DNA from: Paraspadella gotoi
Taxonomy: Eukaryota; Animalia; Chaetognatha
DNA: 64,000 nt
Assembly (NCBI GenBank): GCA_051294375.1
Contig: CM119270.1
Span: 897,238-961,237, forward strand
Direction: 5' to 3'
Below the pieces are notes generated by a model that was not told where the DNA came from, did not search any database, and saw nothing but the letters and a program-made list of their open reading frames with translations. Of this stretch, positions 1 to 64,000 are shown piece after piece; the stretch's first letter is position 1, and every line of letters begins with the position of its first letter. Both the position numbers and the translations under genes were made by a program.

Positions 1-3000
1 GGTTATGCAATTTTACCTTTATCGTTTTATTCTTATGTAATGAAAGCTTTGGACGGGCGAAAACCAATTTTGTTTTTGCGATTATTTGTAAACTGAAAGA
101 TAAGAATGTTTGTCGCGTGCGGTAGAGATCTTATCATCCGGAAGTGTCGTCTATCTCCATCTGAGTACTTGCCTTCCAGCCTCCTATTCTCCGCATATCT
201 CTTCTTCGTCTGAAGAAAAAGAAGTGAACAGAATTGCCGACTCCAGCCTTGGGAACAGACAACGAATACTTATTCGGTCGTCCGCAAAGAGACGCTGAAT
301 GACCGAGGAGAAATGCGTTCGGGGCGGAGGGGGGGCCCGGGAAGAGGCCGGCCTCAGAGAATGTGCGCGGGCGGACGTTTGTTGGAGGGTGCAATGCGGA
401 AGTGCAGGCACGTGGAGAACAGAATTAGGGATGATAGAGAGACGTTTATGTGTCCGACCTCATAATTCGTATAAGTTGGTTGGCTATTTGCTATTGGAGA
501 TTATTTGGCATTATGGCATAATTTATTATCATATCTGATATAAATGCTATTTTGAATGGGATGTCGATGGCCTGAATTCATATTGTGGTTGTTATTATCT
601 ATGTTGGTGTCTAAATATTATGTGCTGCGGACTTGATGTGAAAGGTGAAGTATGAGACTCTGTGTAGTAACGACAGTGGTGGTATTAGGAACTACAAAGG
701 ACAACACACCGGCTGGAAATTTCTTTAACAGTTAATATTTAGACTTATTTTGATGTCAAAGAAATGAGATCTTCTCTAAAAAGCTCAAACTTCTTAAACA
801 TTAATGAACCAGAACGTCACAGTTTAACTTTCCTCATCTTCCCTCTAAATACCTGTCCTCGATGTACCATCATCGTCATGCAGGCTCCTCTCCGTGTGTA
901 CACTCACCAGTACGGACTCACTACGCTGCTCAACCGCAATGCAAAGTAGCACGAAACAACAGTTAGCTCTAGCTCATGCACAGTAGCACGTCCCACAAGC
1001 TGCGAACCTCTGTTACCGAGATTTTAGACTTTCGTTATTTCCTCGACCGTTTTCCCAAATGAGCAAGTTTGTAATCGAATATTCGCTGATATCCCATGGA
1101 TCGGATACAGTCTCGATCTCGTGTCTGTCATTTATAGCTGCGATGCGACGTGTGTCTCGTTCTCTCAGTGCGTCATCCATTCCGTCGCTTCCTCTTTCCG
1201 TCTTCGTCGTCGTCCAATCATCGTCGTCGTCGTTGTCGTCACGGACTCTTTTCCTATAAATTCTATGCTGCTCTCCCTATATATCACCATGTCTTCAATC
1301 GAACCTCAAAGGTTCAATATATATCGACTCTGTATATTGTTCTTTTGACGTAAGTGATTTTTGTTTATTGGTTATTTGTCAGGACGTTCATTATTGATAT
1401 AATGGCAGTTAAAAAGATTGTGAACATCACTTGTGTGATCATTGATATTCGGTGCTTAGTCTCTCCGTCTTTGTCAATTATCTTCGTTTACGTTTTCTGC
1501 ATTGCGTCGTCGATATGTCTCACGTTCGTGTCCGTCAAGCGAGTCATCAGACTCAATCCTGCAGCTCGTTTTGGTCTGTGATTGCTTTTTCGGTATATCT
1601 TTGCTCGCTAACGTCTAATGAAAATCTCCTCCTCTCTCTCTCTGTGTGAACTTTTATTAATATGAAAGTTCACTGTCGAAAATTAATTTTAATTTATTTT
1701 TATTAATATGAAATTCACTGTTCCGAAAATTAATTTTAAATTAAATTTTAAAGCTAATTTTTTTCCGCGACTTACCAGTCATGGTTCATTGTGGCACTGT
1801 GTATGTGCAGTAAGGCGTAGTGAAGGTACGTACGGAAAATTCTAAAAGGTCAATTATGGTGAACAATGCAACCATCAGGAAACATTAATTTGTAAACAAA
1901 AAATTTAATTTTATGTTTTTTAATTTTCGCAGGTGGCTATACTTTTGATTCTTATCTAATAGTAATACAATCATTCTATATTAAATCCGAAAAAGGTGTA
2001 TATAGGCTTATATATATTAATACTTGTAGATTCATGATATTCTCGAGTGCCTCGCTCCAAAATGTCTGATAAGAAGAAGAAAATAAATAACAGGATCTTT
2101 AATTTATATTTGTATGTAAAATTTCTTTTATTAAAAACTCAGGGAAGCTTAAATAGAATTTACCTCAAATCAAACTAATTATTCTACTTAATATATAAAC
2201 AAAGTTAATTTTTCAGCTTAAAATATTAGTTTTTTCTCATTTTTTGGACCCCAACTTGAAGAAGCTCTTTTTTTACACAGAAGTTTATATTTCTTTTCGT
2301 TCTCAACCTCGCTCAAATTTCATTATGAAGAATTCCTCCCTAAATTTCTCAAACCCACTAAAATTTAAATATCCGTGGAGATAAAAACACCTGTTTTTTT
2401 TGACAAATATTTAAACCATATATATTGTTAAGTACTAGAGCTCATAATGGTCTACATGCCTTTCATGCAATTGTAGCCAAGTCTTATTATAACAAACTCA
2501 TCATTTTGATCCTAAGCATCAACTATGTTTTCTCCCACAAACTCACCTTCACCATATTAGGGTACAGCATTTCTTGCTTAAATCGTTTGTTTTGCCTCGT
2601 TCCGTCCCACCGTTTGTAAGAATTGTGAGAATAATAATAAGTATAACATTTGTGTATGCACGTAAATTAGTTTACATCACAACAGCTCTCAGTAGTGTGC
2701 CCAGTACACTGTGGTCACTTCCCACTGCTGAATGGGATATCTCGTTTCAAAGATCGCCCTATTTGCAATTTTCTTCCTCCGGAGTTTCGATAAAACATGA
2801 GGAAAAATTGTCGACGTAAAACATTCTCTAAGACTAAATCATCACTCATGCACCGGAAGCATATTAAAAGTGTAAAAGAGTTCGAGCAAAAGTAATAGGT
2901 CTATGAATGTAGGAAAAGAAACTTGAATTAAGAATGGGTCTCTCCTCTCTTTTCCCTCCGCATACCTGTTTGTATTTGGTTTTGGACAGGATCTTCTTAA

Positions 3001-5700
3001 CGGGGCTCTGATAAAATGATCATATTAAATTTTCTCTCAATCCCAGAAGTGAATTAAGTCTCTTTATATAGCTCCTACAAATCTCATAGCCAGACATTAT
3101 AATAATTTTCCTCGTGTGGTACAAAATTCTTAATGTTTCTTAACTAACCGGTAGGAAGCAGAGGCTTCAGTGGTGAGGCTCCTTTTAAGCAGAATATCTA
3201 CAGTGAACCATTGTGATGGCTGCATGCTCTATAGCGTATGTACAAAAAGATCTTATCTAAGGTAAATAATCTCTAACATAAGAATTAAATTTATGAAAAA
3301 GGTGCAGGGAATACCTAACTAACTTCGAACAATCCCTTATACTTATATACTCAAGACATTTATGTAATATAAAATTGAAAAATTTTAATAAATTTACAAT
3401 TTACGCAGTAGACACAATTTATACCTAGTCACTAATCCAATAAATGTTAAAATTTTAAAACAGTTTTTCCTAAGAATTTTTTTGGTAGGTTGGGGATTCG
3501 TCATAAAAAGTTGTAAAAAGAAATATACTCTTTTTAAAAATTCCTTCATTTAATGGTTCAAAAAATGAGAAAAAAAACTATATTTTAAGCTTGAAAATTA
3601 ACTTTTTATTATTAAATATAGTTTTTTTGTAATTTTAACCCATTAATGAAAGAATTTTTCAAAATAATTATATTTTTCTTTTACTCAACTTTTGACGAGG
3701 AATGTCATAATCTGCAAATTCAAAAATTAAGAAAAGGCCTATTTTGAAATTTTTCGATTTTATAAGGATAGTACTATAGTATTTAAAATATAGCCTACTG
3801 CGAAAATTAAAAAAACATTAAAATTATTTTTTTACAAATTAATGTTCACTGATGGTATGTCTGGTTTCTTTTTTACATAATTGACCTTTTAATTTTCGAT
3901 ACGTAACTTTCACTTTACGCCTTACTGCACACTGCACAGTTGCACAACTGACCATACTGTAAGCGGGAAAAAAATATTTAAAAAATTAATTAAAATTAAT
4001 TTTCGACAGTGAATTTCATCTTATAAAAAGCATTAAATAAAAATTAATTTTCGACACTGAATTTCATCCATTTAATAAAATTAAATTAAAATTAATTTAT
4101 CGACATGAATTCCATATTATATAAAACGATAAAGCAATGCGACGACGAAAACGGGCGATGATATATGACGTTCACGGTGACCAACGACGTGACAATAACG
4201 ACGACAATGACTAGAAGTGTGGTAATACGAAGATAGATGACAAGAGGAAGACAAAGATATGACAAAGATGGACTAAATTTACTGCGGACAAATAACAATG
4301 AAACCAAAAAAAAAAGTATTATCGCAAAGAAATTATCAAAAAACGATTACTTAAGTATTTGGGAGATGGAAAAAATGTGGTGAAAAGATTTGAAAGAATC
4401 GGCCATGTGAAAACGGCCGCAGACGAGTCAAGGAACGTGACGAACTGAATTGATGACGGAAACGACGGGAAGACGAAGAGGAAGCGCCGATATTGGAGCA
4501 TGATACCGAAGCACACGAGAGGTGAAGAGGAAGGGGCGCGATTGAAGTGAGCGACGACGCATCAAGAACGGAACACGCATCAATCGTGCGAGATAACCGT
4601 TGCTTGGAGATACTAAACAGTTCAGTAAAAATGCCTCTTACACTTATGCGGATGAGATCTGGTCGAGGAAATTAAGTGAGAAAGTCTCACCCGGACGTAA
4701 GGTGGGCAGATAGGAGGAACGTGCTATCGTGCTGGCGCATGCTACGATGCTCTCGAGTCATTACTCAGATCTCAGCTGCGGATAGAGGCGATGTGAATCT
4801 TCGCTACGTGAGTGTCGCGCTCGGAGGAAAGCGTCTGCTAAATAGTCGAAGAAGAACAAGGAACTCTCGGAAAAGATGTTGGTTACACTCGCATCAATAA
4901 CTCAAATTAGACGAGTAATTGATAGATGTACAAATTCTCTCGAGTTCAATAAAAATAACGTCAAAATTTCACTATACTGTTGATAATAGATGCAGCCTCA
5001 GGCGTTGATTATATTTAAAAAATGTTGTATTCCTCGCGGTTATCAGTTTTGTGGATAAGTCAAATCCTCTTAACGAACTTAACACCAAACAATCTCCAAA
5101 CTCGTAGTAGCTACCATTCATAACAATAGTTACATCACAAATAGAAAGACCCATGATTAATATAGTCTTTCTAATGCGCACAGAGTGAATAATTAAATGG
5201 AATAAATAATATAAATAATTTAATAATAGATAAATTGGGTAAATTACAATAATAAATAAATAATAAATAATGAATATAATAAATGAATATAATTATGAGA
5301 AATGATTTAAGTGAATTATTCTCAATAATGCATCTCATTTCAAATGAGTGAAATCTATAGCAAGACCCTTGCTTGCGCATCTCCTCATCGGCAACCTGCT
5401 CCTCCTCACCGTTCTCTCTCCCACTCCCCACGCTTCTCCGGTGCGGCCTGACCCCCGAGTTTGGACTAGAGCAACTTCACCACCGCACTCCGGAACCTAC
5501 TCCTCCGGTTGTTCCTTTATTCCAGCGTCTTGCTTTCGATCGAAACGCCACAAAAAATTTCCAAGACATGCCTTTTTGCTCCCTTTTGGCGGCCATACTT
5601 TTTTTTTTTTGATGCAGATGAGAGATACCGAGTAAGTAGAGAGAGCGGGGAGAAAAGAAAGCAGCATGACGAAGAGGCCCAAAAAAGAAGCTGTTAGCAT
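1..5700. repeat. Degenerate fold-back (inverted duplication) centred near 2950; probable uncorrected-read artefact
   Basis: 1781-1860 is a noisy reverse complement of about 3876-3956. Similar matches pair about 2310-2350 with 3480-3515, about 2780 with 3110, and about 270-320 with 5490-5550. Differences are indel-rich and there are no ORFs. Ends are approximate. Confidence 0.7.
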
Positions 5701-8700
5701 AACGACAATGCTGAAGACAATGTGGGGTAGCAGGCGAATGGGCAGTGAGAGGTGCACGGTGGAGAGATCAATGTTTTGAAGAGAGAGGAAAAAGAGGTCT
5801 AGTAGCAGAGTGGACCAGTAGGGGACGAGAGAAAAGTCTAATAGAGAGAAAAGAGTGAAGAAGATTTCTTGAGATTTGATGTTGATGGTGGAAGCAGAAA
5901 AAGAAGGAGAAGAAAGGACAAAAAGGAAAAGAATAGAAGGGAAACTTGAGATCAATCTAAAAGTTGGAGAGAAGACCAGAGAGGAGGCACAAAGAGAAAG
6001 AACACCCAGCATTTCTTGAAGCATTTTCGACCCGAACTATCTCATAGTACCGTAAAGAAAAGAATAAAGTCGTCTTTGATCTTATTTTTCCTAGTAGAAT
6101 CAGAATTTTTTGTGATGTGTTAAGGTTTATATGAATATTGGAAGATAATGGGATTTCTGGGAGTGCTTAGCGGACGATGAAATTGCGTACAAATAAATGT
6201 GCTATTTATACAATATCGTGAGACGAAGCAAAGTAAGCCTGAACACGCTGTGTCCTGACTGGAAGAAAGATGAAAGTTAATAGATATCCAAAACACTCGA
6301 CAAAGCGTAACAAAATAACATTTATATATAGACGATATCAACATCTCATCGAACGGAGGCAAAGAAAACTAAAGGAGAACTAGATAGAAAAGAAGAGCGT
6401 ACTCTGTGCAGGCACAACGCAAATTCCCCGGTTTATCAAGCTACGTCAATCTATTGACCGTCCGAATTAGCAGCTTCTCAAAGCTAAGAGCTGATGTTAG
6501 TAAATTGAAATGATGGAATTCCAATCCGTAGTCTAAATTTACTAAATTTGAAATTAGATATTGGACATTGTTTCACAAACAAATCTATCCTCCAAAACAA
6601 TTATTCGACTCAAATACTCTGAACCGAACAACATAAGCACGACAACAAACAATTATCTCGAACGTCTTGCTTCATTGCAGACGAACGGAAGAAATACCGA
6701 AGGTTCTCCAGAAACCTCAATCTTATCTTACGATATATGCCATAAACACCGTAAGAAGCCTGTATTGGTCGGAACGTTCTGAACAGAGAGTCAAAAGGTT
6801 AGCAGTAGGTAATTCTAAGAAGCTGTGCTCACTGGCCTCCGCAGAGATAGGCAGGGCCCTGTAGGCTGCGCGAGCGTAGACTTTGGAGGAACGTAAAAGT
6901 GTCGTGAAAGACAGTCTTATGCGAACTCCGGGCGCGGGGGCCATATCTAAGATTGCAGTACTGGTAAGTCACGTATTTACCACTTCACTAAGATCGTTTC
7001 CTATCCAACGTGTCTTCCGCACTGAGGTATCTGTCTGCTCCTTGTATTGCTACTTATATTCTTACTTCCACTCTATACTGGCTGACTGTATGGATTTGAA
7101 GTTATCATTTCCACTCTCTCTCGCACCTTCCCTCTCCTAATACATCAGTCCTCTTTCACTTGTTATTCCTTTGTTCATGGCCTAAGATTTAATACTTTCT
7201 CCCTGTCCTCATCCTGCTACATCACCTCTCTCCCACTGTACTCGTCTCCTTCATCACACCTCTCCGGCTGCTCGACTTCCGAATGGGAGACTCGCGTACA
7301 ATACTGTATTTTTTTGGTTCCCTGGTGGCCGATTTGCCCCCTGTGGAGTCTTCCCAATAACATCACTGGCTGAAGACATTTTTTCTTGGAGCGATTCTAT
7401 ATATTACTAACAACGATGCAAGCCCCTCGAAAACAAATGAATTCTGTGGCGCCATACCTTCTAATTCTCTATATTTCTTATTTACTCTCTCTCTCAATAC
7501 CGAGTAGCGACAAACTGTCAGACCAGTATCTCACTGAGTGAACAACATGACTGAGTGAGAGCAGATACTACGCTCTGGAGCAGCGCGTTATAGAGAGACA
7601 TCATTTGAACTCAAATATCCATACAACGCTGCGAACCCTAGCCTCTTTTGTCCACATCAAGAAGCGAGGACATGTGGAGAAGTCCGGCAGGACAAAACTG
7701 AGGACTTCTCCGGACACTGATACAGAGTCTGTCAGATATGGGAGAGCAAGTAACGGAATGGTGCGAGCGGCGAAGCAATGATTCGAGGCAAGAGTTGACT
7801 AAAACTACACCTATCTCCTGGACTCAACGCGCAAGGGCTGATACCTCTATTTCTGATCAGACCTCTGCGATATTTGGTTTTAAGCTGAATCTTTACTTGA
7901 GTTCCTTAGTCTTTAGTCGAACACCTGTACCGAGTAACTGAGTCAAGACAAAAGCAACTCTGCGGCGGTCACGCTTGGACCCTGAGTGATTCTAGGCTCC
8001 TAGAAACGGGACAAGAGATACCAAAAGCTGTAACAAGGGGAACGCGACCTGGAACTATCCATCGAACAAACACGAAAGCACTTGACTCAATCGAAGAGCA
8101 GGCAAACATATGGAGCTAGTATCTCGTCCTCAGTGTGGGAATGTATCTCGGAAAAGAATGAACAAGAACGCCTTAGGATGTAACGACTCGAGAGCACGTT
8201 ATCGCCTTACAGCACCAAAGGGCTCTGAAAATGAGAAGCAGATGAGATGGAATGCGCTCAAGTATAATACGTAATCAAAGACAGTCAAGTGATGCCGCTA
8301 AGCCGAGCAGCTACAGAGTGATGCCATTTGGGCCGAATCTGTCGATATCCTGTCAAATCGATAAAACATCGACCTTTTATACTAACAATTCAGCAGAGAT
8401 GCGCCAGCGCGGCTGATGGAGGAGGATATCTGCAACCAGAGGTGCAACTTACAGATTGTCCAATGTTACTTTCAGTAAGCAGACCTCTTGGCTTCCCGGC
8501 CCTACATTCGCAAAAGAGTTTGCGCAACCGCCTTTTTGTAATAAAGAGTTTTTTGGCTCTTTATGAGACGAAGTTCAAAGATTTAGCTACCTTTTTCTCG
8601 ACTCGTCAGGCAGAAATAGACCACTTTCTTAACATTATATGAACTCCTAAGGAATTAGGAGTCTAAACGTTGCTTAGATAGATAACGAGCTGGGCGAACC

Positions 8701-11700
8701 TGGGACATCTAAGTCCGAATACTGTGATTCACTACTGTCCATGTAGTGTGTGATATAATGAATCCATCTAATTCCTCTTCCCAAGAGTCCATTATTGACC
8801 TTCCAAAGACTTCGTGTGTAATATCTACTTGGCTAATCTACAGAGGCAAATTCGCAGCTGCATGTTTCGTGAGCTAGGCATCCGGAAGAATAAATACATG
8901 GAGAGAGATGGTACCGTTTATAGTCTACATAGAAGGCGAGTTTCTCTCCAAACGGCAGTGGCGTTAGGCCACCATCTCGTACGCATCTCCGCTAACGGCC
9001 GTAACTGAGGTTGGATCACATGCCTGGCGTAGCTCATATTGAACCTCAAGTTCCACCCTCTCCGCCGGCCTGATTACCGATCTGCTTTGGTCAGGGTACG
9101 ATCTTCATAGCTGTTGTTTCGCTCCAGAGACACTGAAACTCTGCCGATCGACGACATCGAACTCTCTCATGTCGCCCACCCAAGTCCACGTGAATCTGAC
9201 GTCAAACACAGCGCAGATCAGTGTCCTGTGCCGTGCAGAACAGAGAAAGAGAGGAGACTGGACGATCGAAATGGAGAGCCTGCAGGAACGCACGCGCTCA
9301 CTGCGCGACGAAGACGTAGGGTCCGGGAAGAGCCCAACTTTGCTAGCGCCCCTACTCCGAACGAGGAATACAAGATGATCCGCAGCGACAGTACAGCATC
9401 ATGAGGATACACACACAACCGCACTGCGATGCGGGGGTCAGCGTCCGTCGGAATGGCGGGCTCCCTAGCTCTCATGCTGATAGCCTCAATGCCGTCCCTA
9501 CGCCGCGGGAGAGGCCGACCGCCTGCAGCTCCTTGTGACGTAGCGCACGACCGGTACTCTCAGTAGAAAATAGTGACGAAGCAATAATGTGGCTCTGTAG
9601 GCCGTAACCGAGGTACTCTCCGTTAGATGACGACTTCCTATAACACTCATATATCGATCAGTGGGCGCCAGAGCGACCCATGCAAAGATGAAAATAGAAA
9701 CTAGTCAGCTCCGATGATCGTATGTTGCTGACATGATAAGTTCACATTGGCGAATAACGTTCGCCGATCTAAGTAAGACCACTCGTCTAGGGAGAATAAG
9801 TATGGGTACTCGTCGTGGAAGTGGGACATCAGTTCCGCTCATGTAATTGAACCTGAAGGACGAGCAGAATTAAGCGAACCGGTAGCATATCGGAGAAAGA
9901 CCCAACAGAGACAAGCGAACGAACGCCAGGAGAGAAATTAGATCAGGCTCAAAGCGACAGAGGGAGAGAACTCTTGACAAGTGATCGAAGAACGGAGGTA
10001 ATTGGAGCATAATCTCGACGAGAGACAGGAAGAAACAGTTCACATGATCGATGTTTCCTCCGAATACAAAAAAACCAAACGAGGCGAGAGTAGAGTAGAG
10101 GGAATGACCAATTCCTCGAAGAAATTAGGATACAAGATGAGCTTAACAGAACGGGCAGGGTGCTGAACGGAGGAAGGGGAAGAGAAAAGATAAGAAAAGC
10201 ACAAAGTCAATAAAGAACACCAATTGCGGATAAGCCGAAGAACATGACATGGTTAAAGGAGAAAAAGTTCCGACTGAGATCAACTATCTGAATAAAAGGT
10301 CCATTTCAGGCATGAATTATCTTCCAATTTTTGTATTGAAATAAGCCAAGCGAAGAGGAAATAACATTACTATGTCGTAAAGGCTGTAATATCCTCCATC
10401 ATCATTGGAAAATGTGCCAAAGCGAGGGAACCCCGAATCTGCCGGAAATAATGGATTTGACACATGAGTGGACGATTTTCCAAGGCACAGATATCAGATT
10501 CCACTGAGTCCGGCACACCTCCGGGTCGGGCAGTCAGCGGTGACCAAATAGTAGAGTGTTACATCACAGAAAATGGACTGGAGAACCGGACAGTCGCTAA
10601 TAGAGAAAGGAATTAGAGCAAAAAAAGGAGCGGAATGTTCCAAATCTCGTTGCAATATTGAGAAGTGACTGGAACTCACAGAGAGAACTTAGGAGTGACA
10701 AGGCGCTCAGCTATGAAGCGAATGACAACAGTCAAGACCGAGGTGGAAAGAAGTCTGATCTATCTGCCACCATTGACGAGTCTCAAATATCAGATTTACA
10801 ACTCTCACATAAAGATCGTAGCTTTAAGGCAAACATCTGAGAGAAGTTGAATACGAAGTTGGTGGATGGCGAGCCATTAAACCAAGGAAAGTTCCCGTAA
10901 TATTTAGCCAGACAAAAAAGTTCTCCAGAAAGAATCATTGGAATAATGCAACAGGCGTCCTGGATGTGAGTGTAAAAAAAAAAAACAATAATTGATTAAT
11001 CTTGGAAGGGAAAAAGAGGAAGTTACCAGATTAAGCATGAAGCTTTGCTTTCTATCTATCGGGACTTTAGCATTCCTTCGTCACCGCATCTCTTCAATCA
11101 TCTTGACTTTCGATCGTCAAGAATAACGGGGCCGAATGAATCGACGATTATAGGAGCAGACTGACGCCGCTTATAGGAGCAGCGACAATGCCGAATGTAG
11201 CTCGGGGGGTTGCTAGAAGAATCATTAACCCATTAGTGCTCTATCAAAGTCAGGGGCAACATATTGTTTATTTAAGGAATGGATGAATTTATATTTGATT
11301 ACGTAGCTTTGCTGATTTTATCACGACAATAACTGAAAAGTAGAGGCAAAGGGCAAAGCTAAATTTGCTCCAGTCCGTGACGAGGGCTGGAGCGGCTTGT
11401 CGCCTATAGGAGCAACCTTTTCCGCCCGTGCGGACCTTGGCCTCCTGGAAGTGTTCGCTTTTTTGGCCACGGTTTGTGTCATAATTTTTTTTTTTTAATT
11501 AATAAAAATGGTTTAATTTTTTTTTCAATAAGGATGATACTTAATATAAAAAATGGGATATATTTAGATTTAAATGAAAGTTTTTAACAGTGCATTTAAA
11601 ATTCTTATATTATAAAATAAAAATAAAATGAATAATTATTATTAATATTAATAAATTTTTATAAGTTCTAATAAATAATTAGTTAGTTAATCTATTTATT

Positions 11701-11909
11701 AATATTTTAATTATATTTAAAATATTAATTTTATAATATCAAATATTATTATTTAAAATTATATATCATAAAATATTTATCATATTTTATTATATGTTTA
11801 TTATGTAACAGAGCTAATTGGTCTTTAAATAATAATATACTTAGCTCGGTTACTATTATACATATCATAATCTAAATATTATCTTTAACTTTAATAATAA
11901 AAAAATTAT

Positions 11910-12780
11910 TATAGTACAATACTTTAGAATATATATTTTTGCTTAAATATAAATATTTTATTTTAAATAAAAATATTTAATAAAATATTAATTTTTTTTA
12001 AATAAATTAACAATTTAAAAAAAAAATAAAATAAATAATTTTTAGTTTAATCTACTGCCTCGACCGTGACCACCTACGTGAAAAAACGTTAAAACGTTTC
12101 TTATTTCTTTTTACATCAAAAGTTCGTTTCCCCTTTTATTTTTCAATTTCCCGCGTATTAATCTCGTCGGCGGGCGGGCGGGCGGCGGCGGGCGGCGTCG
12201 TCAGCGCCGATCCGGTCGGCGACCTTCTCCATTTCATCTCTTCCGGCGCCGGACGGAGTTCGTTTCTCGACGTAAGTGGCGCCGAGGGGGAGGCTGCAGC
12301 GGCGGCGTCCCCGAGAGAGCCTATTATAGTAACAATACTTTACGAATATATAGCTCTTCTTTGCTTAAATTATTCAAAGTATTTATCTCTTAATACAACA
12401 ATATGTTAACGTAAAATATCTAAGTTTGTTTAAATAAATATACACCAATTCTAAAAAAAAATAAAATAGAATAATTTCTAGTTTAATTGCCTACTGGCCA
12501 TTCGACCCGTCACCACCTCCTACGTGAAAAACGTTATAAACTGTTCTTATTTCTTTACATCAAAGTCGTCCCTTTATTTTCATTTTTTCGACTTTCCGCG
12601 CTACTTACATGGCTCGCTCGCCGTGGCGGGCGGGCCGCGCCGCGGCACGGGCCGGCGCTGCGTCCCACGCGCCGATCCCGGATCGGGCGACCTCTCTCCA
12701 TTTCATCCTCTTCCGGCGCCGGACCGCGAGGTCTATGTCGTTTCTCGACCGTAAGTGGCGCCCGGGCCGGGAGCGCTACG
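11910..12780 (+). repeat. Noisy tandem duplication of about 420 bp
   Basis: The run tagtttaat...cacctacgtgaaaaa...ttacatcaaa...ccatttcatc...cgtaagtggcgcc occurs at about 12043-12283 and again at about 12479-12762, with many indels. Confidence 0.7.
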
Positions 12781-13263
12781 CAAGGCGGCCGGCGGTGGAG
12801 GCGGCGGCCGGCGGCGGCGCGCGCGGCCGCGGCGCGGGCGCGCGCGCCGCCGCCGGCGGTCCGGCGCCGCGCGGGGCGGCCGGCGCGCCGGCGCACTGTC
12901 CTCTCTCGGGCTTTCTTTGTTTCGCGCGGTTCTGGACCGATCCGCTTGCGCTGCGATGACGTCGGGGCAAGAGAGGAGAGAGAGCAGAGGGACGAACTGC
13001 AGAGCACGAAGACGACGCAGAGAGACGAGGAGAGCACCCGAGCCAGAGTAGAGAGCAGAATCACAGAACACGTGACCGATCTTCCGCAACAAGAAACTCG
13101 CCAACACACCTACCGGTCGATACCTTACCCTCTCTTTCTCTCCTCCTCTCTTCTCCTCATCTCCATTCATCTCATCTCTCCTCTCTCTCTCTCTCTCGTT
13201 CCTCTCCTGTCCTCTTTCTGCTTCCTCTTCTTCTGCTCATGATTCGCCCTAACAAACCGAGGA

Positions 13264-13288
13264 NNNNNNNNNNNNNNNNNNNNNNNNN
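13264..13288. other. Assembly gap
   Basis: Run of N. Confidence 0.99.
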
Positions 13289-14040
13289 AAAAAAACATTA
13301 CCACGGCGACAAAGTAAAAACCCCGCGTAAATAAAATGAGAAAACGAGAGAAAAAAAAAGAAAAAAAAGAGAAAAGTTATTATAATAAATTGAAAAGGGA
13401 AATAAAGAAAAAAAAACACATCGAAGGAAAGAATTTGTTTTTCGCGCCAAAGTTTTTTCTCGTTTGTGAAGAGAATAGAATAAAATTCACGTGAAAATTA
13501 TAAGCGGTACGTTCGAGGAGTTGCGCTACAGTAGCTTTATTTTGTATTTGCTTTTCTTAATGATATCGAGTAATGGTACCATGTATTAACTCAAAAAAGC
13601 AGGATTATCTAAGTAGGAGTGGAGGACACTTAAAAAAATACTGTAAAATGTTATACCACTTTATTGATAAGGAAGCTATAGGTATACTGGGAGTAAATAA
13701 ACGAGACTGTGAAAGAGTCTTGATTGGAAGCTTGAAAGGTCCTGCTATGTAAGGAGGGAGTCTTTAAACCATCATAGCTTATCCAAGATAATTTATTTAC
13801 TATATAAATATAAAATTATTATATATATAAATAAATATATATATATATTGTAGTAGGGCATAGCAAAGTTCACCCCGCCTATAAGCAATGACGACCTTCA
13901 GTGAGGGTGGAGTGATGAAAAGATTGAGTGATTGAACATTATTTTTTTGCTGCCTATGGACATATAATTAATGAATTTTAAATCCATTTAAAAATTTTTT
14001 TAGCATAACAGTATATAGGCAAATTCAATTATTTATGTAT

Positions 14041-14398
14041 GTAATATCCTTATAAAATCGTCAAAATTTCAAAATAATTTTTTTTTTATTTTTTAAGAAA
14101 CGTGATTTTGGATTCGCTGTAAAAAACTACAGAAACTTGTTTATAAAATGTTATAATGATATTTTAATGTTTAGACCACAAAAAATGACTTAAAACGTTT
14201 TAACATATATAGAGTTTCTACTACAGAGAATAAAAAAGTCCGGAATTTTCAGTTTTTTTCTTATTTTAAACATTGAAGATGACAGAATTTTGATAACATG
14301 TTTAATATTTTTGATTCACTTTTTATGAAGAATCTGAATCTTTATAAAGTTTTAATAAATTATTTTAAAAAATTTACTATTTTATAAGGATATATTAC
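14041..14398. mobile_element. AT-rich MITE (non-autonomous DNA transposon), copy 1
   Basis: Terminal inverted repeats gtaatatccttataaaat ... attttataaggata(ta)ttac. A second copy lies in the opposite orientation at 27761-28109. Confidence 0.7.
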
Positions 14399-14560
14399 TA
14401 CCGAATATATTATATTTTACTATTTCTGTTCCCGGACGATAATATGAACAAAATATTTTTTCTAACTAGTTAATCATACTATCATCACATCTAAATATCA
14501 TTGTTCGATCATATTCAAAATAATTTTTTGTTCTTGAGTGCTCCACTCTAACCTCAGTCG

Positions 14561-14745
14561 TGACCCGGTGGCTCATTGAGTAAAAGCCATCATCTGCATG
14601 ACCACTACGTACCGGGTTCAATCCCAACCCGGTACCTACTCCTGCGGGAAGTGTGAGGACGGCCGTAATGCCGCCTTGGGGGCGTGGAAAACCCTCAAGC
14701 CTGCGTTCCAAGGCCCAGGACCCGTTCATGTCTGCTAGAGGGGGT
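14561..14745 (+). mobile_element. tRNA-derived short element (SINE or solo LTR) with a downstream type-P5 twister-like fold at 14644-14725
   Basis: A-box-like TGGCTCATTGAG and B-box GGTTCAATCC (14615-14624), then GCGGG-AA-GTGT-GA-GGA...TAA-TGCC-GC-hairpin-CCTG..TTCCAAGGC..CAGG-A-CCCGT. Confidence 0.6.
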
Positions 14746-16105
14746 TATAAAAGTTACGGATAGTCCATCTTCTGCCCACTTAGCGCCTTATCCACAATAT
14801 TATTTATATTAATTTCATAAATAAACAGCCAAATATATGGACCGACCGACCGGAAAGTGACTGGTAGCGTTGCTCCGCGAATATTCGCTCCGTAAACGAA
14901 AAGAAAAGAAAGGAAAAAAAGTTGTGAATGTAAAGATTGCACGTAGAGCGAAAATATTTTCGTTGAGACAAGTTCACTCTCTCACTCTCTCTCTTTCTTT
15001 GGATTGGAGAGAGAGAGAGACACGGAGAGAGAAAAGTTCGGTCTATAATTCAGGAAACGATCCTTCTGTGTTTTCGGTAATTTTATAAACAAACAAACTA
15101 AAATGACGAAAATATAAAGTAAAGTATCATCGTGTAAAAATATGAATATGATGCATATACAGAAATAAACAACAATTGTAATAATAACTATAACAAAGTA
15201 TTAGTTAAATTAAAATGTGCGATATCACGAAGAAAGGAGCGGAAAGGAGGATAGAGACAGAGATAAAGAAAGAAGCTGTTTAGAGGTAAGTTAGGATGAA
15301 AAGAGTAAGGTGAGGGTAAAAGCTCTTTTGAGGACGGGACAATGAACGCGGGCGGCAGCGGCGGCGGCGGCGGCAGCGGCGTTGTCCTCGGCGGCAGTGG
15401 CGGCGGCAGCAGCGGAGGTAAGGAAACGCCTCGGGATCAAAATACGCCTAACGATTTTCTTTCAAAATTTCTAAATCCACGTCCTAACAAGACCGACCGA
15501 CCGACCGACAAAACGACCGACCGACCTCCAAGCCTATATATTTAGACAATTGGCCGACGCCGAACGCCAGGACCGACAATTACTTGACTGGGTTAACCAC
15601 CTGACGCGATCTACCAGCTTCTCTCTCCCTCTACCGGCGGCCCCATTAAAAACGCCCTCTCGCGGAGAGGCGTGCGGCCCGGGTGGCGGCAGCGTGAAAA
15701 AAAATGACGCCGGTAAAAAGCCGAGGCCCTTCAACCTATCTCTACTTCAAGCCGAAAGGAGGCGTCGACCTCAAGCGGGAGAGGAGGAGAGAGAGAGCGA
15801 GAGAGAGAGAGAGGAGAGGAGAGACTTGACGAGAGAGAGAGGCGAGGAGAGAGAGATGGGGTCCAACCGTCGTCTTTCCAACATGGCGACCCCCGTTTGT
15901 CATCGATCAGCCGTCGCTTGCACCGAACGAGAAAGAGATGAGAGGCACGAGAGAGTAGAGAGAGACGAGAGGAGAGAGAGCAGACGAGAGAGAGAAGACG
16001 AGAGAGACGAAGTGAATATAGTATTAAAAGCGACTCACAGAAACCGTTTGAAAGTTCGTTCGTCCCCCTTTTCTTCACGCGAGTGCTCTTGCCTGTCTCT
16101 CTCCT

Positions 16106-16106
<1 letters not shown>

Positions 16107-16151
<45 letters not shown>
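16107..16151. repeat. (CT)n microsatellite within a CT/GA-rich cluster spanning about 15780-16515
   Basis: Directly visible dinucleotide repeats. Confidence 0.95.
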
Positions 16152-16176
<25 letters not shown>

Positions 16177-16306
16177 TCACTCAGTAATTGAATCTACAGA
16201 GAACAAAAGTCTTCTTCCCCTCTCGTTGACAGTGTTAGACATGTTCTGGCAAAGGTCGACAGTCAGGAAACAAACGGCCATGGACTAGAGATAATGAATC
16301 TGTCTA

Positions 16307-16360
<54 letters not shown>

Positions 16361-16473
16361 CTCTCGTTCTCGTCACTCTCTCTTTCCTTGTTCTCTGTGG
16401 TCAAAGCACAAAACCATTTGCGCGAGAGGAATTCGATGCCAACCCACGTGAGGGTAATCATGATTTAGTTCCA

Positions 16474-16517
<44 letters not shown>

Positions 16518-17050
16518 AAAAGGGAAAAATGAAATGGAATTGCGATAGAAATGTAAATTAGACTCAAATGCCAACTCGGCTGGATTGAACGGGAGACGAA
16601 TAACCGATTGGTTGGTCGAAGTCCTTGGGTTCAAAGGGGTTCATGGGTCTAATGATCTTTAGGTTTAACGGTCTTTGGGTCCTTAGGTTCTCGGGAACAG
16701 AACACTTTTTATCCTTAGGTTGTTGCATCTGTTCAATAGATTTTCCACAGTTTATTTTCAAGGAGACCACAGTTAATATTTTCACAAGTCCACAGTCTGT
16801 TAAAGAAAACTTTATCAGTGCAAAATGCGAATAAATAAAAGGTTCATCCTTCAAAACCAAGATTTTGTCAAAATAAGAAAAACCAGCACCTGCGTTTTAA
16901 ACATTTGCATTTATACGACTTTTTGAATCCATCGTCAACGCTTAGGATAGAGGACTCTTTTTTCCTGCGTTCATCCCAACCCATCCGTTGAAATATATGC
17001 GTGGCACCAAAAGAATGCCATGAAATATTCCGTATGGATCTTAGTTTCGG

Positions 17051-17173
<123 letters not shown>

Positions 17174-18394
17174 TTCGATCTTTCTTATTCCCTTCGTTTC
17201 GTCATAGGCTCCAATTAATCATCAGACCTAAAAAAAAAGTGTGGCATTTGTTTGGAATCCCTTCACATTCGTTTTTACGCGACGTTGGCGCCGGAACAGA
17301 ACATAACGGAGGAAAACGGAAGCTCGCGCGATACAGAAACAACGTTCGTTTACCCTACGCCTATCTATTAAATCTTCCCCCCCCCTTTTTTTTCTATCTC
17401 TGTCTCCCTCGCCCTTTACTTATCTTTCTCCTCTACTTCTCTTTCGTCATCCTATTAAATTCTTCTCCCTCACTTATCTTTTTTTTCGTCCTGTTGCATC
17501 TTTTCTCTGTTATCTCCCTATCTCTTCTATTTTTTTTCTCATTTTTCTTTCCCTTCTGCTTTCTGCTTTTCTCCCTTTCTCCATTTCTCCCTCATATCTT
17601 TCCTCTCTCCTTTCCGCAACTCTCCTTCCTTTATTCTTTCCACTTTCCTCCCTTTTTTTCTTTTCTCCTCCTCCCTTTCCTCCTTCTCATTCCTACCTCT
17701 TCCTCCCTTCCCTCCCTCCTCTGTTATGGCCTTTTAATCCTGGCATGAGTCGGGAAAGAAAAAAAAAAGGATAATCGTTTTCCAGAATTCCCGGTCGGGA
17801 CTCGAGCCGCCGCCGGCAATTTTCTACTCGCCGTTTGAAAAAAAAAAACATTCTCATATTCCGACGGGAACGCCGAGTTTTTAATGTTAATGATGGTAAA
17901 AATAATATTTATCAGGCCTAACATCTATATGATTAACATGAGGCCTGATAAAAATTATTTTTACCATATTATATTATATTATAGACATTCAAAGACTACC
18001 AATATCTTCAGTGTAAGAAAAATATCAATTATTACACATGGTCAATTGGTCATTGGTAAGTGGGTCAATAATTAAATAAGCGAGAAGAGCAAAATTTTAT
18101 ATGATGCTAAAATTGATAAATAATACAAAAAAAAACAGTCGACTTTTTATCTTAATAATTATATATATTATATAGTATATGATATTTGTCCAGAAATTCA
18201 AATTTTTTAGTAATCATTTAGAGATTATATAATATAACTTAAAAATCTGCGTCGGCGTTCGTTCAAAGTCCGAAATACAATTTTTCTCACTCTTCGCTTG
18301 CGTACATTGGTCCAAAGATAGGTTAAATACTATTTATTTAAAAAACTAATACTAAATAAGCAACTGTCTTTTGTTTTTCATGTTCTTCCTCCAG

Positions 18395-18967
18395 ATGTCC
18401 GTGTCTCCGTCCGCCCCCTTCAACGGACTTAGTCGTCTGCTCAATCAAATCTCCTCGGGCCAAAAGGTTGAGCGTTTTTATAAGCATTAATTACATGTTA
18501 ATAATACTAAAAAAGGTATTATTACTCGATAATTGAACTAATAAACGTGGAAAAAAGTTCGAACAGAGGATCATACTTTACAATTCCTGTTTCTTCGTTA
18601 CCTATTACAGTAAAATAGGTATTTTAGATTGAGGCTAAAAAGCCTCACCTTAAACAGACTGCCTGGGTAGTGGGTACACACGTCGTCCGTTTCGCCTTTT
18701 TTTGTCAAATATCGAGAAAAAAAACTAAATTTGTGAAACTGTTCCTTGGAGTAGAGCGGTTCAAATCGCAGTGACACAACCGTAATGTGTCTCCCCGTCG
18801 AACCCAAAGAAACCCCCGCAATCATGTCTCCCCGATATTACCGCCCCCGCGTCCCCGCCCCCGTCGTCCCCGTCATCATTCGCTCGGACGACTTCGCGAT
18901 AGTGAGGCCGTTCCGTCCGTCGAATCCCCCCACGCCCCCTTCCCGTCCGCGCGCCAGACTCCTTTGA
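18395..18967 (+). CDS. Putative two-exon small ORF of about 94 aa immediately upstream of INTS3 (exons 18395-18466, 18755-18967)
   Basis: An acceptor ttcctccag sits directly before the ATG, a donor AAG|gttgag follows, and the acceptor tag at 18754 joins in frame to the Pro-rich ORF ending at 18967. No homology recognised. Confidence 0.25.
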
Positions 18968-18995
18968 TGATGAGACTGCCCGCCCGGGCGTTGTC

Positions 18996-21900
18996 ATGGA
19001 GACCCACGACGCTCTCAAGGCCTCGTCCTCGCAGCTCCTCGTCCGGAGCCGCATCGATCCCAGGGACGAGTGGGAGGAAAAAGTGGAAAAGGCGGAGAAG
19101 GCGTTGACGCGGGTGTTGGAGGATGAGGGCAACTCCTCATCTTCCTCCCCGGACAAGGATCTCCTGGAAGCCCTCGTCGCTCAGGCTTCCAAGAGTCCTC
19201 AGAACCACGAAGAGCTCTGCCTGGCCTATCTCCATCGCATCCTCCAAGCGGGCGGCTCCTTCGCCTCCGGTCCCAAGCCCTGTCCGCAGCTGCTCAAGAC
19301 GCTCGTCCACGTGTCGCGGGACAACCTCAAGTCGGCCGTGGAGCGGGTCAACGCTCTCGTGACGGAGCGGTACCCGCGTCTGAGCGAGACGAGTCGCGTT
19401 CAGATCCTTTGGTTCCTGCGCGAAATCGTCAAGACCGGCGTCCCCATGGCGGACATGATTTGTTTCTCTCTTATGAGGCAGATCGCCGGCGGATGTCTCG
19501 ATCCAAGGAATGTCTGGTTGGCCGAGAGTCTTCTAGCCGTCTTCGTGGATCACAAGGCTTGGTTCTTCGGACTTCCGGTAGGTGGACAACTGGACATGGA
19601 TGTCTCATTTAAGTCAGAGAATGTTTTAAAACGAAATACTTTCAAACTTTTTTTTTTTAGTACTACATTATAGAAGAAGTGGTTATCTTTTACCAACTTT
19701 TAGGATTTTGAATTAAAAAAAAAAATCGATTTGGGATACAGTAGTTTTATTAGACTATGCGATGACACTTAACAATCTTTTAGGATTTTAGGATTAAGCA
19801 TCTTGGCAACTTGTATCGATAGTAAACAATTTTTTATATCTTTATAAAAATTACGAAATAATCTTTACAATTACTTGTTTGTATCGAAATATGACTTAGA
19901 AATACTTCATAGATTGAATTAGTCTCTCATTCATTCGTTAATTTCTTCATTCATTCATTCATTTCTTACTTCCTCCATTCATTCATTTCTTCCTTCCTCC
20001 ATTCATTTCTTTTTCCTTCCTTCAATCATTCTTTTTTTTTTTCCTTCCTTCATTCCTTCCTTCCTTCTCAGGTTCTCGTCCAATCCGCCGTCTTCCTCTA
20101 CCTCCGCCTTATCGTCGACCACCAGATTCCCCGCCTGTCGACCTTGCGCGATCGCGAAGTCGAATTCTGCGTCGAGATCCTTCGAGAAAAGTTCGATCTC
20201 TGTCTGGGGATCGGGAGGGACTTGGTCAGACTCTTGCAAGGCGTCGCCAGGATCCCCGCCTTCTCCGCCCTCTGGACGGACATTCTCCATAATCCTTCGG
20301 CGCTATCGTCATCGTTCGCCGGGGGGCTGCCTCAGGTTGGCCTTTTAGTTTTTTATTCGCCTAATTTTTCTATTTAGAAGCAAAAATAAACACCGATATT
20401 GCATTTAGCATTCAATTAAAATGAATTTGTTGTAATGATAACTTTAATGTTATGTAATGGATAAAACAAATATAATCTACTGATCTATCCTCGAACCGAT
20501 CCTTTCCCCAACTTTTCCTTCAAGGTAATGCGCACGCGCACTCGACGTCTCTTCCTCCAAAGTCGCCTCACTCCTGACATGGAACGGAAGATCAACTTCC
20601 TAGTCAGCTCAGTCAAGTTCGGTCAGCAGCGACGACACCAAGAATGGTTCCAAAAGTCTTACCTCTCCTTACCCGAGAGTCAGTCTTTGCGCTGCGATCT
20701 GATCCGCTACGTGTGCTGCGTGACCCAGCAGAACATCCAGGGCGTGCCGCGCTGGGCGGTGATACGCTGGCTCCTCACTACCTGCACGTCTAACGTGGAT
20801 GCCTCCAACGCCAAGCTCGCCCTCTTCTACGATTGGCTCTTCTACGATCCGGGCACGGACAACATCATGAACGTGGAGCCGGCAGTGCTGGTGATGTTTC
20901 ACTCCATCAGGCAGAATCTCTCCATCACCGCGACGCTGTTGGATTTTCTTTGTCGGATGGTGAGTACCGTATTAAAATTTCTCAAATTTTAAAAACTAAC
21001 TATATATATCTTTCGTCATGATTTCATAAATAAATTAACTTAAATAATTTTCTCCATTTTTCTTCTCCATTCCATCGACCCCCCCCCCACCAAAACCCAA
21101 AGGTGAATCACTTCTCTATCCCTCATCGCGACGCCGTCCGCTCTGGCGTCCTCGCCGCGCTCAAGGAGATTCTCTCTTTCCGCGTCGTCCCTTCATTGTC
21201 GCCTTTTTTCTCCAATCCAAATCTCGACATCGAACTTCGTCAAATGATGAGGGAGAATTTCCCGAGTCTCGCTCCGCCGCCGGAACAGATCGTCGAAGAC
21301 CGCAACGGCGTCAAGTCGGTCGAAGAGGCGGCGACGCCGACTGAAGTCGCGGAGGAGACGCCGCCCGCCGCCGATAACGGCGCCTCGTCCGACGTGGCCG
21401 AAGGCGTCTTCTCCGACGACGAGGAAGAGGCTGAGGAAGAGGAGTCGACGATTCCGGAACCCAAATCCACGGAGTTGTCGAAGAAGCCTCTCTCCTCTAA
21501 ACTTCGCCCGAATTTCGAATCTCTCGACGCGAAACTCCGCGGTCTCCCGTCTCGCGTCCGAACCATCGCCGATCTCGAGGCCGCCCTCGACAAGATCCCA
21601 TCGGGCGAGAGGCTCAAGGAGGTCGTGCTCGCCTATCAAAGGGCGAGGATCGACGCTTCGGCCAAAGAGCGGACGGACAGGATGCTGCGGACGCTGGAGG
21701 AGTGTCTGGAGACGATGACGACGACGTCGGAGGCGGAATTTGCGGCGACGACGACCAAAATCGCCGAAGTCGTCTGCTACGTTTTGTGGAACAAGAGTCA
21801 AGAGTTCGAGGAGGAGAGACGCCGAGTCTTCGAAGACGGCGTCAACGCCGACACCGTCCGCGATTTGACCGAAGAATCTCCGTCCTTCGTCGTCCTCAAA

Positions 21901-24621
21901 TCTCTTCGCGACGCCGAGGAGGGAGAGAAGACCAAAGGGGCGCTCAAGTCGCTCGTCAAGAGGATGTCTGACTTCCTCCCGCGATTCGGTTATCTCTACC
22001 TTCTTTTGCTCAGCGTGGGGGAGACGCTCGACGGCGGATCCGTCGAAGAAGACTCTTCGTCGATGTTTCTCTGTTACGCGGAATTCGCGGCGCTCTTTTC
22101 CGCATCCTCCAAGTCGGACGGCGTCGCTTCGCCGACCAAGACGCCGGAGAGTCGCATCCTCTGTCGGCTGAAGAGAGACTTGAGGATCTGCGCGGGAGAG
22201 GACCCAACCCTCCTCTGCCATCTCCTACCCCACCTCTTTAAACATTTTCGGCGACTCTGTCTCGGGAATTCTCAGATCCTTCGACTCATCGTCTCCAGCG
22301 TCAACGCGGTTCAACTTCAAGACGTCGTCACGAGAATCCTGCTCGGTCATTTGATCCTTTTGCCGTTGGACAGCGGCGGTGACGGTGAGGAATCGCCGCT
22401 GCTGAAAATGGCGAAAAAATCGTTGGAGTGGGAGACGATCGAGCAGATCTTCTTGTGGCAACTCATCAACGCTCATTCTTCAGTCACTACCGAATCTCTG
22501 CTGCCGCTGCTGCCGCATCTAGACTTTCGTCTCCACTTCGAGGCTCTGACGTCGCTGGCGCTGCTGCTGAAGCGGGAGGCGCCCACCTCTGAGCTGCTGC
22601 GGCATCTGCTGAACAAGGAGTGCGTCGAGGGCGATTGCTTCGTCATCGGCGTGCTGCGGCACTGGGTTCAGCGACAGGTGGGGAATCGTTAATGGTTATT
22701 GTAATTTAACTTAATTTTATTATTGTTTTAATTAATTTTACTATTGAGATAACGGTTGCCTGCAGTCAAAAATTTTTAATTTAAAGGTTCTACTTCCTAC
22801 TTATTCGTCTAACTTTGTTATTTTAGAAAAAGAAATACTGTTTTGTAGCCGACAATCATTTTTCTTCCAACCCCATTATTTCAGGAGGAAAAGCTTGCCT
22901 CCTTGATGCAAGCACAAATCCATCGCTCCTCTTCCTCCTCTAAAAAACGCTCCACCTCCACCCGCCCTTCATCCAAACCCTCTCTCCCCATCGACCCGCC
23001 GATGTCCCTCATCCTCGCCCACCTGGAGCACCTGCGCAAGACCTGCACCTCCAATCTCAACACCTTCTTCTTTCGCGACTCGATGCAGATCGCGTTGACG
23101 GAGATGCAAAACTTTTGCTCCGAATCCCAAAAGTTGCGCTACAGCGATCTTCTCTCACTCGCCGAAGAGTTGGACGACGACGACGCTAAATTCCAGCGGA
23201 ACTTGAGACATCACGGGCGACGCGGCAACGCGTCGCCGGCTGCGGCGGCTGCGACGTCGTTCTTCGGACCTTCCGGCGGCGAGAAGTCGTCGTCGGGAGA
23301 ATCTGGATCGTTATCGATGGCGTCGTTCTCTTCCGCGACCGCCGCCGCCGCCTCCAATTCTGAAAAACGATCCTTCTCTTCCTCCCACAACGGATCGAGG
23401 AAACATCCCAACAAATCGCTTTCCCTCGACGACGCCATCCGCAATAAAGTCTGTCTCTTCTGCGGACTCGGCGACGCCCCTTCCGCCGCCGCCCCTTCCT
23501 CTTCCTCCAAAAAGTCTCCGCTCAATTCTTGCGGCGAACTCCACGCCTCCGATCGCTGCTTTGCCCACTACCGCTGCATGCAGTACAACTCGCGCCTCTG
23601 GCAATACGACGACGACGCCATGGGATTCGGCGGTTTCAGCGTCGACGCCGTCGTCGCCGCCTTTCACGAAACTAAGAACTACCCTTGCGCCGCCTGTCTG
23701 CCCTACAAGGGCAAGCCCCCGTTGGCCAATCGGGTCTGCCCGAATCCGCGTGGGGCGAGCGCCGGCTGCGCCATTCGAGCTTGTCGCAAGGCCTATCACT
23801 TTCCCTGCGCTCCGCTCTACAAGGAGATCGCGAGGAAGACGAGCGGAGGGAAGGTCGTCTATCACTTTAGGACTTGGTGCTCGCAGAAGCACAAGGAGGC
23901 GGATCTCAAACGCTTCGAGAAGGAGGCCGAGAAGGAGGTGAGGCTGGTCGTCGTCGTCGTTGTTTTTGTTGTTGTATTTCCGCTATTTTGTCAGGTTGTT
24001 GAGAAAACTGAAAAATATAATATCTTTCAATAGCTTTTAATAGCAGTATTTTTTTAAGGTAAGGTTTAAATTCATAAAGAATCTTGGGCCTTCTGTCTGA
24101 TCGTTTCAAGAGCGATAGGCAACCTCGTTTAAATATGTTATCAGATTAAAAGCAATTCAAGGAGCGGCATTATATATTTTAGTAGTATGAACGAGACACT
24201 AATTTTATTCTTTTTATAAACTCTTAATCGTTCGGTGAAAAAAAAAATACTAAAATTAACAATTCAAAATTTTTTTATCGATGGCTATTAATTCACAATT
24301 TCATGATTTCTCGAAAGCGAAGCAAAGGTCCCCTATGTCAAAAAATAGTTGCTTATTACGACCTTTCCGTTCGATTATCTGATAATTTGATAAAACGCAA
24401 TATGCAAATGAGATTAAGATTCTTTGAAATCTCTAATCCGTCCGACGCAGGTTGACGAGCTCGTCTACGAAGATGACGACGCCCTCGCCAAGAGCAAAGC
24501 AGACGACGATGACGACGACGACGCCATGGATTCCAGCAACGACGACGACGTCGACGACGACGATGATGACGATGGAGTTTTTCACAACAAAGAGTCTTCC
24601 GATTCTTCCTCCGATGAATGA
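18996..24621 (+). CDS. INTS3: Integrator complex subunit 3 (SOSS-A) with a C-terminal ePHD extension; exons 18996-19577, 20072-20335, 20525-20959, 21103-22677, 22885-23937, 24451-24621
   Basis: Motifs IGRDLVRLLQ, RLTPDME, SQSLRCDLIRY, NAKLALFYDWLF, IMNVEPA and SLEWETIEQIFLWQL. All GT-AG joins keep the frame. Confidence 0.95.
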
Positions 24622-25228
24622 TGGCGTCTTTTGCTTTTGTTTGTTTTTGTTTTATGTTTGTTTTGGTTTGTTTTTGGATGGGGACTCGTTTTATCTTGTT
24701 TTTTATGATAGTTTTCTCGTGCTAAGTTTTAAGTGTGTAGTCTTAGTTTTTTTTCTTAAGCTAATATCAGATAGATGATTTTTTTTAAAGCTACCAGTAT
24801 GCTTTTAAAAATTCGTTTTAAGATTTGTTGTTTTTTATGTTTTTATGGTGTTGCGTTACTCACTAATTGAGTATCTTTTATATCAATCGATGTCTTTACA
24901 TTCGTTACCCATTATGTTCAAATATATATAAAATATCCGCACAATTTACATACTGTACGAACATAAGATTTCGTATTATCGTTCCTATTTTTCGAAGCAA
25001 TTCGGAATTCCATCAAGTACAATCGTAAATTCCTTTTCATTTCTACTTCGATCGTAAATTTTGGTTGTTTTTTTTTCTCGCAGACAAAAAAAACCAACAA
25101 ATAATTAGCATAAATCTTTTGAAAGAAGAATCTCTCGTCCCCGAATTTAAACGACTTTAAATTAATTAAACAAATAATTATATAAACTCGAGCGCAAAAA
25201 ATACTCTAACAAGCAAAAACAAAGAAAC

Positions 25229-25867
25229 ATGGCTTCCTCTTACTCTAACCTCGGTCTCCTCTGGTGCGCCCTCTCTTTCGTCGCCGCCGCCGTCAGCGTC
25301 GTCGGCTTCTTCTTCCCACACTGGCTTCGCGGCGCTATGCGGGACCCCACTACCGGCGCCGCGCTCCCCGTCTACCTCTCCACCTTCCGGCGCTGCAACT
25401 ACCCTGTCCTCGACGCCGATACGGGCGCCGTCGCCGTCGTCCGAGAGTGCGGACGCTACACGACCTTCTCCGACATTCCCTCCTCTTCCTGGCGCGTCTC
25501 CTGCGTCGTGTGCGGCGTAGGCTGCGGCGTCTCGGCGCTGGCCTGCCTCGTCGGCGCCGCCGGCTGCTGCGTTGGCGATCTCGTCTCGACTGGAGTGGCG
25601 AGGACGCTGGGCGCGACGCAACTCGCCGCCGGATTGGCTATCGGAGCCGCTTGCGCCCTCTATCCTCACGGGTGGGGCGCCAAGGAAGTGAGAGACGTTT
25701 GCGGCGGGGACTCGGACTCGTTCCGCGCGGGAAGTTGTCGTCTGGCGTGGGCCTTTTACGTCACGGTGGGCGGGGCCGCCTTGAATTTGTTGTGCTTCTT
25801 TCTGTCGTTCGGAGCGAGTCAGATGCAGAAGCGGTACAGGTCGGTTTACAGGGAGGACAGATTGTGA
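25229..25867 (+). CDS. LHFPL6: LHFPL/TMHS tetraspan protein, LHFPL6-like, single coding exon
   Basis: MASS..LWCALSF, TFRRCNYPV, ECGRY..F..IPS..W, GCCVGDLVS, CALYPHGW...EVR, C.LAWAFY; four hydrophobic segments. Confidence 0.88.
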   Translation: MASSYSNLGLLWCALSFVAAAVSVVGFFFPHWLRGAMRDPTTGAALPVYLSTFRRCNYPVLDADTGAVAVVRECGRYTTFSDIPSSSWRVSCVVCGVGCGVSALACLVGAAGCCVGDLVSTGVARTLGATQLAAGLAIGAACALYPHGWGAKEVRDVCGGDSDSFRAGSCRLAWAFYVTVGGAALNLLCFFLSFGASQMQKRYRSVYREDRL

Positions 25868-25989
25868 AACATTGCCAATCTTTGCGTCACGTGATTGCAA
25901 TGCGGGGATGCCGCTTGGATCCGTAAATCGAAACTTATTAAAAAAATATATATATAAACGCTGTGCAATAATAGAAGAAATGTTAACAT

Positions 25990-26029
<40 letters not shown>

Positions 26030-26153
26030 GTGGATTCGCTTAGTAGTAGGTAGTGAGTACTGAGTAGTCGCCACGCTAGTTTCCGTATTGCGTCGCACAT
26101 TAACACAAAATCGTTTTCGCGCACTTAAAAATATTTGATTCGTTTTAGGTTTT

Positions 26154-26184
<31 letters not shown>

Positions 26185-26715
26185 GGTAGAATCGCAACTC
26201 GGCTGTAAAATTGTGGATCTGCCTTCGACTCTCTCGTTGTTAAATGCAAATTTGTGCATTTTTTTGCGTCGTTTTATTTTTACAACGATATGTATTTTTT
26301 TATAACATTAAAACTCGTTAGTTATTAACCTTGCCTGCCTTTTTCTTTTTTCTCTATGGTTGACCGTCGGATGTTTCGTGCATTTTACGCCAAAAAAATT
26401 AGTTTTTTTCGAAACTAAAAATATTTTCTTATTAAATATTTTTATTCTCGTGTTGATTTACTTGCCTATGCTCTTCGGGCTTTATTGCTTAATTTCACAC
26501 TCACTTCTCAAAACTTACTCTGTCATTAAAAAAAAAACATCTTTTGTAATAAAAAAAAACATAAACTTTTTTTTTCTCCTTCGTAGACGAATGAAAAGAT
26601 ATAAAAAAAGGGAATGAAGCGATGAATAAGAGTAAAATGAGATCGAATCGGAAAAGGACGCGAAAGATGGAAGCTTGAAAAAAAAAAAAACAAATCCGAA
26701 ACAGAAAAAGAAAAG

Positions 26716-35692
<8,977 letters not shown>

Positions 35693-36731
35693 ATGTGCGA
35701 GAACACGAATCACAAAGGCCCCAAGTTATTCACAATCGTCTCGAACGAGTTTCGTCGCTTTAGTTTCGCTTTCTCTGTTCGACGAACGAAAAGGAGCGCT
35801 GTTTTCATTTCAAATTTTTATTAATCACGAAAGTTTTAAACGGATTTTTCTCTCCATTTTCAACGCTATTTTGTTTTTTCTTGTAGGTCCACTTTGCTTG
35901 CTAACCACAAACTGTACGGTATTCCAGATACATTAACCGGTACGAATAAGCGTACAATCCCCCACTGCTTCACTTTTTCCCAAAGAAAATAAAACGCATC
36001 GTTTACTGTAAAAGAATTGTTGCTTTTGTGTTACAGAGAGCGAGCAAAAAAAAAAATGTCTCCTTTTAAAAGCGATTTAAGATTTTTTTTTTTTCAAACG
36101 GAACGCAGAATATCGTTTGAAAAATAAAAAAAAGTCTATTTTTAAAAACTTCCATCTCGCTTCCGGCGAAATTTTGATGGCCTCTTCCAAAACCCAAATA
36201 CTTATCCTGTTGAGACGAAAGCTTGTTACTTTTTTTTTTAGAATTTAAAAACAAAATCGTCGAGTTTTATCCGCGAGATGTTAATTTCCCCCCTGAATCG
36301 GGAGCGGAAATCGCGATAGAACCCATTTTCTCTTCTCTTTTTAATTGAAACATTGCGCCTTTTTCTCTACTTGAGTCTTGACCCGACTTTTTTTTCCCCG
36401 CCTACATATCTTTCAAAACGGAGGCCGCGTTGAGCTTCGATTGATGTGGCGGGTATTGGTTGTTCCACTATCTTTTGGATACATGGGTTGTAGTGTCGAG
36501 CCCACTCCCAGTTAATTTTTTTAATAGTTCGTGCGTGTTTAGTTTACACTGGTGATTGGCGTAAATGGGTATAGATTTAAAGGTAGATAACGTTCCAATA
36601 ATTATTGATAATCTTTCGTTGACGAGTTCCTCTTGTTACAAAGATAGCGAACGGCTAAATCCCTGCCCATCTCTTTATATTGGTATGATTTATTGATAAA
36701 TTGTATCGTTCTCCGAATGTGATATTTTTGT

Positions 36732-36775
<44 letters not shown>

Positions 36776-37169
36776 GTTTTAATACGCCCACTTAAATCGG
36801 ACATCATTACGCGCGTTGTTTTTTAACGATCCTTTTATTCCGTTACGATTACACGGTAGTTTCCACTTTTTTTTCTTTGTACCGGCACTGTACTAATAAT
36901 TCGGCGTTCTCCGCCAAAAATAATTAAAAATAAAACAGAAAAAACACCAGTCTGCCAAAAGTTCCTCCTTACTTTAAATCTATTTCAATTTTTTTTAAAT
37001 TTTTTGGTAAATTTCGTTTTTTTTATATATATAAAATTAGAAAAATAATTAGAATTTACAATTTACTGAAAAACACGAGAATCCCTTCCTTTTTTTTCAG
37101 ACGCAACCCAAATCAAAATTTATTATTATTAAATTTTACTTAAAACAAAAAACAAACAAACAAAGGAAA

Positions 37170-38500
37170 ATGGAATTGGCGGAGAAGGAATTCCTCCAGG
37201 CGATGATGTCGTACGGGATCATGGAGGGTCGTCAGGTGAAGGCGGTCATCAACGACATCATCAGGCGCCACGAGGTCGAGACCGACTTCGCCTCCTACAT
37301 CCCTTCGGTAGTCGCCGCCATCCAATCAACACGTGGAACCGTTCGACATGCAGGTTTTGGGGGGGGCGCGCTGTTATGTCTTTTAATGAAACGCTTCTCG
37401 GTTTAGGAATATTAGATTTAAAAATTCAGTATAATTTTATAATAAATGTAAATTTTGTTTAAAACTATAACCCTTTCCCTCCCTTTCCCCTCGCTTGCCT
37501 TCCTCTTCTCCCCTCCTCCTCCTCCCCCCCCCATCCCAAACTCCCCCCCCCAACCGCAGATCAAAAAGTGCGTTTGCGAGATCCGAGGGACGAACTACTA
37601 CGCGTTGATCAACCAGACGGAGCATCCGCCTCAACCGGTTCTCGCCGAGATATTCCCCGCCCCAACTTGAGCTCTTCAAGCGGATCGTCGAGGAGGCCGT
37701 GTCGTCTGAGACGGGATCCGTCAGCTCGGTGGACGTTCTCAACTTCGACTTGGGGATCGTGGGTGAGTTGGGATATTTAACTGTGAATTGCGAATTAGTC
37801 GTTGAATGCATTGATTAGTCGTTAAATGCATTGATCGATCGATGAACTTAAATCGATCAATCAATCAATCGATCAACCTTTCGCAGGTAAATTCTCCCGC
37901 AAAGATCGCGAGGACACTCTCTCCAAGATGGAGGCGGACAAATGGCTCGTCCAGGTGATGAGCGGGGTTTTCCGTCTCTTGCTCACCCTTCTGAGAGTAT
38001 CAATATCGCAGGAAGGTAAATAGGATCGAGTTTATGTCCAACACAGGATCGCGGCGACGTCTCCCTCGGCGTCCGAAGCATCTCCGAGCTCGACGTCTAC
38101 ATCCGGGAGGCGCATCGCGACGTCGTCAAGATGTGCCACGGCTGCAACGCTCTCGTCATCCGGGGTATGTCCCTTTTGCCTCTGTCGCATTCGCTCGTAC
38201 ATTCCTCTCACTTTATCTATATCACTCTATATTTTCCAAGGTCAACGCTGTGATTCATGCGACGTTCGCATTCACAATCACTGCGCCAAGAAGCTCTTCA
38301 AATCCGGAACCCAACCAAAGTGTCCTCGTTGCAAGGCGCCGTGGACGACGCCGGCCGAAGAGACGCCCGCGTCTCAAGGCCCGACACAAACGACGCCGCG
38401 GGAGACGAAACCGGCGTCGGATGAAGAAGCGGCGTCGCAAATGCCGCCACCGTCGGCGCCGGGCGCCAGGCGTTCGAGGAGATTGGAAGCCGAACATTGA
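37170..38500 (+). CDS. NSMCE1: SMC5/6 complex subunit Nse1; exons 37170-37353, 37560-37762, 37887-37954, 38047-38164, 38241-38500; two apparent 1-nt frameshifts
   Basis: FLQAMMSYG, YYALIN, QLELFKRIVE...SETGSVSS, KWL, ELDVYIRE and a RING (CHGC..CDSC..HNHC..CPRC..W). An extra C near 37322 and another near 37629 break the frame. Confidence 0.88.
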
Positions 38501-38755
38501 ATCTCTTCCTGATCTTTCCCCCCCTCCCCGTTGTCCCCCCCTCCTTTCACCCCAACTCCTTTTTCCCCTCTATATCACATCGCCGTTCGACTTATTACAA
38601 TTTTGTACCAAATTTTCGTACACGCATCGACTTTCTCATATTTTCAATAGTCTACACTTTTTTTTTTCGTTGATTTATCGAGACAGCCTCAGAGCCCCTT
38701 CCTCTACCGGGCGCCGTCGTCGCCGACGGTTCTGCCGAGTCGAGGCGACGAAACA

Positions 38756-40026
38756 ATGGCTTCCTTGGTGACGACGACTCGCTTCCTCTTCCTCTTCCCT
38801 TCTTCTCGAACTTCTCTGCTCCTTCCCAGATTATTGACTCGTCCTCCGCTGCGCTGCTTTGCCGCAGCCGCCGCCGCCTCGCCGTTTAGTTTGAGACGTT
38901 CCCGCCTCAAAGCGGAAGGAGGCGTCGCTAAGGTCGCGGCGGCGAAGCCGCTGACGCTAAACGGGAATCGTTGGACGAGAGGCGCGGCGACAGCAGGAGG
39001 AAGCGGCGTCGCAGAGACGGCTTCCGCGACTGCGGCGTCAGCAACGAAGGAAAATAGCGACAATAACAACGAAAACCTCTCGTTAAAAGCGACAATATCG
39101 TCGCCGTCTTTATCTGCATCCACAACAACAACAACAACTACAACTACCATCAAGGAAAACATTTTAACAATCCCCAACGTTTTAACGGGAGCTCGGATGG
39201 CGTTATCCCCCTTGATCGGTTACCTCGTTCTCATCCACAGCTATGGACCGGCCATGGTGATCTTCGTCTTCGCTGGACTCACCGACATGTTGGACGGATA
39301 CATTGCGAGAAATTTCAAAAATCAGTCGTCGACTCTCGGCATGGCGATCGACCCTCTGGCGGACAAACTACTAATGACCGTGATGGCGGTGAGTCTCTCC
39401 ATGGTCAATCTCCTCCCGCCGACGTTGACGCTACTCATCGTCACGCGTGACGTTCTTCTCATCGCTTCGGGTTTTGCCCTCCGCTGGTTCTCATTACCTC
39501 CGCCTATGACTATAAAACGGTGAGGAGAGAGCGACTGGGTGGTTTTTCTCCAGTTTGAGTTTCAAGTTCCCAAAACAGTCCATCCGTTTTATTCTTTGTG
39601 ACACTAACTTAGCGAAAGGTGACAAAAATCGTGACAATGTTAAGGAGGAAGCCCAGAATGTAATTAAATTTTTCACTTATCAGATACTTCGACATCTCCC
39701 TCCCTTCGGCCGAAGTCTACCCTACTTTCACCAGCAAATTGAACACTGTTGTGCAAATCTCCACCATCGCCGCTTCTCTCGCGGCACCGCTTTTTGGTTT
39801 CATTGACGCCACATGGTTGCGCGCCCTGTGGGTCCTCACCGGCGTCACCACTGTCGTTTCTGGCGCGAGTTATGCCTACAATGGCGCCAATTGCTTCAAG
39901 ATACTTTCAGAAAAAGAGAATGTAATTAGACATGGCTCTGGGGCATCCATGAAGGCCGTACGAGTGGCTGGAGGGGTCGGGTTTGCTCTTGGACTGATGT
40001 TTGTGATGTGGAAAGTGACTAGTTGA
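38756..40026 (+). CDS. CRLS1: Cardiolipin synthase (CMP-forming), copy A; exons 38756-39519, 39684-40026
   Basis: Arg/Ser/Leu-rich mitochondrial-type presequence, ENILTIPNVLT, CDP-alcohol phosphotransferase motif DMLDGYIAR...G..IDPLADK, RDV, SKLNT. Confidence 0.93.
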
Positions 40027-40778
40027 TGTGATTTGTGTTAGATTTCAGAACATTTAAAGTGGAAAAGATTAAAAAGTTTTAATGACTAAAGCAAATACAA
40101 GTCGAGTAGTTTTCCAACTGCATCAATTATTCAACTATTTTTTGCAAAAATCTTCCGAACCATGTGATAATCGCTAATTTAAATTATTATATATTGCTAT
40201 ATGTCAAAAAGTGTTTTTTGATATTTCAATTTTTTTAATTGATTCTGATAGACGAAAGATGTAATTAAAACTTTTTAAAATTTTGAAGTTTTATTACTGA
40301 AAATTAGAAAAAATTTCTAACATCATCGTTAGATGATGATGATGATTATTATTTTTTTCAGGTTTTGCCCAATTTTGACCCACTTATCAAAATATTGAAA
40401 AAAGAATTGTATTTTGTGTAGACAACTTTTTATAAGCTATCTGAATCTGCTTTTAAATATACAAAATTCCAAAAAATTTTTGATATTTCCCTTCTATAAA
40501 TAAATATTTAAAAAATAATTATTTGTGCTTATACCCATTTTAAAAATAATTTGAAAATTAAAAGTTTTTTGAGAAAAGTATTAAGTTTCATTTGGAAAAA
40601 TTCTGACCCACTAACATAAATTAAATTAAATTAAATTAACATAGATTGGCCCTAGTATAGGACCAGCGCCAGCTGACAAACGACTGCCTTTTTTTAATTT
40701 TTGTTGTGTTTTAATAAATAGTTTTGTTTTTTAATATTTTTTATAGTTCCTGCTTTGGCCATTCTTGTTGCAAATAAA

Positions 40779-41997
40779 ATGTTGACTTTAAGTGAAGAGG
40801 CGCAACAGTGGCAAAAGAAACCTGTAAGTGATACTAAAAAGGATGAAAATAACAATAAAATTGTTTCATCCACATTCAACTCGACAAAATCGTCACCATT
40901 TTTATCCTCTTGCTCACCAACAAAAATCACAGGAAGAAGTGAAAATATTTTTACCATCCCCAATTTGTTAACAAGTGCAAGGATGGTATTATCTCCGTTT
41001 ATTGGCCATCTCGTTCTCACCCACAACTATAAGCCGGCCTTGGCTTTCCTTGCCATAGCTGGTTTCACAGATATGTTAGATGGTTACATTGCCAGAAATT
41101 TTAAAAATCAGGTTTTTACAATTTAAAATATTTGACTATTAACATGACCTAATAAAATAATAATAACCAAAATTGATGAAATGAAATATAAATTAAAAAA
41201 TGTATGTTTTACCCTCATCCTTGTCAGTCATCGACTCTTGGTATGGCAATTGACCCTCTGGCAGACAAGGTCCTCATGACTATTATGACCGTGTCTCTCT
41301 CACTCATTGACCTCTTTCCGCTGACACTGATGCTAACCATTGTAACGCGTGATGTTGTTCTTATATCCTCTTGGTTTGCTCTCCGCTGGTTCTCATTGCC
41401 TTCCCCCATGACCTTTAAACGGTGAGGCGAGGAGGGTGCGTAAGGGAGAGTGAATGATAAAGAAAGTAGTGACAGGAGAGTGAAAATTCAAATTAATATG
41501 ACAGGGAAAGAGAACTGTTTTTAGTTACTACTTGATAGCTTCTTTATAGCTAAAGAAACTCATTTTTTTTAATATTTATAATTATAATTTAATTATTACA
41601 ATTAATTATAATTACAACTATTATAATTTACAATTACTTCCAATTATCCTTTGATAATCAATTACTCATCAGATTCTTTGATATCTCTCTCCCATCGGCC
41701 GAAGTCTACCCTACCTTCTTCAGCAAACTCAACACCCACGTTCAGATCTACACCATCGCCGCTTCTCTCGCGGCGCCGCTTTTTGGTGCCATTGACGCCC
41801 CATGGTTGCGCGCCCTGTGGGTCCTCACCGGCGTCACCACTGTCGTCTCTGGCGCGAGTTACGCCTACAATGGCGCCAGTTGCTTTAAGATTCTATCCAA
41901 AAAGAAAGACGACTTGTCGGTGCGGACCGTGCGAGTAGCCGGTGGGGTCGCCTTCACCGTAGGGCTGTTGTTCCTGATGTGGAGATCGACTTGTTGA
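40779..41997 (+). CDS. CRLS1: Cardiolipin synthase, tandem copy B; exons 40779-41111, 41228-41421, 41673-41997 (start codon uncertain)
   Basis: ENIFTIPNLLT, DMLDGYIARNFKNQ|SSTLGMAIDPLADK, SKLNT. The frame is intact across two GT-AG introns. Confidence 0.85.
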
Positions 41998-42465
41998 TAG
42001 AAGTTTATTAAATTGTTTTTGAGTAGGACTGAAATTCTCAATGGTTTCGTTTCGAAAAGGATTGGACTAGTCCAGAAAGTTTTCTGTTACATAATTGAGG
42101 GGATTTTTTAAGCCCTGCAATTTTGTATTTTTTTACAATTGGTTATTGCTATTTTACATACAGTTGATCTTTTGATTAACCGACAGTAGAACAGTTTTGT
42201 TGTGTTATATGAACGTATTATTTGACGTAAATGAGTGGAAGGGCAAGTTTTAAAAGTTGCAAATAATTAAAAGTAATATCTATCCCACACAAAACGCTTT
42301 GGCGCTTTTTTCTTTTTTCCCACGGTTTTTATCCTTTTATGTTTTTTTTATATTTTCTAGGTAGTAATTACCCTTTCTGAAAAAAAAAAATAATCTCCCA
42401 CCCCCCCCTTAAATGTACCGCAATTCGTGTTATGCCCCGTCGTCGTCGTCGTCTTAAAACCGGAA

Positions 42466-45400
42466 ATGTTGACTTCAAACGGATTTCAAACGGACGCCGC
42501 AGATTTAGTTCTCTCTCTCTTCCCCGTCAACGAGTTAGCAGCCTCGTTATCGGCGCCGACCTGGCTGCCGCTGGGCTGGGCCGCGTTGCCTTACCCCAAG
42601 GGCCTCAACTTGGTGAGGGTCTTCAAGAAACCGCGAGAGATTCCGAGGTTTGCATGAGCGCTGGTTGGGGGGGGAAGGAAAGAAGAAAGTGGTTAAGCAG
42701 AAAGTTTTGTTTATCGCCCAAAAGGAATGTCACTCCCCTCATCCTCTTGCCACTCCACCAACCCTTGCCACTCCTCATCCCCCTCAATCCCTTGCCACTC
42801 CCTCATCCCTCATTCCCCCATTCCCTTGCCACTCCCCCATCCCCCTTGCCACTCCACCCCTCCTAGGCACTCCCCCATCCCTTTCCGCTTCCCCCATCCC
42901 CTTTCCGCTCCCCCCATCCCCTTGCCACTCCCCTCATCCCATTGCCACTACCCCATCCCTTGCCACTACCCCATCTCCTTGCCACTCCCCTCACCCCCTT
43001 GCCACTCCCTCACCCCTTGCCACTCCCCTCATCCCTTGCCACTCCAGATGCGACCTCCACGTCTTGTCCTCCCCAAATCTTTCCTCCACTTCGCTATCTT
43101 CGCGGCCAAATCGCCCGAGAGCGCCTCCCCCAATTCTCCTGCCTCTTCTCTCCGATTCCCGACGCCTCGGCGCCGCCCGGAACTCCGATGCCCACTCAGT
43201 ACAAACTGCTCAAGTTCGTCACCACCGTCAGCGAGGTTCCCCACGCTTGTCGTTGTTGTTGTTGTCGTCGTTTTGTTAATTTAGAAAGAGAAAGTATAGG
43301 AAAGACGAGGGGAAGGAAGGAAAGAAATAGAAAGTCATTCGGATGGTGAAAGCCAAGACATGCGGTGTGGGAAGAAACTACATAAATACCTACGAACAAG
43401 AACAAGTACTTAACGAAAGGAGAAAAAAGAACATTTCCAAAGAGGACTGAAAGAGAAAGATTTGGACTTAATCATTAGGGAGTGCATTAGCCGTTACAAT
43501 ACGAATACAATAAAATACAATTTTCGTTTTTTCTGTTTCACAGGTTCTCGAGGTTCTCTCTCTTCTCCAGTCCAGCGAAGATTTTTCGCCTGCCAATCCA
43601 ACGCCGCCGCCGCCGCAGACTCAATTGCCTCACCCGCTGCCGCAACCTCATCCGCCGCCGCCGCAACCTCATCCGCCTCACCCGCCACCGCAACCTCATC
43701 CACCTCAGCCGCCGCTGCAACCTCAACTTCAGCCGCCGCTGCAACCTCAACTTCAGCCGCCGCACGGATCTGCCCCACTTATCTATTCTACGCAGACACC
43801 GAATAGTTCGCTTCTGCCTCAGCAGCCGCCAGAGCAGCCTATACTGCAGCCTTCGCATGAATCGGCACTCCTCAACTACGCCATAGAGACGCCGAAAGGG
43901 TTGCTGCCGCAGCCGTCGCTTCCGAGCAGCAGCTCTCTCGAACGACGACAAAATTTCGTCGAAGATAAAGGGAAACGCGGAAACACCCTCTCTAAAGTCG
44001 GTGGCGATGGAAGAAGGAGTCTCGAAGATGGCGGCGGCATCGCCGGCCCTAGCATCGCCGGCGCTGGCATTCTCGATCAACAACCCCAAGAAAAAGATGG
44101 CATCATTTGCCAGGACGCGAAAACCGGGGAAATCTTTTTCGTCCCTAAACCCGTTCCTCCTTTGCGACGAACGAAGACGACGACGAATTCTTTCGTCGCT
44201 GAGGAGAAGCGTCGACGGCGAAGGGTCATCATCCCTTGCGTCGAGTGTCGGAACTCGTTTGGAAGTCAGAGCGAGTACGAGGCTCACGTCGTTAAGGGTG
44301 AGAGAAGAGGGAGAAAGAGAAGCTTGAAGGAGAGAGAGAGAGAGAGAGAGAGAGATAGATAGAGATCATTAAAAAAATATTTGATGGAAGTAAACGAATA
44401 TGAATTAATGATAAAATTGAAATCCCCAGCCTATCGATCTCAAATCAACCTTGTCGATATATCCGGCAATCATTACCGCGTCGCCATCTCCTGCCGGATT
44501 TGCGGCGCCCTTTCTCAGGATCCGGCGCGACTCGTGGTCCACTTTGCCCAATGCCATCCAGAAGCCAAGCCGCTTCAGTGCGCTCAGTGCCGAGTGGACC
44601 TCGCCGGCCTGACTGAGCTGCACGATCATTTGGAAGAGCCTGCGCTGACCAAGAGTCATCTATACCTGCAGGACTTATCCAGCCTTCTTTGGAAATTGCT
44701 GTTGAGAAACGGCCTCTTGGAGGGTGGCGCCGGCGAGGCGCCGGCCGCACGGCGCGCCAACAACGAAGATGGCGCTGCCCTCCAAATCAAATTGACGAGA
44801 CGACGACGCCGCGTTCTCGCCGGGCGCCAATTCGACCGCGACGATGACGCCTGTCTGATTGACATTGCCGACGCCGACACAGGAGGCATCATCTCCGCTC
44901 CGGCGCTGCGTCGGCAGCTGCTCGAGTTCGAAGGACGCCGCGTGAAGGGCGCCGTCGTGGAAGCGGAAGCGGCGTCAGTCGGCGCCGAACAGATCTTTAA
45001 GGGACACTGCGAGATCGAGAGGGGAGAAGGAGGCGGCGTCGTGATTCGGCTGGAAGAGGAGGTGATGGTTTAAAAGTCGCGGCGTTTTTTGTAGATCATT
45101 TCAATCTCATTTGCATATTGTCGTATTTTCATTAAGTCTTGATAAATTTCTTTTTTATGGGCTTATAGGCTTAATTTTATTATTTTAGCAAGTGATTATG
45201 CAGTTGATCCATGTTACTTAATAGATTGGATTAGCTTATAATTAATTATCCTTGTTTAATGTATATCATTTAATTCCAAGGGTCAGCCAAAAGAGATCGA
45301 GATTGACGACGAAGGCGGAGCGAGACGCATCCACGAAGCGTCGTTGTCTACGCCCATCTCTCTCGGCATTCCCGGATCCTCTCTCGGCGACACTGTCGAT

Positions 45401-45808
45401 TTCAGTTTCGGCGGCATAATAGGAGGCGGCTACGTCGGTGACGCGACAGACTTGCCGCCGTCGTCTTCCCTCGAGACGCCCATCCTTTTTCCCTCCAGCG
45501 TCGTTTCCAGTTTCCCCGACGTCGCCGGTATGTCGGATCCTCTCGTCGGCGCGGACGCGTTGACGGTGCCGTCAACGGTCGCCATGACGACAACGTGGAC
45601 AGACGACGCTGTATTCGGACATCCACTTTGTCCTGGGACGTTCTCTCTCGGCGACGGCGCCGCCATGTTGATTCTCAACTGTGGCGACGACTCAACGCCG
45701 GGGACTTTGCAGCTCACGATGCCGGTTAATCCCGGCGACTTTCCGGCCGACGATTATGGGACGGACTTTTCCGTGGGGGGCGAGGAACCCCCTGCCGACA
45801 ACAGCTGA
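42466..45808 (+). CDS. Orphan protein with a Pro/Gln-rich region and C2H2-like zinc fingers; well-supported exons 43544-44297, 44430-45061, 45281-45808; 5' exons (about 42466-42647, 43048-43234) have uncertain frame
   Basis: CVEC...EAH, CRIC...VVHFAQCH, CAQC...HDH. The last three exons join in frame; the 5' part needs an indel to join. Confidence 0.55.
42731..43045 (+). repeat. Intronic minisatellite with CCCTTGCCACTCCC core
   Basis: Repeated cccttgccact units of about 18-21 nt, running up to the acceptor at 43047. Confidence 0.9.
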
Positions 45809-46173
45809 TCCGGCGGACTGATCCTTCTGCTGATCCTGCATTTGATCCATCTGCTGATCCCGCGGTTGATCCATCTGCTGCTGATCCAGCGACTTGAGGG
45901 AAACCAATTTCTTTTCCGTTGACCCTTTTTTATGTAGCTTTTTTTTTTCCCCCTCCGTTTTGAGATTATGTCGACAATGTTTGTTGGTTTGTTTACTTTA
46001 CAATAAGCAGATGTGATATTTGTTTATGAATTTCGTATTTTATATCCATCATTATTAATTTTCTCACCTTTTTTTAATATAAAGCGCGAGCGTGCCCGAA
46101 TCCCCTTCCCCTTTTTTCCCCGCTCGATTCGTCGAGTCACGACGATTAAAAAAAAAACAAACACACAAACTAA

Positions 46174-48077
<1,904 letters not shown>

Positions 48078-48318
48078 AGAAGATAAAGACGACGACGACG
48101 ACGACGAATATTAAGCGTGGGAAGTTTTATTTTTTGAAGAGAGATATTTCGAACAGAAAACTAAAGGAAGAAAACCCGGATGTGGATGAGTTAATTGGAA
48201 GTGAATAGGAAGAAAACCCGGATGCGGATGAGTTAATATAACGCAACCTTATTTTTTTTTCCTTTTCTTGGTTTTTTTTTGGGGGGGGGAAGGAATACAA
48301 GACGTTCATTAACAAATG

Positions 48319-48385
<67 letters not shown>

Positions 48386-49311
48386 CACCTTGGCGTCTAG
48401 TCACGCTCTCTGTGTAGGACTAGCGATATTAGATTTTTTCGTAACTTAGCGGTACTCGCCGTGGGATGGCGTTGAGAGTCGACTTGGTAGTCAAATTAAG
48501 CCGCGTTTCCTCGTCAACGGCCTAATAAAAAAAATACTTCTTGTTATTTCGAGATGACCAGAGTTTAACACTGCCTATTATTGATACTAGTATAATTATT
48601 AATATATCATTTTTCTAGTGCCGCTATCCTTTTATTAAATACTATTATTATTACGATTTATTGCAAACGTGACGAATGCTAATTGCGCACAGTTGGAAAC
48701 GAGGACGTTGTTTACCGAGTCATCGCTAAACAGGGATGACAAGTTGACTGCCTCGTTCTTTTTCGCTCGTTTTATTGTTATTATTATTATTATTATTAAT
48801 ATAAATATTATGTCCCGTCGGAGACTTAGCCTTAAATATTCGGGAGCCGAGTTAACGCGGTTAACTTCTCTTCAGTCTTGTCTTTTGTTTTGTTGATTTT
48901 TCGTTTTTTTCGAGATAATTTTTTTTTTAATTTGCACATAAGCGTTTGACTTAAAGGAATTGTTTCTTATTGTATGTGATTATTTTCTCCTTTTTTTTCG
49001 CCCGCACTTTTTAAAAAAAAACACTTGGCACAAATTCTTAGGTTGGGTTAAAAACGGAATCACACGTGATCACTGATCAGTGATTGTGAAAACAGTTTCC
49101 AGTTTTGCAAATAAAAGATCAAATTGAATGTATGTGTTTTTTTAAACAAATTCTTAAGCTTTGTGATAAACCAATAACAGAATTAGATACGAAATTATAT
49201 CAGTTGGTGAATGATTCTTTTTTTGTTTCCCCTTCGTTTTTCTTTTCAAAACAACTTTTATTAAAAAGCAAAACTCGTCTAAGTTGGGGAAAAAAAAACA
49301 AAGGGGACGCC

Positions 49312-52300
49312 ATGTCGTCAGAGGAAGTGAAGAAAACGAAGATGGCGTTCGAGAAAAGAATCGCTCAATTCTCAGCGGACTCCGACGTCGTGATCCTCGC
49401 CGGCCCGGACCACCCGCTGGAGGTCTGGTGGCGTTACATCCTTTGGGCGCAGAGGAACGGCGTCCCCAAATTCGTCAAGGATCTCTGCCAGCGCTGCCTG
49501 GAGAACCTGATGACGGCGCCACGTCTTCTCGACGGCATCGACGCCGCATCCGACGAGCGCCTCTGCAATATATGGCTCAAAGTGGCCAACTCCCTCGACA
49601 AGGATCGCTCCTCCGTCTACGAACACATGTACCGAGAGAAGATCGCCTGGAAACTCGCTCTCTTCTACACCAACTGGGCAGAGTACACTCATCTAGCGGG
49701 TAACGTCAAGTTCGCCGTCAAGATCCTCAAAAGCGGATTGCGCAAAGAGGCGACGCCAAAGGAGAAGCTCTTGGAATGCCTCGCCAGGATTTCGCCCGGA
49801 GCTGAAGCGGCGGATACTGCAGCGGTCGCTGCTTCGACGCTTACGGCGGCGTCCGAAAGCTCGAAGCACGAATCATCTTCAGCGACTGCAGGGAATTCTA
49901 CAGCAGCCTCTTCAGCAACATCGACTCTCACAACGACGGCCTACACGGCGAGCATTTCCGAAGCCTCGGCACAAGCCACCGGCGCCGATCCAGTTCCCAA
50001 CTCGATCTTCAAGTTTTGCGTCGGTTGGGAACAATCGCCCGAGGAGACTCGCTTCCTGCGGTGGTGTCGCCAAGGTCGAGCTGAGGCGGACCAACTGCGC
50101 GTTCGCCTCATCAAGGCTGAGAAAGCAGCGGCGGCGGCTGTGGCGGCGGCCGAGGCAGCAGCCAGGAGCGCGGCGGCGGAGCGAGAGAGGGCCGACCGAC
50201 TCGCCGCCCTCCACCAGAAAAACCTGGAAGATTTGGAGAAAGGATTTGCAGCGCATCTCGAGGCGACTATGAAGAAATTTCACGTCCAGTTGGAGGAGAA
50301 AGAAGAGGAGATCAAGACGCTACATCTCAAGTTGAAGGAGCTGGCGGCGAGGAATGGAGGAGGAGCGGCGATGGGGGAAGGTGGAGCCGTCCAAGTCGGA
50401 GAAACTGGAGCAGAGAAAAGGGATCAGATCGTCGCCATGTTGACGCCCAAGGGACCGATGGTCAAGCGTCAAAGCTCAGGTGGGCGTTGGTTTAGTGAGA
50501 AAAGAATGGTTGGAAAAAGGGATAAGTGCGAAGAGTAAAGGGGAGGGAGAAAGGAGTGGCACGATGAAAATAAAATGCGGAATGAATTGAGATGTTTGAG
50601 ATCGAGAATGATTTATTTTCCCACCAGGATAACAATAGCAACAATATCTAACAATGAGATAAAAAAAAATTAAGTACATTAGGACAATGACAAATGGAAG
50701 AAATCTGAGAAAGAGAACCCCATGCTATTCTCTCCCGCCCCCACCCCCAATTTTCTTTCTTATCCAGGCGAAGCGGCCTACAACCGAACAGGCATGGCCT
50801 CCCCGACAATCAACGCCCGCTTGGCTCAGGCTCAAGTCTTGGCTCTCTTCAATCACACCCTCAATTTCGCTCCGGTCGAACCTTCGATCGTCGGCGCCGA
50901 CGCCTCTTCCTTCGCCGCGCCACTTCCGGCGAAAGGCCCGCTTTTCGACGAGGACAAGGAGAACCGCGGGACGGACAACGCTGCTGCTGCAACCGCCGCC
51001 TCGGCAACGCCCTTCGCCATCTTCAAGGATCCTACAGAAAAGCTTAGTCAAGCGCAGAAGCTGGCGGCGCGACAGCGCCCTCTCGCCGCGGCGCCGGCAA
51101 ATGACGAGAACGCGCCGTCGGCGATCAACGATGAAAACGCGGCACCTTTTGAGAGACGACCATTTGTGGTGAGTTAATTTATTGTAAAGTAAATTATTAA
51201 TTATTAATTAACTTGGATAATTGGATGATATAAATTAATTTGTGATTTAATTCAGCGTAATAAGTAAAGTATATATTTATTGATGTAATCAAAATTAAAC
51301 GCCTTTCCACTCTTGCGACAGCAAGCGCCCCCCAACCCTCCCTTCGCTCCACCCAAATCCGACTTCTTCTCCGGCGACGTGACTTCCTTCAATCCTCCGG
51401 AATCTTCAACCGTCAACGTCGCCTCCATCCAAGGCGTCAAGAGCGTCAGGCAGCTCTGTCAGGACGCCACCGTCAAGTTTAACGTCCCCGTCAAGGCTTT
51501 GATCAAGGACGCCGACGAAGAGATGGACGATGGTGAGATTTTGTGGGATTTGGCTGCAGTCGTGGTTAAGAAATGATGGGAAATTATAAGCAGACGAGGG
51601 CGAACATTCTACCTCCAAGGAAGTTAAAAATTCAAATATTTAACAAAGTAGAGTAATAAAGCATTGACCCTCTTTTAAAAACTTTCTTTATTTTTCTTTT
51701 CGAAATCTATGCTACTGCAACATGCAAATAAGATTTTCATCCTCTTATATTTTTCTATCAGACGGACACGCGATCGGCGAAATTGGCGACATTTCCCAAT
51801 TCGTTCCACCCAGCAGCAGCACGCGCAACTGGAACGCGCTGGCGAAAGCCGCGCAGCAGAATCCGCTCGACGATGGCAGAGAAAAAGACGCCGCGAAGCC
51901 GCCGCCGAGAGAAATCGAGAGGCCGGCGCGATACGGCATCGATCGACCCTCTGGGCCACCGCCGGCTCCCTCGTCCAATTTCGGCCAATACGACGCCGGT
52001 TTGATCGAAGGCGCGGGATTGACGGACGGCGCTCTCGGTGAAGGTTGGTCTCTGTCTCTTTCCCCCTCTCCCCATCCCCCCCTCCCTTCCCCCTCTCTAA
52101 ATTCCATCCCTTCCCCCCTCTCTAAATTCCATCCCTTCCCCCCTCTCTAAATTCCATCCCTTCCCCCTCCCTAAGGAAATCTCCTCACCATCTACGAAGT
52201 CTCCAAAGAATTCTCCCAAATCAGCGTCGGATCCAATCATCGCTTTTCCTCCTCCTCCTCTTCCTCCTCCAGCGGCTCCGCTACGGCGCTGAGCAAATCC

Positions 52301-55300
52301 GGCGGCGCCGGGCTCTCGCGGGGCCGCTTCGCCGAGCTCGAGAATCTCAAGGAGGTGGAGGAGGAAGAGGACGAGGAGAGAGGGACGAACCGTTTGGCGC
52401 CGCCCGAGCCTCACACCCCGGGCTTCGGACGTCTCAAGGTCGACGATCATTACTCGTCGGCAAGGGCCGATGATCGATCCCACGCGCTTCTGGTGCCGAC
52501 AACGCCGGGAGCGCCGGTTTCCAAACCTCCGGCGCCGGCATTCGTTCCGTTCTCCGATGAAGAAGCGCCGGCCAAGCTAGCGGCGCCGATTTCTGCCATA
52601 TCCCAAGTGCGGCGCCCATTGGGGCCGCTCGCCGATCCGGCGCCGTTTATCGAAGACGAAGAGATGCTGCCGTCGCCCGACTACGACGACGACGAGGATT
52701 ACCTTGGAGACTATCTTCAAGACAAAGAGACGACGAAGAATAATTTGTCAGTTCTTTTCAACGCGGACGCGATACCGAAAGCCGACACAGACGAGTCGGC
52801 CGAGCCCAGTCGAGCGGGGGAGACCGACGAAGAGCCGACAAGTGGCGATGTGCATTCGGTCATGGACACTCACATGCAGGTAAAAAAGAGGAGAGTGCTT
52901 CAGCATTATTATATCGAAAAAGGTTTAGTGTTTCTTTTTTATCCCCCTTTTCCCCATTCGTAACGCTTAGTTCCAAGATCAGGGTTCAGTCAGAGACTGA
53001 ATTTTGTTTTATTACCCTAGTACAGGGTAGTAAATGAGCAACTGAAAAAGCCAAAAAATCAAAAAGTTTGAGTCGGATCTGCCTACGATAATTATTTGGT
53101 CAACTGGCATAATTTGGTTAATTGACGTAATTTGCTCAACTGGCATAATTTGCTTAACTGGCATAATTTTGTCAACTTGTAGAACTTAGTCACTTTAATA
53201 ATTTGGTCAACTGGCATAATTTGTCAACTGGCATAATTTTCTCAATCAATCAGAGAGAGAGAGAGAGAGAGAATTTGTAAAAAATTCAAATAAATGTCTT
53301 TTGGTTTTTCAATTTAAACTCTTTTTCACTCGCCCGATTCCATCGAAACTTTATATCCAGCTCAATCACACACTTTCCTACCCACACACAAAATTTCATT
53401 TTAATCAAACCATCCAATCACGAGTAATTGGAGTTATTATACATGTATTTATTTATTTATTTATCATAATTAGAGGTTCTGATATGATAATAATGATTTA
53501 CCGACAAGATTTTGGGGTGGAACCGACGGATCGACAAAGTGGATTATAGAGTCGGAATCTGCTGATAAGCGGATCGACTAAAAATATGTGAACGTAAACT
53601 GAAAATTATTTCTTTCTTTATTTCCTTCTTTCCTTAAGGCCTACGAGGCGGCGACGTTTAATCTCGATTTGGATCAGACCGTCGCCCTCGGCGATCGTCT
53701 TCCCGAGATCGAATGCACGGTCATGATCGATTCCTCGGACCCCTGGAGCCCCAAGCTCATCGAGAGCATTCTGGCTAAAACGGGCACGCCACTCGAGATC
53801 CGTCAGGGCTACGTGGAGCTGGAAGCGGCGGGGCCGTCGAGAATCGTCGTGGGGAAGACTTACAATTAGAGGAGAAGAATACGTCGTTGAGAAGCAGATC
53901 GGCGAGGGAGGGTGAGGGAGTGAGGATTAGGGAGGGTTGGGATGAGGGAGTGAGGATTAGGGAGTGAGGAATTAGAGGAGGGAGGGTGAGGGAGTAAGGA
54001 TTAGGGAGGAGGGTGAGGGAGTAAGGATTAGGGAGGGAGGGTGGAGGAGTAAGGAATTAGGGAGGGAGTGAGGATTAGGGAGGGGAGGGTAGAGGTAGGG
54101 AGGGTGAGGGAGTAAGGATTAGGGATCGAGGGTGAGGGAGTGAGGATTAGGGAGGGAGGGTGAGGGAGTAAGGATTAGGGATCGAGGGTGAGGGAGTGAG
54201 GCTCTTGAATGCGCTGATAAAGACTTGAAACAGAGTCGAAACATGTCTGTTTTTTATGTCAAATAAAATTGTTGTTGTAACAAAACAAATATTTTTGCTA
54301 ATCTCATAACACAACGAAACGAAAGGATACCATCAAATTCTAATTCTATTTTTTGTTTTCTCTTTCTCTCTTTTGCTTTCTCTTTTTCGTTCTCTACTTC
54401 TTCTCTTCCTCATTATTTTTGTAGTTGTTAGTTTCTTAAACGCTTGTTTGTTAGTCTTTCATAAACTAATGTCTTTTTTAACATTCGTTCCTTCTAATAT
54501 TAATTTTTAAATTTTTTAAAATAATTTTTTTATTTGGTTTTATTCATTTTTTTCATTCATTCGGTTTTATTTTCATTTTGAAGAGACAGTAATTATTGTT
54601 ATGTGTTAATGACAGAACCGTTCAATATAAGCAGTCCCTGAGCTTCGGATCAGGCTGTAACACCATGTTACAGGCAGGTTAAGCGCCCCGTCCCTCTTAA
54701 CTGCCAGACGACCACCGGGCTAGAACCCCGGACCTTTGGGTTGGGAGGCGAATGACTTGCCTCCGGCACCAATGGCCGCTGATGAACGGTTGGTGGATTT
54801 TAGTCCACCATACATCCCCCCCTCCCGTAGGGAGAAGTCTGTTGCGTCTCTTCAGTGAATTGTTGTTGTTGGTGGAAAGTTCGTCACCAAGTTGAGGCAT
54901 GTCGCCTGATGTGTTGTGGGCGGAAAGTGCATCGCCAGGTGAGGCATGTCGCCTGAAAGTGTTGTTGTTGCTGTTGTGTTCGGAAGTCGGGCTCACCAAT
55001 GAAGAGACAGTAATTATTGTTATGTGTTAATGACAGACCGTTCAATATAAGCAGTCCCTGAGCTTCGGATCAGGCTGTAACACCATGTTACAGGCAGCGT
55101 TAAGCGCCCCGTCCCTCTTAACTGCCAGACGACCACCGGGCTAGAACCCGGACCTTTGGGTTGGGAGGCGATATGACTTGCCTCCGGCACCAATGGCCGC
55201 TGATGAACGGTTGGTGGATTTTAGTCCACCATAATTTGCTTTTTTGTTTATTTTAAAAAGGGAAAGAAAAAGAGAGAAAAATTAAAATAAGAGGGATTAT

Positions 55301-57250
55301 TTATTTTTAGCTAAATTGAATATATATTATTGCATGAAAGGGCAAAAAAAAAGAAAGAGGTAAAAGCAAAGGGCGAAAAAAAGGAGAAAAAAGAAAGGGG
55401 GAAAGAAAAAAGGGAAAAGTGAAAAAGAAAAAAAGAAAACAGGAGGAGATAAAATAAAAGGAAGAAAAGAATAAGAGAGAGATTAGGATAGAAAAAAGAA
55501 GAAAATAACAAAAAAAAATTGGAGAAGAGAGAGAGGGGTAAAAATATGGTGAGAAGGGGAGAGGAGAATAAGAGAGAACAGAAAAAAAATAGTTTTTTTT
55601 TTTAAATTAAAGATTTCATACCAAAAAATGAAAAAAAAAACATTTGAAAATTAACCGACATTTAACCGTTAAAATAAAATATATTAACGGTTAAGTTAAA
55701 ATTATTTTTAACCGTTAATAACCGTTAACAGTTAACGGTTATCATGAACACTAGTGAGGATTAGGGAGGGAGGGTGAGGGAGTAAGGATTAGGGAGGGAG
55801 GAGTGAGGATAGGGTAGGGAGGGTGAGGTAGTAAGGTTAGGGAGGTGAGGGTGAGGGAGGTAGTAAGGATTAGGGAGGAGGGTGAGGTATAAGGATTAGG
55901 AGGTGAGGTGAGGTCGGGGGTCACGATTGTGTTTAGTTCAGATCTTCATTCATGAATTGTTGGTTTCTTGGTTAAGTCCGCCATAATGCTGAACTTCATC
56001 GTAATTATTGGTTAATTAACGCTTCCGTATACAAAACGAGTTCATTCCAACATCCATTGTTATAGTTGTCATTATGATTAGTAGTATGTATTTTTTATAC
56101 TCCTTCCAGCTTCGCCAAAGTCTTCGCCGCAGTCCGCGCCTCCACCGGGAAAACCATCTGTCTCAAGTTTCAAAAACCCGCGTGCCCATGGGAGTTTTAC
56201 GTCAGCACAGAGATTCGGCGCAGGTTGAAGAGGAGCGGTCGCTCGTTCCGACGAGACGATTTCATGAACGTGGAGACGGCCTACTTCTCGCCCTCTGCGT
56301 CTTACTGCGTCAACGAGCTCGGCAAAGGTGTTGAGAGAGAGAGTTAGAGAGAGAGAGCTGGGTGGGGGTAAGAACATTAAGTTGAGTCTCTCAGGGTTGA
56401 AGAGTAGCTGAAAGCTTTGAAATGCAGCTCATTCAGTCGTCCACAGAAATATTAGATTCACTAAGTAGTTCGTCGACGCTTTTAAGCTCAAAGTGACTCG
56501 TGCTCAGCGTCAAATTTCCTTTCTCTCCCTCTTTCTTCGGCAGGCACCCTCCTTGAGATGGTCAACGCCTTCAAACGCGACGGCCCGTTCCATGTTCCCG
56601 AATCCTTGGCGCTGCTTCTGACGTTAGACCTCCTCGTCACGGTGGAGCGTCTTCATTCGACTGGCATCATTCACGCCGACGTCAAGCCTGACAATTTCCT
56701 CTTCGTCGCCGACGCACTGCCGACGCCCAAGGCGTTGCGAGACGCGGCGTCGTTGTCATCTCAGAAAAGCCTTGACGACCCCCTCACCGCCCGGCGCTCC
56801 CTCATCAAACTGATTGATTTCGGCCGATGCATCGATTTAACCTCTTTTCCCGCGGGGACGAATTTTATGGCCAAAGTCAAAACGGACGGGTATCAGTGCC
56901 AGGAGATGATCGAGGGTCGACCGTGGACGTTCCAACTCGACCTTTTCGGGCTGGTCTCTTGCGTATATGTCGTCCTTAGGGGCGATTATCCCAAGTGGAA
57001 GCGGAACCAACTCGGTCGCGCCATTTTAACGCCATTGGGGGTCGGGCACGGACAGTTGCGGGGCTACCGGCACCCCAAGGTGTGGCAGACGCTGGAGAGA
57101 ACGCTGATCGGGATCCCTGACTGTGACTTGATTCCAGATTTGAAGCCTTTGATCCAGGAGACGAGAGAGACTCTGGCAGAGATGGTTGATGACTACGAAA
57201 AGAATTACGAGACTTTTTGTCGTCTGCTGAGACAGGCGCGGTTGGTGTAA
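49312..57250 (+). CDS. BUB1: Spindle checkpoint kinase BUB1; exons 49312-50479, 50768-51168, 51322-51532, 51762-52043, 52176-52879, 53639-53911, 56110-56327, 56544-57250; apparent frameshift near 53865
   Basis: TPR (PLEVWWRYILW, LALFYTNWA), GLEBS-like SPEETR, CD1 SPTIN...LFN, internal KEN, ABBA-like FAIFKD, LxxIxE (LLTIYE), and kinase motifs GEGGFAKV, PWEFYV, IIHADVKPDN, LIDFGRCID, CQEMIEGRPWTFQLD. Confidence 0.93.
53089..53240 (+). repeat. 18-bp tandem repeat (ATAATTTGGTCAACTGGC) in BUB1 intron 5
   Basis: Several degenerate units visible. Confidence 0.85.
53912..54201 (+). repeat. G-rich minisatellite (GGGTGAGGGAGT[A/G]AGGATTAGGGA); resumes at about 55754-55915
   Basis: Directly visible. 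It is interrupted by a 1.55-kb composite insertion. Confidence 0.9.
54202..54340 (+). mobile_element. Penelope-like pLTR fragment with a degenerate minimal hammerhead motif (about 54214-54247)
   Basis: CTGATAA-GAC-ttgaaacaga-GTC-GAAACATGTC, followed by aataaaattgttgttg...aacacaacgaa, similar to 47415-47520. Confidence 0.55.
54631..54704 (-). ncRNA. Type-P5 twister-like ribozyme in the 3' LTR
   Basis: GCAGUU AA GAGG GA CGG GGCGCU UAA CCU GC CUGUAAC-AUGGU-GUUACAG CCUGA UCCGAAGC UCAGG GACUGC. P2 is one nucleotide short. Confidence 0.65.
54708..54779 (-). promoter_or_regulatory. 72-nt tRNA-like module (internal Pol III A/B boxes) in the TRIM LTR; second copy at about 55129-55200
   Basis: Acceptor-like stem GCGGCCA/TGGTCGT, A-box-like TGGTGCCGGAGG, and T-arm CCGGG-GTTCTAG-CCCGG. 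No proper anticodon arm. Confidence 0.65.
55051..55125 (-). ncRNA. Type-P5 twister-like ribozyme in the 5' LTR
   Basis: Same fold as 54631-54704, but the P2 strand reads CGCU and pairs imperfectly with GAGG. Confidence 0.6.
55650..55753 (-). mobile_element. Probable DNA-transposon end (hAT-like) with subterminal AACCGTT repeats
   Basis: The minus strand starts TAGTGTTCATGATAACCGTTAAC, with clustered direct and inverted accgttaa/ttaacggt motifs. The G-rich satellite resumes just outside it. Confidence 0.4.
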
Positions 57251-57607
57251 ATGGTTGACCCAATTTTAAATCTTTAAAAAAATATTTTGTTTTTGTTTTT
57301 AAATGTTAAGTTTGACAATTTTAGGGAAATGTTTATATGATTTTATTTTTGGCTATTTGCAATGTTATATTCCAAGTGTCCTTTTTACATTTTATATGGC
57401 AAAGATACTTGAGCGAGGAGATATATGGCAAGGTGGACCGATATGGAATCATCATTCCATAAAGAAATTAAGGATTTTGCTTTTATTTTTGCTACCATCT
57501 GTTCTTTAGAATATCAACCGCCATTATATTCCTTAAGCCTAGCTTTGTATACAAAGGTTAGCTCTCAGTGATTATATTTACAGCCTAAATAATTATTGGT
57601 CAGCCAA

Positions 57608-58774
57608 ATGTCGGCCCCGACCAAGGCCTATGCTTTTCACAAGGCTGCCCTCCGACGGGCACGTGATCTTCCAAAGGTCGGTCTTGACAACCTTTTTTAC
57701 GACCACGAGCGACACCCGCCCAAACGGCCCCTCACTGCGCGAAAGACTAAAAAGTATGGCGGCTTTGGTCACCACGGCGACAAGCACCTTCCCGTTTTGG
57801 GCTGGGAGCACGGAGTGCCACTCCACGAGCGCACTCCTTGCGAGCCTTACAACAAAGACTACTTCAGGCGCCGTGAATATCCTCCATTCTCTCTCCACAA
57901 GCTACAGCGGATGATCGACTTGGGTCGAATCGATCCTACACGTCCCGTCGACCTCGCCGCCCTCTGCAACGCCAGGACGTTTCTCTTAGACGTCGCCAAC
58001 CGTCACTACGGGTTCCAGTTGATGGACGAAGGGGCCGATTGCTTCGTGGCGAAAGTCAATCTCGAGGTTAGAAGATAATTGATATGAAATTGGTACAACC
58101 AATCGTTGATTTAGTAAACCAGCTATCTTGCCCCTGACTTTGGACAATGGACAGGCCTCCATCCCTCTTACAGGATAATAACATAGCAGGACCCTGCAAG
58201 CCTCCACACTAGACTCAACCGGATTCCCTATCAATGAAATGATGTAATATTTCAAAGAATGTTTCAATTATATAATATTGATCTTTTCATAACTACAATT
58301 CATTATCTAATGATGTAAGAAACCATTCTCGACTTAAACACATAATTAATAATTCTTCACTCTTCAACGCAGATATTGTAAAGTTGCATAAGCTAGGAAG
58401 GTAGATTGAGAGAGAGTCACTCATTCGGAATTTAAAGAATAAACAATTTTAAACATTCATGCGTTTCCCGCTCTTACTCGCCACTCTCTTTCTTGCCATT
58501 CTCTTTCTCGCCACTTTCTTTCTCGCCACTCTCTTTCAGGCACTCTTTCTCGCCACTCTCTTTCTCGCCACTCTCTTTCTTGCCACTCGCTTTCTCGCCA
58601 CTCTCTTACTCGCCACTCTCTTACACGCCACTGTTTTTCTTACAGGTGCAGCACGTTGAGAGCGAAGTTGCCATCGCCGCGGTGGAGCGAGCGGGTGGAA
58701 CCCTCACCACCCGATTCTACGATCCACCTTCTCTCTTCGCCCTCAGAGACCCTGAAAAGTTTTTCAGCAAAGGT

Positions 58775-58819
<45 letters not shown>

Positions 58820-59610
58820 TTGTTATCCTTCCTCTTCGTCCTTGAGGCATTCCGATCCCCCGCTGCGCTCTTCCTCCTCAAGACGCCGTCGCGTATTACA
58901 TCGATGCGACGAAAAGGGGATACTTGGCTGACCCAAGGGAGATCGCCGTCGAAAGGTTGTTCTTGTCGTCGTCGTCGTCGTCATCGTCATCGTCGTGTTG
59001 TCTCTAAACGAAAATTATATTGTGTCTCAATAGCACTCACCGTTTTCCAAATAAAAGTAGTTTAAAAAAAAAAATTTATACTGGTCCAAAAGTTATGCCT
59101 TTTTTTATAGGCTTGTTTGTCAGTATAGTTTTATATACCAATGTCGAAAAGAAACTTACAAAAAGAAACACCAACTCGCACCAACTAAAATAAATTACCG
59201 CACCTTTTCTTCATGATAGTTTTTATNNNNNNNNNNATTTATTTAAAATTTATTCCGATAGGTTCTCACAGAATTCATTCGTTAACGGTCTGTATTATTG
59301 AAACGCATTATAATTGACCGGACAATTCCATCCATCGAATTCTAAAAAAAAAAATTCAAATCCTTTCCGTTTATCCTTTATAATTTTTCATCTTTGAATC
59401 TGATTCAGATTGAAACTCTCTCAAAAATTCGGCTACCGTCTGCCAGATCTGGAGGCCGAAAACGACCCGGCCGTCTTGGAAAGGCTCGTGGCCCGCAAGG
59501 ATCCTCGCCAGATCTTCTTCGGCCTGTCGCCCGGTTGGGTCGTAAATCTCAGAGACAAAATCATTTTGAAACCCAAAGACGACGAACTCGTCGAGTTTTA
59601 CGCGTCCTGA
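57608..59610 (+). CDS. MRPL15: Mitochondrial ribosomal protein uL15m; exons 57608-58066, 58646-58772, 58847-58955, 59409-59610
   Basis: LPKVGLDNL, SLHKLQRMIDLGRIDP, EGADCFVAKVNLEVQ, AIAAVER.GG, RGYLADP, RKDPRQIFFGLSPGWVVNL. Confidence 0.96.
58470..58632 (+). repeat. Intronic tandem repeat of about 15 bp (CTCTTTCTCGCCACT)
   Basis: About 10 units immediately upstream of the acceptor at 58645. Confidence 0.9.
59227..59237. other. Assembly gap
   Basis: Run of N. Confidence 0.99.
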
Positions 59611-59887
59611 ATTATTTTGTTTGTTTGCTTAATTTTAAAGTAATACGTTGTTATCCTTCCGAAACGCAGTTGAGATAAGACAAGGTCGTAAACGATGACA
59701 AGATCGAAGATTTTAGAGATTTAGTCGTCACCTTTGAAAACGGATCGCTGATACAAACGATTCGTTTTCGATATATATTATTTCCCTCTCTTATCTTGCG
59801 TTTTAACGAGAAAGAGAGAGATAGAGATCGAGACACTCTCGTCTACTTTAAAAACCAAAACGAAAAACAAAAGAAAAAGACAACAAA

Positions 59888-60969
59888 ATGGAGGAGGACG
59901 TGACGATGGACGACAGTTGCGACGGAACGGACGACGGTCGCCCGCGATACTCGACGCCCGTCGATCACGACGTCGACGACGCCGACGAAACGACGACGAC
60001 AACGATGAACGGCGTCGACGATCAAAACAAAAACTCGTTGGCCAACGCCAACAGCGCCACCGCCGCCGCCGTGGAAAGCGCCATCTTGCGTCCCGGCAAC
60101 ATAATCATGATGACGGTGAGACGGATTTCTCAAATTTCGGGCTCTCTTTTCCGTCAGCGCCCCGTTTCTGTTCGTTTATCCCAGAATTTTATTTTAACCT
60201 AAATGTATTTATTATGATCTTAATTTCCGAGTCTTCCCTTCCCTCTTTTCTTCTCTTAAAAATGCTGACCGTCGAAAAGCTAACGGCGGAGGATTACGAG
60301 AAAGAATATTGGCCCCGACTCGACGAGGCCATTCACCAGCTCCTCGCTCTTATTCCCGGCCAGTACGCCCCCATCTCTTACGAGCAGATGTACAGCTGCG
60401 TGTACAAGTGCGTGTGCAAACAGTTCTCCGAGCGACTCTACGCGGATCTCCTCGCCAAGGTGGCCAGCCACTTGGACCAACTCACCGGAGAGATCGCTTG
60501 CTCCGAGCCCAAGGCCTACATCGAAAAGTTTAACTTTGCCCTGAACCAGTACCTGCAAGCGCTGGGGGGGATCGTCCCCATCTTCAACTACATGAACCGG
60601 TTCTACGTGGAGAGCAAGCTGGGCACGGACCTGCGCAAAGAACTACTGACCCTGTTCAAGACCCGCGTGGTGGACCGACACGCGGCGGAACTGATCCCGT
60701 TGCTCCTGGACGCTCAGTCGAAGCCGTTCATGGTGGCGCCGGCCGTGATGGCCAACGTGGTCAAGCAACTGCACGGACTCTGTCCCGAGTTGGTCAGGTC
60801 TCAGCCGGGTCTCTTCGTCAGGTTCATTCCCAATCTCCTTCCGCCCACGACGGAGGGGGACCTCGAGCGCGTGATCGAGGAGACGCGGAGGATGCAGGAG
60901 GCGCTCGCGCGGGACCCCGACTTTCGATCCGCGGCGCAAGGGGGCGGAGGGAAGCGGGCGTTGGATTAG
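59888..60969 (+). CDS. CACUL1: CDK2-associated cullin-domain protein; exons 59888-60115, 60280-60969
   Basis: EDY...YWPRLD, PISYEQMYSCVYKCVC, YIEKFNFAL.QY, IVPIFNYMNRFYVE.KL, PLLLDAQSKPF, FIPNLLPP. Confidence 0.93.
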
Positions 60970-61805
60970 AGAGAGAGATATATAAAAAACACACTTGACT
61001 TCGGGGAGAATTTTAAATTAATCGGTGGGATGTCGGAAACTTGCCGATTCTATTTATTTCGAGTTAGAAGACTTTTAATATTAGTATAATTTTCTCAAGA
61101 AAAAGAACAGTTTATATTGAGATTTCATGGGGGTTTTTTCCTCAAAGTTTTCGCCATATTTAACGACTTTTTAAGACTTTTTTTCTTTCTTCGTTCTTCC
61201 TTAAAAATCGATTTCCGTGATCTGGACTCATCCAGTTTCGATCGCATCGCGTACAATCTTCTTCATATCGAGCGTCCTTACCCTTTGACCTTACCCCCAC
61301 CTCCCACCCCCCTCACCCATCACCCCGTCCTTCCAATTTATTTTCTCATTAATCTTCCTCGGGTCATTTCATTCGCTGTAGGGAATTTAAATATAGTTTT
61401 AACTAGTCGAAATTTTTTTTTTATTATTAAATCTCTCAGTCATCGCCGCGTTGGTTTTTTGTTAGTTGAGCTTTAGTTTATTCTTCTCCACTTCATTTCC
61501 GATCTTTGGTTTTTTTCATTCGCCGCTAGACGTCGCATCTAGGTTCTGTTTACGTACCATATTTTTTTCTTTTTTTTTAGTAAACGAAAAAAAAAGCAAC
61601 CAAACTTTGTCTCCATTTTTCTTTAATCTTTAATTTTCTCAAGATGAGATTTTTTTTTCTTTCCCCTTTGCCCTCATAACATTTTTCCCCCCCTCCCACC
61701 CTAATCTCCCAATTTTTTGCTTATATTAGATTCGCTCAATATGATAAATAGTGAATTGTTAAGAAACTTAGTTTGCGTCTACTAAATTGATACGATGGGT
61801 CAAAG

Positions 61806-64000
61806 ATGTCTACGAAGACAGATCTGATGGAGCGATCAAAGTAAGTCGGAGGAATTACGATGGGCATCGGAGATAATTTTTAGAAATTGTTAAAACAAAG
61901 TTCATCAGTAGGGTTAAGTTGTTTGTAAACGTTCTCTCTTTTTAGTTTTGTGAAGAGCCAAATAACATTCAACAATCGCATTTATGTTTCAAACCGCTTA
62001 GTACTCTACTCTCAACGATTAGTACTTTTTTTTTATTCCTACAATATGTAAAGATCACAGAGGAAAACAAATTCTAAGCTAAATTCTTTAATTCCCTTTA
62101 AAGTCCCGACGCTCCGACGGCCTTCGACGTCGGAGCCCTCAACTCCCCACTCGAGGACGACCTGGTGCAAGAGGCCTTAAGGAAAGGGACCGATCTCCGC
62201 CAATACTCCAAGCAGATCGAGCAAGAGCTTCAAGACGTCGAGAATGCCTCCATCTCTGGTTCCAAAAAAATAGCCTTTTTATTTTCTTTCCTTTATTTAT
62301 ATTTTGACTCCTCTTCCCTCTTTATCCCCAGACTTCATCAAGGAGGCCTCCAATATCGCCAGCCTCCACGAACAGATCTGCTCCGTGGACGGGATCCTCG
62401 GCCGCATGGAGAGCATGCTCCACGGTTTCCAGGAGGATCTGGGAAACATTTCCTCGCAGATCCAAACTCTGCAGCAGCAGTCGGTCAACATGAACCTCCG
62501 CCTGAAGAATCGCCAGGCGGTGAAGGGAGAGTTGAGCCAATTCGTGGACGAGATGGTCATCGGCGACACTCTCGTCGAGGCCATCCTCGAGCTGCCCGTC
62601 ACGGACCGGGCTTTTCTCGAGAACCTTCACGAACTCCATCACAAGATAAACTTCGCCAAGGAACAGTCCTTCAAGGAGGCCCGGTCCTGCGGCGATATCA
62701 AGGACGTGCTGGAGAAGCTCAAATTCAAGGCCGTCGCTAAGATTCGCGAGTTTTTGCTGGGAAAGATCGCGGCCTTCAAGAAGCCGATGGCTAATTACCA
62801 GGTGAAGGAAGAGATATTGTGTGGCAGCAAGACTTAAAGCTGCCTCACTGCTGTCCGTCCTCAGCCTCGTCTCAATAGCTGAGCAGGCTAAATCATCTGT
62901 CTCCATCATCTGTCTCCATGATTGCAACCGTTCCTCTCGGGTTCAATCCCTGGGTATCCCGGTTCTGGCTTAAATGTGACGGAGCCGGTCACTGAAAGTC
63001 CGCAGCCCGTACGCCCGTTGGTGAGATACCCCGCGCCCTGGGTATCACAGGCAATCCTCCCGTTGCCATAATAGCACTTTTTTCAAAATTTAAATAGATT
63101 TCGAGCTCTTCAATTTTATCGACATATAGTAGTAATTTAAAACAACAGTATCGCCTTACTGGATAGCTAAAACTCACTGACAGCGTCGAAACTCTCCTCC
63201 TCTCAAAATATACTAAGCCGGACACGGAAGCGATTGTGTTCTGCTTTCCAAATGAGGAAGCCAATAGCCGTTTCATTATCCGTCCGATTATTTCCTCACT
63301 CACTATATTCCTCTTGATAGTTAAATTAGTTATTTTATATTAACTTCATTATTTCAAAACCCCCCCCTTTTCTCCCAGGTCCCCCAAAACGCCCTCCTCA
63401 AATCCCGCTTCTTCTTCGAGTTCCTCCTCGCCCATCAACGCGACGTCGCCAAGGAGATCAAGGAAGAGTACGTGGACACTCTCTCCAAAGTCTACTACTC
63501 CTACTTCAAGAGCTACCTCTCCCGCTTGACCCGGCTCCAGTTCGAGGAGGCGCCGGACCGTGACGACCTTCTGGGCGTGGAGGAAGGCGCCAAGCGAAGC
63601 CTCTTCGCCGCCAAGCCCGTCCTCAAGAACCGCTCCACCATCTTCACGCTGGAGTCGCGCGGGGAGGTGCTCGGGGAGGTGGAGGCGCCCATCATCGTGC
63701 CCCACGCCGCCGCGGATAACAAGACCAAGTGAAGGGGATTGACTGGAACCTGAGAAAATGGTTTTTAAAACTAACATAAGATCAAAAATCAAAATCCAGA
63801 TATCCCTTCGAGGCCCTCTTCCGCAGTCACCAATACGCCGTCCTGGACAATTGCTGCAGGGAATACCTTTTCCTCTGCGACTTTTTCATGGTGACGCCGT
63901 CGTCGTCTCAGGCTTTCGATCTTTTCACCGACGTCTTCGATCGAACCCTCGCCGTCTTCCTCAAACACGTGGACGGATTCACGTCGGAGACTTACGACAC
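61806..64000 (+). CDS. VPS52: GARP/EARP complex subunit VPS52, 3' truncated by the window edge; exons 61806-61840, 62104-62258, 62332-62801, 63379-63728, 63800-64000
   Basis: VQEALRKGTDLRQYSKQ, NIASLHEQI, KAVAKIREF, KPMANYQVPQ, EYVDTLSKVYYSY, YPFEALFRS, CREYLF. Confidence 0.95.
62876..63070 (+). mobile_element. tRNA-derived short element with an internally deleted twister remnant (same family as 27073-27316)
   Basis: A-box TAGCTGAGCAGG, B-box GGTTCAATCC (62940-62949), TAAATGT-GA-CGG...GGTCACTG..TCCGCAGC, and tail CCCGTTGCCATAA. Confidence 0.6.

What the first reader, a model, noticed from the sequence alone, without database searches (positions are those of the whole stretch)
54579..55233. 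Miniature LTR retroelement with a tRNA-like Pol III promoter and a twister ribozyme in each LTR (candidate twister retrozyme)
Seen: two LTRs of about 235 bp, a tRNA-Trp-like PBS, a PPT, a 4-bp TSD (ATTT) and a non-coding interior of about 185 bp. In the element's sense orientation each LTR has a 72-nt tRNA-like unit followed 3 nt later by a circularly permuted (P5) twister fold, in which loop UCCGAAGC pairs with GA-CGG. Established: TRIMs with Pol III gene-derived LTRs exist (Cassandra with 5S; Helenus with tRNA-like LTRs), and plant retrozymes are TRIM-like elements with a hammerhead in each LTR that yield circular RNAs. Inference: Pol III transcription followed by U|A cleavage at 55102/55101 and 54681/54680 would release a 421-nt unit with 5'-OH and 2',3'-cyclic phosphate ends. 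That unit could be circularised and reverse-transcribed in trans. I do not recall a description of an animal LTR element combining all three features, but I could not check the literature. P2 is imperfect in both copies, from mutation or assembly error.
Basis: partly seen in the sequence, partly recalled or inferred. Interest (0 to 1): 0.92.

Follow-up and report, generated by a model that had tools for sequence, protein, structure and literature searches.

The report
Twister-ribozyme mini-retrotransposons in an animal
A high-copy, 655-base non-coding LTR retrotransposon of an animal carries in each terminal repeat a tRNA-like promoter followed by a twister-ribozyme fold that a second, divergent element family in the same window keeps through nine compensatory base-pair changes, so its RNA is predicted to cut itself into a 421-base unit that likely circularises and is copied by a helper retrotransposon, a route described so far (in the papers searched) only for plant elements with a different ribozyme.

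Summary
The anatomy is confirmed: two 234-nt LTRs (98% identical), ATTT TSD, tRNA-Trp PBS, PPT and a 187-nt non-coding interior, with many different insertion flanks and an empty-site contig in public runs. Rfam does not detect the twister in this copy. However, a blind descriptor scan found a second, BLAST-unrelated, multicopy element (27341-27080) with the same box A/box B-then-twister layout. It scores weakly against Rfam Twister-P5 (21.8 bits, E 0.037), and a model built from it alone finds both LTR twisters (E about 1e-5). Of 24 equivalent pairs, 9 change on both sides and none break, including a pseudoknot pair. Best reading: a Helenus-type TRIM that works like a plant retrozyme, with Pol III transcription, twister cleavage to a 421-nt unit lacking terminal repeats, circularisation, and reverse transcription by a tRNA-Trp-primed Gypsy. 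Cleavage, expression and circles are untested; P1 is minimal. By eye, two published wasp Helenus LTRs hold an unreported hammerhead in the same position, and at least one has a Trp PBS. New variant of a known kind.

The parts
54579..55233 (-). Element E1: full-length TRIM (LTR-PBS-interior-PPT-LTR), 655 nt, non-coding, lying between the N-terminal and kinase exons of a BUB1-like gene on the opposite strand
55000..55233 (-). 5' LTR, 234 nt, begins TA, ends CA
   Evidence: loose ends with many different flanks at 55234/55235
54579..54812 (-). 3' LTR, 234 nt
   Evidence: loose ends at 54578/54579 (195 contigs in X3) and 54812 (53 contigs in X3)
54575..54578 (+). Target-site duplication ATTT (left copy)
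   Evidence: empty-site contig joining 54572 to 55235 in X3
55234..55237 (+). Target-site duplication ATTT (right copy)
54986..54998 (-). Primer-binding site for tRNA-Trp (12 of 13 nt), 1 nt after the 5' LTR
   Evidence: compared with Fig. S2 of PMC10886601
54815..54826 (-). Polypurine tract, 12 nt, ending 2 nt before the 3' LTR
55129..55200 (-). tRNA-like unit of the 5' LTR (box A-like at 55192, box B-like at 55148); predicted Pol III promoter
   Evidence: not detected by ARAGORN or Rfam
54708..54779 (-). tRNA-like unit of the 3' LTR (box A-like at 54771, box B-like at 54727)
55050..55126 (-). Type-P5 twister fold of the 5' LTR; predicted cut 55102|55101; one extra base in P2
   Evidence: 27.6 bits, E 2.4e-5 with the E2-only model
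54630..54705 (-). Type-P5 twister fold of the 3' LTR: P5 6 bp, P2 3 bp, general-base G 54692, PK2 CGG/CCG, P1 minimal, predicted cut 54681|54680, PK1 GC/GC, P3 8 bp, P4 5 bp, loop UCCGAAGC
   Evidence: (30.5 bits, E 3.5e-6)
54681..55101 (-). Predicted 421-nt monomer between the two cuts; no terminal repeat, no T4 run
   Evidence: inferred product
54791..54810 (-). 7-bp hairpin at the LTR start (also at 55231-55212); a similar hairpin opens E2
27080..27341 (-). Element E2: 262-nt divergent relative of the E1 LTR (123 of 223 aligned positions identical), apparently a solo LTR, multicopy, between the first two exons of a kinase gene on the opposite strand
27137..27219 (-). Type-P5 twister fold of E2; general-base G 27205, predicted cut 27192|27191; box A-like at 27284 and box B-like at 27241 upstream
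   Evidence: (RF02684, 21.8 bits, E 0.037, below the gathering score 37.6)

Best explanation
E1 is a high-copy non-coding LTR retrotransposon (a Helenus-type TRIM) whose LTR holds a tRNA-like unit followed by a type-P5 twister fold; it is likely transcribed by Pol III, is predicted to self-cleave once in each LTR, and the 421-nt product would be circularised and reverse-transcribed by a helper Gypsy element. Steps: (1) Shown: LTRs, TSD, PBS, PPT, dispersed copies, empty site. (2) Shown as structure, not as activity: the twister fold, conserved with covariation in family E2. (3) Inferred: Pol III starts at the tRNA-like unit of the 5' LTR and, meeting no T4 run, reads through the 3' LTR twister. 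[quoted passage not shown] (5) Inferred: this unit has no repeated R region, so normal strand transfer is impossible; a host ligase would close it, and a tRNA-Trp-primed reverse transcriptase running round the circle would rebuild both LTRs, and with them an upstream promoter. (6) Inferred: the helper is a CsRn1-like Gypsy (tRNA-Trp PBS, 4-bp TSD).
For: TRIM anatomy and mobility. Twister: every element of the Rfam RF02684 consensus printed is present; the eight single-stranded core positions are identical in E1 and E2; 24 equivalent pairs give 15 unchanged, 9 two-sided changes, 0 one-sided, 0 broken (pairs assigned by hand). The PK2 pair reads C-G in E1, U-A in E2 and G-C in the Rfam consensus. 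The E2-only model ranks both E1 twisters far above the next match (E 3.5e-6 and 2.4e-5 against 0.82; rough calibration), and its best match among 27 viral loci is L002, the one Rfam-validated Twister-P5 (E 0.029). Most E2 copies have a G-C pair where the window copy has G-U in P1 (484,033 of 496,445 depth at 27194 in X3). Natural twisters tolerate P1 and P2 imperfections but not pseudoknot or catalytic changes (PMC11662667, section 32 part 1), and here the latter are intact. Promoter: box A-box B spacing is 44 nt in E1 and 43 nt in E2; 13% of X3 depth has a variant at 54765 that puts an A in box A; no T4 in E1 or E2. The no-R-region argument for circles is the published retrozyme model (PMC4918200, passage). 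The CsRn1 lineage has a tRNA-Trp PBS and a typical 4-bp TSD (PMC3630058, passage).
Against: No Rfam twister hit for E1 at E up to 10; E2's hit is below the gathering score. P1 of E1 is at most 1 bp, and cleavage without P1 is described as inefficient (PMC8501958, passage); the CHiTA tolerance data concern type-P1 permutes, not P5. The minimum-energy fold of the twister region takes a competing register over P1/P2, with z only -1.5. Most E1 copies have a weaker P2 than this copy. The predicted circle is only 53% paired, z -1.6, against more than 70% for published retrozyme RNAs. No RNA evidence: the run guessed to be RNA (X8) carries many genomic flanks, and its LTR-to-interior depth ratio is 9.9 against 4.7 and 6.6 in the DNA runs, the opposite of monomer enrichment (contig depths are a poor measure). 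The covariation rests on two families only. No helper element was seen; none was searched for beyond the window's ORF list, because no genome is held.
Confidence: 0.55

Rival explanations
1. Leaky 3'-end former, no circle. The twister is active but attenuated, and replaces the T-run that follows the tRNA-like unit in most Helenus LTRs. Transcripts that escape the 5' cut and are cut in the 3' LTR keep about 97 nt repeated at both ends and are reverse-transcribed by ordinary strand transfer.
For: Minimal P1 and weak P2 in most copies; competing fold; in most published animal Helenus LTRs a T-rich tract follows the tRNA-like unit where this element has the ribozyme (by eye); the predicted circle is not strongly structured.
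Against: Both twisters have the same local context, so only chance would spare the 5' one; pseudoknots and catalytic bases are perfect in both families; plant LTR elements with a ribozyme in each LTR do accumulate circles (PMC7761336, passage).
Confidence: 0.25
2. Passenger. A tRNA-promoter SINE with a twister (like the schistosome tRNA-plus-hammerhead repeats) inserted into an ancestral LTR; the promoter is used but the ribozyme is now inactive or irrelevant.
For: Kojima proposes SINE insertion as the origin of Helenus (PMC10886601); tRNA-promoter-plus-hammerhead SINEs exist in Schistosoma (PMC6765202, passage); no Rfam hit for E1.
Against: Two families only 55% identical keep every pair and every core base, with nine two-sided changes, which decay would not produce.
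Confidence: 0.12
3. The fold is a conserved non-catalytic structure (packaging or primer-placement signal) that only resembles twister.
For: Sub-threshold or absent Rfam scores; pairs were assigned by hand after seeing the consensus.
Against: Both pseudoknots, GA, UAA and the 8-nt loop occur in twister order; 0 hits in 30 window shuffles; E2 was found blind and matches RF02684 over the whole model.
Confidence: 0.05

Closest known systems
Helenus TRIMs (TRIMp3; Kojima 2024, PMC10886601)
   Same: Under 1.3 kb, two LTRs each with a tRNA-like box A/box B unit, PBS, PPT, non-coding interior, 4-bp TSD in animals, Gypsy-type PBS.
   Different: No ribozyme is reported in the paper (twister 0 mentions). 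No twister loop motif ccgaagc in its sequence file, and none seen by eye in the animal entries. E1 lacks the T-rich tract after the tRNA-like unit. Helenus is probably polyphyletic, so this is a structural class, not shown kinship.
Helenus-2_SyJa and Helenus-2_SyUm (Synergus wasps, same paper)
   Same: By eye, a type III hammerhead with complementary loops lies just 3' of box B in the LTR; Helenus-2_SyJa is the one Helenus listed under tRNA-Trp in Fig. S2, and Helenus-2_SyUm has the same PBS start; 4-bp TSD.
   Different: Hammerhead, not twister; about 1,040 nt; the interior contains T4 runs; the ribozyme is not mentioned by the author and was not run through any program here.
Plant LTR retrozymes (Cervera 2016, PMC4918200)
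   Same: Non-coding LTR element, a self-cleaving ribozyme in each LTR, PBS, PPT, 4-bp TSD, Gypsy-dependent, monomer without R region.
   Different: Plants; type III hammerhead; tRNA-Met primer; 300-400-nt LTRs; no tRNA-like promoter described in the passages seen; circles shown there, not here.
Metazoan non-LTR retrozymes and schistosome tRNA-plus-hammerhead repeats (PMC7761336, PMC6765202)
   Same: Animal; ribozyme-processed monomers; in Schistosoma a Pol III promoter precedes the ribozyme.
   Different: Type I hammerhead, tandem repeats, stated to lack LTR, PBS and PPT; single copies lose the promoter, whereas an LTR regenerates it.
Twister variants of Perere-3/RTE non-LTR retrotransposons (PMC8501958)
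   Same: Twister with weak or variable P1 in an animal retroelement.
   Different: One ribozyme at the 5' end of an autonomous LINE; not an LTR element, not in two copies.
Rfam RF02684 Twister-P5
   Same: Order P2'-GA-PK2-P1-UAA-P2-GC-P4-loop.
   Different: E1 and E2 add a P3 hairpin, keep a closed P5, have a 1-2 bp P1 and swap one PK2 pair; E1 has no score, E2 scores 21.8 against a gathering score of 37.6.

Membership tests
TRIM / Helenus | Two LTRs, under about 1.3 kb, non-coding interior | tested here: met
   655 nt, LTRs 98.3% identical, longest ATG ORF 67 codons
TRIM / Helenus | PBS and PPT | tested here: met
   tRNA-Trp PBS 12 of 13 nt; 12-nt PPT
TRIM / Helenus | 4-bp TSD (animal Helenus) and dispersed copies | tested here: met
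   ATTT; diverse flanks at exact ends; one empty-site contig. TSDs of other copies not seen.
TRIM / Helenus | tRNA-like sequence with box A and GGTTC box B in the LTR | tested here: met
   Box B GGTTC present, box A imperfect, spacing 44 nt; no ARAGORN or Rfam tRNA call
TRIM / Helenus | Functional Pol III promoter | not testable with these tools
   Needs transcription assays; also unvalidated for Helenus itself
Twister ribozyme, type P5 | Rfam RF02684 score at or above 37.6 bits | tested here: not met
   E1 no hit; E2 21.8 bits, E 0.037
Twister ribozyme, type P5 | Catalytic G and A, UAA at the cut, loop U-NNN-A-A-G-C | tested here: met
   8 of 8 core positions present and identical in E1 and E2
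Twister ribozyme, type P5 | Both pseudoknots, P2 and P4 pair, with covariation | tested here: met
   24 pairs, 9 two-sided changes, 0 broken; two families only. 5' LTR copy has a disturbed P2.
Twister ribozyme, type P5 | P1 stem | tested here: inconclusive
   E1 at most 1 bp; E2 2 bp, Watson-Crick in most copies; P1 reported dispensable or low-efficiency when absent
Twister ribozyme, type P5 | Site-specific self-cleavage | not testable with these tools
   Needs in vitro assay
LTR retrozyme (plant type) | Hammerhead ribozyme in each LTR | tested here: not met
   No hammerhead hit; the ribozyme fold is twister
LTR retrozyme (plant type) | Ribozyme in each LTR delimiting a monomer with PBS and PPT; 4-bp TSD | tested here: met
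   421-nt unit between predicted cuts
LTR retrozyme (plant type) | Abundant circular RNA in vivo | tested here: inconclusive
   Only contigs available; the one possible RNA run shows no monomer enrichment and may be DNA
Gypsy CsRn1-dependent element | Autonomous partner with the same PBS in the genome | not testable with these tools
   No genome held; inferred from PBS and TSD type only

The most novel reading that the evidence does not exclude
Animals have an overlooked class of LTR retrozymes: Pol III-promoted TRIMs, primed by tRNA-Trp and mobilised by CsRn1-like Gypsy elements, in which the ribozyme is an interchangeable part (twister-P5 in at least two families of this genome, type III hammerhead in wasp Helenus-2), and which replicate through small circular RNAs. 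They would be the first LTR elements with a twister and a genomic source for twister-bearing viroid-like circles.
Probability: 0.4. Interest if true: 0.9.

Novelty: new variant of a known kind. Interest (0 to 1): 0.82.

Why it matters
Reviews state that animal retrozymes lack LTRs, PBS and PPT (PMC7761336; PMC11722881), and the only retroelement role found for twister in these searches is at the 5' end of non-LTR elements. This element would close both gaps. It also offers an answer to how a Pol III-promoted TRIM defines its RNA ends when every signal occurs in both LTRs, and it makes the circular-template model of LTR reverse transcription testable in an animal with a 421-nt, very abundant, apparently still polymorphic element. 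A twister that Rfam misses, in two families within 64 kb, suggests that eukaryotic P5 twisters with short P1 and swapped pseudoknot pairs are undercounted.

Tried and rejected
Rfam cmscan: no twister, tRNA or hammerhead hit on E1 and nothing at gathering score in the whole window. ARAGORN: 0 genes. No genome is held, so copies, TSDs, tandem arrays and a helper could not be examined. Two twister-P5 pattern scans of viral contigs gave 49 loci; 20 were run through Rfam and 1 (L002) is a real Twister-P5; the script's pairing filter passed 2 of all 167 loci (L002, L004); too few to build an independent model, and their MAFFT alignment was poor (not used). The metagenome scan returned 118 loci from 54 of 64 parts of the collection: 0 passed the pairing filter, none resembled E1 by BLASTN beyond one 21-nt match, and 0 of the 100 given to model R1 matched (18 not searched). 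Runs of organisms B and C, a biofilm and a marine metatranscriptome hold small shares of the element; only X10 was laid (3 contigs), so no distribution or habitat is claimed. Joints in the contig tables that go back between LTRs were rejected as evidence of circles, because two identical LTRs produce them in DNA runs. A fine per-position variant table across the E1 twister core was not obtained, so selection on the core within the family is untested. E2's interior, PBS and PPT were not seen; its loose-end table lists 24 of 528 rows, so full-length E2 copies are neither shown nor excluded, and its TSD is unclear (ACAT left, ACGA right). The host was placed only as an animal: best named hit a mollusc LHFPL6-like protein at 44%, plus Integrator subunit 3. 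Three look-ups of earlier scan findings returned nothing. My recollection that Nasonia and zebrafish Helenus might carry twisters was not borne out by their published LTRs (by eye). The tRNA-like unit's resemblance to a tRNA-Gly anticodon arm is recalled and untested.
Full report
Observation. The element (E1) is as described. On the minus strand it reads 5' LTR 55233-55000, a 187-nt interior, and 3' LTR 54812-54579; the LTRs are 234 nt, 98.3% identical, and differ only by four single-base indels. ATTT flanks both ends. The PBS follows the 5' LTR after one base and matches 12 of 13 nt of the tRNA-Trp PBS printed in Fig. S2 of Kojima 2024; the PPT ends 2 nt before the 3' LTR. There is no ORF of note. 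The host is an animal, and E1 sits between Mad3/BUB1 and kinase exons on the opposite strand.

Mobility. Contigs of public runs cover the element far more deeply than its flanks. They break off at the LTR ends into many different AT-rich flanks: in X3, 91 and 104 contigs at 54578 and 54579, 53 at 54812 and 50 at 55235. One X3 contig joins 54572 to 55235, an empty site. Summed LTR depth is 4.7 to 9.9 times the interior's, which suggests many solo LTRs; these depths are not copy numbers. The best holders may include the sample behind the assembly.

The twister question. Rfam finds nothing on E1, even at E up to 10 on 201 nt. I obtained the RF02684 consensus from a real Twister-P5 in a viral contig (L002, 42.4 bits) and wrote a pairing descriptor from it. 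In 64 kb, both strands, it matched twice: the 3' LTR of E1 and an unrelated-looking site at 27205. It matched 0 of 20,000 LTR shuffles and 0 times in 30 window shuffles. The 5' LTR copy is missed because of its extra base in P2.

The second family. The site at 27205 lies in a 262-nt element, E2 (27341-27080, minus strand), that has no BLASTN similarity to E1 but aligns end to end at 123 of 223 positions. It has the same order of parts: opening hairpin, box A-like and box B-like motifs 43 nt apart, then the twister. E2 is multicopy with sharp ends and varied flanks in four runs; no interior was seen, so it is read as a solo LTR. It matches RF02684 over the whole model at 21.8 bits, E 0.037, below the gathering score. 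A model built from E2 alone finds the two E1 twisters at E 3.5e-6 and 2.4e-5, with the next match at 0.82 (rough calibration). With pairs assigned by hand, 24 equivalent pairs give 15 unchanged, 9 changed on both sides, none one-sided and none broken, spread over P2, P3, P4, P5 and the PK2 pseudoknot; the eight unpaired core bases are identical. The PK2 pair takes three forms in E1, E2 and the Rfam consensus. This is two families, not a deep alignment, but it is hard to explain without selection on the twister fold.

Weak points of the ribozyme. P1 is at most one G-U pair in E1 and two pairs in E2 (Watson-Crick in about 97% of X3 depth). At 54676 most copies differ from the window, giving a C-A mismatch or a bulge in P2. 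The minimum-energy fold prefers another register there. Published data say P1 and P2 imperfections are tolerated while pseudoknot and catalytic changes are not (type-P1 permutes), and that cleavage without P1 is inefficient. I put about 0.9 on the fold being a twister and about 0.8 on activity.

Promoter. The tRNA-like unit is degenerate and is not called by ARAGORN or Rfam. It has the GGTTC box B that defines Helenus, an imperfect box A at tRNA-like distance (the 44-nt tRNA spacing is recalled), and a stable fold. Three of the six box B-pattern matches in the window are these LTRs. Neither E1 nor E2 has a T4 run on the sense strand; 31% of shuffles also lack one, so this is weak.

Mechanism. 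Cuts at LTR position 132|133 in both LTRs give a 421-nt unit with PBS and PPT but no repeated end. The plant retrozyme model resolves this by circularisation, and I adopt it at 0.55 overall. The main rival (0.25) is an attenuated ribozyme that serves as a leaky 3'-end former, with singly cut linear RNAs as templates. Against the circle: the predicted circle is only 53% paired, and the one possible RNA run shows no enrichment of the interior. No step after the DNA anatomy was observed. The PBS and TSD types point to a CsRn1-like Gypsy helper; none was seen.

Comparison and novelty. E1 meets every testable Helenus criterion, fails the hammerhead criterion of plant retrozymes while sharing their layout, and fails the Rfam score criterion for Twister-P5 while meeting the core and pairing criteria. 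Eight searches listed no paper whose title or abstract start describes a twister in an LTR element or an animal LTR retrozyme; nine papers were then opened. Two reviews say animal retrozymes are non-LTR, and one mentions insect type III hammerhead elements as work in preparation. The library lacks most subscription journals and Repbase. Roth et al. 2014 and its lists were not seen, CHiTA's file of genetic contexts was not read, and bioRxiv supplements were closed; any of these could hold such elements.

A parallel in print. In Kojima's sequence file, Helenus-2_SyJa and Helenus-2_SyUm have, just after box B, what reads by eye as a complete type III hammerhead with complementary loops. The text does not mention it. 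Helenus-2_SyJa is the one Helenus listed under tRNA-Trp. This was not run through a program. If it holds, promoter-then-ribozyme LTRs primed by tRNA-Trp occur with two different ribozymes in two animal lineages.

What I saw of each paper. PMC10886601: main text parts 1-4 of 6, a term search, supplement parts 1 and 5-9 of 11, and two supplement term searches. PMC11662667: passages and section 32 part 1 of 2. PMC7761336, PMC6765202, PMC8501958, PMC4918200, PMC11722881, PMC3630058 and bioRxiv 10.1101/2022.07.19.500677: passages only. Others: search listings only. Twister chemistry, the labels general base and general acid, and the gene names BUB1-like and AAK1-like are from recall or Pfam domains, as marked.

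Verdict. Real feature, observation confirmed, interpretation partly supported. New variant of a known kind: a Helenus-type TRIM that likely works as a twister retrozyme. Interest 0.82.

Noticed in passing
window 27341-27080 (-): Second multicopy element family (E2) with the same tRNA-like-then-twister layout, between exons 1 and 2 of a kinase gene (AAK1-like by recall), opposite strand.
   Followed up: yes
PMC10886601 DataS1.fa, Helenus-2_SyJa-LTR and Helenus-2_SyUm-LTR: By eye, an unreported type III hammerhead with complementary loops just 3' of box B; tRNA-Trp-type PBS.
   Followed up: partly
window 54854-54846 and 55008-55000 (-): Nine nt of the interior are complementary to the last nine nt of the LTR, next to the PBS; they pair in the predicted circle and may bring PBS and PPT together.
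   Followed up: partly
window 54890-54909 and 54937-54956: Two 20-nt direct repeats in the interior, each a small hairpin, set in C/A-rich unpaired sequence; possible packaging or dimerisation signals.
   Followed up: no
window E1 and E2: Both elements lie antisense to their host genes, so the ribozyme would not cut the host pre-mRNA; only two cases.
   Followed up: no
window 13906-14549 and 28240-27617; 39322-40027 and 41224-41998; 1652-1945 and 4080-3785: Other dispersed or duplicated AT-rich repeats at 75-79% identity, the first next to E2.
   Followed up: no
window 53900-54200 and 55750-55915: A 14/28-nt G-rich satellite containing TTAGGG units flanks E1 on both sides; an 18-nt tandem array lies at 53094-53239.
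   Followed up: no
L002:147-214 (+): A Twister-P5 above gathering score with a P3 hairpin in a viral contig, just upstream of a ribosome-binding site and ATG; L004:151-198 (-) is a second candidate that passes the pairing filter but has no Rfam hit.
   Followed up: partly
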